From Dimorphilus gyrociliatus (taxonomy: Eukaryota > Animalia > Annelida), in contig CAJFCJ010000006.1 of NCBI GenBank assembly GCA_904063045.1, positions 4,356,408 to 4,420,407 on the forward strand: 64,000 nt of DNA. Reading direction: 5' to 3'. How positions within the stretch are numbered: the stretch's first letter is position 1; every line of letters starts with the position of its first letter. A program made the translations under genes and the position numbers. Below are positions 1-64,000 of this stretch, piece after piece. The notes under the pieces were generated by a model. That model saw only the letters and a list, made by a program, of their open reading frames with translations. It made no database searches and was not told where the DNA came from.

Positions 1-604
1 AACCGAAGGTTGAGGACAACAACAGCGTCGAAGTGGCTGTAATATTATTCTATTAATCTCTGTTAACATTAAAATCTAACAAGGTTTACTTGTAATGTAT
101 TGGCGCTTGGTTTCATGGGCGAATGGTTGAAGTAAGGGTTTTGATTGAAATTTCCAGAATTTCTCAAAATAGCTCTCATTCCTGCCTCGAAGCAAGGACA
201 AATATTATTATAAGATTTTTTCTTGTGTTTTTTCTTCTGCTGTATTTTATGCTTGATAGAATTGTCAGAAGACAAACTGGATGTTTGACAACACTGGCAT
301 CGACCCTCGCGTCGCTTTTTATTACCTATCAAGTTTGATTTAAAGTTTAAACTCTTGTAAAGCTTTAGATATAAAAACTTTTCTAATAAACAATCTTACC
401 TCTACTTTGATGGTGCTTGGCGCGATCATCTCTTTTCTGTTTATACTTTTTTTTTTTATAACCTTTTCTTATATCGTCAAAAACAAAACCACTAGAAGTA
501 GATACTTCAATTTCGGCCCTTCTAGTTTCAATATCTTGATCATTAGTGACATAAGATTCGCTAAAGTCAATTTCACTATCACCTAAATCATTTGAATTTG
601 ACAT
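1..604 (-). CDS. Unidentified spliced gene, 5' part (runs off left edge); basic/Cys-containing N-terminus
   Basis: ORF 383..604 ends at donor GTAAGA (~400) and joins in frame via TAG acceptor (~331) to ORF 69..332 (GNKKRREGRCQCC...); further donor ~88 and acceptor ~37. No family recognised. Confidence 0.45.
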
Positions 605-856
605 GAAGCTTTTTAGACTTAAATAATTTCAACTAAAAACAAATTCTTATTTCTATTAGATTTGTTTAAATTTTAAATATTTATTTGACAATGTGTCTAT
701 ATTTATAAACTTTTTTTCTTTCTTAATTTAAACCATTTTGTCAACAACTTAAAATCAAAACCAATTAGTAGGTTACTCCTCAAAATATAAGAACACAGAA
801 GTAATATTATTTTGACATTTTTCATACAGTATTTATATTGATTTGTTAAAAATGCT

Positions 857-1951
857 TTAACTTTTATTCTGTTTCTCATTTTCTAATCTTTCTTCAAACT
901 TTGAAAATTCTGATTTATTTATTTCGTCAACTTCATCTTCAATCTGTTCTACCCCAACAACTTCGGGTATGTAAAACTGCAGCATATTTTGTACGCCACT
1001 TTTCAATGTAACCGTTGAACTTGGGCAACTAACACATGAACCTTGCATTTTTAATTTTACTATTCCGTCTTCGAATGCCTATATTTAAATATTCAATACT
1101 TAAAACCGTTTATATTATTTATATTTTTAATTTTCTATTACTTACAACGTATTGTATATCTCCACCATCTTCTTGAACTGTCGGACGTATCCTTGTATCA
1201 AGTAGTTCTTTAATCATAGCTACAGTTTCATCGTCTTCCGGATGTACCTCAGTATCACTAGGAGCTTTCTCTCCGGTATATATTGGTAATCCTGATGCAA
1301 AAAAGTCCATAACAATTGCATATACTTCCGGTTTGACAATTTGCCAATCAATATCTTCTTCTTTTGTTATTGTTATAAAATCATTTCCAAAGAAAACAGC
1401 TTTTACTCCATCTATCCGAAAAAGCAATCTGAAATGATATCAAAGAAAATTGACACTTGAAGTAAAAATCCTACGTTGACATACTTGGCCAGAGGTGAAG
1501 AATGAGCTTCTCTAACATTTGGGAAATCCATTGTTCCCGAGTCTAAAACATCACATCCTGGTAAAAACTTTAAACTATTCGGATTTGGGGTTTCTTGAGT
1601 TTGAATAAACATATATCTTTCTAAAATAAAGAAGTGTTAAACTCTTCGATAAAAATTACATTTCTAGTAAATACTCTGGGAAAAGTTTATTGGTGTCGCC
1701 TTTTTAAAATGATATCCTCGAGCAGATAAAGTCATAATTTGACGAGCTGATGTTTTAGTTCGAATAGATCTATACAAAAAAATTTAAAAAAGTTTGGTTA
1801 TAAGTATTGATGAGATCAGTTAAAATCGTTCTAGGTTTCTCAAGAGTCCCATAATATATAGGAATTTTTTAGAAACTCACTTGAATAGCAGATCACAGAG
1901 AAATCTGGAGGTAACTCTGGTGACTCCTATAACTTGCCTGTAAGCAGCCAT
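857..1951 (-). CDS. NFU1: NFU1 iron-sulfur cluster scaffold, mitochondrial (multi-exon)
   Basis: [37 protein letters not shown] and CxxC motif [28 protein letters not shown] across ORFs 1412..1612, 1119..1427, 857..1048; presequence-like first exon [13 protein letters not shown] from ATG 1951 with GTGAGT donor at 1880. Confidence 0.95.
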
Positions 1952-2378
1952 CTTGATAATAATTGTAAACCTATTTTCGTATTTTTACAAGAACATTTTT
2001 TTGGCGATTTCTGATAAAGCATTGTAAATAATAATATGTTTTATAAATTTATACCGTAAGCTAAATTATTATATCAATCCCGCAGAATATATTTAAGCCT
2101 AATGCGCTACGGAAGTTTGCAAGTGAACTTTTCAATCGATTAACAGAACTTTAATCGATTAATAACTTTTTGGAAGTAGCTTTTTATAATATAATCATAA
2201 AGACACAGAGTTTTAACGAAATATTTGAATATCTAATGTGAAGGTCTTCCGATAATTTTATTATAATTTCTGTCTGTAAAGCTATTTTATTATATGTATT
2301 TTTAAGAAATGTACAGGTTAGAAAACATTATTATAACATTGCGCCTATAATGTACAAATTTGTAAAAATATTAAGTAT

Positions 2379-3314
2379 TTATATCTCTTTTTCATCTAGT
2401 TCAATCATTTCAACATTCTCTTTTTTATTCTCTTCCCCCAGCGTAAATCTCTGAACAACAGGCTCCTCGTTACAACTTTTCTCCGAAGCTATTCTTAAAA
2501 TACCATTATTATCCAAAAAGGAATGCAAATCATCTTCATGAACATCTTTAGGAATGGGAAAAGTTTTCCGTATTCTTCTTTCGCATCTTGCTCCATCTTC
2601 TTCTTTTACAGAAAGCCCGGCTACTTCAACTGTTCCATTTATTAGCTTAACACTTAATTCAGAGGGATCGTATCCTGAGACATCTACTTCTTGTTTAAAG
2701 ATAGACTTATTTTCTATTGTTTTCAATTCGTTACCTCGTTCATTCTCATCATTTTTTAATTCCATTGTTGCTTTGGTATTCTCATAAGATTTAATTTTCT
2801 TCAACTCTTTTTGTTTATCCTCAGTTATTGAGAGAACTCCGCTATCATTGAATGATATCTTCACATCTTCTTTTGAAACATTTTTAGGTAAAGTAAAGCG
2901 ATGATACATCTGCTTCGTGCTAAAGTGTCCTTCTTTTTCTTGACAAGAAGAGCTAGAAACCTCTACGGCTCCATTAGCCATCTTGACTTCAACTTCTTCG
3001 GGATCGTAATCTTTCAGGTCCAGACTTTGAGAGAAAGTTCTAGCATTTCCTCTTTTTTTTGTTTTGTTCCATTTCAGTTGTTTTCTCCTATTCAAATCAT
3101 TGTAACTAATTTCATCATCTTCCGAGTCAAATTCAATGTAGAGGGGGGAATAAAAAGCCTTTCTTTTCTTATTCCAACCTCTCCTAGAAGTAGGAGATCG
3201 TCCAAAAGATGATCTAAGCAGCCTTGGTGAATCTTCGTTGTAGAACGGATAAGTAGTAAAAAAATCGTCGAATCCTGTATTAAATTCTACAAGTTGTTTG
3301 AAATAACTATCCAT
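2379..3314 (-). CDS. Small heat-shock protein with two alpha-crystallin domains (p40/Tsp36-like), intronless
   Basis: Two ACD copies: FSQSLDLKDYDPEEVEVK...FTLPKNV...NDSGVLSIT and FKQEVDVSGYDPSELSVK...FPIPKDV...DNNGILRIA. Confidence 0.92.
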   Translation of the reverse strand: MDSYFKQLVEFNTGFDDFFTTYPFYNEDSPRLLRSSFGRSPTSRRGWNKKRKAFYSPLYIEFDSEDDEISYNDLNRRKQLKWNKTKKRGNARTFSQSLDLKDYDPEEVEVKMANGAVEVSSSSCQEKEGHFSTKQMYHRFTLPKNVSKEDVKISFNDSGVLSITEDKQKELKKIKSYENTKATMELKNDENERGNELKTIENKSIFKQEVDVSGYDPSELSVKLINGTVEVAGLSVKEEDGARCERRIRKTFPIPKDVHEDDLHSFLDNNGILRIASEKSCNEEPVVQRFTLGEENKKENVEMIELDEKEI

Positions 3315-3435
3315 ATTGATTGCGACGAATTTCGTGTTATAGTCGATCTATTCGAAGTCTGAGCTTTTCCATTGTATATATCTGATATATATATACTGTA
3401 TATATGTTAATTTTGGGGAAGGTTTAAACTGCCTA

Positions 3436-3464
3436 GAATTTTCTATCTTTTTCCAGAAACTTCT
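3436..3464. promoter_or_regulatory. Heat-shock element array upstream of the sHSP gene
   Basis: In-phase nGAAn pentamers: GAA 3436, TTC 3441, gap, TTC 3451, GAA 3456, TTC 3461; ~120-150 bp upstream of the ATG, with a TATA-like AT run at ~3375-3405. Confidence 0.75.
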
Positions 3465-3934
3465 TCAAACAAAGATGGCGCCACAATCACATTAAAAAAA
3501 TATATTCTTTAAATGTTAATTACAACTTTAAGTATATTGATATTTTAGCCATAATATTCAATTAAAGCAATGTAATAATTCACTTTATATCTGGAGACTA
3601 AATTTCCTTGTCTTAAATAGATACGTTGTGTAGAGAGCATCAAAAATATTGGATAACTACAAAATTAAAAAAAAGATACCACTAATTAGTTTAGATAAAA
3701 TATAATGCATGATATTATTAATTAAAAAATTAATAAAAGATAGTGAAATAAGAGAAAAGTTAAATTTTATAATATAAATATGCTGCAAAAAAACATTTCC
3801 AATGTGGTGTAGTGTCTTCATTTTACGAATTGATTTTCGTTTCAAAATATTAAAAAGGTTCCTGGAATTTGAAATATCTGTGAAATTACTGATTATACAA
3901 GTTTATTTTCAATCAGAAGTTAAATTAAACAGCA

Positions 3935-4861
3935 ATGTCGACCCAAAGCAAACATGAAAAGAAAGGATTGATGGACTATCTTCCAACTTACAGGTATAAA
4001 AAAAAGCCTACGTGACAACTCCGACATTTAGCGCTCTTGAGCAAGTGTAAGGAAAGTATACAAGTATTCTACAGAATGCTCTATAATTCAATAGGTTTTC
4101 TCAACCGGCTCATCTTGCGGCAGCATCGTCTGCAATTGTTGCTATGTCGGTATATTACAACAGAAAAGGATCCGTTAGACTTGATTATCCTTCCACTGCC
4201 CTATCAGTCACTCACCTATTGACAACTGGAGGATGGTTTGGAACCCAAATCTGGGTAACATTCGTCGCGGGTATTGTCTAAACTGAAAATGATAATTATA
4301 AAAATTCTGAAAATATTTTCATTTTTAGGATTGACTATGTTCCATAATCTACCCAGGCATTTATTCGGCGATGTTCAATCAAGACTTTTCCCTAAGTATT
4401 TTTCTTTTGGAGTGTTGAGCAATGCAGTTTGCATATGCACATACTTCTTACATCATTCGATAAATAATCTGGAAACCAGAGGTTTTATCCAGGTGATTTT
4501 TAAATGTTCCTTTATATAAATTTAATAGCAATATACTGTATAATTAATATTTTTATTTAAGATTTCTGCCATGGGTTTATCGCTGCTATCAAACTGTGCA
4601 AATCTTCTTTACTTCCTACCCGCTACTCGTGAAGTGGCCCTGAGAAAAAATAAGATTGAGAAAGAATATGGATTAGATACGCACGTTGGACCTGTTTCAC
4701 AAACACAATTTGACGAGTTGTTTCAAAAAGAACCTGATTTTAAGAAGCATTATAAAACATTTATGAGATATCATGGCTATTCTGCCCTATTGAACATTGT
4801 TTCCTTGGTTGGAAGTGTTGTTCACTTATACTGTCTTGCTGGTAACTTAAGCAGCTTTTGA
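3935..4861 (+). CDS. TMEM205: Transmembrane protein 205-like (multi-exon)
   Basis: Spliced reading gives [38 protein letters not shown] and C-terminal FMRYHGYSALLNIVSL, characteristic of TMEM205. Confidence 0.88.
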
Positions 4862-5548
4862 ACAAGATTCGGGTGGAAATTACCTTAGTATTTACCTTTA
4901 CAGAGGAGTCTTAAGTTATCAACCTATAGATTTAAACAACGATTGTTCACAGTTTTACGAATTTTCTAATAGTTGTAGTGCATTCAGAGACTATGAAAAG
5001 CTTAACATTAATAAATATATTGTGAGTTTGTGAAAAAGAAACTATGTCTTTAGTTTTTTTTTGCTATAATTATCAAAATTTTCTTAGTTTCGGTTTTTTC
5101 AACTTTCATCTTTTATTCAAAACTTTAAGTTTTACAATCATTTCCAGGTCCTTACTCTATTAGCCATTTCTCCTTGAAGTTGAGGACTCTCTTGACTTTT
5201 CACAATCGTAAAACAGACGATAGGTAAGAGAAAGAGAGCCCATTCTTTCAGAATGAATCGGGAAAGAAGTAATAATATAAGCCAGTGATGACATAGGCTA
5301 TAAAGATTTATAGGAAAAATATGAAGTCAAAATGTTTTTAATAGTGATGATTGGCTACATTTAGTTATTTTTTGAAAATTTTTTTTCTTTCCCTTTTCAG
5401 TTGCGTTTTAAGGTCTTTAACTTTGATAAGTTATATAATATGAGATAGACAAATACATTTTTGATGAAAACTGAGTGTATTGTGTTTTCTTAGTTCCTAC
5501 TGACATTTCGCTCTTTCTCATAACAAAATTTTAACAATAGTCATTCAA

Positions 5549-6742
5549 CTAGGCCTCTAGTAGACCTGGACGGTTGCCCTTTCTATTATTTCTTTCACCA
5601 GGAAACGAGCTTCGCTCTCTAGACTTGTAACCATCATGCAGTTTTCTCCTCCTTATAACAGGTCTCATTAAATAATCTTCATAGCTAGAGGAGGAAATAT
5701 GGTCTCCTTGTTCAAGCATTGAATTGATTAAAGTAAACTGCATATTTAAATTGACATCGTTCTTTTCTTCTAAACCACTTTTCAAACTATTTATAATTGA
5801 TTCAAACACTTTTCCATTCTTTCTATAAGATTCGGGTAAGTCCTCCATCAGAATACACGATTTAATCGAGGCTAAGCAATCTTCAAACCTGCCTAGTTCA
5901 ATGTTAACTTTTAGTTTCGTATTAACGTATGCAAGTGGCGTTCTTCGACCCTCATTAACAATTTGCATTGATAAAATTTCTAATGCAGTTTCTGGCGAAC
6001 CTTGCAAAAGAGCTAGCTCGGCTGCATAAACCAATGATCTTATAGAAACTGATGATCCCAATTTTTTAGACTCTCGCAATATGGATAATAAAACTTTGAA
6101 AGCTTGGGGTGTGTTTAATTTCAAACAAGCAGCTGCAGCTATTGTCACACAATCCATAGGATATTTAACTCCATTTAAATTCTTATCTGCTATTATTTGC
6201 AGTGCCTTTAGACAATCTTCATAAAGTTTACTATTGAATAGCAAATCCATAAGAATTACAAAGCTAGACATTTGATCGAAGAAACCATTCAAATTTTTAT
6301 CATTAAACAATTCCCAAGCAAATTGTGGATTATTTAGTACGTGAGCTAATCTCATTACAATTGGCCCAAAATGAAAAGTGCTAAATCTTAATTCTTCCGA
6401 TTGTTTATGATATTTATTAATCATTATTTTCGTCAATTCTAAGTCATCTACTCCTTTTGCTGCATATACTATTGTTTTTAGGTCATCAGTGAAGATAGTT
6501 TGTTCATTTTCAGACTTTAGATACTCTCGCATTCTGTCCCCAAATTTGGTTTGAAGGTCTCCAAGACGATGTAGCGTTTGGTCTCTATGGCGCAAATAAT
6601 TTTCCAATCCAAGTATTTCACCAGAAAATAGATAACGTTTGCTTGAATTGCTAACAAAATTTGTGTTCAAACTAGCATTAAGAAGACTAAATTTGCTTGC
6701 CGCAGACCGCAAAAAATTCACGTGCTTCATAGCGGTGGCCAT
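5549..6742 (-). CDS. PTCD2: Pentatricopeptide repeat-containing protein 2, mitochondrial (intronless)
   Basis: IFTDDLKTIVYAA, RFSTFHFGPIVMRL, GFFDQMSSFVILMDLLF match PTCD2; first ATG (MATAMK) at 6742. Confidence 0.85.
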   Translation of the reverse strand: MATAMKHVNFLRSAASKFSLLNASLNTNFVSNSSKRYLFSGEILGLENYLRHRDQTLHRLGDLQTKFGDRMREYLKSENEQTIFTDDLKTIVYAAKGVDDLELTKIMINKYHKQSEELRFSTFHFGPIVMRLAHVLNNPQFAWELFNDKNLNGFFDQMSSFVILMDLLFNSKLYEDCLKALQIIADKNLNGVKYPMDCVTIAAAACLKLNTPQAFKVLLSILRESKKLGSSVSIRSLVYAAELALLQGSPETALEILSMQIVNEGRRTPLAYVNTKLKVNIELGRFEDCLASIKSCILMEDLPESYRKNGKVFESIINSLKSGLEEKNDVNLNMQFTLINSMLEQGDHISSSSYEDYLMRPVIRRRKLHDGYKSRERSSFPGERNNRKGNRPGLLEA

Positions 6743-7159
6743 TTTAAACGAAATAGTCCAGCGCTTCAAGGAGAGTTTGAAAATTCAAATTTTCGTTACT
6801 TTTATATTTACGAAAGAAGAAAAATTCCCAAGTTGGATAAATTTCAACAAATAAATGATTGAATTAATGTTATATATATATATACTAATGTATGATTTTT
6901 ATTTTAATATATCTTTTCTCAGTTTTAAAATATATTTCTTGCTAGGACGCTTATATTTATCCTTAGAATAAATAAACCGGTAGAGTAAGCCTGAGCGATA
7001 ATTTTACCATATGACTGGGTAAATGACTGGTTCCTGATTCGACTACCCTTCGTGATATATCTGATTTTTTTTTACAGGACAAAGTTATTAAAACCAAATA
7101 GGTTCGAAGGTCAAAATATTATGCCACACATTATAATCTATGTTTAATATTCTAAAGGT

Positions 7160-8293
7160 ATGCGATTACAAAACATCATGTCATCAGCATTAAAATCTTG
7201 GAGAGAAGCCGCAACAATAATTCTTGTCTCGTCGAAACCTACAGTACAGTCAAGAATTGGATTGAAAGAGTGCTTTAAGAATGAAAAGGTAGTCCCTGGC
7301 TGGCCGAAGTCTAATGATTATGATTATAGGGTGCTAATGATGAAGAGAAGCCTAAAAAGTGGATTTTTTCCAAGTGCTTACGTCTTTCCTGGTGGAATAT
7401 CAGATAAAGGCGACTTCAACTTAGAGTGGTCGAGTTTCCTCTCCTCGACAAATAATCTTGAACATCTGGAAATAGCAAATGGCGTTAGACCGCCAATGTT
7501 TACGGACTTTGATAACAATAGGCTTTCGCCTGTGATTGGATTTAGAATTACAGCTATTAGAGAACTGTTTGAAGAATGTGGTATTCTGATTTGTAGGAAG
7601 TTAACAGAAGAAAGTCTTTCAACTGATGAATTAGAGGATTTTAGGAAAGAAGTCAATGAGAGTCCATCTTCCTTTTTGAAACTATGCAAAAAATATTCCG
7701 TTGTTCCCGACGTTGATTGCTTAAGCGAATGGAGTAATTGGCTAACACCTAATCACCTTGAAGACCCTGGTGTTAAAAACAGAAGATATGATACCGCATT
7801 TTATCTTGCAGCTACAGATGAATATTTAATATCAAAGGGAAGCGATAAAAGGGAAGTAGAACTTTGCCAATGGGTAACTCCAACATCAGTAAATGAAGAA
7901 TTCGAAAAGTGCGAGCTATTTCTACCTCCACCCCAAATTTATGAACTTTCAAGATTAGCAAATTTTACAAAGTTTAAAAATCTTAGAGAATTTGCAATTG
8001 ATAGGCAGCAGCATGGTACAGAGAGATGGATGCCTGTTAGAATTTCTACTGCTGATGGCATTACAGCTTGCCTTCCTGGAGATACTTTTTATCCTAAAAT
8101 TGAAGACTTGGACTTGTATGGACAAGTGCCACCTTTGGAAGTGAAAGAAACCATGGAAGAAAATGACAGATTAAGTAAAGATCATTTAAACAGGTTTAGT
8201 ATGGGAAAAACACCAATTACTGTGATTAAATGTAATGTTGCAAACTTGGGATTTCCACTGCCTAAGCCCAGAGTGCAGAAATCTTCTCTGTAA
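7160..8293 (+). CDS. NUDT19: Nudix hydrolase 19-like acyl-CoA diphosphatase (intronless)
   Basis: WREAATIIL, VLMMKRS, YVFPGG, split Nudix box AIRELFEECGIL, WSNWLTP, RRYDTAFYLA. Confidence 0.9.
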   Translation: MRLQNIMSSALKSWREAATIILVSSKPTVQSRIGLKECFKNEKVVPGWPKSNDYDYRVLMMKRSLKSGFFPSAYVFPGGISDKGDFNLEWSSFLSSTNNLEHLEIANGVRPPMFTDFDNNRLSPVIGFRITAIRELFEECGILICRKLTEESLSTDELEDFRKEVNESPSSFLKLCKKYSVVPDVDCLSEWSNWLTPNHLEDPGVKNRRYDTAFYLAATDEYLISKGSDKREVELCQWVTPTSVNEEFEKCELFLPPPQIYELSRLANFTKFKNLREFAIDRQQHGTERWMPVRISTADGITACLPGDTFYPKIEDLDLYGQVPPLEVKETMEENDRLSKDHLNRFSMGKTPITVIKCNVANLGFPLPKPRVQKSSL

Positions 8294-8612
8294 ATAGATA
8301 TTTTTTAACGTGATAAAACTCAATTTGAATATTTTAAAGTTAACTCGACAAAGAGAATTCTATTTTTTAAGTACTGTACCAAATGATTGCCATCGTTAAG
8401 GAGATACGGAAAAAGCTATTAGACATTCTAGATGAATGATATATATTTTCTTGTTAATATCGATAGTGTTTTGATGAAAAAAATTTCATTATAACATATT
8501 TTGTGGCGAGCAGAATAAAGAACAAAATTTTACAGAGATACCTAATTCATTCTAAATATTTAGAACTCCTGTATGGCATAAACAAAACAGAAAAATACTG
8601 GATCAAGTATAG

Positions 8613-10771
8613 TTAATCAAGTTTTTTCGGAGGATTCGTATATCCAAAACCTGTAGATCCGTCTCCTGTTCTTTCCATTCGTCTTTTAATCATTTCTGGA
8701 CTAATTTTTTTCATTCCGTATGCCTGTCCAATCCAAGCGCAAAAGTCAATAAACGCTGTTGTACAATTTCTTCCCCAACCAAATTCCGATGCAGAATAAT
8801 CTTGGGGAAATGTGTGATGGTAATTATGATAACCTTCTCCCAAAGCAGCTACAGCAACACTTAGAGTTTCGACTGGGCTAATTTCGCGATCATAGGGCTT
8901 GTTACCAAACATATGAGCAACCGAATTAACTGCCCAAGTTGCATTCAACACAAGAGTATAACGAAGAATTCCAACGGTGAAGAATGCTGTCCACCAAGAT
9001 TCACCCCAAAAGTACCAAGCAACAAGAGATGGAAAGAAGAAACAGGTAAAAATCATGGCTGGAAGGTATACTCTGAAATAATCAAAAATAAACATAAATA
9101 AAATAAAATTATTCGAAGGCAAATAGTGAGCATATATTATATCAATAGATTACCTAGAACTTGTAAGCCTATATATAGATTATAAAAGTTAAGCTTTATT
9201 TTTGTACTTCACGTAATCATTGAGTTATTACAACGAATCTTAATTTACGAAATATTGATTAGTAATAATTTTATAAAAGGTAATATATCGATATCCTACG
9301 GATAAGAATTAAATTGACTGTGTGAATTTTCTTAGAACTATTATAATTCATAAGTTTAAAATGCTTATTCAGTTGATTTACTAAAATTACTCACTTCCTT
9401 TGAAATACAAGGACAGGATCGGCTAGCAGATCATCAATATTAACTCTTTTTCCTTTAGCCCTAACCTCTGGATGCTTTCTGACCAATAGCCATCCAACAT
9501 GAGAAAAAAAGAAACCTCGGTTTGCGTTATGGGGATCAGCATCCGTTTCAGAATATTTGTGATGAACGCGGTGATCACGAGACCATTCAATGACATCATT
9601 TTGGAAGGCCATTGTATTCCATATTGCAAGAACAATTCTCAAAGGAAGTTTAGCTTTGTAAGATCTATGTGCCCATAATCTGTGAGCTCCTGCGGTTATT
9701 CCAAGACCGGACATACCATATGTGACGGCAACTGTAAAATATTCAATTCATCTTAAAAATTCTACCATATCTTACTGATATTGACATAAAATATAAATAT
9801 TGAGGGAGGAATACGATCATAGTTACGTCACGTTAGAACACCTGATAAGAGGTATTTTGAGATAAAATAGAAAGGGAATTGACAAATGATTGATTAAACT
9901 TGTGTTTATTTATAGATATAATGAGGGAAGCGGTATATACTAAATAAGATATAAGATCACTGAACCAACTTCACACTTAAACAAAAAAAATCGTTAAGCA
10001 TTCTAAATTTTAAAATAAAAGATCAACCTTTTTCGTAAAAGATTCTTTTGAAGAAAAGAAACCTACATTTTAACGAGTTACTTTGCGTCGAGTTAGTGAA
10101 CTTTTACTGTTTTATGATAAAGTGACCTTGGCTTTAGAAAATATTAAGTGTATTCTTTTTTAGTAGGTCAGACAACTTGTACAATGAATGTTATATAAAA
10201 AAATATCTTTTTGGGAATTTTTCCAAATAACTATAATAGCGAAAATATAGTTATTACATTATATACTCCTATAACTTTAATAAGTAATTAAATATATAAT
10301 AGCTTCCTCTGTTTTTATCTTTCCCTAAATTTCGCCAGGTAAGAAGATATGTGACTGACATTCAATATGGTGTTGGCATAAATATTAAACTAGTTTTGAA
10401 TAATATTTATTTAGATGGTTCTCTTACAGTTAAATAAAAAATAGAATTAGTCTATTTGAATTTATAATAATTCTTGTTCTAGATCTTGAATTCTGTTTTT
10501 GCAGACATTATCTAGTCTATTCTAACGTCTCATTAAGCCTATTAAAAAAATATAACTTACACCAAATCCAACTTTGCCATTTGCAGTAGTACATTAAATA
10601 AACTCCATAAAGGGCGGCTATATGCAAATATATCATCCAAATTACGTTTCGCCAAACAATTTTGGTTGGAGGTTGTTTAGCTGGTTGATTTTGTTCTATT
10701 ACAGCTTCCAATTCATCTTTCTGATCAGCTTCTGTCACGTAGACACATTTTTCCAAATTTCGGGGAGGCAT
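8613..10771 (-). CDS. SCD: Acyl-CoA delta-9 desaturase (3 coding exons plus a probable 5' non-coding exon ending ~11146)
   Basis: His boxes HRLWAH, HRVHH, HNYHH; GITAGAHRLW, NANRGFFFSHVGWLL, GEGYHNYHHTFPQDY; GT-AG junctions at ~10560, 9733/9396, ~9073. Confidence 0.97.
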
Positions 10772-11179
10772 TTTCTAACTATAAAGAGAAGACATTCAAG
10801 TTATAGTTGTTTCGAAATAATATACGTTAACATATAGATGATGAAATACTTCAGACATTCAACAAACTAATGTCTAAGTACATATTGTTACACGTAGTCA
10901 ATTTTTCTCTTTAATGTCGTTTTCTTTTTTTGTATTAAATATTACCATCGTTTTAATACCCTTACAGAAATATTACCTTATTAAAAGCGTCTTTTATACA
11001 GTCACAGATTATATAATTTATTAACACACGTGAGACGAATATGGTATCAAGAAGGGAATTGAAAATTCGACAGATTACAAGATTATAAGACAATAATTCT
11101 TAAAGATAACCCTTATCGCTATTAGAAAAATCTTTTTTTCTTACCTTGAATTAAAGATTCACTTCGGATCTTTTTGAAG

Positions 11180-11215
11180 GTGGCGTAATACAGATAAGTT
11201 TCGAAGTGGCGTGAT
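11180..11215 (-). promoter_or_regulatory. Tandem sterol-regulatory-element (SREBP)-like sites at the desaturase 5' end
   Basis: Minus strand ATCACGCCAC (11206-11215) and ATTACGCCAC (11180-11189), matching the RTCACSCCAY SREBP motif; AGGTCA half-site at ~11224. Confidence 0.55.
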
Positions 11216-11977
11216 GCCGCAAAAGGTCAAGTTCTAGACGCAGATTATATAGTTATACTTTTAAAAAATGGCAGCTTATTTATACTTTTGTAGCGCCGCC
11301 ATTTTAAAAATTAATTTTTCCTAAGAATTATCTGACTCTAAATGAAAGACAGTGTCTAGCACTTGGTGATTGGGTAACATTTCATGGCGCTATCTCAACG
11401 TAATATAAAATAAAATGAAAAGGCTGATCTGAATAAAAATAATTATCTATTTTTATAATTAAACATTCGTATTTTATAGAGCATTAATGTTACAACCAAT
11501 TTCTGTTGAAAACTACTGGGTCAAACACATTTAGTATATAATATATAACATTCTGCTTGAAACCGGTGGGAACCGGTAACCAAGTTGTTGTTTCTTTTTG
11601 TACGTACATCTCTCCAATGTCAACAGAAATGATTTTGAAATTGGTCAAGATTCGTAAGCCTTTTTAAACTATCAAATTTCATTATAGGGTATAGGCAAGA
11701 TAAATGGAATTGATTGCGTTTAAAACAATCTATGTTCACATTAACTTTAATAATTAAATCTCTTGAAAGTAGAGTCATCGAAATGAATTTATATTTCAAC
11801 AGAAGCTGCATATCTTTCGGCAGAAAGCAAATAGCCAATTCTATGCTTCATTCAAATTCGGTTGCATTTAATGGATTAAAATTACATTAAAGAATTGTCC
11901 ATGTTTAGGCTGCTCTAGAACAAATTCCTCAATTCTTACTTGATTATTTGATCCTCTGTTGAGAACTAAACGAACTA

Positions 11978-14379
11978 ATGGATAACATCTCTAGCAGTTC
12001 TACTGATGCTTCAGGTGATGAGGATGTTTTGGAGAGCGACATAACTGTTTTTAAATATCCAAACCAAGCTTCAATTATCTATAGGGGACTGGAAAAACTG
12101 TATAAAGACCGGCAGTTTACCGATGTAACTCTAGCTGCCGGAGGTCAGAAATTTTATTGTCATAAAGCCATTTTAGCAACTTCTTGTCCCTATTTTATGA
12201 CTATGTTTAATTCCTCCTTCAAAGAAAGTTTAAACGATGATGTTGCGATCTCAATTGAAAGTAGCACACTAAAATCAATACTAGACTTTATTTATTCCGG
12301 AAGTGTTCAGCTAGACGTCGAAAATGTGCAAAGTATATTATCAGCTGCAAATTTTTTGCAGCTAAATGCACTTAAAGATGGATGTGCAAAATTTATGGAA
12401 AAACATATTACGGAAGTCAACTGTCTCGAAACCTACTTTTATGCTAAAGCACACGAATGCCAATCATTAGCCCACCAGTCTCTTATGCTTTCTTGTAAAC
12501 ATTTTACTGAAATATCGAAGAAAGATAAATTTTTGAACTTACCTTTTGATAAGGTAATTGATATTATATCACGAGATGAATTAAATATCGACAATGAAAG
12601 AATAGCTTATGAAGCCTGTTTATCTTGGATAAATCAAGATCTTCAAACTAGAAAGCAATACACAGTTGAATTAATGCAAAACGTTCGTTTTGCCAATCTT
12701 GAAGTTTACTATTTCTGTGATAATGTTGCCAACAACGAATTATTACAACAACATAATCAAATAAGAACCGTTGTAAAACAAGTTGAATATTACAATTTGG
12801 TTAGAGAAAGAAAGCATGAAATTGATTTAAATTCAGTACCAAGAGCTGGAATGTCTTATGAACAAGGCGTGTTAATGGTAGCGAATCCTTATCATACAAT
12901 GTATCCAGATAGGGATGGTGTTGGTGATGGTATTGATTGGTTGAATGTGAAAACAGGAAAGACTACACAAATAACTAGTTTATCAAATCCTCTTTTCCTA
13001 CCAGGTAGTTTTCAATAACTGAGAAAAAAAAGAAAGTAAATATTTACAAATTTCCAGGTGTTTGCGTTACTGGTGATGGTCATATATGTATTGCTGGTGG
13101 AGCTATTAACAGAGGAAAACGATTTGGTATTTCATCAAAAAATCACTATTTCTTTTTAGCTTTCAAATGTTTCAATAAATTTTATTTGTACAGCTAAAGG
13201 AGACTTTAAAGTTTCAAAGAAAATCCAAATAATGTACAACAATACAAGATCTCAATATTTAGACTTGATAGTATGCGAAGAAGAGCTACAAACTGAACGC
13301 GCTATGTTCAATTTATGTCTCCTTGACGGGTATGATAATGCATTTTGCACGTTCTTACTTATCTCATCATCTATTGATATCATAAACAGACACATTTTTG
13401 CTGTTGGAGGTCATACTAATGATGGCGTTACATCGAGCGTCGAAAGTTTTGTTATAGGTTGGCTTTAAAGTATTTTTATCATATTGTTAGCTTTCTAAAT
13501 CTAAAATATAGATAAAACAAGTATTAAGAGTACAACTCGTCGTTCTCTGCCTCGACCATTGAGAGGATCAGCAGCAGTATCTTTTAAAGGCGCGCTGTAT
13601 GTCTTTGGTGGGGAAGATGGTGATCAAGTATTTAAAAGCATTTACAAGTGCTAATATCCTTACTGTGATTATATTAGTATAACTGATGACAACAATAAAT
13701 ACCTTTTAGATACGACTTAGGGCGAGACGTATGGCGTGAAGTTTTGTCATTGAAGTGTGCAAGGAGCTTAGCCGCGTGTGTTGTTTATCGTAACAAAATC
13801 TGGATAACAGGTTTTTATCAGGATAAATATAACTCTTAAAAGTCTTTATAAGTTATTTTTAAATAATGATTAGGTGGTTGCTCTACCGTAACAAACAAAT
13901 GGAAGACCGAACATATGGCAACAAATTGTTTGAGTAGCGTTGAGATATATGATCCCATTACAAACAAAATTACTTTTGGACCAGAATTACCTTTCGATAT
14001 ATGCGGACATGGTAATTAAATATAATAGTCAATGTGTTGAGTAATTCACATATCTAATTTATTAAGGAATCGTCAAATATGCAGAAACTTTATGGATAAT
14101 AGGCGGAGAACAAGCTAACGGACTTGTTGCTGGCATTTACAAACTGAAACAGTTACAGGACGACTCATTCTGTTGGGATGAAGGTCCAGAATTAAAGGTT
14201 TGTAATGAATCATTGTTTACATTTCAATAACGTATTACGATTTGTTTTTATTTCTACAGTTGCCAGTCTCCACATTTGGGTATTTTGTTACTAATATTTC
14301 AAAAGATTATTCATTTTGGACGCAAGAATCAGATAATAAGGGCTATTATATTGTGAAACCGTATTCTAATATATACTAA
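11978..14379 (+). CDS. BTB-BACK-Kelch (KLHL family) Cullin-3 adaptor, multi-exon
   Basis: FTDVTL..FYCHKAILATSCPYFMTMF BTB, BACK helices, then short exons with Kelch GG motifs (ICIAGG, FAVGG, LYVFGGED); last exon 14260..14379. Confidence 0.9.
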
Positions 14380-14398
14380 AACTGTTGAGAATTTTACT

Positions 14399-15231
14399 CA
14401 GTCCCGAGAAAAAGTTGTTCTTATATTGGAAAAAGTGACTTATTTGACTAACAGGACTTGTTTAATTGTCTTTTTTTTGGCTAAAATGAAAGATAAGATA
14501 TTTATACAACTAAGTTTAAAGATAGAATTCGTTTAAAAATTTTTTCTTACTTTTAATCAATTTTTATTTACAAATTCTTATGAATAAGACAGTGAGATAG
14601 TTTCTGGCAGGTTACCTGTTCCTTCCAAAAAAAATAGATAATAATTAAATGGCACCCAATTAAAATTTTTTTATGACATTTCCTGAGTAGTGTTAGATAG
14701 TTGTGTAACATAAAAGATATAAAAACATTTGATAATGGGAAAGATAAGCCTTGAAATGAGAAAGAAAATTGTAGAGCTAGATAGAATAGGGCTAAGCCAA
14801 GTTAAAATCTCCAAAAAACTAAATATTGCTCGAAGTACTGTCCGGTACAACATAAAGAAGGGAATGGAACATTCTTCAATGGAAAACAGACCCAGATCTG
14901 GTCGCCCCAACAAAATACTCGAAGAAGACAAAAAAATTCTTATTAAGATAAAAAAGAAAAACCCCTCTTACTCAGCGAGACAAGTTTATAGCAAATGGGG
15001 CATGGCAGATAAGGTAAGTTTATCTTCTGCCAAGAAGATTCTCTGCAAATATGGCTTCAAAAGTTGCGTGGCGAAGGTAAAACCATTGACTAAATCGGCA
15101 AAAGGAAAAAATAAATGAATTCTATATTTAAGTTCGAAAACAAAAAAGATAATTAAACAAGTCCTTTTAGTTGAATAATTCACTTTTTCCGCAATTTGAA
15201 CAACCCTGCCAGAGACTTTTTATCGGGATTG
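14399..15231 (+). mobile_element. Non-autonomous Tc1-like DNA transposon (internal deletion derivative) with long imperfect TIRs
   Basis: Left end CAGTCCCGAGAAAAAG vs reverse-complemented right end CAATCCCGATAAAAAG (flanked by TA at 15232-33); exact 15-bp inverted match AGGACTTGTTTAATT (14453-67 / 15151-65); TIR similarity ~14399-14540 vs ~15113-15231. Confidence 0.85.
14729..15118 (+). pseudogene. Truncated Tc1 transposase: paired-like HTH region only, DDE domain absent
   Basis: MRKKIVEL...GLSQVKISKKLNIARSTVRY...RPRSGRPNKI...KNPSYSARQV; the ORF stops where the right TIR begins. Confidence 0.85.
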
Positions 15232-15605
15232 TACATATACTCTTAAACTTTGATATTTAATTGGAAAGTAAAAGTGTGCTGTAATCTTACGAAGTATTAC
15301 TAGACATATTTACAATTTTGACAATGCATAACATGAAAATTTAGGCTATCTCTTTACCATATCTTCTGCTCTTTGTTACTTTCTTATTTTCTTTTATTTT
15401 TGACAGTTTTCAATAAACATTTAAATGTATTTACTTCTCTACTTGAACTATAGAATATTTGATTGACGAGAATATAGCAAATAAACTCCAGAAAAAGGGA
15501 GATTCAGTTGATTAACTTTGAAAAGGAAAAGTTGTAGACAACATTCGATAATATCCTGACTAATAGCTGGGTTAGAGTTTAAAAACAATCGAAAGGGTAT
15601 AATTA

Positions 15606-18178
15606 TTAGTGAAATGTTTGAGAATAAGCTGTTATTGACTTCGGCTCAAGGATACGATCAATTTGTCCATCATCTTCATCAGTTGCTAACCATCTTCCGC
15701 AATGGAACACGTACTCATCATAGTATGGCAACTTCTTAAAAGTCTTTTTAAGCTTTTCTATAGAGTATTCCTTTTCAGTAGCATCATCGTCATAGCGTGT
15801 TCTACTCCTTTCTCTCTCATAGTCATCTTTATCGTATAGAATCTCTTTCTCTCCTCGTTCTACGCCATCGTCTTTCATTTTTAACTTTTCTTTTACAATT
15901 TTCCCTTTTGGCCCCTTGAATATCTCCTTTAGCTTTCCCTCTAGTCTGTCATCTAAATGTTTTTCTAATGATCTCAATCTATCTAATATCTCTTCAGTTG
16001 ATAGGAATCTCTTTATAGTTATCTATAATGAAAATAAACATTAAGATTAGAATGTAGAGTATATTTTACGGTTACCTTTTCTAAGAACCACCCAGGACCA
16101 AGAGACGTGTCATCATGCCTTATTCGAATCTTTTTTAAGGGACCAACGTCCTCTGCTTGTATCTAAATTCAGTCACAATTCTACATATAATATTGAACTA
16201 TTGAAATTGTAAAGTACTATACTTTAAAAGTATCGATTCTGCCTCTCTCGAAGTTGTCACTGTCATCATTTAATTCAACCTCCCTGCTTTGGTCATTTCG
16301 CCCCATGATCGTTATGAAAACTCTTGCGTCAGTTCCAGCTTGGTATACGTTACCAGTGATTACTTGCACTTCGTATTTAGTTTTCGGTGTAAAAGAATGT
16401 CTAACCCTTCCTCTCTTCGACCTTCCTCCATCACCTTCGTTCATCTCAGGATAAAGATCTCGGAATAGTGTCCCATCACCTTCATCTTCTGCAATCCAAT
16501 CTCTGAGCATGAACGAGTATCTTTTACCTGTTTCAAGATTTTCTATCAAGATATAATCCAAAAACCATCCTGGTCCAGCACCAGAATTGTCGTGCTCAAT
16601 TCGAATCCTGCTAATAACACCCAAATCGTCAAATTGAGAATGAAATTCATCTGCGTTATCCCTTTCAAAATTGTTTAAGTTTCTATTCTTTAGTTTAAAC
16701 CTTGGAGTAACATTTTTTGAACCATAAATAGTCAAGAATACATTCGCATCTGTGCCTGCCAACATGACATCACCAGTTTTGACAACTATTCTATACTCTA
16801 AAATAAAGACAGTAAAACCATTAGAAATCAACACATTTAAAAATACCTTTTACCTATTTTTTCGATAACTTTTTCTTCACCAGATAATATTCTTTTAACT
16901 TTCTTATCACCATGGTGAAGGGACAACCAATTTTTGCATAAGAATATAAAAGTCTGGAAACTACGGAGGTTGGTTACTTCTATGTATTCCAACCACCAAC
17001 TATCCTTAACTTCTTCACCGTCGTGCTATTTATGATTTATAAATTTTAGGTGAAAAACAAATCTTAATCGAGCAGCTTACCTCTACAATGCAGTATTGTA
17101 ATGGACCTATATTTGGTCCTTTAAAATGAAATGTTTCTTTTGAATTTTTTACAAAACCGTAATTTTTAAGTCCATTTTTTACGAGATTCCTTTTTTTCAT
17201 AGAGTATTTAGAATTTCTTAATGTAATCGATACCTAATATACAAGAATGCTGTGAATTTTTATCATTTTGTTATCTCAGTATATTTACTTTAGCTTTAGT
17301 CGATGCTCCATTTATGTCACCAGTCTTAACAACTACCTTATACAAAGTATCGCATACTTCCTCCGGTTGTTTTGGAGCTTTTTTAACTATAGGAGGAGGC
17401 GGAATATACTTAATCTTTGTCCTCGGTTTTGGAGGCGCAATAACCTCATTACCTTTCTGTAAGGAAAAATAGTTTGGTGTTAATCTGCTGTTATTCACCC
17501 ACGCATTCTTATATTCATACTTCTATTATATAGTGCTATAGATAATATTTAAATCAAATAATATTGATTGTCTTCTCAGAATGTCAAAAATAGGCTTTTT
17601 AAGAAAAGAGAATCTTACTTTCATAAAGACTTTTCTTGGTTCAGATACATAATCACAGAGATCGCAAAAGCTCCTTGCCGAAGATTTTTCATTATCATCC
17701 CTACACTGCCAAGAATAAGTTTTCTTTTTCCATCCAGGAACGTCGTTTGTAAACAAAACACCACAGCTTTCCCAGTGTTTATCACTGGTCACATATAGAG
17801 GTTTTTCTGGTTCTAAATGATGAAAATTACAAAAGTTATACAGTTACTAGTTGCTCAGTAGTCCTATACTTTATAATTTTTTAAAAGTATTTTATTTAAA
17901 AATTTACCAGTTTTATCCTTCGGATGCCAATGTTTCATACCGAATGCATAACAGGGATCTATATCTGATAGAGATCCCTCCAAAATTTCAATATTCTTAC
18001 GAGTTTTCTTATCCAAATTCAATAAGGAGTGTCCATACAGCTGATTCGATTTTTCTTGCTTTGTTCTAACTGACCATCCATTCTCTCTTGAACCATATAC
18101 ATAGCCACTCCCAGTTCTAGCACGATTAGGATAACTTCTTCCATTATGGTAAGAATATCCGAATTCAGGCTCTATCAT
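15606..18178 (-). CDS. Three-PLAT/LH2-domain protein (LOXHD1-like), multi-exon
   Basis: Three repeats of Y.V.VKTG..AGTDA.V..I.G...FE....D.F....IRIEHD..G.GPGWFL..I...Y.F.C..W; non-PLAT N-terminal exons 17864..18178 and 17526..17792. Start codon less certain. Confidence 0.85.
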
Positions 18179-18452
18179 GTCGTATTATCGCTCGTAAATT
18201 AACTTTTAATTTAAATGAAATACTTTCAATTAAGCGCAAGTTTATCTGCAGAACTGATAGTACAAAAAATGATATCTTGTTCTATGCAAACATTTCTTTA
18301 ATTACTAATTCGTTATAAATTATCGTTTATGATATCTATATTAGAGTTTTCTAGGAAAATATTTACGTAATTGCTAGTAGCAACGACAGAATTTTCTAGC
18401 AGACAGCTACTTCCCGAAGATATAAATAAGCATATGATATTAGTTGTAAAAA

Positions 18453-19143
18453 ATGTGGGTTTTTGGATATGGGTCATTGATATGGAAAGTTGATTTTGAG
18501 TACGAGGAAAAGTTAGCAGGATACATACAAGGCTTTTCAAGAAGATTTTGGCAAGGCAGTACGACTCACAGGGGAATACCTGGCAAGGTCGGTTGATAGT
18601 ATTCGAAAATGACGGAATAGAACAGAATATATTTGTATTATTTTTCAGCCAGGTAGAGTTGTAACGCTGATACGGTCAGAAAATATAAATGTAAGCTATT
18701 TTAACGAAGTTGAACATTTTTTCTGATAACTTGTTAAATACTGTATTAATATATGATAGGAAAAAGTATATGGCATTGCATACAAATTACCAGGTGAAGA
18801 TGTCAAGGCTCAACTAGATTATAGGGAAAGAGAAGATTATAGCAATGTTGAAGTTACATTTTATCCTTTTGAAGGGGAACCTTTTCCATTAATGATTTAT
18901 ATTGGATCAGAGGATAGCCCAAACTATTTGGGACCAAGTCCAATTGAATGTATGGCACAGCAAATTTATTCAAGCGAAGGACCTAGTGGAAAAAATATCG
19001 AATATTTGTTCAATTTAGCGGATGCTACAAGAAATTTGGTTCCGAATTTTACGGACGACCATCTCTTTGAACTAGAAGCTGCTGTAAAACAATTGTGTGA
19101 AAAAAAAAGTAAAATCTCTAATTTTAGGATAATAGATCATTAG
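18453..19143 (+). CDS. CHAC2: ChaC glutathione-specific gamma-glutamylcyclotransferase (CHAC2-like)
   Basis: [54 protein letters not shown] across three exons. Confidence 0.9.
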
Positions 19144-19346
19144 CGTTCATTCTATAAACGTTTTAGTTTAGTGTTTTTAGTGTACCTCATATAGAATAAT
19201 AATAACAATAACATTAATAATAATATTTTGAATTTATCAATTTGTAAAATTTGAACAATTTCAACAAAGTGTTATTTTGTTTTAAGTCTGTAAATTATTC
19301 CCAAAGGCTGTTTTTTTAAATGATAATAATTTTCCTCGGAGTGCAA

Positions 19347-20636
19347 CTAATCGGGAGCGTCAATAGAAATGATTGGTACAACAGGCTTCGGAGATTCGTC
19401 TATACTTTTAATTTTTATATGTGCACAACTCCCTTTTTCTTGTCTGTTGGAATTTTGAGATGCGTCAATGATTGGAGCTTCAGGTGGTAGTTTATACGAT
19501 ATATTTCCATATTCTTGTAATAGTGGACATATACCAAGCAACCATGAGCAAAAGTCTTTTCTTAAGCCGAACCACCCTATTAAAATAATGAAATATTTTT
19601 AAAACAAGATAATAACAATAATGATTGTTCATTTTCAACTTACAAAAGTTACTACTTCGTGATTCGAAAGACATTATCATAAGTGTAAAAAAAGAAATGA
19701 GTAACGGAAGTGTAACAGCTAAGTAAGTATGATTTTCTAAGCCATCTTCCTTATTCGTCAAAAGAATCTGGAAGACTAGTAGTGGTATAACCATACATGT
19801 ATATCCTATAGCAATAAATAAATTTCCTCTTCTCTGTTCAGGAACAATATCTGAAGACTTGACGAGAATTATAGCTAGAATGATAGCGTATAAAACCCCA
19901 ATAAGAGCAACAGACATTACAAGCCATAAAGGAATAAACACCAAAACCCATTTCCATTTAATAAAATTGTCCAATTTAAGGGCGATAAAAATAAATTGAA
20001 GAACATTGACAGAACAGAACAACTCTAACTGAAAATAAATTTTTGTAGTAGACAAGAATTTACCATAAAATTAAGAAAAAAAATGCCTACTTCAAAATTC
20101 CTGTCAACTTTAATAGACCAGAAACAAACGGCGAATGATATAAGTGATAAAAATACCAAAGGAATAAAGATTAGCATCCAATACAATTGTTTCCTGTACT
20201 CTGCGTTTTCTAGCTTATCACACATTAAGAGCTCAAACATTAAAAGGAGAAGATGTAATCCAGTGGACACGATCATAGCTTTATAATGTGTGTATGCTCC
20301 ATTTTCTAACCTATAGGATGGATTACGCCACCAAATCATTGTTCCACTGATACATCCAACTATTACTAGCGCTTTCCAAATCCATAATGGTAAAAAGACA
20401 ATCCAATAACTCCACTCCACGCTATTGTCAAATTTTAATGCAAGTAGAAGGCAGAACACGAGTAGACATCCATAAACAACGAATTTGCTGTTAGAGAATC
20501 AGGGTTATAAAATTGTTGTTGCTTATTTGTTTACAAATTGTCAATGTGAATTTTTACAATTATTATTAGATAACTATAAAACCTACCTAGGATTAAAATC
20601 TTTGAATATACCACGAACATTAAACTCCAGAGGCAT
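19347..20636 (-). CDS. TMEM185A: Transmembrane protein 185 (FAM11)-like
   Basis: First exon MPLEFNVRGIFKDFNP-SKFVV; repeated LKFDNSVEWSYWIVFLPLW motifs; C-terminal PVVPIISIDAPD. Confidence 0.9.
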
Positions 20637-20908
20637 AATTTTCTATCACTATCTTTGAATTATATCTATCTATTTCTAAAACTAAAGATGTTATCCATAA
20701 TAGGTTTTTTTTATGACACTGCAGAGAAACTTTCGTATAAAATTTTAGTATCTTTTTATTATTTATAAAATTTTACTAAATATTTTATATAAATTTTACG
20801 TATTATAACTGAAATTATTTATTCTTTTAAGTAAAATTCGAAATATGAAAACAACTTCCGCTTTTAGGTAAACTGGTAATTGACTTGTAATGTTTTGCTT
20901 AGACAAGC

Positions 20909-23900
20909 ATGGCAAATAGGCGAGAGATGTCCAACCTAACTGTAATCGTTAAAACGTCTAAGGATACAAAAGAACTAACATTTCCAAAGAAAAAAACCGT
21001 AAAAGAGGTTTGTAAAATTTTCTAACACGAATATGTCACGATTTATACTGCTTGAAATATTATTTGCTTAAGTTCTTCTTCAGGCCCCAGTTGAAGTCTC
21101 TTAAATAAGTTTTTCTTTTCATAACAGCTACGAAAAAAAGTTGCTCAATTGTTTTTGGCTGATATTGAAAAAGTTCGTTTGGTATTTTCCGGAAAAATTC
21201 TTGAGGACGATGACACTATAAGTAAAAGTAAAATAAAAAATAAAGATATCTTGCACCTAGTTATTAAAGATAATGAGGTTAGTTGGCCCTTGAACAACAT
21301 TACTATAACAATGATAATTCATTTGCTTATATAGGGTTCGTCTAATGCTCAAACTTCATCAATCGAGGACGAAATAGTTCCTAGACCTCACGGTGGTTTT
21401 AATTTTAAGAAAGTCAAACCCATATTCAGTGATGATTCTAAGTAAGTATATTAGTCATAAATACCGTCACCAAATCTCATTAATTTCTTTCAGATTTCTA
21501 TTATGCGCTTCGGGTTCTTTAGTTAAGATAATTAATTGCCTCCAAGGAGAAGTTGTTCAAATTCTAAATGGCCATACAGAACCAATAACTGGAATTGATT
21601 TAGATTGTTACGAGCCATCTAAATACGTTCGTAATCATTCATTAATAAATAAACAATTATAAATTTAATGAATTATGTACTTTTCAGTGTTATACAGTTT
21701 CAGCAGATGATACATTAATAAAATGGGATTATTTGGAAGGTCTTGCTATCAAAGGGTACAATGTAAAAAACTGCAAGACGTTAAAGTGTATAAGAGGATC
21801 GCTATATTCCATTCAAGGAAATCAGAAAAAGAACATAGTAAAATTAAATTTTAATGGTGATAAAATTAACATAGAAAAGGTACATAATATTGAAGGAAGA
21901 TATAATTTGGAAGAGCGTTATGATTTTGGCAATAGAGTACGTTCTCTTAATTCCTAAGTTTCAATTTCTCATAAGATTTCTTCTACAGTTTAGTTTTCTC
22001 GGATTTGTTAATGCCTGGAGTTGCACTGTTATGACACTAAATGACAAAAATAACCAACCTAAAAGATGGTAAATAAAGAAATTTTCAATTATATTAGAAT
22101 AAATACACCTACCTTCTTTTTGTAGGAGTTATGTAAATTGCCCATTAAGATGCATAGCTTGTCATCCTGAAGCCGAAATTGTCGCAACAGGAGATGTTAA
22201 AGGTGCCATATATATTTGGCGTAACATTTTTTCTGATGCACCTATTACACTAAAGTTACATTGGCATTCGTTACCCGTTTGTGATATAGCATGGAATTCT
22301 CATGGTACAGAATTGTTGAGTGTTGGTTATGAATGTGTTTTAGTAAGATGGACAATTGCAACGGAAGAAAAGCGATTTCTTCCTCGACTCGGTGCGCCTC
22401 TGACATTTGTTAGAATTTCAAGGAATAACCAACAATACGCCCTATCTCATGATAATAACGTTTTGACTCTGGTTTCAAACAATTTACTAGTTCAGAATGT
22501 CATTTCTGGTATGGCCGATAATGATAATAAAGTAAAATTATTATATGATCCTAGATCACGTTCCATTATAACAAATGGCTTGCCAGGACACCTACAATTT
22601 TATAAAGTTCAAGATGATAAGCAATTATATTACATAGATGCCGTGGGTCAAAATTATATATCACCTGAAAGTTTGGATAAGCCTTTGAAATACATAGAGA
22701 TAGAGGCTGCAGCGATTAATTCAACTGGAACTTGGCTATGTACATACGAAAGAAGGAATGATGTTTCATTAAGTATTCCATCTAAGTTGAAATTTTGGAG
22801 ATGGTCTGCTGTTGATCGTACTTTTGTTCTTTGCGTGGAGTTTATTTCAGCGTTCCGCGGAAAAGTTAATACTTTACGTTTTTGCAAATCTATAATGAAT
22901 GAGGTATTAGTAGCTACTAGTGAAGATCAGTGTTTTAAGATTTGGAAGAATAGTGGAGAATCGAAGTGGATATTTCACAGAAAAGGATCGCATCTATCTC
23001 TTCCATCAACTGTAGCTGATTTTAGTAAAGATGGATCTTTGTTAGCTGTTTCTTTTGGGAATTATCTTACTTTATGGCGATTTGACGAAGAACTTGAAAG
23101 ACGTGCAATTTTGGAACATGAAAGTTCAGTTTTATTTTGTGAATTTTGTAAATTTAAATACGTTCATATTTTACTATCTGCAAGCGATAGTCAAATAATT
23201 TCCTGGGATTTATTAACCTGCTCGGCTCTATGGAAAGTTAACACAAATGTTAGCCTTTTAGCTTCTGATCCTTTATCAGAATATTTCGCTGTGTTATCAA
23301 CAAACAACCAACGTTAGTATCAGCCATGTAAATTTAATTTATAATGTACTATAAGAATGTATATGTATTTTTTAACAGTATATATTATTCAACCATCCGA
23401 AATTGAGCCAACATTTTCTCTACCTAATATATGCAAATCAGAAGTCTCATCAATGGTTTTTGTGCCAAGAGAAGAACCAAACGATGAATTACCTGAATGG
23501 ACCTGTAAATCTCAATTATATTTTTGGTCTAAGGAAGAAGGTTTATACTTAGTGGATAGACAAAATACTGAATTACTTAAGGCACGAAATCGAATTAATT
23601 TGAGTTCGAATGTAAGAAAGAATAAATTAGCGGAATTAATAACTCACTCTTTCACTCGAAAAAACCCGTCAAATCAAGATAAAAGAATTGACAGATTTAG
23701 TGAGCAAACGGCATCAAACGTACTTTTACGAGCTGTAAGTTATACTTAGACTATTTGTCAATAAACTCTATTTTTTGTGCTTAAATCACCCAGGTCAGTT
23801 CTGTATCGAATAATATTTTACTTATAACTGATATCTCGCCCTCCTGGCAAGCTGCCGCCTTGAAGCAATTACAGTAAGCATTTTTGTCATTTGACTTGAC

Positions 23901-24171
23901 GTTTTGTTAATATTTCTCAAAATTGAACAGATCGAATTCATCAGAAAATGAAGATATATCGCTTGATTTAAAAAATCTTGAAATTGATGAAGAAAAGTTT
24001 CAGAAAGCCTTAATGGCCTCAAACAAAATAAGATCAGTTGTTGAAGATTCTAATGTCACTAGTGAAATAGATATGAATGAAATTCCTGAAGAAAATATCG
24101 AAAAGAAGAATATTACACCAGCAACGAAAATACCAAACAGTGTTGAAGACGTATTGAAGTTTGTTATGTAA
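20909..24171 (+). CDS. WDR75: WDR75/UTP17 SSU-processome WD40 protein preceded in-frame by a ubiquilin-type ubiquitin-like domain
   Basis: Exons 20909-21007, 21128-21277 (UBL), 21335-21441, 21494-... ; GGFNFKKVKPIFSDDSK-FLLCASGSLVK, LHWH, KRFLPRLGAPL, LPGHLQFY match WDR75. Confidence 0.85.
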
Positions 24172-24684
24172 CATTATATAACATTTTGTTATAGGTCAAA
24201 GCATAAGTCGATTTGTAAAATAAAAGAAAAAATTTAAATATATGAAAGTTTAATTCAGTTAAAGAATTTTATATTTGTGAATTTCGGTATAATAAAGGAA
24301 TATTTTATTAAGTTTGAAGCGTTCTAATCGTTTGTTACTTATTAATAATTGATAAGTAAATCGGGTTCGGAATTAATAAAACACATTTTTTCTATCACAT
24401 AAATACACAAGTATCTCTTTCTTCTCTGTTAAGCATTTTAAGGCAGCATATATCAAAGCGCTTTTTCAACCCAATTGATTGTAAGATGTAATAGCATAAT
24501 ACTTAGTATAACTGCAATAGATTTATCACTAGAATATATACTGTATAGAAGCTGGTTGCAAATTTTTACACATCAAATCAGCTTTTAGTTGCATGCAATA
24601 TCTTCAACAATAGCGAATGACGCATAATCGTCATTTTCAAATAGGATAGTATTGTTTTCCCTCTTAGAAAGAATCATTTAACAA

Positions 24685-26487
24685 TTATAATAATGAACAA
24701 CACTCTTCAGGTGCCGTCTGACTCGGTAGTGGTAGGTTTGTAGGTGGTTGATATACAGGACCATCGAAGTAGACCCTTAGACAGTGTACATACAATGTAG
24801 TTTTGCCCTTATTTTGGGTGATTGTGTCGTTAGGATCAACTCCAGTTGTTTTTGCTCGATATAGAATTGTTTCTGAGCTAAGAACACGAGCGTCTGTAAT
24901 TAAATATTAAAGTTATTAGACTAATAGCTTAATTAAAGTGTACGAAGAAAGCTAAGACTTTATATGTTTTATTACTTTTATTATATTTAACCCAAGGTTG
25001 TACTTCTCTCTCCATCAGCTCTTGAATTTCTTCTCTTTCAGCCGGGACAAAAGTTCTAGTTGATAGAAGGAAAACAGTGTCTTAATATATATTATTCTCC
25101 TCATTATTTATGCAACAATAAAGTAAAACACCTGTAATTGATCATGACTGGTTTATAATGCGCTTGCTCCTCAGCTAAAATATGATATATCCTTATTATT
25201 CGTACAAACGTTGTTGATGTGGAGATGTTTGTATAACACATTCGCTCGCTTATTACAGTTTCGTCGGCTAATTAAAGAGTAATTAGATAATGATAAGCCA
25301 GAAGAAAAATAGTAATAAGAAACTTACATGATTTCACTTTAATATTTATACTTTGAACGTTAAGAACTCTTGCTAATTTCTGACAACTCAACCAAAGTCG
25401 AACTCTAGTCATCAAAGCATGAAAAGAGTCAAATTGGGATTTTGACAATATAACTGATGAATTTATTTGATTTGGTAAAAAATCCCTTACAGCTAATGAA
25501 AAAAAAACATGTAATAATTAGCGAAGAGAAGACAGAAAAAGCGAAGAAATTAGTTTCATACCAATAGTTTCTGCTCGAGAATTTCCGTATAGATAAAAAA
25601 GCCTAATAAACATAACAAAACGAAGTTTTTCAGTTGTATAATCCGTCCAAGCGGATCTTTCCATTTTATAATCAGTGATACAACCGTCTCTGCATTTAAC
25701 TCTCAAAGTTTCAACATTTAATATACGGCCATCAATAGGAGTTCTCCTTAAACGATCATTTAATCTACCAATTGTTACTGAAAAATTTTCAAATGTATCT
25801 GTGCAGGAGCCTTGCGAATTAGGAGGAAAATTGAAATAGCCTATTCTATCCGGTTGCATTGGATCAGCATGAGTTTTCATTCTAACGAAAACTCTAAAAT
25901 GAAGATAAAACGCAAAATAAATACAATATATATATATATATATAAATGTTTCTTTTATTATACCTCAGGCATCTTAACATTCTCATATGTAGAGTAGAAC
26001 CTTCTGAATCAGTTTTCTTTTTCAAGACGGTCTTTCGGCAAGCATCCGCCCCGCTATTTTTTACATCAATCGTTTCACAATTAATGACGGTAAACATTCG
26101 ATTTCTTTGAAGCCAGTTATTAGCTTTTCTCACTAATCCACTAGAACAAATAAATGAATAATTAAATAAGATACTTTACCTTGAAAACTATTAGGAAATA
26201 ACAAAAATAAGTGAATTATTTTTTGTGCTTTTTACACTACTAATTGTTAACTCTTCGATATATACATTGCGAATTTTAAGTTTATTATACACTTTAAAAG
26301 ATATCTTAGAAAGGTTGTATATTTAAATTATTAATTTTTACCTGAATGTTTCACAGTCATACTGTTCATCGTCGTCCGAAACAAGTCCCGGTAGGAAGTC
26401 AACAATATTTAGATCTGTTGATATCGTTTGTGAGCATTGGCCCATTACATCTTCGTAAGATGGTGGTGGTGCACCATTGTAAGCCAT
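24685..26487 (-). CDS. Uncharacterised protein with four tandem ~80-aa repeats, N-terminal PPxY and C-terminal CaaX
   Basis: Seven exons reconstructed in consistent phase; repeats (I/V)xxF(L/V)P...(E/D)xF...W(L/V)...(V/I)xNxETx...(L/I)R(V/L/I)(F/Y); begins MAYNGAPPPSYEDV, ends EECCSLL*. Confidence 0.75.
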
Positions 26488-27319
26488 TTTGAATCGAGTT
26501 AGATGATATATCTCTATAGCAACGTCTTAAAGCATTCATAAAAATATTTAGATCCTATCCTACTATTTTAGGAGGTACAAGGGAAGAAAAAACCGTTCTC
26601 TCATCGAACGTTCGTGTTTAATTGTATCCTCAAGAATAGTCTGCTACAATAGTATGCCTACATTATATCCGATAATCGGGTCGGTTATTGATTTTCTAGC
26701 AACGCGTATCCTTCTCTTGCCCTTAAAATTTTCCATCATGTCTACTGTTATTAACCCTTGCAACTTAAGAAAGTGCTTAGCAACTTTGTGGTTTTATTAA
26801 TAAAGTAGTTTCAAGAAATTCAACCGTTACGTCATCAACTTTGCATAGTTCTATGAATGAGTCATCGGCAAAAATTTAACTCATATACTATTAGATAAGC
26901 AAATATAAGTTTTAGTAAGTAATGGTGTTATCACTCATTAATGTCTAAATTCTGAATCAAAATTCTACTTTAATCCATCCTTTTTCGGGATTAAACGCTT
27001 TTTTTAAATCTATTTTATGATTTTCGCTATATCACTTGATAGTTGAAAACCATTACCAACTCAAAGCCACAAGTTTATCACTTGTTAGCGTACAGAGATC
27101 TTCCATTAAAGTTTAAAAGAAATTGTAAAAGTTCAGATGTCTATTCAAATATACTTCAAGTTTATTAACAAGGTATTCAATTTTTTCTTTTCTATTGTGG
27201 ATATTCATAATATATATACTTTATATATATTGTCTATACATAGTCTCTGTCTTGATAATTACTGAAAATATTTATTCATATAGTACAGAAATACTCCTAT
27301 TCAACATAGAAAATTATAG

Positions 27320-29114
27320 TTAATTTTGTTCTAAGGAATTTTTTAATTTGATTACGGCTAAGCAATTTTTAGAGCCTTTAACTTTCCACCATCTTCCGCA
27401 TTTATGTTCCTGACCAATTGCAGCAGTTAACAAACTATCGCCGTGAAATCTTAAATTATTAACAAAACCTGGCTGCTTTCGAGGAAAAAAAAGTCACTTT
27501 AATATATAAATATATTTATATATATACATAGATGAGATTTACAATATTTTGCTTTGCTTACTATTTCAACAGAAAACAAATTTTCCAAGCTTTTATAGCC
27601 GGGCCCACATTTCCATAATCTGATAAATCCATCCTTCGATCCGGATGCTATCAAATCTGAAAAGCTTAAAGCTGCTATTGAAGTTATCCAATTCTCTGGT
27701 CCAGGATGGGCTTCTTTATGAACGTAAATGGGTTTCTTTTTTAGTACGGACCATAATTGGATTGAGCTGGAAAATATAAAGGGATCAATGGTTAATGTAG
27801 TATTTTATAAACATTTTAATATCTTACTTATCATCAGAACCTGACACGAAATAATCTTCATTTATGTAAGACACGCATTCAATACTTGTGCAGCTGTCCG
27901 CGTAAAAATAAATTTGATATTAATTATTTTAATCGGAGATTGTAAAAGACCTATTTACTTCGAATAATGAAACACTAATTGGGATTCATCAATTATTTTC
28001 CATATTCTAATGCTTTTATCATAACCTCCACAACTAATAGCTCTTTCCTTAACTAAAGAGTCTAAGCTATTAACTGCAGATTCATGACCAAATAACGTTT
28101 CAACATAGGACATTTCGTCAGTATTCCATACTTTAATGAGCTTATCTTGAGAGGCACTAAATAGTTGACTTGAGTTCCTTCTAAACTTCAAAGCAGTAAT
28201 TGCTATTTTATGTCCCATAAAAGTATGCCTTAAACTGAAGTCTGACGTATTTAGAATTAAGAAATTCTTATCACATCCGCCAACTGCTAAATAGGTATCC
28301 TCTGGTGTATTTAAAGACATACAGAGAATTGAATGTGACAATTTATATTTCTTTTCTCTCTTGTAATTGTCATTTATATTCCCTGTAAATGTACTTCCTC
28401 AGATATATTTAATGAAAAAGAATTCAAATTAGCTTACATTTTATAACAAGTCCATCTTTACTTCCACTATACAAATAAGATAAATCTGTTGTTACTTCAA
28501 TGCAGGTAACGCTCTTCATATGCCCATTCTTCAGTATTTGCACCTCAGTTTCTTTTGAATACTGAAGTCAAATATTCATTTTGAAATATTCATTGTCAGT
28601 TTATTCTATTTATTTTTGTTAAATCTTACAAGTAATAAAAGAAACTCTTACCGAATCAGCCAAGTTTCTTTGGAGAATTCCCTCTTTGAATAGCTGAAAG
28701 ATTCCAGATTAATTAGACTAATTAATGTTTATTTTAAATTTCTCAAATACCCTGTCATCTTTTAGTCGTTTATTGATTGTAGTATTAATTCCATCCTCGT
28801 CACTGTCAGATTCTTCTCTTTTAGATAATTCTGTGAATTTGTAAATATTTAGAGGTATGTAGCTAATTTCATTTTTCTAGTAGCTTACCTTCCGCTCGTA
28901 ATTGTGCAAGGTAGTTTTTGGCTAATCGCAGGCGTTTCTCGGCAGCAGTTTCTCTTTCTGCATTATCTACATTACCATCTGATTCAGACTCTGAATCTGA
29001 GCTAATTTCTTCATTTTTTCTCTACAATTGCAAAAATTTAGATATAAGACTATTTGTTTTGACAGTAAGAACTATATTACTTACTTTTTTATTGTTAGCT
29101 GCAAACTTAGGCAT
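27320..29114 (-). CDS. RRP9: U3 snoRNP-associated WD40 protein U3-55K
   Basis: ETAAEKRLRLA, YLAVGG, LFSASQDKLIKVWN...SYVETLFGHES, IWKIIDESQLVF, GRWWKVK. Confidence 0.92.
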
Positions 29115-29776
29115 GTTTTCCCCACGTGATTAAAAAACGTGGTTGTATTGCTGGATTATCGCTCACAGTCGCGGAGAATTATAGCCTCGCAGCAACTTTA
29201 GAAATGAATTCAAACCTATTTTCCAAGTAAATAATTTTAGAATATGATTTTATCTATAACAGATCGAAAAATAATAATATGAAGTTGCTAACATTGTCTA
29301 ATCTTGACAAAACTCTTGATTTGTTTATAAGACATAAAAGAGATAAAAAGTGGTTTTACTACCTTTTAATCTAATTAATCTGACGAAAAACTGCTCAATA
29401 CGTCAACATAAAATTGTACAATTATTATTGTGATATCTTTAAAGTCTTTGGTTATCTCAAATAGGTTAAACTATTGCCTTGAAATTGTAGACATTTCATA
29501 TTATTTTCATTTAAAAATATTTTCGTATAAAAACATGATATATCGTGAAATTATACCAAAAATGTGGAAAGATATAACCTTTTAGAAAAATGACCAGTCT
29601 TTAAAAAGACAAAATACGAAATATAACCTTATTTTTGTTTTATTCCAGTAGATGGCTTCATTGAATTAAACACAAGCTGGAGAATTTTGTATGATATTGC
29701 GTTATATTTCATCACAATTTCATCAAATATCACCAGTGGACGAGAAAGAGTTATTACCTATATCTCTGCACAGACT

Positions 29777-31325
29777 ATGAAAGTTTGTGAAGTAAACTCA
29801 TGCAGCTTTTCGTCCTGGTATAACAATTTTAAGAATGTTACATTTCGAAGGTATGATATTTTTCAATGAGCACGTGAGTTGATTCTCACATTAAATACTT
29901 TTAATTAAATGATATTTAAAGTCACCTCTATACGTCATGTAGTAAAAATATTATCAATCGTTTTGGATCTCTTCTATTTAATTCTTACAATTCTTCCTAT
30001 TGTTTTCATATTAGCCGGATTATTCAGTTGCCGAAAGAGGTATATCAGTATTTGCTATGTGATGGAATTGTTCTTCCTAAGGGATCGTGTGGACCCAAGA
30101 CCACCTATGATGGTGCTTCAATAGATTCAGATAGTGTTTGTATACAGTAAGAATAGTATAAATGGATCATATATTTTTTCATTTTTCTTTTGAATCGACA
30201 GTCGTGGGATGAAGAGGAAACTGATGATAAAGAATCTCAGAATCAGCCACATTTTCCAGATTTTGACAACGAAATTCGGGGAGCTATCAAAGCTTTGGGA
30301 GGTGCAGTCTTTCCAAAATTAAATTGGAGTGCTCCAAGAGATGCCTGTTGGATGATGAGCGGAAATAGTTTGAAATGCTATCATCCAAGTGATGTTTATC
30401 TAGCTCTAAAAAGCTCTAATTTTATAATGAGAGACTTGACTGAAGCGTAATTAATTTCTTAATGAATTTATTTTATATAAAACGTTATATTTCGGTATTT
30501 TGTAGATATATCAAATGTGAAGATTATGAGAATACGAAACCTCGCGAGAAATTTGACCTTATATTAAAAAGGTATCATGAGTTAAATCCCGCTTGTGAAT
30601 TTCGATGCTTTGTTAAAAAGAGAAAATTTATTGGTTTGTACACTGACTAATGTCATAATAGCAAATATAAAGAAATTACACATTTTTAGCAATAAGTCAA
30701 AGATATTGTGATACGTTCTACTCCCATATTGAAGAGGAAAGAGAGGCCATCATGAATGATTTACATAGTTTTTTTGAAAATAATATAAAGGAGAGGTTTG
30801 ACCTAGATAATTGTACGAAAATTATTTATAATCCTATTGATTAATATGTAATTAAAAGATTTGAATTTTCAGATGTTTTTGACGTTTATAGACCTCAACC
30901 AAACAAAAAATACGTTATCGATTTTAATCCTTTCGGTTCAGTGACAGATAGTTTATTATTTGACTGGAATGAAATCGAAGATCCTGAGTTCCTAGATAAA
31001 TTTACATTACCGAAAGATTACATAAAATACGTAAGAATTTATCTTTTATTGCTATACTTCTTATAGCCTATAGAGGTAATAATGTTTTTTTTAAACAACA
31101 GGACACTTGTTTCCGATTTGTTACTGGCAACAATTCAGTTCAACCAAACCCGATTCGTTGTTCTAGTAGTATTCCTCAAGATTTTCTTGATTTATCTGCA
31201 GGCACAGATGTAGATAAATTAATGGATTTCATGAAATTAGTAAGAGAGAGTATATAAAAATAATTTAATGATATGAATTACTAATAAAATCTTTATTCTT
31301 TCAGAGTAAAAATGACATACAGTAA
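29777..31325 (+). CDS. CDC123: Cell division cycle protein 123 (D123, eIF2 assembly factor)
   Basis: CSFSSWY, LGGAVFPKLNWSAPRDACW, LALKSSNFIMRDL, EFRCFVK, IDFNPFGSVTDSLLFDW across multiple exons. Confidence 0.93.
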
Positions 31326-31483
31326 TTTAATAAGGCATACAAGTTATCATTTACAATAAATACTTTTGTAAAAAGAAACACCTCTTTCAAAAGTTTATAT
31401 TAATAAAATAACTGAAGAAACTAATATATGAATAAATTTCTTTGTATTTAAAGCAATTCCCTCCCTTATTATGCAATATTACA

Positions 31484-32507
31484 TTACATAAGCTTATTAA
31501 TAATTTGAGAAACTATATCTTTGATTTCTTCTGAAAATCGTGAGGTAAAGGTAAATATTCCTTCGCCGGTTGAAGATCTCCTGGAAAAGATAATAAAATA
31601 TACCTGTAAAGTTTTTGAGAACCTTGTTTAATGCATAGACTTTTACCGTCCAGCTTCAATAATAAACTCTCCTTCATAACCCCCCAATCGTCTTATTGTT
31701 GTAAGATCCCATTCAATAAGAACTTTACAGTTATTTACATCTTTAACTACAATCTTCTCGCCATCGATACCTACTAAACATTCTCCATAAAAATCAAGTG
31801 AGTTTTGCAACAAGTAAGCACACCAGAATCGTACGCCTATAGTTGAGCAAAGATTGTTCATTTTAATGAAATGGTCAAATTAAACATTGTTTTGGGAACT
31901 TGAACAATTTACCTTCGCCGTTGTTATATTTGAGATTATCATTCCTTAAATTTATTAAACTCTCAATCCAATATTTAGCTTCTATGGCTTTTAGGTGAAG
32001 AAATAGAAGGAATTAAAATGTTTTATAGTTTATTATAGTTCATAGGTTACCATATTCGCATAAAAATTCAAAGCTAGTTTCATTTTTAAAGTATATATTA
32101 ATTAAGAAGCCACTACTATCTGTACGAACGTCCTCTATTGTCGATAAATCTATCTGAAGTTACGTTTATGAATAAGTTATTTGATGTATAACAATATTAC
32201 TTAACCATACATTTTTTTTTGCTTTTTTCTGCCGAGATTTCTTATACGAAGAGTATATCTCTAACCTCTTAAAACATTTGCTAGATTCGTTTCTTAGAAT
32301 AATCCACTTCCTTTTATATGCCTAAAAATTTTGCTTTTATTCAATATATAAGCATATATATCTTAGTGTACCTATAGTATTTAGTTAAAGCATTTTTAAA
32401 GCACTTAGTTTTAATTCATTATTTATAGCCTTTACCTTAAATGGTCCAAATTCTTTGAATATTTTTACATAACCCTCTCTATTTACGTCAGAATATTGCA
32501 ACTCCAT
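31484..32507 (-). CDS. DOK4/5/6-like adaptor: PH + IRS-type PTB, no C-terminal tail
   Basis: Reconstructed exons: MELQYSDVNREGYVKI.. / AYKRKWIILRNESSKCFKRLEIY / IDLSTIEDV..FEFLCEY / EAKYWIESL / PTB (EWDLTTIRRLG..FIIEAGRRSSTGEGIFTF). Mostly absent from the ORF track. Confidence 0.82.
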
Positions 32508-32803
32508 GATAGGTGAGGGACGACTTTAGATTAAGTACATATGCTACCTACGCAGATAGACTATTGTTGTTTATTTATTTTCTTTATTTTATGACAGCTG
32601 TTTAGCCATCTGATTCTCAAAAATCTTCGTTATGTAATAGTTGCATATAAAAATTGATCAGAGTAAACTTTTTAGCCTTGAACTCTCTAATAATCGAATA
32701 ATATACCTGTGACGAAAATTGTAAATCGAATACAGCTGCAAATAGCAGACGACAAAAAAGTGTTTGAAGAAGATTGTTGAATAGCGGTCAATCAAACAAG
32801 TAT

Positions 32804-33439
32804 ATGACCATTTTTACGATTTCTTGCGTCATAAAAAGTTCTCAATACGACGTTATTGAATGGAAAATCAAGAAACGTCAATTATCGTTGCATCGAGTAG
32901 CTATTGTTTATCCAGCTAGTCTAGCCTCTGCCATCGGGTATTCTTGTAAGAGATTCCCTCGATTTCGACAATCGTTTGTTAAATATATAGAGAATTTTGC
33001 TGCCAAAGAACCTATATGTGCCATTGACATAACACTACTTGAAGTTAGAACAGATTTTAATAGGAAATGGGATGAAATTGTGGCTATCACAGCTTTGAAA
33101 AGGTATCAGTTGGATGATGCTATGAATTGGTTAAATACTCTGGGAGGCGGTTATTCAGCATTAGGAGACTATTTTAGTTCATTTGCAAGAAAAGCGGGAG
33201 AGATCTCCCTTTATCAGCTCAAAGTCGCTCTACTTCTCGGAGACGAAGTAGTCAAGTGTAGATGCTATTTGTATATGGCCCAGAGTTTTATGCAGAGAGG
33301 TTTATTAAGACGATCCAAATTACTACTCAGGAAACAATACGAAATAGCTATTAAACTAAAAGATGATAAATTGCTAGCAGTTTGTCAAGGTCTGTGGAGT
33401 AGATTGCAATATTTATATGAATGTAATAAACAACATTAA
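32804..33439 (+). CDS. Conserved uncharacterised protein, F58A4.6/DUF4807-like (intronless)
   Basis: LDDAMNWLNTLGGGYSALGD..AGEISLYQLKVALLLGDEVVKCRCYLYMAQSFMQRG motif recalled from this family. Confidence 0.7.
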   Translation: MTIFTISCVIKSSQYDVIEWKIKKRQLSLHRVAIVYPASLASAIGYSCKRFPRFRQSFVKYIENFAAKEPICAIDITLLEVRTDFNRKWDEIVAITALKRYQLDDAMNWLNTLGGGYSALGDYFSSFARKAGEISLYQLKVALLLGDEVVKCRCYLYMAQSFMQRGLLRRSKLLLRKQYEIAIKLKDDKLLAVCQGLWSRLQYLYECNKQH

Positions 33440-33532
33440 AAGCTCCTATTTATTGCGGTTATAATTCAAAATATAATTTTATAAATCAAAGTTTTACACA
33501 AGTTTTTTTTATAATTGAGTATAAATAGTCAT

Positions 33533-35864
33533 TTAGAGAAGTGGCTGTGATGCCACAGGATTCTGGACAAAAGCTCCGGGCGGCATCGAATGTTGGGGTT
33601 CTAAGTTTGCCGGCGTTTGCATGGACGAATATTGGTGTTGAGGTGAAAAGCTGCAACAAATTATTTATATTAATAATACTTACAGTGAAAATTACGCAAT
33701 AACAAAAAATAACAATAATAAAACAATGCCCATTGATTATCTAAATTGCATACTTTCCAGTATTATGAATCACTGAAAGTTTGACTAAGCTTGACATATT
33801 ACAAATATTAATAATACAATTTAATTACTTATTCGACTGACCACCCCCTGGTGGCATTGATGCTTGAGGAACATAGTTCAATGACTGCGGTTGTTGTTGT
33901 TCCATATTTTGGTGTTGCGGCTGTTGAGGTGGAGGAAAATATGCACTATTGGGACCTGCAGGAACATTTTGAACAGCATGTGCAACTTGATTTGGTGGCT
34001 GCGATTGTTGAGTAGGAACATTTCCACCGAAAGCTCCAGGCCTAGGAGCCGTTCGCATTAAATGATGGTACAATTGCATAGCAGCTGTAACCGTTGAATT
34101 AAGTTCACAAAGAGCATTGTATCGTCTATCAACAGCTTCTAATTCGTTATCTATTAGGGGAGTCATCATCTTGCTCTTTTCTTCAGTTTCAGTTAGTTCA
34201 TCTGTATCAACACCGTCAGGGCCTGCGTCAGCATCGTGTAAAAGCGATAAAGCTCTATCAATTGTTCCTTCATCAATTTGAGTGGGTTGTTCAATTGTCT
34301 AAACAAAAAAAGAATTTTACAAATTTTTGGTGTCCATAGGTTTCAATTACCTTTGAATCAGCTGTTTGACCTTCCGTTTCGAATTGCTTAACTTCAACTT
34401 CACCATTAAACGACACAGATTTTTTTGTATTTCCCGAACCAGATTCAGAGACCAGTTCACTTATATCTTTGGATACAAAATTTGCCGGAAAAAGTCCTTC
34501 GCCTCTGTGATTTGATCCCTTCCACCAATGGGCATCCGAATCGTCCAATAAAATTACCAATTCGCCAGCCTTGAAAGTTAACTCGTTGTCCTCTGCCGCT
34601 TCGAAATCGTATACCGCTCGAACTTTGCGATCCTCGCCAGCTGCTGCTGCTGCTGCTGTAGTAGGAGCAGGAGCAGTTGCAGCTAAAAATATTCAACAGT
34701 TAAACATAGGTCCATTATTTCAGAGAAATAAAGTCAATAATACATACTTGGTGCACCAGGTGTATTAAAAGAAGGATATAACGAGGAAATTGGAGCACTC
34801 GTTTGATTTTTCTTTTGATTTTCAATTTTCATTGATTCTTCCATAGCTAAAATAGTTAATTCATGCTTAATTATTTTTTTTAACTAATTGTCTTATTAAA
34901 GTTGTGATTACCTTTCCTCAAGTCTTCCATTTCCTTCTTTTGTAAGTCGCTTTGCCTTTCTTTTGTAGATTGAGGTTTCTCCTATAGTCATGACATGTTA
35001 AGCTTAATAAACTAAAATAATATCTTTTTACTTACGTCGGGGTCATGAAAATCCTGTCCGTCGTTCTTTAGACTCTCGTACAAAGATGGAATTAAACTAT
35101 GATAGAATAAAAAAAATTGAAATAGCTTTTATTTCGAGTGTTATTCTATTTATAGAAAGTTACCTTAAAGACGAATTATTTTTAAATTCGTTTTCGCTCC
35201 ACTTTTTAATCAAAAATCTTAATTTCTGAGCAACTTTTCGATGAGTCTGTTGTATTATTTACATTAATTTTTAGAGTACTCTTAATAATTAAAAACTGGT
35301 AACATTATTAGATTTCTTCTAGAAAATTAAAGGGATGTTGAAGAGAAAATATTCAGTATATTGAATATTTAAGAAAGCAGAGTATAATTTCTTAATCTTA
35401 ATTTGTGTGTATCTTTAACTGAAGTTTATACCTTGCTCCCACTAACTAAGTTACGACAGTCATTCTCGAAGTCTCTTGACGCTATTTCCAAGTGAAATTT
35501 ATGCCCGCAGTTGTTTACACAATAATCCAATAACTGATTTGAAGAATAATTTAATTATGACAAAAATTACAGTATTTTCTATTTACAAACCGTTAGAGCT
35601 TGCATTGCTACATGTGGATGTTTATTTGTTAGTCTTTTGACAATAGATTTCAAACACTCAGCTGGTCTGTTAAGGCATCACATGACAAAAAATTAAAAAG
35701 AAAAAACACTGGTACCACTGAGCTTACCCATTGGATGTGGCTTTTACTTTATCAACTATGTCCATAATAAGAGCCAAATCTTCTGTTGTATTCTTCTCAC
35801 TTGTCGCTTTTTCTATAAAATAATTTAAATTATCAGAATTTTCAATGATATGTCCAGGAGCCAT
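33533..35864 (-). CDS. STAM: Signal transducing adaptor molecule (ESCRT-0): VHS-UIM-SH3-GAT
   Basis: [24 protein letters not shown] (VHS), SH3 [63 protein letters not shown] tail ending SQPLL*. Confidence 0.93.
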
Positions 35865-36262
35865 GTTTCCTGATTGAATTTTAGTTTCACAATGACACCC
35901 GTTCTGCCGATGACTCAATTGCTCATGGCAGCAAGGTAATTTCTTATCATTTGTAGATGAGTAATTATCCTTTATTTTTTTATGACTAACTTCTTTCGAA
36001 TAATAATAGTCGTCTTTAATTATAAATAAGATGTACAGAGTGCATTTACTATTACTACGTGGAATGAATATACACTGACGGATGTCAATATGCTTTTGAA
36101 TTTAGCCATTGTTGTGATATTTTGTCAAAAAAATTGCATATTACAATAATCATAAATTTATACATACCGACATCTTCGTCAAATAGGGATTTTGAACCAA
36201 ACAACGGCATTTTGAAGAAAAATCGCTAGAATTAACACCAGAAATGTTTGTTATTGAGCTAC

Positions 36263-36272
36263 TGCGCATGCG
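36263..36272. promoter_or_regulatory. NRF-1/ewg-type site in the STAM-DLAT divergent promoter
   Basis: TGCGCATGCG ~180 bp upstream of the DLAT ATG; NRF-1 is an established regulator of nuclear-encoded mitochondrial genes. Confidence 0.5.
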
Positions 36273-36449
36273 TGATTTTAATTTATTTTCGTAGGTGTTG
36301 AAAATTCCTATTTAAATATTATTGACAAATTAAATTGAAAGAATGAAATGAAGAATTGCAAAATTAATGATTGAAATTATTTACGAAAAACTTTTGTCAA
36401 AAATCTGGTTCGAGAAGTCTACGGACATAAATGATAATATAGCGGTAAA

Positions 36450-38759
36450 ATGCACCGTTCTAATAACATAATTCGTCCCCTAATTAATTCAACAAGGAAG
36501 TCACGATATTTAATAAGGGGTAGAAGTCATTTTGCCCGATCATCAATTGTAGTTGCAGCAGTAGATTCTAAAATGTAAGTATCTGTCAAGGTCGAGAATT
36601 TATTTTAATCAAAATTTTTCTCTGTTATCTAATAAGATTTTTATTACATATGCTTTAAAAGAATCAATCTTGCTCCGAAGAAAACATACGAGCAAACATG
36701 CTTTGAAAGAATTCAAAAACGTCTCTATTCAAGTAAGGATTCAACCTTGCTTCAATATATCCATCGAAGCTTTTTTAAAACCATTTCTAGTCAACAAACA
36801 GAAATTTTACATATTCATACCTAATTTATTTTGCAGATGATACCTTGCCACCCCATTTTAAGGTTAATCTTCCAGCCTTATCTCCAACTATGGAGATGGG
36901 ATCCATTGTTTCTTGGTCCAAGAAGGAAGGAGATTCAATATCAGAAGGGGATTTGCTTACTGAAATCGAAACAGACAAGGCTACAATGGGATTAGAAACA
37001 CCAGAGGAAGGCTATCTTGCTAAGATTTTTATACCTAGCGGAGTCAGAGATGTTCCAGTTGGAAAAGTAAGTGTTTTTTGTTGAAATTCACTCAATAAAC
37101 CAAAATGATATTATTATTCCAATATTAAAGCTATTATGTATTATCGTTCCCGACGAGAGTAGCTTGGAAGCTTTTAAAAATTATACTGCAGAGGATCTTG
37201 AAGGTGACTCTCAGGCCCCTGATGCTACCACTGCTGATACTTCAGCTGAAAATTCAGAAACTTCTGCAACGTCGGCTAACTACCCCAACCATATGAAAGG
37301 TTCGGTTTGATTTTTAGGATAGTACGCTTCATTATTACCAATTGTTTTATTAATTAGTTGAATTACCGGCTCTGTCTCCCACAATGGAAACTGGAACATT
37401 GACCAGTTGGTCAAAAGAGGTTGGAGATGAATTGTCAGAGGGAGATGTTCTAGCTCAAATAGAAACAGATAAAGCAACAATGGAATTTGAAACTCCACAT
37501 GAAGGCTATCTAGCTAAAATCCTAATTGAATCTGGTACAAAAGATGTAAAATTAGGAGAAGTTAGTAAAAATATTTTTATTATCTACCATTCTATTCTTA
37601 ACTATGATAACTTTTTTTATCAGATACTTTGTATCATTGTTGAAAATAAGGATGACATCGATGCCTTCAAGGACTATACAACGCCAAGCAAATCAAAGAA
37701 ACAACCGCAATCATCTAAACCTTTCACTGTATCCCAAACTTCTTCTCCACCCGTATCATCATTTCAAGAGCAGGCCCAAAAATATGCTCCCCCAAAAACA
37801 CAAGCTAGTATTTCCCCAACACCCAGAACAGGAGAACGGATTTTCGTCTCGCCATATGCCAAGAAACTGGCAGCTGAAAAGTCAATTGATTTAAGGGTAA
37901 GCTTTATAACACTTTCCTGACTTTCTTGATTCACTTGTCAACTTTTATTTATTAGACTGTACAAGGAACTGGTCCAGCAGGTAGAATTATTGCACAAGAT
38001 ATTATTAATTATCAACCATCCAGCCCTTCTGCTTATCCTCACACAATTTCGGCTGCACCTGGCGTTGATTCGATTGATATTCCTCTGTCGAATATGAGAA
38101 AAACCATCGCGAAACGACTTATCCAGAGCAAAACTACCATACCCCATTATTATTTATCAAGAACAATAACCTTGGATGCCATAATGCAAGCTCGAAAGGA
38201 TATTAATTCTCATTTAGAATCGAGTGGAAATAAAGTCTCGCTCAATGATATGATTATTAAGGCTGTAGCTTTTGCTTGTAAACAAGTTCCCGAAGCTAAT
38301 TCTGCTTGGCATGATACCTTTATAAGGCGTCATAATCGAGTTGACGTAAGCGTTGCAGTCGCAACGCCAGAAGGACTGATAACCCCTATAGTATTTGCTG
38401 CTTGTACAAAATCAGTGGCTGATATTGCAAATAACGTTCGAGAATTAGCAAATAAGGCGAAAGAAAACAAGCTGGTACCGGAAGAATATCAAGGTGGAAC
38501 TATAACAGTCTCAAATTTGGGTATGTTTGGAATTACCAACTTCTCCGCTATTATAAACCCCCCTCAAAGTTGTATATTAGCTGTTGGGTCGGGAGTGAAA
38601 GCAGTTGTACCCGCAGATAATGACAAAGGATACAAAACCGTTCAACAGATGCAAGTCACGTTAAGCTGTGACCATAGAGTTGTCGATGGAGCTATTGGAG
38701 CCCAATGGTTAGATGCCTTTTCGAAAGCAATCGAAAAACCGTCTCTTCTCTTGATTTAA
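36450..38759 (+). CDS. DLAT: Pyruvate dehydrogenase E2 (two lipoyl domains, E3/E1-binding domain, catalytic domain)
   Basis: Two [15 protein letters not shown] lipoyl domains, [41 protein letters not shown]. Confidence 0.97.
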
Positions 38760-40090
38760 GAAGATTTAGGAAAAATATTTGTCGTTTCTAACCCTAAGAA
38801 ATGAACTATCAATACTATTATTATATATTTTTTTTTTTTTGAGTTGAAGAAATGTGAATAGAATTAACTAACACACGATGTCCTTAGAAAGATATCAAAT
38901 GGTAATGGAAATTTTTATAGGTTTATGCACGACCTCGCGCAAAGATCACTCGTGATCAATGCGAAAGAAAGTGGGCCAATTGCTCTCGATCGATTTTTTC
39001 GAACTTTATTCGGACCATTTTAACATGGAGTGGTATTTGAAAAATAACTATTTATAATCAAATATCCAGCTGATACCTCAACCTTGTTTTTGTATTTTTA
39101 TACTAAAAAGAATAGGTAGGCCTAGGATGTGACCATAGAAATAATATTTTTCGCTATTCTATCACATATCTCTTTTGTCGTAAAGAATATTTTTACTACA
39201 AATTGTATAGGCTGTATAATGTTGAAAACGTTAGAAATGAATAAGTTGAACAAAAAAAAATTTCGGCGGTTTTATTTACGAATTACTATAGCTCTAATAG
39301 AAAAACTTTACAAGTAGCAAATGTATAACATGTTATAGCTTAACGATAAAGTTCTGAGACTATATAAAGAAGTTTGAAATTGAAGAAATTAACAGAAAAT
39401 ATTTACAGTATACACATGTTGTATAATTCCTATGCATATATATAGAACGTTGTATATTTTTAGTCCATCGAATTATTGGGATAGCCTCATTTTTTATGAC
39501 CTTTCAGGAAGAATATGAATCCAGTTATCAGAGATATAATTGGCAACGAACTTGTCATAGATATCAAAATATTTTACTTAAAATAGATGTTGAGCTTTGT
39601 TACGAGTGTGTTTTTGAAATTTTCCATAAATTTTGTTTACGATTCAAAAGGATTTTTGTTGTTGTTGTTAATACGCAGCAGTTGAACTCGTAATGAACTC
39701 ATTCTCGATGTTAGGCGATAAACAACGAAAAAGTGTGTCGCTAAACACGGTCCGTTGTTTTTCTTGCATAAAACGTTGCGTTAGTGCACTAGTTAGGCCT
39801 AAGGGATTGACGTCATCACCAGCATTAGAAACCATAGCGTTATGGTATAACTTGTATTTAAAAAAAACCTTCATTGCTTTGAGTAAAGTTTCTAACGAAT
39901 GACAATAATAAAAAAAAATGATACAGATGTTAATAATAATAATAATAATAATAACTATAAAAATAAAAGTTGTCATAAATCAGTTGTTATATCGTTGATA
40001 AGTTTCGTGAAAAGACTGATACGTCGTATCCATATGAATTGTATCATTTGGTGGGTGTCATTTTTTGTTACGTCAAAAGGGTTAGGCTTA

Positions 40091-41089
40091 TCACAAATCA
40101 GGATAGTCAGAATTATGATAATACGTAAAGCATTTCAGACTACCGTTGCCTTGTCCAACATAAAGTTCATTGTCCTTTATAGCTATAGAATATGGCTGAA
40201 CAATATTATCCTTTTTATCTAACAGCAGCCCTATATATCGTCCCTTTCCATCTATCTTTATTATTCGGTTGTTACCATAATCAGCTACTAAAATGTAGCC
40301 GTCTTTGTCTTCACAAATTCCAGCAGGATAACGAAGCTCTCCCTTAAACCTACCCCAGCAGCCAAATTCATTCTGGAAATTTCCATTCGAATCATATATA
40401 AACAATTTATGCGCCCATCTGTCAGTTATGACAAATCCTCCGTTCTTTAAACCATAAGCAAACCAAGGTGATTTGAAATTTTTATTCGTTATTGTCTTTT
40501 TAATATGCCAAGGTTTTTTCTCTGAACAAATGAACACTTTACCGGCGTCAGCGTCACAAACAATTAAATTATCATTGATTGTTGACGTCAAACCCCATGG
40601 TTGACTAAAATTACCTGTTTTCTTCCATTTTTTCAAGGAATAGGTCATAAGACCACTATCATCGTCTTCACTTATGTACAAGTTGCCACTTTTCAATCGA
40701 ACACAACTCAAAGACTTCCCCGTATACAATGTTTTTCGAGACTCTCCATCAAAGTTTACCACTGATACGCAATGCTTTTCCGGAGTTTGATAAACAATGA
40801 TTAAATCTGTTTTTTCTGCCTGAATGCACGATATTTGGGCATTTTCTGATAACTTTTTCTTCCACTTCAGATCTGGTATGAGTACACTGGGTCTTTTAAA
40901 TTCAACTTCCTCTTTGTCTGATTCAGCACCACTATCACATATTCCAAAATTAACTTTGCTAGGCTCTTCTCCGTCCCTTAACGATTCGCTGAGCTCGGCA
41001 ACACTCGAGACCCCGGAGTCGTAATCGGAATGTTTAATGTACTGGTTACTATCGACCTTTGTCAGGGTCGAATCATTCGAGTTAGCCAT
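40091..41089 (-). CDS. Stand-alone NHL-repeat beta-propeller protein (no RING/B-box)
   Basis: FSQPWGL, FKSPW, GELRYPAGICEDKDGYILVADYGNNRI, QPYSIA repeats; acidic disordered N-terminus. Confidence 0.85.
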   Translation of the reverse strand: MANSNDSTLTKVDSNQYIKHSDYDSGVSSVAELSESLRDGEEPSKVNFGICDSGAESDKEEVEFKRPSVLIPDLKWKKKLSENAQISCIQAEKTDLIIVYQTPEKHCVSVVNFDGESRKTLYTGKSLSCVRLKSGNLYISEDDDSGLMTYSLKKWKKTGNFSQPWGLTSTINDNLIVCDADAGKVFICSEKKPWHIKKTITNKNFKSPWFAYGLKNGGFVITDRWAHKLFIYDSNGNFQNEFGCWGRFKGELRYPAGICEDKDGYILVADYGNNRIIKIDGKGRYIGLLLDKKDNIVQPYSIAIKDNELYVGQGNGSLKCFTYYHNSDYPDL

Positions 41090-42119
41090 AAGTAACCAAA
41101 ACCACTCAGCACCCCTCTACTTCACCGATTACTTGTCCTATAAGAAAATGTATTATTATTTGATAAACAATCCCATAAATTAATAAAATTTACCTTCTAA
41201 TTACTCTTGGCCTACACAAACGAACGCCCGGACGGTTCCAGCAGTTATGGCTCAGCTGTCGCTTTTATACTCTATTCATAAACAAACTGCTCACGTGACC
41301 GCACTTCATGCATATGTAACAAGAAACGCATGAATAATCTTTAGGAATTTTCCGCCTGCCTTCCCATTCCCAACTCAAAAACAGGGACGTAATAATTGCA
41401 TAATTGTGTGTTCATTAAATGAATTGTAATTATTTGGCAAAGTATAGGCCAGTCTAATTACTGATCCATCATATAAACCATTAAATTGATAATGACGCCA
41501 TCTAGTAGATTATATAAACGTTAAAGTGTATTGGTAGAGCGTAAGAAAAAATCATTTTCAGATAAAAAGCAACAATCGAATTTAACGATACTTTGGCAGA
41601 AGCTAAAAACGAACTATACTACATTTTACACATTTAATAATTCAGCGTGAGTATTGGAGGATGAAAAAAAAGATGTGAAACAACCAAAACGCTTCGCACA
41701 TATTACGTACACAAAGAAATTTGTCTTTCTACTGACTAGAAAATATGCAAGATTTTAACAATTCATTCATTAATCTGTCCAAAAAAACGCTAGTCAATTT
41801 ACAACACTTACGTAAATATGTGACTATTTGTAAAAGACGCTGTGACGCTGCTATACTTCGTACAGAAACAAAATATTTTTATGTACAATTTTCCTCTCTA
41901 ACAAAATGATCATTAACGATCAATTTTTGAGTCGAAACAATATAAGGCATATTTTAGCAAAATTTTCTTAAACGCTCGCTTTTTTTTTCAATAAGAATTC
42001 CACTACTTTAATTAAAAACTTTTACATAGAGCAAGCGTTTCTCGAAAGTAATTAATAGAAAGTTGGCACGTCGGAGAGCGTCCCATGGAAAAAAAACAGG
42101 ATATTTAAATCCAATCATT

Positions 42120-44084
42120 TTAGGTTATAGTTGCATCAACTAATTCTGGGGCCGGAAAAGCCATATTTTCAATAGCACCCGAATTTGTATCGATTGAAGT
42201 CGGAGGATTCTCGGTCTGGTTTGCTGCATTTTCTTCTTTATGAACTTGCAAATGCTTTTTCAGGTGCTGCTTTTGTCGAAATCCTTTTCTGCATACTTGG
42301 CAGGCAAACGGTTTTTCACCTACGTCGATTAAAAATGGCTTATAAAAGTCTTCTATCGAAAATCAATGGTGGCTTTACCTGTATGTATTCGAATGTGATC
42401 CTTAAGGTGACTCGAATGATTAAACGTCTTATTGCACTGTTTACATGCATACATTCTCAGCTGCCTTTGTGCGAGCTTGGTCTGTATGGGCGTAATTTTA
42501 GGTAATGTTATAGAAAAATTTAATAAAGATTCTTGAAATCCTAAGGGCACATCATCTAAAACATTTTTAATATGGTAACAAATATATGTGAAAAATATTT
42601 GACAATAAAGGAATAACGTGAATGTTTGAAAAGAGCAGGGAAGCACAACATGCTACATCTAAAAAATCGCAACAATCCGACGCGGAAAAAGACACGTGAC
42701 GCCCGAGGGCTAAAGGAACGTAAAAAATTACACACACACACACACGGCGCATGCATCACAAAAGCCCAAACCTGTGTCACTCTTCCTCAGCATTCTTTGA
42801 AACGGGGTAAAATATTAAGAGTTAGCTTAGTTAGTAAGAACCTCAACCTTTTGCTAATACCAGTTAAGCGATAAAGCCTTGTAATGCAAAAAAGTTATTT
42901 TTTTTAAAGTTTCTATACCAGCTTTTTAGGAGATGAGTTGTTTTTAGCTTAGTGTCTAAACTGACTATACTTACTTTTCCTGGGGACATTTTACGAAATC
43001 TCTCTATATCTTCTGGTGAACTGTCAGAGTTTAGCAGCTCCTATAATAAGAAAAAAAAATCATAATGTATACATATATGTATAATCTATATATATACCTA
43101 TATTTATTTATAACCGAAAGAAACATTACGGAAAAAACAGGAAAAACGAATTACTTACAGAGTTCGGATACACTTGTTGATTTCCAGTTCCATAGGTTGC
43201 TAAAAATTGCATGTTTTCTGGTGAATATTCAACGTCGTGCTCCATCGGCTCTTGATGAGTAGGCGTCATCGGTCGCCCCGCTGCCAGAGAAAGAGATAAA
43301 AAAAGAAAAATATATGTATTGCATTTCAAACGCATTCCACAGACGACTTACCTGGACCGTTAAGCTTGTCAATTGTATTGTCGTTAAAGTCGTGTCCAGG
43401 GAAAACTGGAGTCGAATTAAACGCGGCATAAACATTTGTCGAAGATTCTTCTTGTGTTTGTTCCTGGTCAGTCTTCATATTTTTCATTGGCATGGCCTTT
43501 CTTTTGCTGCTTCTAGCCTTAGCCGGTGTAGGTTTTTCAGAACTAGTATCAGATGAACAATCGTTCTTCGTGGGCGTTGCTTCCTCACTTTTATCATTTC
43601 CTTCTTTCTTTTCACTTAACTCTTCTACAACTTTGTCAATTGACTTCTTTTCTTTATTAGATTTGGGCGTGCCACGGGGCGGCGTCGATAAATCGCAAGG
43701 TTCACATTGCTCAACTTTCACTATTCGTTCACCACCCGATGGATCAGTGACGCTCACGTTCTGTGTGTAAAATCCTTCAGGAACGCCCGCATCCGTCACA
43801 GGATGCATATAAGAGTAGTCAGCCGGCATTCCGCTTAACAGAGAATAGGGCCCTTTACTGCGGGTCGGCGTTTGTTTATGCTTAGCCTTTCCGCTCTTAA
43901 TATCCTGGTTAATATTGATCAATATGACGTCGTCTTCCTTATTTGTTGTATGCAAAGTAAGGCCTATGAGAGCTTCAACCCTAAAATTGGGGAACATATC
44001 CGTAATCATATTAGAGCGACAGAGCGTTAGAAGCGTCTCGCTAAATAAATCCCTGAGTCTCTCCTTAGCTAGGGTGGTACTCAT
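42120..44084 (-). CDS. ZF gene A: unnamed N-terminal domain + disordered linker + 2 C2H2 fingers
   Basis: Exons 44084-43352, ~43281-43159, ~43040-42975, ~42483-42379, 42319-42120; [51 protein letters not shown]. Confidence 0.85.
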
Positions 44085-44863
44085 CCTTGCAGAGTGGGTA
44101 CGTTTTCGTCTGTGTAATGGTATTTTCTACCCGGAGCGTTACCTGAAACAAGAACGCCACCTATAGGGCAATAAAAGAAAAACAAAATCCGAAAACAAGG
44201 CGTCCTCTATATGCGGGGGCCGGCCGACAGCTAACAACATTCCAGAAGCGCCTTTCAAATAATACCGCCGCCGTTCTTTACTCATGAACGCTTTTCTATT
44301 CAAACGTTTCTATTCACTACCGAGTCACAGGGTCTTTAGGCCTAGCCGCTTCAAAATCGGCTCGGCATAGAAAAGAACACGCACCGCCCGTAACCGGCGA
44401 GAAGGCATTAAAGCGTTATCTACCTCTTATCTCTAGACGGTTAGCGGAGCGGGTCGAGCAAACTTTTTTGATGTGTTTGGGAGCTTTTTTAAGACGCCGG
44501 CCGGGGCTGCCTGCACACGGTTTGCAGGTGGCGTATCCAAACTAAGAAGGGGGTTTTCCACCTTCACTCTTTATATCTATCTCCCTGCGAGATAGACGGA
44601 AAATACGTATACGCCTACAAAGAAAAACGAAACTCTTTCCCGTCATAGAACAATAGATGATAGGCCTATAATTACAACATATTCACGCGTTCGAACGCGT
44701 ACAGCTAATTATGAATCCTGTCATTAATGACGCAAACGCCTAGCAAATAGTCAAATAGCAGCGTTTAGGCCACATCCGGCGGCGGAATAGACTTAGTACA
44801 CTCGGTTTTTTTTTCTTTTTTTCTATACACTCTACGTTCTTTTATAAATAATGGCCGACGGTT

Positions 44864-44866
<3 letters not shown>

Positions 44867-44894
<28 letters not shown>
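44867..44894. repeat. (AG)14 microsatellite / GAGA tract
   Basis: Direct reading; lies in the GC-richer upstream region of ZF gene A. Confidence 0.9.
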
Positions 44895-44906
<12 letters not shown>

Positions 44907-46324
44907 CGTCTAAACAGGAACTAAACAAAATAAAGCATATACGAGGAAAAGAACTTTCTTCGCCGCCTAATTAAATCGAGAAGCGTCGAGAACCCTCACG
45001 TATATTTATCAATCTTCCATGTTACGTAATCAGATCGTCAGTGTCAACATGACGTCGGTTATTCGTAATTAATCTAAAATAGTAAAAAATATCTAGTGCG
45101 TTTACTTACGAACGAATCGGCTAACCTCGTTACATAACAGAATAGAGTTTTAAGGCGTTCGGTTAGGCTTGATAAAGTACGCAATAAAAGAGAAAAAAGA
45201 GCGACGGCGGCTTTTTTTGGCAGAAAGAAAAATCGATGAAAAACAGCGCAGACGCACAGGCGTCGCTGCGAAACGAGGTCGGGACTTAGCCAAAAATGGG
45301 CGAGGCGAGTTCGGACAAGCTTCGTTTTCATCCAAACGCTTTGACAAACAACAGAGCGACAAACACAAAGAGAAAAACGTTCCATACAAACCGAGATATT
45401 TGATGACGCTATGCAGGAATGAACTTTGAACGAATGGTGCGCGACAGGCCAGCTATACGGTACCACTAAGGCCAAATTGGCCAATGCTGTCATCAATCAG
45501 CGTCAATATGGCGCCGTCTAAATTCTTTACAAACCTTCTTAGCGCAACACGTGTGCAGAAACGAATGACGCCACGTATACCGAATCGACGCTATCGCAGC
45601 TGTGCGCCAAAATCTAGGAGAGCGTCAAGTGACGCCGCCCTGTTTGTCAGTCAATTCCGACCTCTTATCGATATATATTTTTTACGTTATAAACGCTAAA
45701 TGATCCCCCGATAGTCTGTCGACTATTATCGATTACTAAATATCTTAATCTTACCAGCAATATCGAGAAAAACGCACGCTTTTAAACTTTCGCAAAGTTG
45801 CTCGCAGGCTGTATATCGCTCAGTGAATCGATTCCAGATTTGCATACGCGTTTAGTACACTGTTTTTGGTACGAATGCACAGTTTAACGCTGCAATTTAG
45901 CCTATTCGATTGCGAAGATTAGAAGTATTGTAAAAATTTTCTCGAATCGAACTGTTTTCACTTACAATTGAAAAAATACTTAGGCCTCTTTATCGCTCTA
46001 ACACGAGTTATCGCAAAAAATTCTTGAACGTCATAGCAAATCTTTCGCTTAAACTAGAGAAAAGATTAATATTTTTAGATTTGGATAATTTGCTGAACTT
46101 TTTCTTTCTTTATATGAACTTTCATTAGGCCCTTTTAAATCGCTTCTCATCGTAGTTCAATAGAGATAAAATGCTACAAATTAGAGTATAATATGAGACA
46201 TCCATTCATTAGCGGAGGTGGAGGTCATCCAAAATTCATTCAATTACAACACTATATGAAAGTAAATGTTTATTAACTGAACACATATATGTATATTTAT
46301 AAATTTACAAATGGATTTCTATTT

Positions 46325-47362
46325 TTATTGAAGTTTGTCGGATATCGTGTACTTTTCCACTTTTTTCTCGGGGTCATAAGGTTCCCATCTACTTGCCGGG
46401 AAAATATGCTTATTTCTCTCATACCAAGATCGTAGGCAAACTTTACCAGCGTGTGATTCATCTTTCTCCACCTTAGCATCATGTACCAGACGAACATCAT
46501 CGTGAACATCAAAGCAAAATAGTGGACCAGACTTTCCTCTAGCTTTCGTCACTATTAAGTCATAAAAAGTATAATGTTGAGGTATAATAGTATCTTCCTT
46601 TATATACATCAATTGGTCGACAGAGGCTGCTTTTAATTCATTGAATTCCAACCTTAAAACTTCAAGGCATTTTTGTAGGAAATGATGGATCGTTATTCCT
46701 TTCTTGACGGTTATTTCTCTTCGATGTCCCGAGCCATCCCAATAAGAATAAGTGATGTTTAAAAGTTCATTCTTAATTGTTTGTTGTTTTTCTTCCCATT
46801 CCTCTCTAAGTTTAGCTCGTAGTCTATTTTCCTCTTCTTCTCTATCTCGATCAGGCAGAAAACTTGTATCAACGGTAGGGTCTTTTCCAAATCTCTTTTT
46901 CTTTGGATCGATTTCTTTATCAGTGTTGTCTTCAACAAATTTCTCCTCCGGCTCCTCTATTTCGTCGTCTTCTCCGTAATCATCATCCTCATAAATGTCG
47001 AATGAAAGCTTTGTTTTATTCTCCTCCCTCTTTCTTTTTTTGATTGCTTTTTCTTCTTCCGCTTTTTCTTCAGCTAATCTGGCATCAGCGGCAGCCTGAG
47101 CTAATTGAGCTTCACGTTCTTTAACTGCACATTCTTGCTTCTTACGCATCTCATCAAGGGTTACTAGCCCGACAGTATTTGTTTTTAGTCTTTGTTCGAT
47201 AGCATCATAGTGAGAAGCAAATTTATCTATAATATTCCCTACATTGTTTTCTTCTTCAATTTTCTTTTTTCGTAATTCTAATTCTTCAACTTCTCTCTGA
47301 CGCCTTTTCAGGATATTTTTAGCACGTTGAGCCTCCTGAGCTGCTCCTTTGTACTGAGCCAT
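46325..47362 (-). CDS. FAM50A: FAM50A/XAP5 spliceosome-associated nuclear protein (intronless)
   Basis: [73 protein letters not shown]. Confidence 0.97.
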
Positions 47363-47648
47363 GTTTGAAAATATGAATTATTCTATCTGAGGGAGAAAAA
47401 TTAAAATATTGGAGTGGAAGAGTTGTTCAGGATAGTATACAATACTAACAACGGAAGCGGAAATTGCAGAACATACCGGGCTTTCACTAAGTTAAATAAT
47501 TTTCAAAATCTAGTCATTTCTTACTTAAAATTTGAATTTTGCACTCTTCTAATGAAAGGTATACCACCATAACATATCACTTATGTAACTATTGATTAAA
47601 TGTGATGTGCAAATTAAAACTTTTTAAAAAATCGCGCAGTTCTTTAAA

Positions 47649-49656
47649 ATGGCAACAACATCGCGGCTCATCAAAAAGCTGGATGAAGCAGTTATAAACC
47701 GTATAGCCGCCGGCGAAGTAATACAAGGTACGCCCAACCCATTTTTAGAGAATAAACGCTCACTTTCCCGTATTGACAGGGCCCTGGAATGCTGTTAAGG
47801 AAATGATAGAAAATTGCCTAGACGCCAAAGCTACTAATATATTAGTGGTCGTAAAACAGGGAGGCCTAAAGTTGATTCAGATTCAAGATAACGGGAAAGG
47901 CATTCATAAATGCGACATGGACGCTGTCTGCGAACGATTTGCTACAAGTAAATTAACCACGTTCGACGATTTGTCATCAATTTCCACTTATGGCTTTAGA
48001 GGGGAAGCTTTAGCAAGCATAAGTCACGTAGCACATATCACAATTACAAGTAAAACTGCTAATTCTCAATGCGCCTTCAAGGGTTCTTATTCTGACGGCA
48101 AATTAAAGGAGCCTGTTAAACCATGTGCAGGTACCCAAGGCACACAAATAACTGTTGAAGATTTATTCTACAATGTCCCTACAAGGAGGAAAGCTATAAA
48201 AAGTGCCACAGAAGAGTATAATAAATTATACGATGTGATCAGCAAATATGCTATTCACAATTCTAAAACTACTTTTACATTGAAAAAACATGGAGAAAAT
48301 GCTGCTATTCGCACTCAATCAGGTAGTACAGTCGATAATATTCAGAATATTTATGGAGGAGAAGTTAGTAGAGAACTGATAAAGGTAGAACATCACGACG
48401 AACAGTACAAATTTAAGGTACAAGGTCATGTTTCGAATGCCAACTATAACGCCAAAAAGTGTATACTTTTACTCTTCATCAATCATCGTCTTGTCGAGTC
48501 ATCAGCCTTGAAGAAAGCATTGGAAAGCGTTTACGCCAATTATCTCCCTAAAGGAAGCCACCCGTTCATGTATCTAAGTTTGGAAATTATACCTCAAAAT
48601 GTTGATGTTAATGTTCATCCAACAAAGCACGAAGTTCATTTTCTACATGAAGAAGCCATAATTGAATCTGTGCAAAGAGTTTTAGAAAACGTTCTTCTCG
48701 ATTCAAATAAAAGTAGGACTTTTCTAACGCAAGCTATTCTCCCCTCTTCGTTTGGCGTAAGCCAAAAAGAAGAAGAAAAACCAAAGGAAGTAGAAAAAAT
48801 ATATGATCATAATTTAGTGCGAACTGATAGTAAAGAAAGAAAATTAGAATCTTTCATCTCGTCACAGTCGTCAGATATTATAACCTCGGATCAAACATGT
48901 AATGGTACGAAGAAAGAACGAAAAGTGCATCTCAAGAGTGTTTTGAGCCTTCGTGCAGAAGTTGAAAGTGACTTGAACATCAATTTGAGAGAGATATTCA
49001 AGGAACATAAATTTGTTGGTTGTGTGGAGAGAAAATTTTCTTTAATGCAGCACGCGCAAGAACTTTATTTGGTGGACGTTTATGAATTAAGTCGAGAGCT
49101 ATTTTATCAGATTATGCTTTATGACTTTGGCAATTACGGCTCTATTTCTTTAGAGGAGCCTGCTAATATAATAGAATTAGCTAAAATAGCTTTAGACCTT
49201 CCAGAGATAGGCTGGACTATAGAAAATGGACCTAAAGTCGAATTGGCGCAACAGATCGATATTGTTCTTCGATCTCATGCTGAATTACTTTTTGATTATT
49301 TCTCATTGGAAATCGATAAAGAAGGAAATATAATATCACTGCCTTATTTATTGGAGAACTATATACCACCACTCCAAGGTCTGCCTGTGTATATTTTGAG
49401 ATTGGCGTCAGACGTTGACTGGACGACAGAGAAGGAGTGTTTTGAAGGAGTATGCAAGGAAACTAGTGACTTTTATGCAATGGGTAATGGCTATGAGCAC
49501 TTAGATCAACATCAAGAAAAAGATTGGAGGTGGATGACTGAATATACTCTTTTTCCAAATTTCAGAAACACATTACTACCAACAAACAGTATGGCAAATC
49601 ATCTTATCAAATTGGCAAGCCTACCAGATTTATATAAAGTATTTGAAAGATGTTAA
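47649..49656 (+). CDS. MLH1: DNA mismatch repair protein MLH1 (single intron 47728-47779)
   Basis: NRIAAGEVIQ, EMIENCLDA, TYGFRGEALASIS, VDVNVHPTKHEVHFL, C-terminal DLYKVFERC. Confidence 0.98.
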
Positions 49657-50009
49657 TAGTCTCTTTTATTTTCAAGTGTACAAATCACAAAATTGTTTAC
49701 CTTTTTTCCAAGCATAATCGGCAAATTTTGATATAAAAAGTCTAGTTCAATTTAAAATGAATCAATAATCTTATCTGAACAGCATACATACAACAGACAG
49801 ATAAGTGCTTTGCAGTTTGAATATTGATTGAACACTCCTATCTAAACGTTCAATAACTCGACCTACTTTTAATACATAAATCTATCAGGGGAATTGTAAA
49901 CTTCTAAAACTACATACATGCAAGTACAAGACGTATAAGTAGTTTAAAAAAACATTTAGTAGAAAATTATGCATAGGTTTTAAAGGGTCAATCAGTTCAT
50001 GATACTGAA

Positions 50010-50372
50010 TCAGACGTTAGCTTGCTCAGTGAGAAATTGTCGAATCTTGTGTAGTAGTTCTTTCTTTACGGTATCCGGAACAAGTGCACGACCTTTCGGC
50101 GTCACCTCTGCGACCAAATCATCCACTGATACCGTTTCTATTCCACGTTCTCTAATAACTTGTTTACAATAAGCTCGTACCTTCTCTCTCCAGCCACATT
50201 CGTCAAGCCTAGATATATTTTTAACAATTATTATAAAATCGCTCGATTGTTTTGAAACAACAATACAAAATACCAACCTCATGCGAAGTAATCTCTTTAG
50301 TTTTTCCTTTTCACCAGTTTCTTCCAATTTTTGATTAATCGTTTCACGGATTATAAGCTCTCTATCACCCAT
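50010..50372 (-). CDS. ENY2: ENY2/Sus1 (SAGA DUB and TREX-2 subunit), one 69-bp intron
   Basis: [56 protein letters not shown]; intron 50277-50209. Confidence 0.95.
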
Positions 50373-51215
50373 TTTTCTATTCAAGTTATTTAATAACTGA
50401 AAAAAGGTTTATTCGTAAATAAAAAAAATAATTACACAGCTGCGCTATTCGATTCGAGAATTGCCCCTATTGATATAATCTTGCATATTTCAATTTTTAG
50501 AAAAAATCTAGTAAAATAATTTAATGCTTTTACTTGATTACTAAGTAATCAACCGATTCTTATTAGTAAAAATATTACTGCGTCTCAGATAATTAAAAAT
50601 CAAATCTACTTACGGTCCCGCGTGCCAAATATTTCTCGTAAAAAACGAACTTGTTGTGTACTCGATTTCGTAGTGAGCGCGCCAAGTTTTTTCCCCCTTT
50701 ACAATATTGCAGTTTAAATTCGGCGCGACACGAATCGAATACGCACCCCGCTACAGCTCTTTGCAGTTCGAACCGAACATCTTTACGTTATCGTCGTTTT
50801 CTGTCGTTTTCGCGCTTTGACTAGCCGATTTTTGCAGTTTTGGTAAGCGATTATCTAATCACTCAACGTTTATAGTGTGAATAGCAACTTTTTGCTGTAC
50901 GAAATAGTAAATAATCGTCGTTTGTTTTGCAGTATTGCGCTGCGACAGCAGCAGGTATAGTGCGCCATTGTGCAGCTCCCGCCCAACGGTCGCGTTCTTT
51001 AAAAAATTTCTCCCGAAAGTATTACAGACGTCCCATTAATATCATTATTCAAATCAACAGCTGCTTATAAAAGTATTGCAGCTGTTTCCACCGTGCCTTG
51101 CAGCTGCCGCATGTTGAATACCGCGTTCACGATCCTCGTTCTATTCAACTGTAACACTGCAATTTATACTGCAATTCTGTTCATTACAGGCTGTTTCCCA
51201 ACCCGCATTCAAATT

Positions 51216-52459
51216 ATGGATTCCAAAGTTCTCGAAGAGGTAATGAAATAATTATTAGTATTTTTGTACTAGGCGACTACAGTGAACATTTGTACGTATA
51301 CAGATCGAACAAAAGGCCAAGATGAAAATTAACAAGCAGCACCTACGAAAACTCGTTACGGATCATTTAACGATGGCCTGTAAAAGCGCTTTGCCTGACG
51401 AAAGAATGTTTACGGTTGAAGCGCTTGTCGGAATAACCTTGTCATCGAAGGAAGTTATGCTAATTAACGTTAAAGAAAACGTTTCAAACCAACTGACCAA
51501 GAATGTCGCAAAAGACAAACGCAATATGTCTTCGTCGGTCGACGACGTGTCAGAGGCGCTTAAGAGGAAATTCGAACAGTACGTTTATTTATTCTCGGCC
51601 CCCCCAACTTAAAACAGACTTGGTTGTTTTTTCTTTCAGTGAACCGGCTAAAACGTCGTCGAAACGTAAATCGGACAAGATAAAGAGTGAACGATCTGGT
51701 TCACCAGTAGTTAAACGCTCTAGGGTATCTCTGCCGCCCCAGCACCGAATCAGGAATTCTTATGACCCCCCTGAATTGGATGCTTTAAGGAAATTAGCGA
51801 CACCTAATGAAGCTTTAACAGGATGGTATTCACAGGTTTTACCACAATCTTTGGTCCTACCTCCATTTCTTAATGGATCATTCCAGGTATGTTCTCTTTC
51901 TAGGATAAAGATATACTAGATAGCGATATCTAGTATATCTGTGTTTTTCCCCTCATTGTTGTTGTTTTGTTCTTTTGCAATGTCGGTCTAAAAAGAACCG
52001 AGACATTGTTAAACGTTGTGAAAACTTGTCTGAAACAAACCAGAATGCTGCCCGCCCTTCTCTCCAACATCCTATGTTCACCTCGAGGCAATATCCGGGT
52101 CTTTCAGAGGATGATTCTTCCCCAAGAAACCAGTCCCCGCAACCTGACGATGATAAATCAGCTGAAGCTTTGGATATGACAAAACCTGATGACTATGAAG
52201 AAACGGACGTGAATATGAATAAGACAACGCCATTGAAACTTTTGGCCCAAACCGTAATTGAACAGGTGATATTCCTTTCCATGACCCCTCCATACCGTCC
52301 TTTCACTGAAAAAATAGCGGTATGGAGGGTGAGTTACACTCCAGGAATTTTAATATTTTAATACGATTTATTTTGGTTTTCAAAAAAAAGACTACGCGAT
52401 CGAACGGCGGCGAAGAGATCAAGAGGAGTTCGTCATGCGAGCCGATTGTCAACAAGCAG
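51216..52459 (+). CDS. ZF gene B common 5' coding exons: unnamed N-terminal domain + linker
   Basis: Exons 51216-51239, 51304-51578, 51640-51886, 51996-52265, 52391-52459 join in frame; last donor CAG|GTGTGT is phase 0. Upstream non-coding exons suggested by donors at ~50842 and ~50954. Confidence 0.8.
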
Positions 52460-53892
52460 GTGTGTTCCTCGGCCTTTGCCGAAGCGATAATAGCTTTGGA
52501 CGCGAATTTTTGCAGTAAACAATAGGCAGGTGACTAATCTAGACATAAAAATAAAAAGAGAGCGATAAGTATTTATTATCTATCTATGACTGCAAAGATT
52601 CACGTTTAAACACGTTATCTGATTTTAGTGGCTATATGCATCGGCATGCAATATAGAGTAGCCGCTTGATTTGCTTTTCAAATTGGACTCGGCTGCATTA
52701 AAATTGCTATAGAATTTAACAATAGCGGCGGCTGGTGGCGGCGGTGGCGGCAGTTTTTTTTTACAAGAGAGAGCAGCAGCCTGCACCAATTTATACAGCA
52801 ATGGCCTATTTGACAGTGTGCAGCTGTAAAGATTGCTGAAGGGCGGGGCGAGATTTTCTTCTCTCTTGCAATCTATCTACGACTCTATCTCTCTTTTCCG
52901 TATTTATTTCTCTTTTATTCCTGCCTGCCACGCCGTCTGTCCCTCAGCAATTTTGTCAGTATAGGGGGCAAAGAGAGGGTAAAAATATTTAAATGAAGCA
53001 ATTACTGTTTAATATAGATAAAGTGTAATTTTTACCCTTCTTCCTTATTGTATATAACTTATATACAAAGAATCATAAATATCTCTTTGCCGCCCCTCTT
53101 TTTCTTTATCTGTATCACTCTCTATCTTTTATATATAGAGAGCGAACAAAAAGAAAAAGAGAAAAAAAATTCCAGCATGTCGGTGAAAGTGCGGTGGCCT
53201 GCGTTGCGTTCTATTCATTTCTCATTTTACAAAAGCATGCCTTCTCCCTTTACGGTTTTTTTTATTTATTGCGCATCTTGTGGACGTTTTTACGTTGTTC
53301 TTTTGTTCTCTCGAAATTCTTTAAACCTACATTGTTTTTATTATTATTTTCTTGTTTATTTATTTATTTATCTTTAGTTTCCTAACCATAACTCCTCACT
53401 ATTCTTCTTCTTCTCCCTTTCTCATTATTACTTTTTGTCGACCTTTGTTGTTGTTTTTGTTTGTTGTTTTTTACAACATTCGCATATGCAGTTGCGCATT
53501 TAACATTCCGCGTGTTTGTGGTATATATCCATATACATACTTGCGTACATGTATTGTATGTTTATTCAAAATATGTGTTTTACGTAAATACAAACACATC
53601 AATGTAGCGATATGCATACATAATAGGTACATGTTATATATGCATGCATTTAAATACATAAATATGTACAGTTATTGTGTATATATTTATACGCACATTT
53701 TCCTATCGCCTACATTTATATACATCTAAGCGTATAGAGAGACATATATATATATACATACAATGCCTAAACTATGCTGAATAGGAAAAGTGGAACAGAG
53801 AGCACGCGTAGCGTGCTGCTTTCGAACTTTGTACGCGACACATCAGTCACACTGCTGCATGCCTTGGCCCAGTGCCAGCGTCACTGCAAAAA

Positions 53893-53929
53893 GGGCGGGG
53901 TGTTTACGAGGGAAGGGAAAGGGACAGGG
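53893..53929 (+). other. G-quadruplex-forming motif in the long gene B intron
   Basis: GGGCGGGG...GGGAAGGGAAAGGGACAGGG fits G3N1-7 x4, with two extra G-runs just upstream. Confidence 0.55.
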
Positions 53930-54406
53930 TACGCGGTATATTAAAACTATTTGTGAAAGTAACTTGTTATTTATTATGACTCTTAGAATGGGCTGGAGGG
54001 TTAACGCTGTAAGAGTGGGTTTCAAATTTATTACGTTTGGCAATTAAAGAGGGCTATTCTGATTACATTTTGGAAAGTAGATCGGCGACATCTACAGGCC
54101 TACACAGACAAATCGGCCCACATGACTGAGAAGGGAGAAGAGGGTGTAGCGTTCGAAGGTTAGGGGTGTCGATGTTTCCCTCTATTTTTTTGCTGTTCTT
54201 TGCTTACATATTTTGCATGGCAGTGTGTTTATGGTCCGTAACCATACGGTGTTTATTTCATGCATAACTGATTACTCGACTGCACCTGTTGGATTGGCAG
54301 TGTTTCCTTTTCATTATATATTCCCCCCTCTTTATTTCTGCCTTTTTGTCGTACTGTACCCGCGCTGCGGGCTGGTTGTCTTTAAGGCGTTCGTTTTGTC
54401 GACCAG

Positions 54407-54637
54407 GTGCGTCCAGGATGTAGGAATGAGTTGAGTCGTCGACGACGTAACGTGCGATGTTCAGAATGCGGTCGGGTATTTTTTGATAACAATACTTTGA
54501 GGAGGCACGCTCTTATACATAAAGGAATCAAACCATTCAATTGTTCGAAATGCAGCAAAACTTTCCGACAAGCCGGCTGCTTACAACGCCACCTCGCCAC
54601 GCACAAAGATGTCAACAACGCTTCACGTAGATGCTAG
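54407..54637 (+). CDS. ZF cassette B1 (terminal exon, 2 C2H2 fingers)
   Basis: Acceptor CAG|GTG, phase 0; CSECGRVFFDNNTLRRHALIH-KGIKPF-NCSKCSKTFRQAGCLQRHLATH; own stop at 54637. Confidence 0.85.
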   Translation: MRPGCRNELSRRRRNVRCSECGRVFFDNNTLRRHALIHKGIKPFNCSKCSKTFRQAGCLQRHLATHKDVNNASRRC

Positions 54638-54776
54638 AAATAATAACTTCAAAAAAATGCAAAAAACTATAAACTATTAACCCTTCTCTTAAATAATCTA
54701 ACGCTTTCAATGTTAATTCGCATAAACTGAACCAAACGCAAACAAACCAAAAACAAACACTTGACCGTATATTTAG

Positions 54777-55241
54777 AATGAGAACGACAGCGAATCGGAA
54801 GGACTTTCGGGAGATTTGACAAACATTTGCCCTCAGTGTGGAGTTACTTTATCAACTAATACCGCCTTAAAACGGCACATGCTCATCCATGACGGCGTGA
54901 AACCCTACAATTGCACAATCTGCGAGAAGAAGTTCAGACAGAAAACGGACCTGCAGCGCCATCTTTGTACACATACTAAGAAGTATCCATTTAGCTGCCC
55001 GCTCTGTGATTTCAAGTGCGTTGCAAGACATTCATTAAAGGCTCATGGCAGAAACAAGCATAACATGCCGGATCTCCACTATCAGGTGGTTCCGGCTAGT
55101 TTGGATGAACTGGTACCAATGACTGATTATAATTTCGAAGCGGGGCAAATAAAGAAAGAGGATGATGAGGAAGAGTCTGTACTTCCATCTGATCAAATTG
55201 ACTCGAATCCGGAGACAGATTCGGCTCAACATCACATATGA
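54777..55241 (+). CDS. ZF cassette B2 (terminal exon, 3 C2H2 fingers + acidic tail)
   Basis: Acceptor TAG|AAT, phase 0; CPQC..HMLIH, CTIC..HLCTH, CPLC..HGRNKH; stop at 55241. Confidence 0.88.
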   Translation, partial: NENDSESEGLSGDLTNICPQCGVTLSTNTALKRHMLIHDGVKPYNCTICEKKFRQKTDLQRHLCTHTKKYPFSCPLCDFKCVARHSLKAHGRNKHNMPDLHYQVVPASLDELVPMTDYNFEAGQIKKEDDEEESVLPSDQIDSNPETDSAQHHI

Positions 55242-56578
55242 TACGGTTGATTATTTCTGAAGAAGGGATGGAAAAGGGGGAATAAGAGAATTATAGATCT
55301 GGTCAAGTTCCTTAGCCGTTAGTCTTATTATCTTTAAAATTATCTCAAGGTTTATTCACATTAAAAAAAAAATGTTTTACAAATTGACTTTGGCATAGTC
55401 ACCCTAAGTGCCTTGGTAAACTTTGCAAACAGTAAAAATTTGAAAAAAAATTTAGTGATAAAAAATTAGTATAATATGGCTGCAAATTATTATTTTTTTA
55501 ACGTTTTGTGATATATTATGTTTCATAAACAAATGTACATAATTGGTCGTAGTGATAAAACGTTATTCTGCACCTTACACGTGACTTTTCGCCATTTTCT
55601 CATTTACTTTTTAGACGTATGTTAATCCATCAGTTAGAAACGCTTGTTAACTTATGCAAATTGTGCAATATTCCTTCCAAAGTTACAGTTCTTTTACAAC
55701 TATGCATTTTTTTTGCGTGTTCATTTTAATCTGGATATAAATGATTCTATATACATAAAGAAAATACTTGTGAAATTGTATACCAACATGTATGCCTACT
55801 CGTATTCTTATTCCACATCAAATGATTATTCTTTGATTTTTGATTAATAAAAGTTATTGAAATATTAAAGTACACCATATTAAAAACTTTTCAATACTAC
55901 TCGCCATCTATTATCCAAAAAATTGACCGATAGATGGCATTTCATTACAATCTTAACCGTTTCGTTCCGTAAACCGCATGAGGTAAGTGGGTTGGTGTGT
56001 TTTTGTTCCATTTTCTCGTAACTTAAGCCTACTCGGCTACTGTTAATTAAATTAGCGATTAACTAAGATAACAAACTTTCGTAAGACTTGTTCAAAGCAA
56101 CTTTTTTATGTTTGATTCGTGATGAAAAATGACTTTTTTGACGGTAAACCAGAGCTACAAACTTTTCAAGATGGCGGCTCAAGTTGGCGCCTTCACAAAC
56201 GGGCCTTTGGCCGGTGACAAAGCAAACACTACTGACACGCTTTACTCAGTGCCAATTCTCTTTTAGTTTAAGTTTGTGATATATTTTGTGGCAAACATTA
56301 CTTTTCGACGCCATAAACAATATAACTTTTAGTTTGCTGAGCGGTCTGTCTCAATCACCTAAAATATATTGCGCAGGTAAACCATTCATCATTGTTCAGT
56401 TGGCCTTCTTTCTTACTCGCGTTTTGAATAAGTCTTGGCTTGTTTGCACGCAATAGGCGCCGAATAGGATTTGTTTATCGACGCAATTTTTTTCTCAGGC
56501 CTATATAGTGCTCAAGTTTACTTGTTCAATACGTATCTACATACTTGTTTGGCCTGTTATCTAGGTACACTCACGGCC

Positions 56579-58776
56579 ATGAAGAACATTCCGACAAATT
56601 CTTCTATACAAAGTTCTTTTATTGAACTTGTTCGAAAATTTTGCTCCAAGGTGTTTGCTGACGAGGACTGCCATGTCCAAGGTCTTCTAGCTTTTACCCT
56701 ACCAAAAGAAAGAGTAAGATTTCATTATTTCTAATGTATTTTAATTTGAATAACAAGCATCTTCTAATTGGTTTCAAAAATGTACTTCCTATAATTTTCT
56801 AGGTCGTTCTGGTAAATGTATCACAGGAGATAAAGAATTTACAGACTCCCGTATCGAACTTCTCCGATAAGATTCCGATTAGCAACATTACAAAAATCGA
56901 ACCTAAAACGATTAATCAACCGATTATCATTCATCCGATTCCCGTTTTGGACAGCCTATCCTCTTTACGTCTCCCAAGCTCATCATCTTCCAGCATATCA
57001 ACAAAATCCAAGTAGATACCTCAGTTTTTATGCGCCTAAAAATACTTATAGACCCTTGTAATTTTCTTAAGTGTTATCGACTCGATCCAACCTACCACAA
57101 ATTCTGTCAAGAATAGACGAAAAGGACAGCCTAAGAGACGAAAATCAAATGATTCACCGGCTGTGTTCGAAGTTCCATCACAAGTTCCTCTGCAAAGTAG
57201 TTACAATGCCAAAAGAACCAAAGTTGAGGCGGACAGCAATGCCATTGTGGTTGGTAGTGAAAGCGTTTCGTTTTATCAGTTGTTCCTAATCGGTAGTTCT
57301 GTTTGATTTTAGAGTAGAGAGAGTACTTCGGATTCAGATGGATGGGACAATATTGATTCAAGGAAGGAGGTAAGCATCATTTTACAACATTACAATTGGC
57401 AGAGGTGGTTAACTACTGTATAAAAATTCCCTTCCTTCCCTCAATCCCTTAAAAAATTTTTAATAATTCCAATAATTTCGCTTTTTAATATAACTTTTCT
57501 TTCTTTCACGCGAAACTGATAGAGTTATAAATCGAGGATATGGTAAGTCTCTAACAAGGAATGCTTAAGAAATATTAACTTATTCCTATATAATAACCGT
57601 TTTTATAATAAAAACTATATATATACAATATCTTTTTTATTACCATTTTGCATCTCTGTAAAAAAGTCTCACTGTAATCTCATCTATATATACTATATAT
57701 ACATATGCATGGTTTATTTTTTACTTACCCTTTACTTTTTATATATATATACATATATCAGTTATAATCAATATTTTGGTTCCTGCTTACTTATATTTTT
57801 TATTGAAACTATTATTCTAAAGCATGATCGAATAGAAGAATTTTGTAATTGTTTATAATTTGACGATGTTACTAACTAGAAGTCATAATACAGGTTTCCG
57901 TAGAAGATGAACTCTATAAGAAAATAACGAAAACAGACAGCAATAGCAATCTAATCGCTTGGCCGAGCCCACAAATCGACGAATCAGATGGGAGTTCGAC
58001 GTTGAATGATTCGAACACTGAATCAATATTTGCTCCATCTCCTAAAATGGAACCAATTCTAAATGAGAGAGGTAGTCGCGATCTTTGTCCCGGGGCATTT
58101 CCTAAATCAAATTTTTTTCATTAATATTGCATTCTTCCAGGCCGAGTGGAATGTCAAATTTGCCAGAAGGAATTATACGATAAATCGTCGTTAAATCATC
58201 ACATGTTGATTCATAAAGGTATAAAACCATTCAAGTGCCCCATTTGTCACACAACTTACAGACAAAAGATAACTATGCAGGTATAGTCCAAAGATTAAGA
58301 AAAAAGTCTATTATTTATAAAATAACATAAAAACAATACAGCGTCATATGGCTACTCATTTTAATGTGGATAAAAAAGCTTGCGAATTGTGCGGTTACAA
58401 GGACAAGTCCCAGAGAAAAGTGTTCATGCACCGGGTGAAAGAACATGGTCTTCCTATATCTGCAAATACATTTTCAGATCCAATGCCAGCAGATACGGCC
58501 ATGACCGTGCGACAAACGACATATCCAGTAGCAATGCCGGAAAAGTTATCCTTACAGATACGTTATCCAGACGGTAGACACGATATCGATATCACTATAC
58601 CAGATTACCCAGGTTCAGAAGAAATGCGTAACAAGTTTGCAGAAAAAGAGTCCCAGGCAGATGAAAGTGATCCAGAACAGATGGTCATTGATTTAAAAAA
58701 TTCAGATCGCACACCACCAGCAAGGGTTCCCATACGCATGCAAACTAGATCAGGAGAGAAAAAAAGCACTGGGTAA
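56579..58776 (+). CDS. ZF gene C: divergent copy of the N-terminal domain + linker + 3 C2H2 fingers
   Basis: Exons 56579-56713, 56803-~57011, ~57071-57250, 57313-57370, 57894-~58071, 58141-58280, ~58342-58776; CQICQKELYDKSSLNHHMLIH-KGIKPF-KCPIC..RHMATH, CELC..HRVKEH. Confidence 0.82.
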
Positions 58777-59401
58777 AAAATAATTTCAAAAGAAAACATT
58801 GATGAAAAGAGGAAAACAAGAAAAATAGAAAAAAATATATTTTTTTAAAATAACTTTTGTTTTGCAAAGGAAGTTTAAGAATTGCATTATATTTTTTAAG
58901 AGTTTCTTTTGCTCATATACTTCGTTTCTTTACAACTTTTTTTGGCGCCGTATTATGTTGATTTCTACATTCCAATTTTATTTTAACAACATTCCCAGAT
59001 TACATTAAGTATATGCATTTGATTTTTTTGCATTCGATGTATCTGATTCGTGCGTGTCGTAACAGATGTTTTCAGTTTTGCTTATTATTTTTTTTGCATG
59101 TATTGTATGTACTGTCAATAAAGAGGTCGTACCATAGATAATATATTATAGATATTCGATTTTTTTGTAATGCCCTTTGATGAATGTGTTGCATACAAAT
59201 AACGTAAGCAAAAACAGATTTGTTTGTCAGGCGAACGATAAAGCTGGTTCTCAAACTTTTTAAGAGCGAATTAAAGCAGACATGTCTATGCTCATATATT
59301 ACCATGATCATTTGAAACAAAAAAAAAAAAATGCAGTAAAATTTTTAGGAATGCAGAAATATTTAGGCTCACAACGTGAAAGACAGAAATTGAAAAAAAA
59401 T

Positions 59402-60292
59402 TCACTCTACAGCAGACTGGAATACATGTTTTTCATGATGCTGTAAAGCATGCTTTCGTAATTGAATCTTCTGACGAAAAGACGCATAACAAACGCTGCA
59501 GATATATGGCTTTATACCACGATGAACTAACATATGTCGATTTAAAGTTGATTTGTCGTACAACGTTCGAAAACAGATCGGACATTGGCGAACTTTGGTC
59601 GGATCCGCTGGTTTTGCAGGCGTTCTCCCTCGCCTTGTTGGTTCAACGTTTATTTGAGGGAACCATAAGCCGGCATCCAGTGAAAAATTTGGCGGGAAAA
59701 CATCAGTTTCCGGTTCCTTTTTTGAATTTTCTTCTTCGATGTCAATTTTTCGATCGGTATTAATAGAGCGTTGTGTTCGGAGTTTATGGCAGATGGAAAA
59801 CTTTGTAGTATTAGCTAAAGGCGTATCGGTTTCTGCCTAGAAACAAACATTAATGGGGTGAAATAGATGGCGCTTTGACATTCCAATAACTATACGAATT
59901 TTAGAATATATCTAACAGTTCTCTGTAATTACATTTAATTAGACGGCGGCGGTGGCATTTTTAATTAAAGCCTATTCCCTAATTAATTATAGCCAAAGAC
60001 CATTGTTTTTTTTATATATACATACATTTTCCACATCTAAATCAGTCGATTCGAATTCGTTTGGCGGGAGAACATTTGGCTTCTTAATAATTCTTTTAGG
60101 ATGCGAGCTTTTCCTTCTGCAAACAAACCGATCGATGAAAGATGGAATCAGTAAAACGTACAGAGAAAAAAGCTTAAACGCCTACAAAACGCTTGTCCAT
60201 AAATCGATAAAATATAAAATCGCAATTTTCTTGTATTCCAAAGAATGACAACTCACCTCTTCGTTCCTGGCATCTTCAAATATTGTATTCAT
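59402..60292 (-). CDS. ZF cassette D3 (59836-59402, 2 C2H2 fingers) with optional 12-codon leader exon 60292-60257
   Basis: Missing from ORF track. Acceptor CTAG|GCA, phase 0, 435 bp open: CPICFRTLYDKSTLNRHMLVH-RGIKPY-ICSVCYASFRQKIQLRKHALQHH. Leader MNTIFEDARNEE|GTGAGT is phase 0. Confidence 0.85.
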
Positions 60293-60869
60293 GTGATTGG
60301 AGTGTCGGTTAATTAATCATAAGTGTCATTTTAAAATTGACTTCATTTAAATATTTTGTTCTTTTTCGTTATAAGAAATTCAGCCCTGGTGTTTTACAAC
60401 AGAATCTATCCAACGATTATAAATATATATGACAAAATTTTAATTAGCAAGTAATACTAATGAAACAAAAGCGAAACTGAGTTAATCCTTGTTTAGCATA
60501 ATTGACTAGGGCGCCTCTGCGCCAACATTTTCTACACCGTTAGATAATCGATTCGAAGGCAGCGAATCGAATACTGCACAAATTTTCTCGAGCTGCAATT
60601 CGCGCCAGTTTTTGAATATAATTTGACTTTATTTTCTGTATTTTATTGTTAAAATTTACGACTAGTAAACACTTGGCACAACGAAGAAAATAAAAATAGC
60701 GCAAAAAATAAAATGATAAAAAATCAGAAAGGAAAGAACACAGCAGCTCTTTTTAAAGGGTCAACAGCTTAGTAATGCCTTTTAAAACTTATAAATAATC
60801 GGGAATGCATCAATCATAGAAAAATCAGAATAGCACGACACGAAGGAGAAATTAATTGGAAAATGTTTT

Positions 60870-61251
60870 TCATTCTGAATCTTCAGCAGTATCCTCGGCA
60901 AAATTGGCCGAAACTATGTAAGAAGAACGTGACTTGGACGCTCGTGGAACGTAATCCGTAAATATACCGTGATATCTTCTTAAGTGACGTCGTAGACTAC
61001 TTTTCTGCGTGAAATGTTGAGAACAATGCGGACATTGGTACGGTCGTTCGCCTGGGCGTTGGTTTAATTATAACTATTATTAGAATTAACAATTTTAAAT
61101 AAAGAGTTATACGCCTACCAGTGTGAACTCGGTAATGAACCACTAGCTTCGAATGTGCGTCCCAAGATTTTTCACAAACTGGACAAATTGTTACAGAAGG
61201 ATCGTCTGGCAGTGGGGGAACGGTGTCTTCTTCGACGGATCTCCGTCTTCT
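60870..61251 (-). CDS. ZF cassette D2 (exons 61251-61119 and 61051-60870, 2 C2H2 fingers)
   Basis: Missing from ORF track. Acceptor TTTTACAG|AGA, phase 0; [63 protein letters not shown]...EDSE*. Confidence 0.85.
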
Positions 61252-62524
61252 CTGTAAAAAAGAACACAGTAATTTTACAATTAAGCAAACATGATAAGCC
61301 TATCAGAGTACGAATTGACGTCAATCAGGGCGTGGTATGAAAAAAAAAGTAGACAGACTAGATTCGGTTTGAAAAAGTCATAACGATCACAAACTGATTA
61401 CTGAAGCTTTCATTTTCAAAAAGGAACCATCTAACCAATGACTCACCCCAAACCCAATGAATATAGAATTTGTCTGTAAATGATTTTTAACCGTTCGGTT
61501 AATAAGACAAACAAGAGGCACATGAGCGACCTTTGAACACGTTTTTTATTCGTTTTTTTCAATTGACGTAATTATACGTGACAAACAATTTTACAAACAA
61601 CTACCCTATGCACAAAGCACCTTAACAACATCATGAACGCATTTGTGGGTTTTTCAAACACGCTATATACAATTAATTCTTTTTTTTACACAATTGAAAT
61701 TCTTTAAAACATTTCATTGAGCAATTTCAATTGTGTTTACAAAAAGAGAACATTCTCCTTTTTACATGAACGCGTCTCTCCTGAACGACACAATTTGTTT
61801 CTTTCATGGCAGAATAAACAAGAACAAAATACTGTTTTTGTCTTAATAAATCTATACACCAAAAAAAAGAAAAGTTATACATATAAATAATGTATATAGA
61901 CATGTATATAAGTATATAAATATATATATATATATATTTATATAAATATATATAATTAGTTTTCTGAACGCGCAGCTATCGATGTGAAAAACATTGTTTT
62001 TTTTTTGGCAGTCTGCTAAGAAATGTTTGAATACTGGAAACTTGGCACAAAAATTTTTACAGAAAAAACTACACTGATTTTTATACGTTAGGTTTTAAAA
62101 AGCACATTTACTCTTAAACACGCTCACAAACACGCAAAAAAGAAGTCGAATAATGTGTTTTTTTCGGTGCAGGTCTAAATTTTTTAACATGTTTTCACCG
62201 ACTTTTGTTTGTCATGTCACTTTTTGATACCGTTTTTAAATAAACTTTAAAAAAAATGAAAAAAAAAGGATAAAAGTTAACGTAAAACAATAAATTATGC
62301 ATGAAAAACTTTGAACGCTAAAACGAAAGGGAACGCATTGCAGTTTTAAAAAAAAATAAAAAGTTTTTCTTTTTAAACCCAAAAAAATCTAGCTAGAAAA
62401 GAGAAGGAAAAAATTGAACATGTCTTGAAGTCTTGGATTTTTTTTCTTGTACTTTCGTTTGATCTGCAAATGTAAAAAAAGAAAAAGATAATTGATGTGC
62501 AACTCTCCCCAAAATCAAAAAATT

Positions 62525-62866
62525 CTATCCTTGACTTTTGAAAGAAGGGAAAACTAACCACTGCAAAGATTCTCCGTGATTATTCTTCATATGCCTCTTA
62601 AGGTGAGACCTGGTTATACATTGATGGCCACAGGTGGCGCAACTGTACCTCCTATCCGGCCTGTGCGTCCACATGTGCGTCTTCAAATTGCCTTTCTGTG
62701 AAAACGTCTTTCCACAAATCTCGCAGGAAAACGGCCTTGCACCAGTATGCGTAATGTAATGCCGATTCAAAGCCGATCGTAGGCCTATCATCTTGCCGCA
62801 TATCGGGCAATTCGGACTGTTGTAGTCGTCCGGAAGTGGTGGTACGGTCGACTTGTGACGGCCGCC
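62525..62866 (-). CDS. ZF cassette D1 (3 C2H2 fingers)
   Basis: Acceptor TTTTTGCAG|GGC, phase 0; TVPPLPDDYNSPNCPICGK..HYITH-TGARPF-SCEIC..HMWTH..CATC..HMKNNH. The 3' end may be spliced differently. Confidence 0.88.
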   Translation of the reverse strand, partial: GGRHKSTVPPLPDDYNSPNCPICGKMIGLRSALNRHYITHTGARPFSCEICGKTFSQKGNLKTHMWTHRPDRRYSCATCGHQCITRSHLKRHMKNNHGESLQWLVFPSFKSQG

Positions 62867-63448
62867 CTGCAAAAACACACCAAGCAATATGGCCGTGTTA
62901 TTCAATAGTAATTGCTTTTGTTTATAGAAAATACTGTTCTCTCTTTTATTCGTACTGTTTTTTTCTTCGTTGTTTTTAAGTATATATATATTTTTTTAAC
63001 TGTGTGCCGTGTGAACATAATTAATGATTATTCGTTCCGTCGTTAGTGTATTTTCATGCGGTTTTGTTAGATAAATATATATTATTATATATGTTAATAG
63101 ATATATATATAGATATATATATATATTTATATATATATATTGAGACTATACAGCCATATTTTCTTGGCGGTTGCATGCAGGGTGGTTTAGTGAAAGGGAA
63201 TCGTACCGATTCAGACGAAGAACTGAAAATTACGGATTAAAGTTCTAACAGGATTGAATATTGGTCAAAATTTATTCCATTGTGTGTTCTCTTTGACCAA
63301 TATTATTTAGCCGCATTAGATCGAAAATCCGTTTATTTGGACGTTTATATTTCGCGAACACTTTCATTTATTATAATAAACATAAGATTTTTAGATAGAT
63401 TATAAAAAAAATACCCCAATTGGTAAAAAAGGTTTAGAAAGTTACAGA

Positions 63449-63498
63449 TGCGCATGCGTATGAACTATTAAAAAACAAACGTTCTTTTTGCGCATGCG
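63449..63498. promoter_or_regulatory. Two NRF-1-type palindromes 40 bp apart; probable promoter upstream of the D cassettes
   Basis: TGCGCATGCGTA at 63449 and 63489. Confidence 0.55.
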
Positions 63499-63589
63499 TA
63501 CTGGTATTAACGGATTTTCATTTAATAATTCGTTTATCGCGAAATATACAGGCTAAAGGACTTGAAACAGTTTCATTTCCCCGTCTTCA

Positions 63590-64000
63590 TCAGCTCGCTA
63601 CAACATGCCACAAATTCGTGTGTGCCTTAAGTTTTTCTTTTTTTTTAAAAAAAAATTCGGAGGTCAATTTATCGGAAATTTTTAACTTAATACTTTCTTT
63701 GTTTGTCTTGGATGTTTTGTTTTTCAGTGACAAAAAAAAGTGATACTCTTGAGCCCAATAACCAGGATATTTATATGTATATATATAAATAGATACCTTT
63801 TTCGGTAAGAAAACCTTTGAAAACCTTCGTAATTCATTAAGAAGAGGTCTGGTTTGATGTAATCCTGCGAAGGTCAACGAACGCAAAATTATATTTCGTT
63901 CTTAAAAAACATCAAAGGTCCTTAAATCGTTCAAATATAACACGTGACCCTTTTTCTGTGACCTTCACCAGTTTCGTTGTGATCGCATATTCCCAAAATA
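63590..64000 (-). CDS. Possible 3' end of an unidentified gene entering from the right edge
   Basis: Phase-consistent pieces RNIILRSLTFAGLHQTRPLLNELRRFSKVFLPKK|AHTNLWHVVAS*; no family recognised and a plus-strand reading is also open. Confidence 0.25.

Follow-up and report, generated by a model that had tools for sequence, protein, structure and literature searches.

According to a 2021 review, only two assembly factors, Ytm1/WDR12 and Rsa4/NLE1, carry ubiquitin-like (UBL) domains (PMC8122580), and in both of them the UBL serves as a handle for the removal machine (PMC8122580, PMC6624252). Here we describe a gene of the annelid Dimorphilus gyrociliatus in which a UBL domain is joined in frame to the N-terminus of WDR75/UTP17. 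It lies within a stretch of 64,000 nucleotides (64 kb) that was analysed as a whole and is referred to below as the window. The UBL-WDR75 fusion is real, expressed, conserved and lineage-restricted, with two related annelids of the meiofauna as its only known carriers, and a literature search for WDR75 together with 'ubiquitin-like domain' returned incidental co-mentions only.

The gene is read from a single frame of 893 codons plus stop (2682 nt), which is distributed over ten exons of the plus strand between positions 20909 and 24171, with consensus splice sites throughout. Exon 1 (20909..21007) encodes 33 residues, which include Met1 and Met7 and make up the N-terminal third of the UBL, from strand 1 through strand 2 into the helix. 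Its ATG stands in a good context, with A at -3 and G at +4, and is preceded by an in-frame TAG 9 nt upstream. Intron 1 (21008..21127; 120 nt, GT..AG, phase 0) lies within the UBL, the C-terminal two thirds of which are encoded by the 50 residues (34-83) of exon 2 (21128..21277). This exon ends in ...HLVIKDNE without a stop and is followed by intron 2 (21278..21334; 57 nt, GT..AG, phase 0), which marks the junction between the UBL and WDR75. Exon 3 (21335..21441) encodes a Ser/acidic linker and then the first WDR75 strand (GGFNF..KPIFSDDSK). The first beta-propeller begins in exon 4 (21494..21626), continues through exon 5 (21688..21936) and exon 6 (21989..22068), and ends in exon 7 (22126..23312), which also encodes most of the second propeller. 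Exon 8 (23379..23734) completes the second propeller and adds the C-terminal region, and after exon 9 (23794..23873) the reading frame closes in exon 10 (23931..24171) with an acidic C-terminal tail and the stop at 24169-24171. The boundary between exons 6 and 7 was set at the GT/AG sites (22068|22126), the transcript joint being listed as 22067->22125 and the cut taken at +1. The short introns agree with the description of the D. gyrociliatus genome (PMC7854359). Rfam and tRNA scans of the 64-kb window gave no matches.

Domain, structure and database searches were performed with the spliced model exon by exon. The Pfam family of the first propeller, PF23869, was matched on exons 4 (model positions 8-44), 5 and 7, and that of the second propeller, PF23769, reached 173.6 bits on exon 7. 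The best match of exon 7 among solved structures is human WDR75 in the small-subunit (SSU) processome (7mq8_LH, E 8.6e-68), with fungal Utp17/Nan1 next in rank, and the top named database matches are WDR75 proteins from across the animal phyla; the window's own protein was not among the matches listed in two profile searches seeded with exon 7. By these matches exons 3-10 encode a clear WDR75/UTP17 orthologue, which would be expected to take part in the UTP-A/t-UTP subcomplex of the small-subunit processome, the usual role of WDR75. The locus is probably the single WDR75/UTP17 gene of the organism, with a predicted product of 893 residues made of the UBL, a Ser/acidic linker of approximately 20 residues, two propellers and an acidic tail. 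Canonical WDR75/Utp17/Nan1 (human 7MQ8, yeast 5WLC, Chaetomium 5OQL) shares both propellers, the N-terminal strand motif and the acidic tail. It has no UBL, however, and its initiator Met is found 8-25 residues before the first strand, whereas here a splice acceptor takes this place and 83 residues of UBL precede it.

The point at which the two parts meet can be placed precisely. In alignment A5 the canonical Met lies no more than one or two residues away from the residue with which exon 3 opens: N-termini such as MSASTE.. and MAASTE.. align with GSSNAQ.. and TSSNAQ.., so that the start of exon 3 corresponds to the extreme N-terminal tail of WDR75. Given this alignment of the canonical Met with the start of exon 3, the UBL was grafted on exactly where the ancestral start codon lay. 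The WDR75 part has kept no start codon of its own. In-frame ATG codons are absent from exons 2-5, the Met residues being found at positions 1 and 7 and then only at position 261, which is encoded by exon 6 and lies inside the first propeller. Directly 5' of exon 3 stands a TAG (21332-21334), at which the frame ends if intron 2 is retained. Because there is no in-frame Met between residues 7 and 261, this gene can yield no full-length WDR75 free of the UBL.

The splicing of the model was found in assembled contigs of two public RNA data sets. In the first, X2 (organism A), one spliced contig of 5095 nt carries every joint of exons 1-10, including 21007|21128 within the UBL and 21277|21335 at the fusion junction (side 109). 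From its start at approximately 20967 this contig covers approximately the last 39 nt of exon 1, and the 58 nt with which the exon opens, the ATG among them, lie outside the RNA coverage. The second, X1, is a coral metatranscriptome from a different study and contains a contig of 235 nt spliced at 21441|21494, in which 9 loose letters before 21333 are equal to the last letters of exon 2. Since these letters match the end of exon 2, the contig crosses the joint of exons 2 and 3 independently of X2. In contigs of this kind minor isoforms are invisible. Upstream of the gene lies a divergent neighbour, a TMEM185-like gene on the minus strand, the 5' exon of which reaches approximately 20587-20613. 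The gap of approximately 300 bp between this exon and exon 1 leaves little space for an alternative first exon. Operons and trans-splicing are reported to be absent from D. gyrociliatus (PMC7854359). The preliminary description of this DNA, made from its letters, had proposed that the fusion is in frame across 21277|21335 and that WDR75 lacks a start of its own. The former is confirmed by the presence of this junction in the RNA contigs of two independent data sets, and the latter by the missing ATG in exon 3, the TAG just before it and the position of the next Met at residue 261. All of its statements on the sequence hold, and the observation lies far beyond chance.

Exon 2 alone matches the Pfam ubiquitin family, PF00240, with 41.2 bits (cutoff 25.4; E 1.5e-10) over model positions 24-70 of 72. 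Model positions 1-23 remain for the region upstream, and both the length of exon 1 and its hydrophobic pattern fit them from about residue 10. Exon 1 searched alone, with 33 residues too short for this purpose, gave no informative match in Pfam or PDB. Among the PDB entries, the UBLs of ubiquilin-1 and -3 match residues 1-48 of exon 2 with 26 bits, ubiquitin reaches approximately 24 bits per unit, and the ESM Atlas matches of exon 2 are clusters of the ubiquitin family only. Exons 1-2 would thus encode a complete-looking beta-grasp of the ubiquitin family, from about residue 9 to 80. The term 'ubiquilin-type', under which this domain had been introduced, is weakly supported, given the 26 bits versus 24 for ubiquitin and the label 'ubiquitin family' in Pfam and Atlas. 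The term is fair for the closest sequence neighbours and does not denote a demonstrated class. In the rest of the 64-kb window there is no second copy of the UBL.

The absence of a diGly for cleavage, also part of the preliminary description, was borne out in both species: after the UBL the window reads HLVIKDNEG-SS and the relative HLAVQEKET-SS. The Gly of the window that aligns with G76 of ubiquitin is a Thr in the relative. With the diGly lacking and the aligned Gly replaced in the relative, processing of the DUB type is very unlikely, and the UBL is best described as a putative type-II domain, integral and non-cleavable. In an alignment covering both species, the ubiquitin core positions L43, F45, L50, I61, L67 and L69 are conserved. 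Of the positions that contact receptors, K48 and H68 are unchanged, and I44 is conserved in character, with V in the window and I in the relative. The two species differ at R42 (R or C) and V70 (V or A) and share a Ser in place of L8. From these positions the UBL fold appears clearly maintained and the classical receptor patch only partly so. The differences between the two species at R42 and V70 weaken the idea of a classical contact with a proteasome receptor.

An exhaustive search of the representatives with exon 7 returned one close relative (P0001) with 89% identity, all others being at or below 41%. The relative comes from genomic contigs of another sample set, and its locus (L001) is syntenic with the window, with TMEM185 on the minus strand followed by WDR75. 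Exon 1 is found there at 8837-8935 and is separated by an intron of 120 nt, identical to that of the window at 78 of its 120 positions, from exon 2 at 9056-9205; a second intron of 56 nt precedes exon 3 at 9262-9368. Splice phases and GT..AG sites are identical in the two loci, and no stops interrupt that of the relative. Between the two species 29 of the 33 residues of exon 1 are identical (pN 0.052, pS 0.698), as are 27 of the 50 residues of exon 2 (54%; pN 0.234, pS 0.623), which gives pN 0.162 and pS 0.654 for the UBL of exons 1 and 2 combined. For comparison, exon 3 has 26 of 35 identical residues (pN 0.140, pS 0.717) and exon 7 has 351 of 395 (pN 0.062, pS 0.725). The synonymous sites are saturated, and the identity of the introns is only approximately 60-65%. 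Since pN lies well below pS while the synonymous sites are saturated, the UBL is under purifying selection, which is less strict than that on the propellers. The UBL evolves faster than the propellers, with 54% identity in exon 2 versus 89% in exon 7. The fusion is older than the split of the two species.

Beyond this pair the UBL was sought in WDR75 proteins of other animals. BLASTP of exons 1 and 2 against the best 150 WDR75 representatives, which include crustacean, bee and spider proteins, found UBL-like sequence in none. Long extensions at the N-terminus occur in 31 of the representatives, and the 25 Pfam families listed for these, of 37 found, do not include the ubiquitin family. One such extension (P0065) is basic and of low complexity. 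PF00240 was likewise listed in none of approximately 200 named WDR75 proteins, retrieved by three word-index searches with precomputed Pfam domains; this set spans bivalves, gastropods, a cephalopod, a chiton, a brachiopod, nemerteans, echinoderms, hemichordates, amphioxus, many vertebrates, a priapulid and the annelids Owenia and Capitella. For Capitella the ATG of WDR75 was confirmed on its genomic locus, and it aligns at the fusion point. The Owenia model (P0007) is truncated at the N-terminus and is for this reason uninformative on the UBL; tblastn over the 10 kb upstream of WDR75 in Capitella and Owenia gave no UBL-like match below E 0.8. The survey as a whole covers the best few hundred of several thousand WDR75 matches, with other Dinophiliformia outside the set. 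Within this scope the fusion is lineage-specific, as had been supposed at the outset, being found in the species of the window and in one relative, and in none of approximately 270 other WDR75 proteins examined.

The explanation that probably accounts best for these observations as a whole is an obligatory, integral UBL on WDR75 that acts as a docking module for a putative receptor. Two short 5' exons are spliced, in phase 0, onto what used to be the first coding exon of WDR75, where the ancestral start codon lay, and with no other in-frame start before residue 261 every full-length WDR75 molecule carries the UBL. The domain would stay attached, as a protein-docking module permanently tethered by a flexible linker. 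Its likeliest partner would be a ubiquitin/UBL receptor, such as a proteasome subunit, a UIM/UBA protein or a segregase adaptor, and docking would control either how much WDR75 is present or how it is removed from pre-ribosomes. Points against this explanation are the part of exon 1 outside the RNA coverage, the lack of a match for exon 1 alone, the faster evolution of the UBL than of the propellers and the two patch positions that differ between the species. A link of the UBL to the proteasome in the classical manner is putative and, on balance, doubtful. It is distinctly unlikely that the protein joins Ytm1 and Rsa4 as a third assembly factor that uses its UBL as a 'handle', and as the first such factor of the SSU processome, in which the UBL recruits the proteasome or a segregase and UTP-A is extracted or degraded as a result.

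Readings in which the UBL has another meaning, or is not part of WDR75 at all, have to be weighed against this. The UBL exons could be a small upstream gene, joined to WDR75 by a minor read-through only, with the main WDR75 mRNA starting elsewhere. Retention of intron 2 would indeed yield a stand-alone UBL protein of 101 residues, and the transcripts are contigs rather than raw reads, in which minor isoforms do not appear. Nonetheless, exon 2 contains no stop and exon 3 no start codon, the next Met being residue 261; the approximately 300 bp to the divergent neighbour offer little space for a different first exon, the relative shares the frame, phases and splice sites, and the joint of exons 2 and 3 occurs in two independent RNA data sets. 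The separation into two genes, or a chimera, is already largely refuted and hardly credible. A fused UBL could also be cleaved after translation, as ubiquitin and FUBI are, to release a free UBL and a canonical WDR75, and N-terminal ubiquitin or UBL fusions to ribosome-related proteins are normally processed (PMC8122580). This is extremely unlikely here, where the diGly is missing, the Gly aligned with G76 is replaced by Thr in the relative, and the linker aligns with the ordinary N-terminal tail of WDR75.

If the UBL is retained, it could act without any external partner, as an aid in cis, never removed, to the folding, solubility or expression of the large two-propeller protein. The pattern of core hydrophobic positions that are conserved and surface positions that vary between the two species speaks for this, as does the known assistance that ubiquitin fusions give to ribosomal-protein production (PMC8122580); a role of this kind has been proposed for the ubiquitin parts of eS31 and eL40. 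Such an aid is rather unlikely, since approximately 270 other WDR75 proteins do without a UBL; pN/pS of approximately 0.12-0.25 means more constraint than on a mere spacer, but this fits either reading. By analogy, the UBL might instead be a handle by which a mechano-enzyme pulls WDR75/UTP-A off the pre-ribosome, in a manner resembling the MIDAS of Rea1/MDN1 or through adaptors of a p97-type segregase. An N-terminal UBL followed by a WD40 propeller in an assembly factor, as in Ytm1 and Rsa4 (PMC6624252, PMC8122580), and the position of the UBL on a flexible linker are consistent with this. The domain, however, belongs to the classical ubiquitin family and not to NLE/MIDO, with no match to the NLE family at E up to 1, and Rea1 works on pre-60S particles whereas WDR75 belongs to the 90S, which makes this role highly unlikely. 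The obligatory docking module remains the preferred reading, and the gene offers a natural experiment on whether docking to a ubiquitin receptor can regulate early small-subunit assembly or the processing coupled to Pol I. It is also a clean case of a protein that gained a domain exactly where its ancestral start codon lay.

Comparison with the known UBL systems places the fusion between several of them. In ubiquitin-eS31, ubiquitin-eL40 and FUBI-eS30 an N-terminal domain of the ubiquitin family is likewise fused to a component of ribosome production, but there the fusion has a diGly, is cleaved and has a ribosomal protein as partner, whereas here no diGly is present and the partner is an assembly factor. 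The UBLs of ubiquilin, Dsk2 and Rad23 are integral and lack a diGly, like the one described here, and those of ubiquilin-1 and -3 are the best single-domain solved matches to the whole of exon 2. A by-eye reading of the sequence suggests that the spacing of strand 1, strand 2 and helix also agrees with that of ubiquilin. Ubiquilin, however, contains STI1 repeats and a C-terminal UBA, whereas here neither is found, the remainder of the protein is WDR75, and the patch residues are only partly kept. The closest architecture is that of Ytm1/WDR12 and Rsa4/NLE1, which have the same domain order, with an N-terminal UBL followed by a WD40 propeller, act in the same process and keep their UBL unprocessed. 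Their UBL is the divergent NLE/MIDO domain, gripped by the MIDAS of Rea1/MDN1 on the pre-60S, whereas the present protein, a 90S factor, carries a domain of the classical ubiquitin family, and the exon-wise Pfam searches gave no match to the NLE profile at E up to 1. What is described here is a classical ubiquitin-type domain joined to a core 90S/UTP-A subunit, with a reach limited to two related annelids. If a role as a handle were true, the logic of Ytm1 and Rsa4 would have been re-invented in evolution with a different class of UBL.

The sequence immediately 5' of the WDR75 start codon (position 20909) is conserved between the window and the related species. In the comparison of the two, the conserved block covers 20858-20919 in the window and about 8786-8850 in L001, the syntenic locus of the relative, and identity reaches approximately 90% across the approximately 50 nt that precede the start codon, whereas the introns of the same two species are only about 60-65% identical. 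Within this block lies an upstream ATG, at 20890, which is out of frame with WDR75 and opens a reading frame of 9 codons in the window that ends at a TAG (20917-20919) and overlaps the main WDR75 ATG. In the relative, the counterpart of this upstream reading frame extends further. The block could be a 5'UTR element, a core-promoter element or a means of translational control.

A TMEM185-like gene is found on the minus strand at 19492-20613, head-to-head with WDR75. Its transcript contig reveals a 99-nt intron (20488-20586), with the 5' exon extending to about 20613, which leaves a gap of about 300 bp to WDR75 as a shared, probably bidirectional promoter. The head-to-head order is kept in the relative, where the TMEM185-like gene (PF10269) is on the minus strand of L001 at 7513-8212. 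Further upstream, the window has a plus-strand ORF of 346 codons with an ATG start (11978-13018), and at the corresponding position the relative has an ORF of comparable size (344 aa) with BTB and BACK domains (L001 526-1560).

At the opposite end of the gene, the 5095-nt WDR75 contig from the public RNA run X2 (record 4) continues for approximately 2.3 kb past 24300, the WDR75 stop being at 24171. This extension is either a very long 3'UTR or the product of a contig that runs on into the following gene's transcript, the 3' ends overlapping.

Among public WDR75 models, P0171 (Pinctada imbricata, 1266 aa), P0172 (Mytilus coruscus NAN1, 1208 aa), P0045 (2068 aa), P0102 and P0040 are far above normal length, and the ubiquitin domain is absent from all of them. 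In one of these models, named 'pachytene checkpoint protein 2 homolog', AAA ATPase domains are present. The over-long models look like mergers of adjacent gene models rather than genuine fusions.

What the first reader, a model, noticed from the sequence alone, without database searches (positions are those of the whole stretch)
43890..56840. Unnamed ~55-aa N-terminal domain shared by three ZF genes (KRAB/ZAD/SCAN-like role?)
Seen: A LRDLFSETLLTLCRSNM..FRVEALIGLTLH..VILININQDI (44084-~43900); B LRKLVTDHLTMACKSAL..FTVEALVGITLS..VMLINVKENV (51340-51485); C IQSSFIELVRKFCSKVF..CHVQGLLAFTLP..VVLVNVSQEI (56600-56835). Consensus: amphipathic helix ending in Cys, then VE(A/G)L(I/V)G(I/L)TL and V(I/M/V)L(I/V)N(I/V), suggesting a helix plus beta-hairpin. 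It matches none of BTB, ZAD, SCAN or KRAB as I know them. I recall similar segments in predicted mollusc and annelid proteins but no named family. Inference: a lineage-specific dimerisation or co-repressor module.
Basis: partly seen in the sequence, partly recalled or inferred. Interest (0 to 1): 0.82.

Follow-up and report, generated by a model that had tools for sequence, protein, structure and literature searches.

The report
Unnamed annelid transcription-factor N-terminal domain
Three neighbouring zinc-finger genes of this worm genome start with the same small, strongly conserved, so far unnamed protein domain, which belongs to a large family found in labelled sequences only from annelids, sits in front of several different kinds of DNA-binding domains, and probably does the pairing job that BTB or ZAD domains do in insects.

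Summary
Copies A (44084-43890, minus) and B (51322-51495) match a profile built only from outside sequences at E 6e-18 and 6e-24. Copy C (56579-56713 plus 56803-56835, split by a GT..AG phase-0 intron) is a marginal, divergent member, and its first exon has no RNA support.

A profile search of 1.84 billion proteins found 862 cluster representatives. Almost all carry the domain at residue 1-60. No Pfam model, PDB sequence or PDB fold matches it.

Every member with an organism name is annelid (Helobdella, Dimorphilus; one ESM Atlas cluster). Mollusc members were not seen.

The domain is joined to C2H2 fingers, BEN, FLYWCH or a homeodomain. RNA contigs show gene B's common front half spliced to either of two alternative zinc-finger end exons, as in the fly gene lola.

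Best reading: a lineage-specific self-association or cofactor module of transcription factors, analogous but unrelated to the TTK-type BTB domain. The function is inferred, not tested.

The scan reported the same kind of locus elsewhere in this genome (s1-080734).

The parts
43890..44084 (-). N-domain copy A (residues 1-65 of gene A)
   Evidence: Translation. Outside-only family HMM gives E 5.6e-18. A 92% identical protein, P0001, exists in another data set.
43352..44084 (-). Gene A exon 1 (ATG at 44084, GTAAGT donor after 43352)
   Evidence: ORF, sequence. The splice site is predicted only; no RNA was laid on gene A.
42120..43280 (-). Gene A downstream exons as predicted: 43280-43159, 43040-42975, 42481-42379 (finger 1), 42319 to about 42120 (finger 2 and stop)
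   Evidence: C2H2 motifs at 42383-42445 and 42240-42302. Canonical AG/GT sites and continuous frames. Predicted only, not checked with RNA.
51216..51239 (+). Gene B 5' exon with an in-frame ATG (MDSKVLEE), spliced to 51304
   Evidence: The loose ends of RNA contigs in three runs carry exactly this sequence ahead of 51302/51304. Sequence.
51322..51495 (+). N-domain copy B
   Evidence: Translation. Outside-only HMM gives E 6.5e-24. AlphaFold model has pLDDT 87.6, with helix 5-23 and strands 29-39 and 45-55. The four differences in a related strain or species that lie here are all synonymous.
51304..52459 (+). Gene B common region: exons 51304-51578, 51640-51886, 52044-52265, 52391-52459, ending ...IVNKQ before a GT donor
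   Evidence: GT..AG joints appear in RNA contigs of runs X1, X2 and X3. Frame check and 23 synonymous against 2 non-synonymous differences.
54407..54637 (+). Gene B alternative end exon 1 (2 C2H2 fingers and stop)
   Evidence: Joint 52459>54407 in runs X2 and X3. Pfam zf-C2H2 E 1.6e-11.
54777..55241 (+). Gene B alternative end exon 2 (3 C2H2 fingers and stop)
   Evidence: Joint 52459>54777 in runs X1, X2 and X3. Pfam zf-C2H2 E 3.1e-13.
56579..56713 (+). Gene C exon 1: helix and first strand of a divergent N-domain copy
   Evidence: Translation. Outside-only HMM gives E 0.26, rank 3 of 2,702 pieces. No RNA contig covers it.
56803..57011 (+). Gene C exon 2; its first 11 codons (56803-56835) form the second strand of the domain
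   Evidence: HMM positions 47-64, E 2.6, rank 5, collinear with exon 1. The exon is present in RNA contigs and joined to 57072.
57072..58776 (+). Rest of gene C: exon 57072-57249 and an exon starting at 57313 (both seen in RNA), then predicted finger exons at about 58140-58290 and 58340-58776 (3 C2H2, the second split by an intron)
   Evidence: Joints and loose end. C2H2 motifs at 58152-58214 and 58381-58446. Frames. The finger exons were outside the stretch laid with reads.

Best explanation
A, B and (as a divergent member) C carry an uncurated protein domain of about 55-60 residues. It forms the extreme N-terminus of a large family of transcription factors that has been seen so far only in annelids. 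The domain is one amphipathic helix followed by a long two-stranded beta-hairpin. I read it as a protein-protein interaction module, most likely for self-association (homo- or hetero-oligomers among paralogues). Such pairing would bring together DNA-binding ends that each have only 2-3 fingers or a single BEN, FLYWCH or homeodomain. The module is encoded in a common 5' part of the gene that ends at a phase-0 CAG|GT donor and is spliced to alternative 3' exons encoding the DNA-binding part. What is shown: the family exists, the domain is N-terminal, the fold prediction is confident, the domain has several kinds of partner, and gene B uses two alternative ends. What is inferred: that it self-associates, and that its role matches that of the insect TTK-type BTB domain or ZAD.
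For: Family: 862 representatives at E<=1e-3. 229 of the 270 domain-bearing proteins I fetched have the domain starting within 5 residues of Met1. In a 40-sequence alignment Cys, Gly and Thr are invariant; over 277 copies they sit at 0.99-1.0. Fold: pLDDT 87.6, helix plus hairpin. Conserved hydrophobic residues lie on both faces of the second strand (V-F-L-V) and on a broad stripe of the helix, more than a 55-residue monomer can bury (this is inference). Partners: C2H2 (P0082, P0211, P0222, P0223, P0249, P0273), BEN (Helobdella T1FJQ8), FLYWCH (P0266) and homeodomain (P0270, E 2.5e-20, six independent contigs). Seven natural proteins carry two copies in tandem. Alternative ends: gene B uses 52459>54407 or 52459>54777. 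Dimorphilus CDS4066 and CDS4065 share 198 residues ending ..KQ, then one reads through and the other continues into 3 fingers. P0268/P0269 relate to P0270 in the same way. Selection: 23 synonymous against 2 non-synonymous differences in the B common region. In arthropods the TTK-type BTB is likewise joined to 1-2 fingers, FLYWCH or HTH domains, and it is absent from annelids (PMC11426971).
Against: There is no direct evidence of self-association. The fold of a natural two-copy protein was unusable (pLDDT 39.6), and no multimer prediction was available. Hydrophobic surfaces could equally bind a cofactor. C is only marginally significant and its first exon is not seen in RNA. Most family ORFs in the databases are first exons or read-through products, so the share of members that really end in a DNA-binding domain is unknown.
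Confidence: 0.6

Rival explanations
1. The domain is an effector module that recruits a co-repressor or co-activator (as KRAB recruits TRIM28) and does not self-associate.
For: The positional and partner evidence is the same as for the best explanation. The conserved surface could be a docking site. The linkers often carry a psi-K-(D/E)-E motif of the SUMO-site type, in 33 of 52 long members, which is typical of repression domains.
Against: A helix plus a two-stranded hairpin with hydrophobic residues on both sheet faces is unlikely to be stable alone. Tandem two-copy members fit pairing. The two roles do not exclude each other.
Confidence: 0.25
2. It is a very diverged member of a known family, such as a degenerate BTB, half of a winged helix (STN1 C-terminal type) or a MADS-like alpha-beta-beta unit.
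Confidence: 0.06
3. The VEAL(V/I) core is a Sin3-interaction helix of the KLF10/KLF11 type (AVEALV).
For: Only a five-residue resemblance that I recalled from memory.
Against: The segment is predicted as a beta-strand with block pLDDT 94-97. The conserved pattern extends over 55 residues, not one helix.
Confidence: 0.02
4. For copy C only: the resemblance is chance or a decaying relic, and gene C does not carry a working domain.
For: E is 0.26 and 2.6 for the two exons. An A+B-only profile does not find exon 1. The near-invariant Gly, Asp and Glu are lost. No RNA contig covers exon 1, and one contig starts exactly at exon 2.
Against: The two pieces rank 3rd and 5th of 2,702. They are collinear on the profile and joined by a clean phase-0 GT..AG intron. 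They sit at the start of a gene with the same build as A and B, in the same cluster. The invariant Cys and Thr are kept. Gly-to-Ala also occurs in clear members (P0006, P0081, P0135).
Confidence: 0.2

Closest known systems
TTK-type BTB domain of arthropod transcription factors (lola, mod(mdg4), fruitless, tramtrack)
   Same: Both are N-terminal modules restricted to one phylum. Both are joined to only 1-3 C2H2 fingers, FLYWCH or helix-turn-helix type domains. Both are encoded in common 5' exons that are spliced to alternative 3' exons carrying the DNA-binding part (PMC11426971).
   Different: There is no sequence or fold relation. This domain is 55 residues of helix plus hairpin, against about 120 residues of BTB fold. 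Oligomerisation is not shown here. Trans-splicing was not tested. BEN and homeodomain partners occur here.
ZAD (zinc-finger-associated domain) of insects
   Same: Both are N-terminal, lineage-specific, found in many paralogues often in clusters, and sit in front of C2H2 fingers. ZAD is a dimerisation module (PMC7913770, listed).
   Different: ZAD binds zinc through four cysteines. This domain has a single conserved cysteine and a different predicted fold.
KRAB and SCAN domains of vertebrate zinc-finger proteins
   Same: Both are N-terminal accessory domains of expanded zinc-finger families.
   Different: There is no Pfam match. SCAN is all-helical. Vertebrate proteins carry long finger arrays, whereas these carry 2-4 fingers.
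MADS box (SRF/MEF2) alpha-beta-beta unit, and the helix-plus-wing part of winged-helix domains (Pfam STN1_2)
   Same: Both have the same order of secondary structure, a helix and then a hairpin. The MADS unit dimerises through the hairpins.

Membership tests
The unnamed annelid N-domain family itself | Significant match to a profile built from members outside this window | tested here: met
   B scores E 6.5e-24 and A scores E 5.6e-18. C is only marginal (E 0.26 and 2.6 for its two exons).
The unnamed annelid N-domain family itself | Domain at the very N-terminus, with the conserved Cys at the end of the helix and G-I-T-L in strand 1 | tested here: met
   A and B have all of these. C keeps Cys and Thr but has Ala in place of Gly. 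229 of 270 members start within 5 residues of Met1.
BTB/POZ | Match to Pfam BTB, and a fold of about 95-120 residues with the BTB core | tested here: not met
   No BTB hit even at E<=10. The model is 55 residues of helix plus hairpin. No BTB chain appears in the Foldseek or VIA lists.
ZAD | Four conserved cysteines that bind one zinc ion | tested here: not met
   There is only one conserved cysteine in the domain, and no Pfam zf-AD hit.
SCAN / KRAB | Pfam match; an all-helical SCAN fold or a KRAB A-box | tested here: not met
   No Pfam hits. Two thirds of the domain is beta-strand.
STN1 C-terminal winged helix (PF09170) | Score above the Pfam gathering threshold (27.2 bits), and a winged-helix fold | tested here: inconclusive
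   8 of 40 members hit at E 0.0013-0.1, with 13-18 bits in the four hits whose scores were listed, all below threshold. No winged-helix or STN1 chain appears in the fold lists.
MADS box | Pfam SRF-TF match; a basic N-terminal helix that contacts DNA | tested here: not met
lola / mod(mdg4)-type locus | Common 5' exons joined to alternative 3' exons that encode different DNA-binding ends | tested here: met
   In gene B, 52459 joins to 54407 (2 fingers) or to 54777 (3 fingers) in RNA contigs of 2-3 runs.
lola / mod(mdg4)-type locus | Trans-splicing of ends that are transcribed separately | not tested
   Contigs cannot show it. The minus-strand finger cassettes at 59.4-63.2 kb were not studied here.
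Self-associating TF module (function class) | Forms homo- or hetero-oligomers | tested here: inconclusive
   The natural two-copy protein folded with pLDDT 39.6 and is unusable. No multimer tool was available.

The most novel reading that the evidence does not exclude
Annelids evolved, on a previously undescribed small fold, their own counterpart of the arthropod TTK-BTB system. In this reading, one oligomerising N-terminal module heads hundreds of genes and is spliced to interchangeable DNA-binding end exons (C2H2 pairs, FLYWCH, BEN, homeodomain). That would be a convergent way to build large combinatorial sets of transcription factors.
Probability: 0.5. Interest if true: 0.85.

Novelty: new variant of a known kind. 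Interest (0 to 1): 0.72.

Why it matters
Lineage-specific N-terminal modules (KRAB, SCAN, ZAD, TTK-BTB) shaped the large transcription-factor expansions of vertebrates and insects. Nothing comparable has been named for annelids or other spiralians.

This family is large (at least 862 clusters at 50% identity), very well conserved, confidently folded, and has no Pfam model, no solved relative and no paper that I could find. It gives a concrete entry point for several things:
- a Pfam or InterPro family;
- a small domain suited to structural work;
- a test of whether lola-like isoform systems arose independently outside arthropods.

It would also improve annotation of annelid genomes. At present these genes appear as anonymous CDSs, or as truncated ORFs that read through the donor site.

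Tried and rejected
- The word-index search with A found only a 92% identical copy. The two ESM Atlas feature searches found nothing.
- NCBIfam is a prokaryotic library and gave only noise.
- PDB sequence searches with profiles A1 and A2 found nothing below E 0.25.
- I folded a natural two-copy member (P0004:1-160, 7-row alignment) to see a pseudo-dimer interface. The model had pLDDT 39.6 and is unusable. MAFFT put all single-domain rows on one copy, so I could not make a deeper alignment for both copies.
- I rejected the Sin3-interaction-helix idea, because the segment is predicted as a strand.
- An A+B-only profile did not recover C exon 1.
- I looked for downstream DNA-binding exons near a relative (L002). 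None lies within 10 kb, which is not informative.
- I could not name the species of the window. The exact-product look-up of the XAP5 ORF was not on record, and the contig holding B's ORF carries only a run accession.
- Three paper searches for an existing description of the domain, one of them for its motif strings, found none. The other two supplied only the ZAD and TTK-BTB comparison papers.
Full report
**1. The observation**

The three peptides are present as described.
- A is the start of a 252-codon ORF on the minus strand, with its ATG at 44084.
- B starts at 51322.
- C starts at 56579 and is interrupted after ...TLPKER (56713) by an 89-nt GT..AG intron. Exon 2 (56803) begins VVLVNVSQEIK, in phase.

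Within the window, A and B recognise each other at E 5e-5 among 2,702 six-frame pieces. C exon 1 alone does not reach significance, either pairwise or with an A+B profile.

**2. Relatives elsewhere**

I searched a profile of the three copies (A1) against 1.84 billion representative proteins.
- It found 862 proteins at E<=1e-3, and 13 at E<=1e-10.
- In almost all of the 150 listed, the match is at residues 1-60 of the protein.
- The consensus is very clear: M.LK.DQERVK.LL.ETITLLCKNGL.Y..EFSVE(A/G)L(I/L)GITLD..DVFLVNIKET.
- Cys, Gly and Thr are invariant in a 40-sequence alignment and stand at 0.99-1.0 over 277 copies.

I then built an HMM from 38 outside members only and ran it back on the window. 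B scored E 6.5e-24 and A scored E 5.6e-18. The next best pieces included C exon 1 (rank 3, E 0.26, profile positions 9-47) and C exon 2 (rank 5, E 2.6, positions 47-64). Two neighbouring, collinear, splice-compatible pieces among the top five of 2,702 are unlikely to arise by chance; my rough estimate is 1e-3. C is nonetheless a divergent copy: it has Gly>Ala, Asp>Pro and Glu>Gln at near-invariant sites.

**3. Is it a known family?**

No.
- Pfam-A gave no hit on A, B or C at E<=10, apart from noise.
- It gave none on the N-terminal part of 10 full-length relatives, nor on 52 long relatives.
- The only recurring item is a sub-threshold match to STN1_2, a winged-helix region, in 8 of 40 members (best E 0.0013, below the 27.2-bit cut-off).
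- The family profile finds no PDB sequence.

**4. Fold**

With the 40-row alignment A2, AlphaFold2 models B residues 1-70 at mean pLDDT 87.6. The blocks covering residues 11-50 reach 94-97. The model has helix 5-23, strand 29-39 and strand 45-55.
- Foldseek against PDB gives nothing at E<=1e-3. MEF2 MADS boxes appear at TM 0.25.
- In the ESM Atlas the best match (TM 0.69 over 64 residues) is an unnamed eukaryotic cluster of 66 members whose known phyla are Annelida.

**5. Who has it, and what is it joined to?**

Every member that carries an organism name is annelid:
- Helobdella robusta T1FJQ8 / HELRODRAFT_183479;
- Dimorphilus gyrociliatus DgyrCDS12650/12651 and DgyrCDS4065/4066.

Earlier notes of this scan say the window's genome is itself D. 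gyrociliatus. I could not confirm that. If it is true, the Dimorphilus proteins are paralogues in the same genome, and Helobdella plus the Atlas cluster are the independent taxa. I saw no mollusc member, but most hits (ENA, Logan, JGI) have no label, so the range remains open.

The domain sits in front of four kinds of DNA-binding domain:
- 2-4 C2H2 fingers (P0082, P0095, P0108, P0132, P0148, P0211, P0222, P0223, P0249, P0273);
- a BEN domain (T1FJQ8, E 8e-9);
- a FLYWCH domain (P0266, E 1e-7);
- a homeodomain (P0270, E 2.5e-20, seen on six separate contigs).

Seven proteins carry two copies in tandem.

**6. Gene structure**

RNA contigs from four runs were laid on 51301-57300. For gene B they show the following.
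- A 5' exon ends at 51239 and is joined to 51304.
- The common exons are 51304-51578, 51640-51886, 52044-52265 and 52391-52459.
- From 52459 there are two alternative joints. One goes to 54407, an end exon with 2 fingers and a stop (runs X2, X3). The other goes to 54777, an end exon with 3 fingers and a stop (runs X1, X2, X3).
- The short side of these two joints is only 24-28 letters, but they recur in independent runs and have GT..AG ends.

I joined the B exons only inside a local script, to check frames and codon positions. The variant carried by runs X2/X3 differs from the window at 25 listed coding positions of the common region. Of these, 23 are synonymous, including all four that lie in the domain. 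This confirms the frame and shows purifying selection.

The common region ends ...NKQ just before the GT donor. The same signature recurs across the family.
- 26 of 52 long, mostly transcript-derived ORFs contain QV within their last 45 residues, followed by junk. About 17% would be expected by chance.
- DgyrCDS4066 and DgyrCDS4065 share 198 residues ending ..TKQ. One then reads into the intron, and the other continues into three fingers.
- P0268/P0269 and P0270 share a common part ending ..YNQ. P0270 then continues into the homeodomain.

So many database 'proteins' of this family are the common part read through its last donor. The usual build is a common N-terminal part plus exchangeable DNA-binding ends.

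Gene A is predicted from canonical sites only and has 5 exons and 2 fingers. For gene C, exons 2-4 are joined in RNA, but exon 1 has no cover, and one contig starts exactly at 56803. Its three fingers lie outside the stretch I could lay.

**7. Mechanism**

Four things are shown: the domain is N-terminal, it is modular with respect to the DNA-binding domain, it is under selection, and it is confidently folded.

The function is inferred. The conserved hydrophobic residues cover both faces of strand 2 (V45 F46 L47 V48 .. I50) and a broad stripe of the helix (positions 8, 11, 12, 16, 18, 19, 20, 24). A 55-residue helix-hairpin cannot bury all of these on its own, so it most likely packs against another copy or a partner protein. 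Taken with the tandem two-copy members and the short DNA-binding ends (2-3 fingers recognise too few bases to be specific alone), the best reading is a self-association module. The closest functional parallel is the arthropod TTK-type BTB domain. That domain is restricted to arthropods, was searched for and not found in annelids, and is joined to 1-2 fingers, FLYWCH or HTH domains in loci such as lola and mod(mdg4) (PMC11426971). A cofactor-docking role of the KRAB kind is the main rival, and the two roles are compatible. My attempt to read an interface from a natural two-copy protein failed (pLDDT 39.6).

**8. Novelty**

This is a new domain family, with no model, no solved relative and no paper found. 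It fills a known role class: lineage-specific N-terminal modules of transcription factors. The scan has already reported a lola-like locus with 'an unrelated, unnamed front domain' elsewhere in this genome (s1-080734) and several other copies (s1-084854, s1-084116, s1-084656, s1-081753). I did not check whether those are the same domain. The lola/mod(mdg4) wording first reached me from note s1-080369. The evidence given here is my own.

**9. Limits**
- The taxonomic range is not settled.
- Oligomerisation is not tested.
- C is not proven as a member.
- The gene A and C models are only partly supported by RNA.

Noticed in passing
window 51216-51239 and 51304-51321: Gene B has an upstream 5' exon with an in-frame ATG (MDSKVLEE), spliced to 51304. 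This would add 14 residues ahead of the Met at which family members normally start. Which start is used is unknown.
   Followed up: partly
window 52457-52461; P0026/P0273, P0268-P0270, and 26 of 52 long relatives: The common part of family genes ends at a phase-0 CAG|GT donor. Many database ORFs are this common part read into the intron ('...QV' followed by junk), so they look like finger-less proteins.
   Followed up: yes
P0003-P0008, P0155: Seven natural proteins carry two N-domain copies in tandem, with linkers of about 5-50 residues.
   Followed up: partly
L003, L004, L005 (ENA sample ERZ25084518); P0175-P0210: 36 clusters of family members are about 87% identical to each other over their full length. 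Three that I checked lie on different large contigs of one assembly sample. The similarity starts about 90 nt upstream of the ATG and runs more than 1 kb past the ORF. One locus has a reverse-transcriptase ORF 8 kb upstream. This is either a recent burst of paralogues or a mixed sample.
   Followed up: partly
linker regions of relatives (alignment A3); window about 43715-43726 (gene A, residues VKVE): A psi-K-(D/E)-E motif (SUMO-site type, often IKEE) occurs in the linker of 33 of 52 long relatives. Gene A has VKVE.
   Followed up: no
window 46328-47362 (-), 47773-49653 (+), 50013-50384 (-): Between genes A and B lie long single ORFs for XAP5/FAM50 (E 9e-53), MLH1 (Mlh1_C E 1e-81; the ORF lacks the first part of the ATPase domain) and ENY2 (E 2e-29, matched in two stretches, so it probably has a small in-frame intron). 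The region is compact and intron-poor.
   Followed up: partly
window 58215-58350: The middle zinc finger of gene C is split by an intron: its Cys pair is in one exon and its His pair in the next.
   Followed up: no
window 59400-63250 (-): Six more C2H2 motifs lie on the minus strand without an N-domain in the window. Earlier notes place a further N-domain copy about 1 kb beyond the window's end, so these may be alternative ends of that gene.
   Followed up: no
window 54404-54804: In runs X2 and X3 one contig runs unbroken from the first alternative end exon through the acceptor of the second (54777). The 3' UTR of isoform 1 therefore overlaps the start of end exon 2.
   Followed up: no

Follow-up and report, generated by a model that had tools for sequence, protein, structure and literature searches.

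Gene B of Dimorphilus gyrociliatus, located within a 64,000-nt stretch of contig CAJFCJ010000006.1 (positions 4,356,408 to 4,420,407; hereafter, the window), is best explained as a single transcription unit in which the last common exon is joined to either of two zinc-finger cassettes, B1 or B2, a reading that we hold at a probability of roughly 0.6. As judged from the DNA, the gene would probably yield two isoforms, made of a shared front half and of either the B1 or the B2 fingers, with different target preferences. The product would be a transcription factor of the C2H2 type whose N-terminal domain is unnamed, and the donor after position 52459 would be spliced to the acceptor at 54407 (B1) or to that at 54777 (B2). 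Such an organization would correct the current annotation, in which the locus is split into a finger-less and a front-less gene and the fingers of B1 are left out.

Common exons, finger cassettes and public models

The front half of Gene B is made of five common coding exons, all on the forward strand (as are the remaining features described here), that sum to 885 nt. Exon 1 (51216-51239) encodes MDSKVLEE, starts at the same codon as the public protein DgyrCDS5313 and ends in a phase-0 donor (GAG/GTAATG). Exon 2 (51304-51578) encodes the unnamed N-terminal domain and exon 3 (51640-51886) a basic/disordered linker; they are followed by exon 4 (51996-52265), for which the public model uses instead an acceptor at 52044 and a donor at 52329, and by exon 5 (52391-52459), the last common one, which ends at AAGCAG/GTGTGT. 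Because the 885 nt contain no stop codon, the donor after 52459 is of phase 0, in agreement with the preliminary description of this DNA, and the open frame is the same as that of DgyrCDS5313. This donor is strong, with a score of 6.6 on a generic matrix on which most Gene B donors score between 3 and 6.6.

The B1 cassette (54407-54637) is a start-less ORF that contains two C2H2 fingers and closes with a TAG at 54635-54637. Its acceptor (ttttgtcgaccag/G, at 54407) lies 21 nt past an in-frame TAA, and its frame is open only from 54386, with no in-frame ATG upstream of the fingers, so that translation of B1 would require its splicing to a coding exon located upstream. The B2 cassette (54777-55241), likewise start-less, contains three C2H2 fingers and an acidic tail, and closes with a TGA at 55239-55241; the AG of its acceptor (tatttag/A, at 54777) sits within an in-frame TAG. 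The phase-0 acceptors and separate stops previously proposed for both cassettes were thus found, as were the two fingers of B1, the three of B2 and their differing first helices. Taking as a C2H2 unit the pattern C-x2-C-x12-H-x3-5-H above the Pfam threshold, such units were recognized in both cassettes, with matches to PF00096 at E 1.6e-11 (44.4 bits) for B1 and E 4.5e-13 (49.3 bits) for B2 (cut-off 25.2), and a motif scan concurred.

When the seven residues preceding the first His of each finger are considered, an isoform ending in B1 would carry the helices DNNTLRR and QAGCLQR, and one ending in B2 would carry, in this order, TNTALKR, QKTDLQR and ARHSLKA, followed by the acidic tail. The recognition residues of the two cassettes differ at positions -1, 2 and 3 in the first finger and at 2 and 3 in the second. 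B1 resembles B2 more closely than any other cassette, and the reverse also holds (52% identity, E 2e-19 by BLASTP), with 27 of 49 residues identical in the two-finger core; the two probably originated from the local duplication of a single cassette. The 139-nt spacer that separates them (54638-54776) is A-rich and unstructured, contains AATAAT and TATAAA hexamers, and would belong to B1 as its 3' UTR and poly(A) region or else be an intron. A phase match is expected by chance in one of three cases for each cassette, and in about one of nine for both, and taken alone it is a weak argument; the overall layout, in which the phases are combined with the conservation of both cassettes as coding sequence, exceeds chance.

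In the public annotation, whose gene models give transcript assemblies a weight of 10 to 1 (PMC7854359), the locus is divided into two genes; a single peptide for each locus seems to have been deposited. DgyrCDS5313 corresponds to the front half, reads through the donor at 52459 and lacks fingers. DgyrCDS5314 is a 160-residue protein that starts with MSTTLH, encoded from an ATG at 54609 by a first exon spanning 54609-54626, and is then spliced (54626 to 54777) to B2, which accounts for its residues 7-160 with 100% identity. The MSTTLH exon is read in a frame different from that of the B1 fingers, and its join to B2 shifts the frame relative to them. B1 had been described as lacking a convincing internal donor, which is a matter of judgement: the donor involved here (CAC/GTAGAT, at 54627) is indeed weak, with a score of -1.65 on the same generic matrix, but the public model DgyrCDS5314 does use it. 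B2 could be translated from the ATG at 54609 without the front half. The public proteome does not list the fingers of B1 as coding sequence, and no public model joins 52459 to B1 or B2. Word searches with B1 alone retrieved no protein and those with B2 alone only DgyrCDS5314, and words drawn from all exons found no protein combining the front half with B1 or B2 among visible proteins of 267-849 residues; the protein searches used the exons individually or as separate alignment rows.

Constraint on the cassettes and on the large intron

Gene B was compared with a genomic contig from a related lineage (L002), which is 86% identical over the interval 47620-57511. Synonymous divergence (dS) against this contig ranges from 0.56 to 1.07 across exons 3, 4 and B2. 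Exon 1 is 100% identical; exon 2 shows a dN/dS of 0.13 and an unusually low dS (0.07), and exon 3 a dN/dS of 0.05 with a dS of 0.56. Positions 51996-52057 of exon 4 are invariant, and the extension at 52266-52328 has a 5-nt deletion in L002. The donor at 52459 and the following 14 nt are identical, and the ORF that reads through it differs in L002 by a 1-nt indel and encodes unrelated residues there. By this comparison the read-through ORF is not conserved coding sequence, whereas the donor is invariant.

B1 shows eight changes, of which six are silent in the frame of its fingers (dN/dS 0.09, dS 0.13), and its last 45 codons, stop and flank show none. With 28-36% of third positions changed in exons 3, 4 and B2, the chance of zero change over those 45 codons is about 1e-7. 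Identity is 100% over the 34 nt upstream of B1 and 93.6% over the spacer. B2 accumulates 65 changes, 55 of them at third positions (dN/dS 0.03, dS 1.07), and its finger region shows a single residue change and 27 third-position changes. By these substitution patterns, B1 and B2 both genuinely code for protein and are subject to purifying selection, and strong constraint at the nucleotide level is evident on the 3' half of B1 and the spacer, a region in which no stable fold was found (z +1.97). Regulated alternative exons typically combine low synonymous change with a conserved flanking intron. B1 does so as well, which is circumstantial evidence because exon 2 likewise has a low dS.

The intron that separates exon 5 from B1 (52460-54406) is 1,947 nt long, far above the 61-125 nt of the other Gene B introns. 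It contains three non-coding blocks that are near-invariant in L002 (52497-52862, 53185-53284 and 53780-53879), the first of which is single-copy in the genome. Searches of Rfam at gathering and loose thresholds returned no family, just sub-threshold miRNA-like noise on AT-rich palindromes, and a repeat search for docking/selector-type RNA pairing between the large intron and the cassettes revealed no convincing complementarity. Regulatory ATAC peaks have been described in unusually large introns of the D. gyrociliatus genome (PMC7854359).

The N-terminal domain and its relatives

The domain encoded by exon 2 is predicted to fold as one long helix and a beta-hairpin (AlphaFold model, mean pLDDT 80). 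A Pfam search with four common-exon ORFs (the 8-codon exon 1 was left out) yielded no BTB and no significant family, and the N-terminal domain matched no PDB entry by sequence or by fold. Nothing significant was retrieved by Foldseek, its best rows being weak MADS/MEF2-like matches (E ~0.5) that represent a lead only.

The domain belongs to an unnamed annelid zinc-finger family: phmmer recovered 264 representative proteins at E<=1e-3, and an alignment of 41 sequences showed C26, G43 and T45 to be invariant within a module of about 60 residues (consensus L..LL.DT.TLLCKNGL.Y...F.VEALIGITLD...VFLVNIKE), with which Gene B agrees. The genome of D. gyrociliatus, a tiny marine annelid worm, contains at least 12 paralogues at E<=2.5e-4, and the domain also occurs in other annelids. 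It is found in the same chain as fingers in Paralvinella palmiformis KAK2146938.1 (P0035) and on the mRNA-sized contig of P0008, and without them in the database relatives P0007 and P0016.

Two of these relatives are informative about gene layout. The paralogue L006 (G000 C5:4084700-4094699) resembles Gene B at the DNA level, as it presents one exon for this same domain and, behind it, three finger ORFs that lack a start and have separate stops; it is, however, a different gene, 37% identical in the domain, and its cassettes spread over 3 kb. The Paralvinella protein and its counterparts in other annelids, all uncharacterised and hypothetical, share with Gene B the position of the domain at the very start and of two to three C2H2 fingers near the end. 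In contrast with Gene B, a single finger cassette is found in Paralvinella within 10 kb. Judging from this gene, the two-cassette architecture is not universal in the family.

Proposed splice choice, alternatives and comparison with insect genes

If exon 5 is joined to either cassette, the B1 mRNA could end in three ways, each giving rise to the same two kinds of protein. In (a), the option raised in the preliminary description, B1 would be a terminal exon polyadenylated at a site of its own within 54638-54776. In (b), it would be a 220-nt cassette exon (54407-54626) spliced to B2, with a frame shift that would create a stop five bases past the join (..NAS-Q-stop), so that inclusion of B1 would provide the B1 fingers and its skipping those of B2; the use of the donor at 54627 that defines this exon is known from one public gene model only. 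In (c), the choice of acceptor alone would be decisive, and both mRNAs would share a 3' end behind B2. Given the annotated donor in the tail of B1, the mechanism may not be a pair of terminal exons separated by a poly(A) site, and the short distance between the cassettes suggests that the gene may switch by skipping a frame-shifting exon instead of choosing between terminal ones. As in known frame-shifting cassette exons, B1 at 220 nt is not a multiple of three and would switch the C-terminus if skippable, and as in alternative exons its synonymous and flanking-intron conservation is raised. Unlike in the usual frame-shifting exons, either outcome would yield a productive DNA-binding module, with neither form targeted for decay.

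Among the alternatives, the one that deserves most attention, although we consider it unlikely, is that B1 is a regular finger exon joined to 52459 and that B2 is expressed as the finger-only DgyrCDS5314 from the ATG at 54609, with 54627-54776 spliced out, either on an mRNA driven by a promoter inside the large intron or as a second ORF. The public model has precisely this structure, the ATG has an A at -3, and ATG, donor and acceptor are all kept in L002, although conservation around the ATG is uninformative because the entire block is invariant; the near-invariant blocks of the large intron could correspond to such a promoter, in line with the regulatory peaks reported for large introns (PMC7854359). 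However, the donor at 54627 is weak, and the model could stem from ORF picking on a partial transcript or from ab initio prediction. Moreover, the phase of the B2 acceptor equals that of the donor at 52459 and the B2 frame opens exactly at the acceptor. The possibility that the public annotation is correct, with gene 5313 reading through 52459 to produce a finger-less protein and B1 being an untranslated leader of gene 5314, seems quite improbable: these are the deposited models, an AATAAA lies at 52549-52554, shortly past the read-through stop, and the relatives P0007 and P0016 also lack fingers, but B1 encodes two intact canonical fingers whose dN/dS is 0.09 and whose changes are synonymous in the finger frame only, the read-through peptide is frame-shifted in L002, and the donor that would be ignored is both strong and invariant.

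A comparably small weight is given to the notion that B1 and B2 form finger-only proteins, devoid of the N-terminal domain, through a hidden small start exon in the 1.9-kb intron. Conserved ATG..GT candidates do exist at 53177 (ATGTCG/GTGAAA), 54231 (ATG/GTCCGT) and 52801, yet their donors are weak (-0.5 to 1.5, compared with 3-6.6 for most Gene B donors), nothing supports them independently, and no strong small start exon emerged from the search of 52460-54406. It is very improbable that splicing invariably connects B1 to B2 in frame to give a single five-finger protein. A phase-0 GT is available at 54611 (GAT/GTCAAC), and the spacing of 139-165 nt is near the normal intron sizes of Gene B; against this, that donor scores -4.5, with a C at +3, splicing from the annotated donor at 54627 changes the frame, and B1 retains its own stop. 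The in-frame join was rejected on donor quality.

The proposed choice between B1 and B2 recalls a design well known from Drosophila. In lola, fruitless, broad and tramtrack, common 5' exons encode a protein-interaction domain and alternative 3' exons each provide their own C2H2 fingers and stop, and one gene thereby gives factors with different DNA preferences. Like in these genes, B1 and B2 each carry their own fingers and stop. One report describes alternative 3' exons A-D with isoform-specific motifs for fru and cites 19 factors generated through alternative splicing for lola (PMC3969260). The analogy with broad, fruitless and lola drawn in the preliminary description holds for the gene layout only, since Pfam and the AlphaFold model indicate that the shared domain is not a BTB. 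Gene B differs from the Drosophila BTB-ZF genes in that its front domain is predicted to be one helix plus a beta-hairpin instead of BTB/POZ, and in that it belongs to an annelid and has only two cassettes, placed 139 nt apart. It is conceivable, and we propose it tentatively, that an annelid C2H2 family with this helix and beta-hairpin front has independently evolved the lola/fruitless design, the near-invariant, frame-shifting 220-nt B1 acting as the switch.

A front half that stays constant while sets of fingers are swapped is a compact multiplier of transcription-factor specificities. To our knowledge, studies of this design have dealt almost exclusively with BTB genes of insects. If the proposed reading of Gene B is true, a second, unrelated family, from an annelid whose genome measures 78 Mb, would show that the design evolved more than once, and Gene B, with two isoforms and short introns, would offer a small system for studying how a splice choice is regulated.

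Common exons and finger cassettes of Gene B

Two genes precede Gene B (+ strand): MLH1 (about 48000-49655, + strand) and ENY2 (50010-50384, - strand), with Pfam tags on their copies in L002, a genomic contig of a related lineage. This 18-kb contig (SRR23372229) was reached by a search with exon 2, which led to the Logan ORF P0152 that it carries, and its alignment covers positions 47620-57511 at 86% identity. Five common coding exons were delimited by eye and by script at 51216-51239, 51304-51578 (holding an unnamed N-terminal domain, the N-domain), 51640-51886, 51996-52265 and 52391-52459. Their combined 885 nt contain no stop, which puts the donor after 52459 in phase 0. The B1 cassette (54407-54637) begins with the G that follows the acceptor sequence ttttgtcgaccag/G at 54407; an in-frame TAA lies 21 nt upstream. 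B1 encodes two fingers, neither preceded by an in-frame ATG, with the stop at 54635-54637. The B2 cassette (54777-55241) begins at tatttag/A (54777), the AG of the acceptor sitting inside an in-frame TAG, and encodes three fingers and an acidic tail up to the stop at 55239-55241. The layout put forward in the preliminary description, namely a phase-0 donor at 52459 facing two phase-0 acceptors with a stop of their own, was thus borne out by exon sums, frames and stops; frames and Pfam, which recognizes C2H2 fingers in both cassettes, likewise agreed with its count of two fingers and three, and the recognition residues do differ between B1 and B2 as it had claimed. Each cassette is the other's nearest (52% identity, E 2e-19 by BLASTP; 27 of the 49 residues of the two-finger core are shared), and the pair look like products of a local duplication. 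In L002, an ATG (13094-13096) stands in place of the TTG (Leu) at 54431-54433, eight codons before the first Cys of B1; in that lineage B1 could in principle begin translation at its own ATG, which is not conserved.

The public model of the front half, DgyrCDS5313 (P0158, 321 aa), shares start and frame with our model. It differs in a later exon 4 acceptor (52044) and a later donor at 52329 (GTGAGT), and it runs through the 52459 donor as far as a TAG at 52523-52525. Past 52459, L002 differs from the read-through peptide by a 1-nt indel and has residues unrelated to it, and the 52459 donor with the following 14 nt is invariant; the read-through is therefore not a conserved coding end. The borders of exon 4 are ambiguous: the acceptors at 51996 and 52044 are both in frame, and 51996-52057 is invariant against L002. 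The public donor adds 21 codons (52266-52328), where L002 has a 5-nt deletion and unrelated residues.

Constraint on coding and intronic sequence

Against L002, dN/dS was 0.05 in exon 3 (dS 0.56), 0.04 in exon 4 (52044-52265; dS 0.66), 0.03 in B2 (dS 1.07, with one residue change and 27 third-position changes in the finger region) and 0.09 in B1 (dS 0.13, six of eight changes being synonymous in the finger frame). These substitution patterns indicate that both cassettes are translated. All eight changes in B1 fall within its first 31 codons (first 93 nt). From there on the two lineages agree in full, through the remaining 45 codons, the stop and 13 nt beyond it, which has a chance of about 1e-7 given that 28-36% of third positions differ elsewhere. 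The 34 nt upstream of the B1 acceptor are also identical, and the 139-nt spacer between B1 and B2 retains 93.6% identity. This points to an extra nucleotide-level constraint on B1, like that on regulated alternative exons; as no stable fold was found for the spacer (z +1.97), the constraint is more likely to act on linear motifs than on structure.

The region from the 5' UTR through exon 1, exon 2 and intron 2 (50611-51660) is 92-100% identical to L002, with a dS of 0.07 in exon 2 versus 0.56-0.66 in exons 3-4, and the whole 5' end of Gene B is under strong nucleotide-level constraint. Within the large intron (52460-54406), a single-copy block of 366 nt (52497-52862) shows three differences from L002, compared with 56-85% identity in neighbouring intron sequence; it has no Rfam match and contains an AATAAA, as well as a GC-rich run followed by T9. 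A long hairpin (52486-52619; 40-nt arms, -34.7 kcal/mol, z -3.5) starts 27 nt downstream of the 52459 donor. In L002 the 5' arm carries a few substitutions, which preserve or strengthen the base pairs (A-U to G-U, U-G to C-G, G-U to A-U). The hairpin may help to control splicing or the 3' end. Two further 100-nt blocks with 99-100% identity (53185-53284 and 53780-53879, the latter including the palindrome GCACGC-GTA-GCGTGC) could be enhancer or internal-promoter elements. Several miRNA models hit an AT/AG-rich perfect-stem palindrome (53093-53164) below threshold (28.7 bits at best, for a gathering score of 96); these hits are probably low-complexity noise.

Predicted products and alternative readings

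The best account, to which we assign a probability of roughly 0.58, is that one gene would produce two factors, the front half joined to the B1 fingers and the front half joined to the B2 fingers. The B1 mRNA would end at its own poly(A) site, or include B1 as a 220-nt cassette exon, or use a shared 3' end. The interpretation of the preliminary description, one front half with two finger sets, is plausible and partly supported, and exon skipping may have to replace mutually exclusive terminal exons as its mechanism. No protein joining the front half to B1 or B2 was on record, even when a search combined words from all exons and was set to lengths of 267-849 aa; as a protein query, B1 alone matched nothing.

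The main rival, an appreciably less probable reading, joins the front half to B1 only and makes B2 a finger-only protein starting at the ATG at 54609. The second public model, DgyrCDS5314, has this form: its residues 7-160 are the B2 exon (100% identity), preceded by MSTTLH (54609-54626), which lies in a frame different from that of the B1 fingers and is followed by CAC/GTAGAT, so that the annotators placed an intron at 54627-54776. Because their pipeline weighted transcript assemblies ten times ab initio models (PMC7854359), this intron may rest on RNA; it could equally reflect an ab initio first exon. A genuine intron there would make B1 an exon of 220 nt, and splicing B1 to B2 would add one further codon (C+AA) before a TGA. 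A synonymous change of the first B2 codon in L002 (AAT to AAC) abolishes that TGA and would make the joined tail 27 codons longer, so the exact stop of the join is not conserved. The genome paper excluded operons and spliced-leader trans-splicing in D. gyrociliatus (PMC7854359), which counts against a polycistronic reading. That the public annotation is correct as it stands is improbable, being contradicted by the coding conservation of B1; a hidden small start exon is just as improbable, its candidates being weak only. A constitutive five-finger protein is the least probable of all, as the donor it requires scores -4.5.

The N-domain family and its finger cassettes

The N-domain matches no Pfam family. 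Its representative relatives number 264 at E<=1e-3, and those with a source name belong to two annelids, Paralvinella palmiformis and Helobdella robusta; the D. gyrociliatus genome contains at least 12 paralogues. N-domain and fingers occur within one chain in relatives such as P. palmiformis KAK2146938.1 (P0035) and the protein P0008, whose contig of 1,245 nt is mRNA-sized. The predicted structure comprises one helix (residues 2-29) and a beta-hairpin (35-61), with a mean pLDDT of 80, and no related solved structure was found. Gene C (56560-58776, + strand) carries a separate N-domain copy and ends in three fingers, the second of which is interrupted by an intron; this layout assigns the finger cassette at 58146 to Gene C and not to Gene B.

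At a paralogous locus, L006 (G000 C5:4084700-4094699, positions 1028-6639), three finger ORFs (3633-3959, 5637-6071 and 6367-6639) lie behind one N-domain exon ending in TKQ/GT; each of them lacks a start codon and has a separate stop. In DNA layout, this matches Gene B with more numerous cassettes; a single finger region is present in other paralogues and in the Paralvinella gene. Gene B would be a variant of the finger swapping known from lola and fru, differing from these in its non-BTB front domain and in its annelid host.
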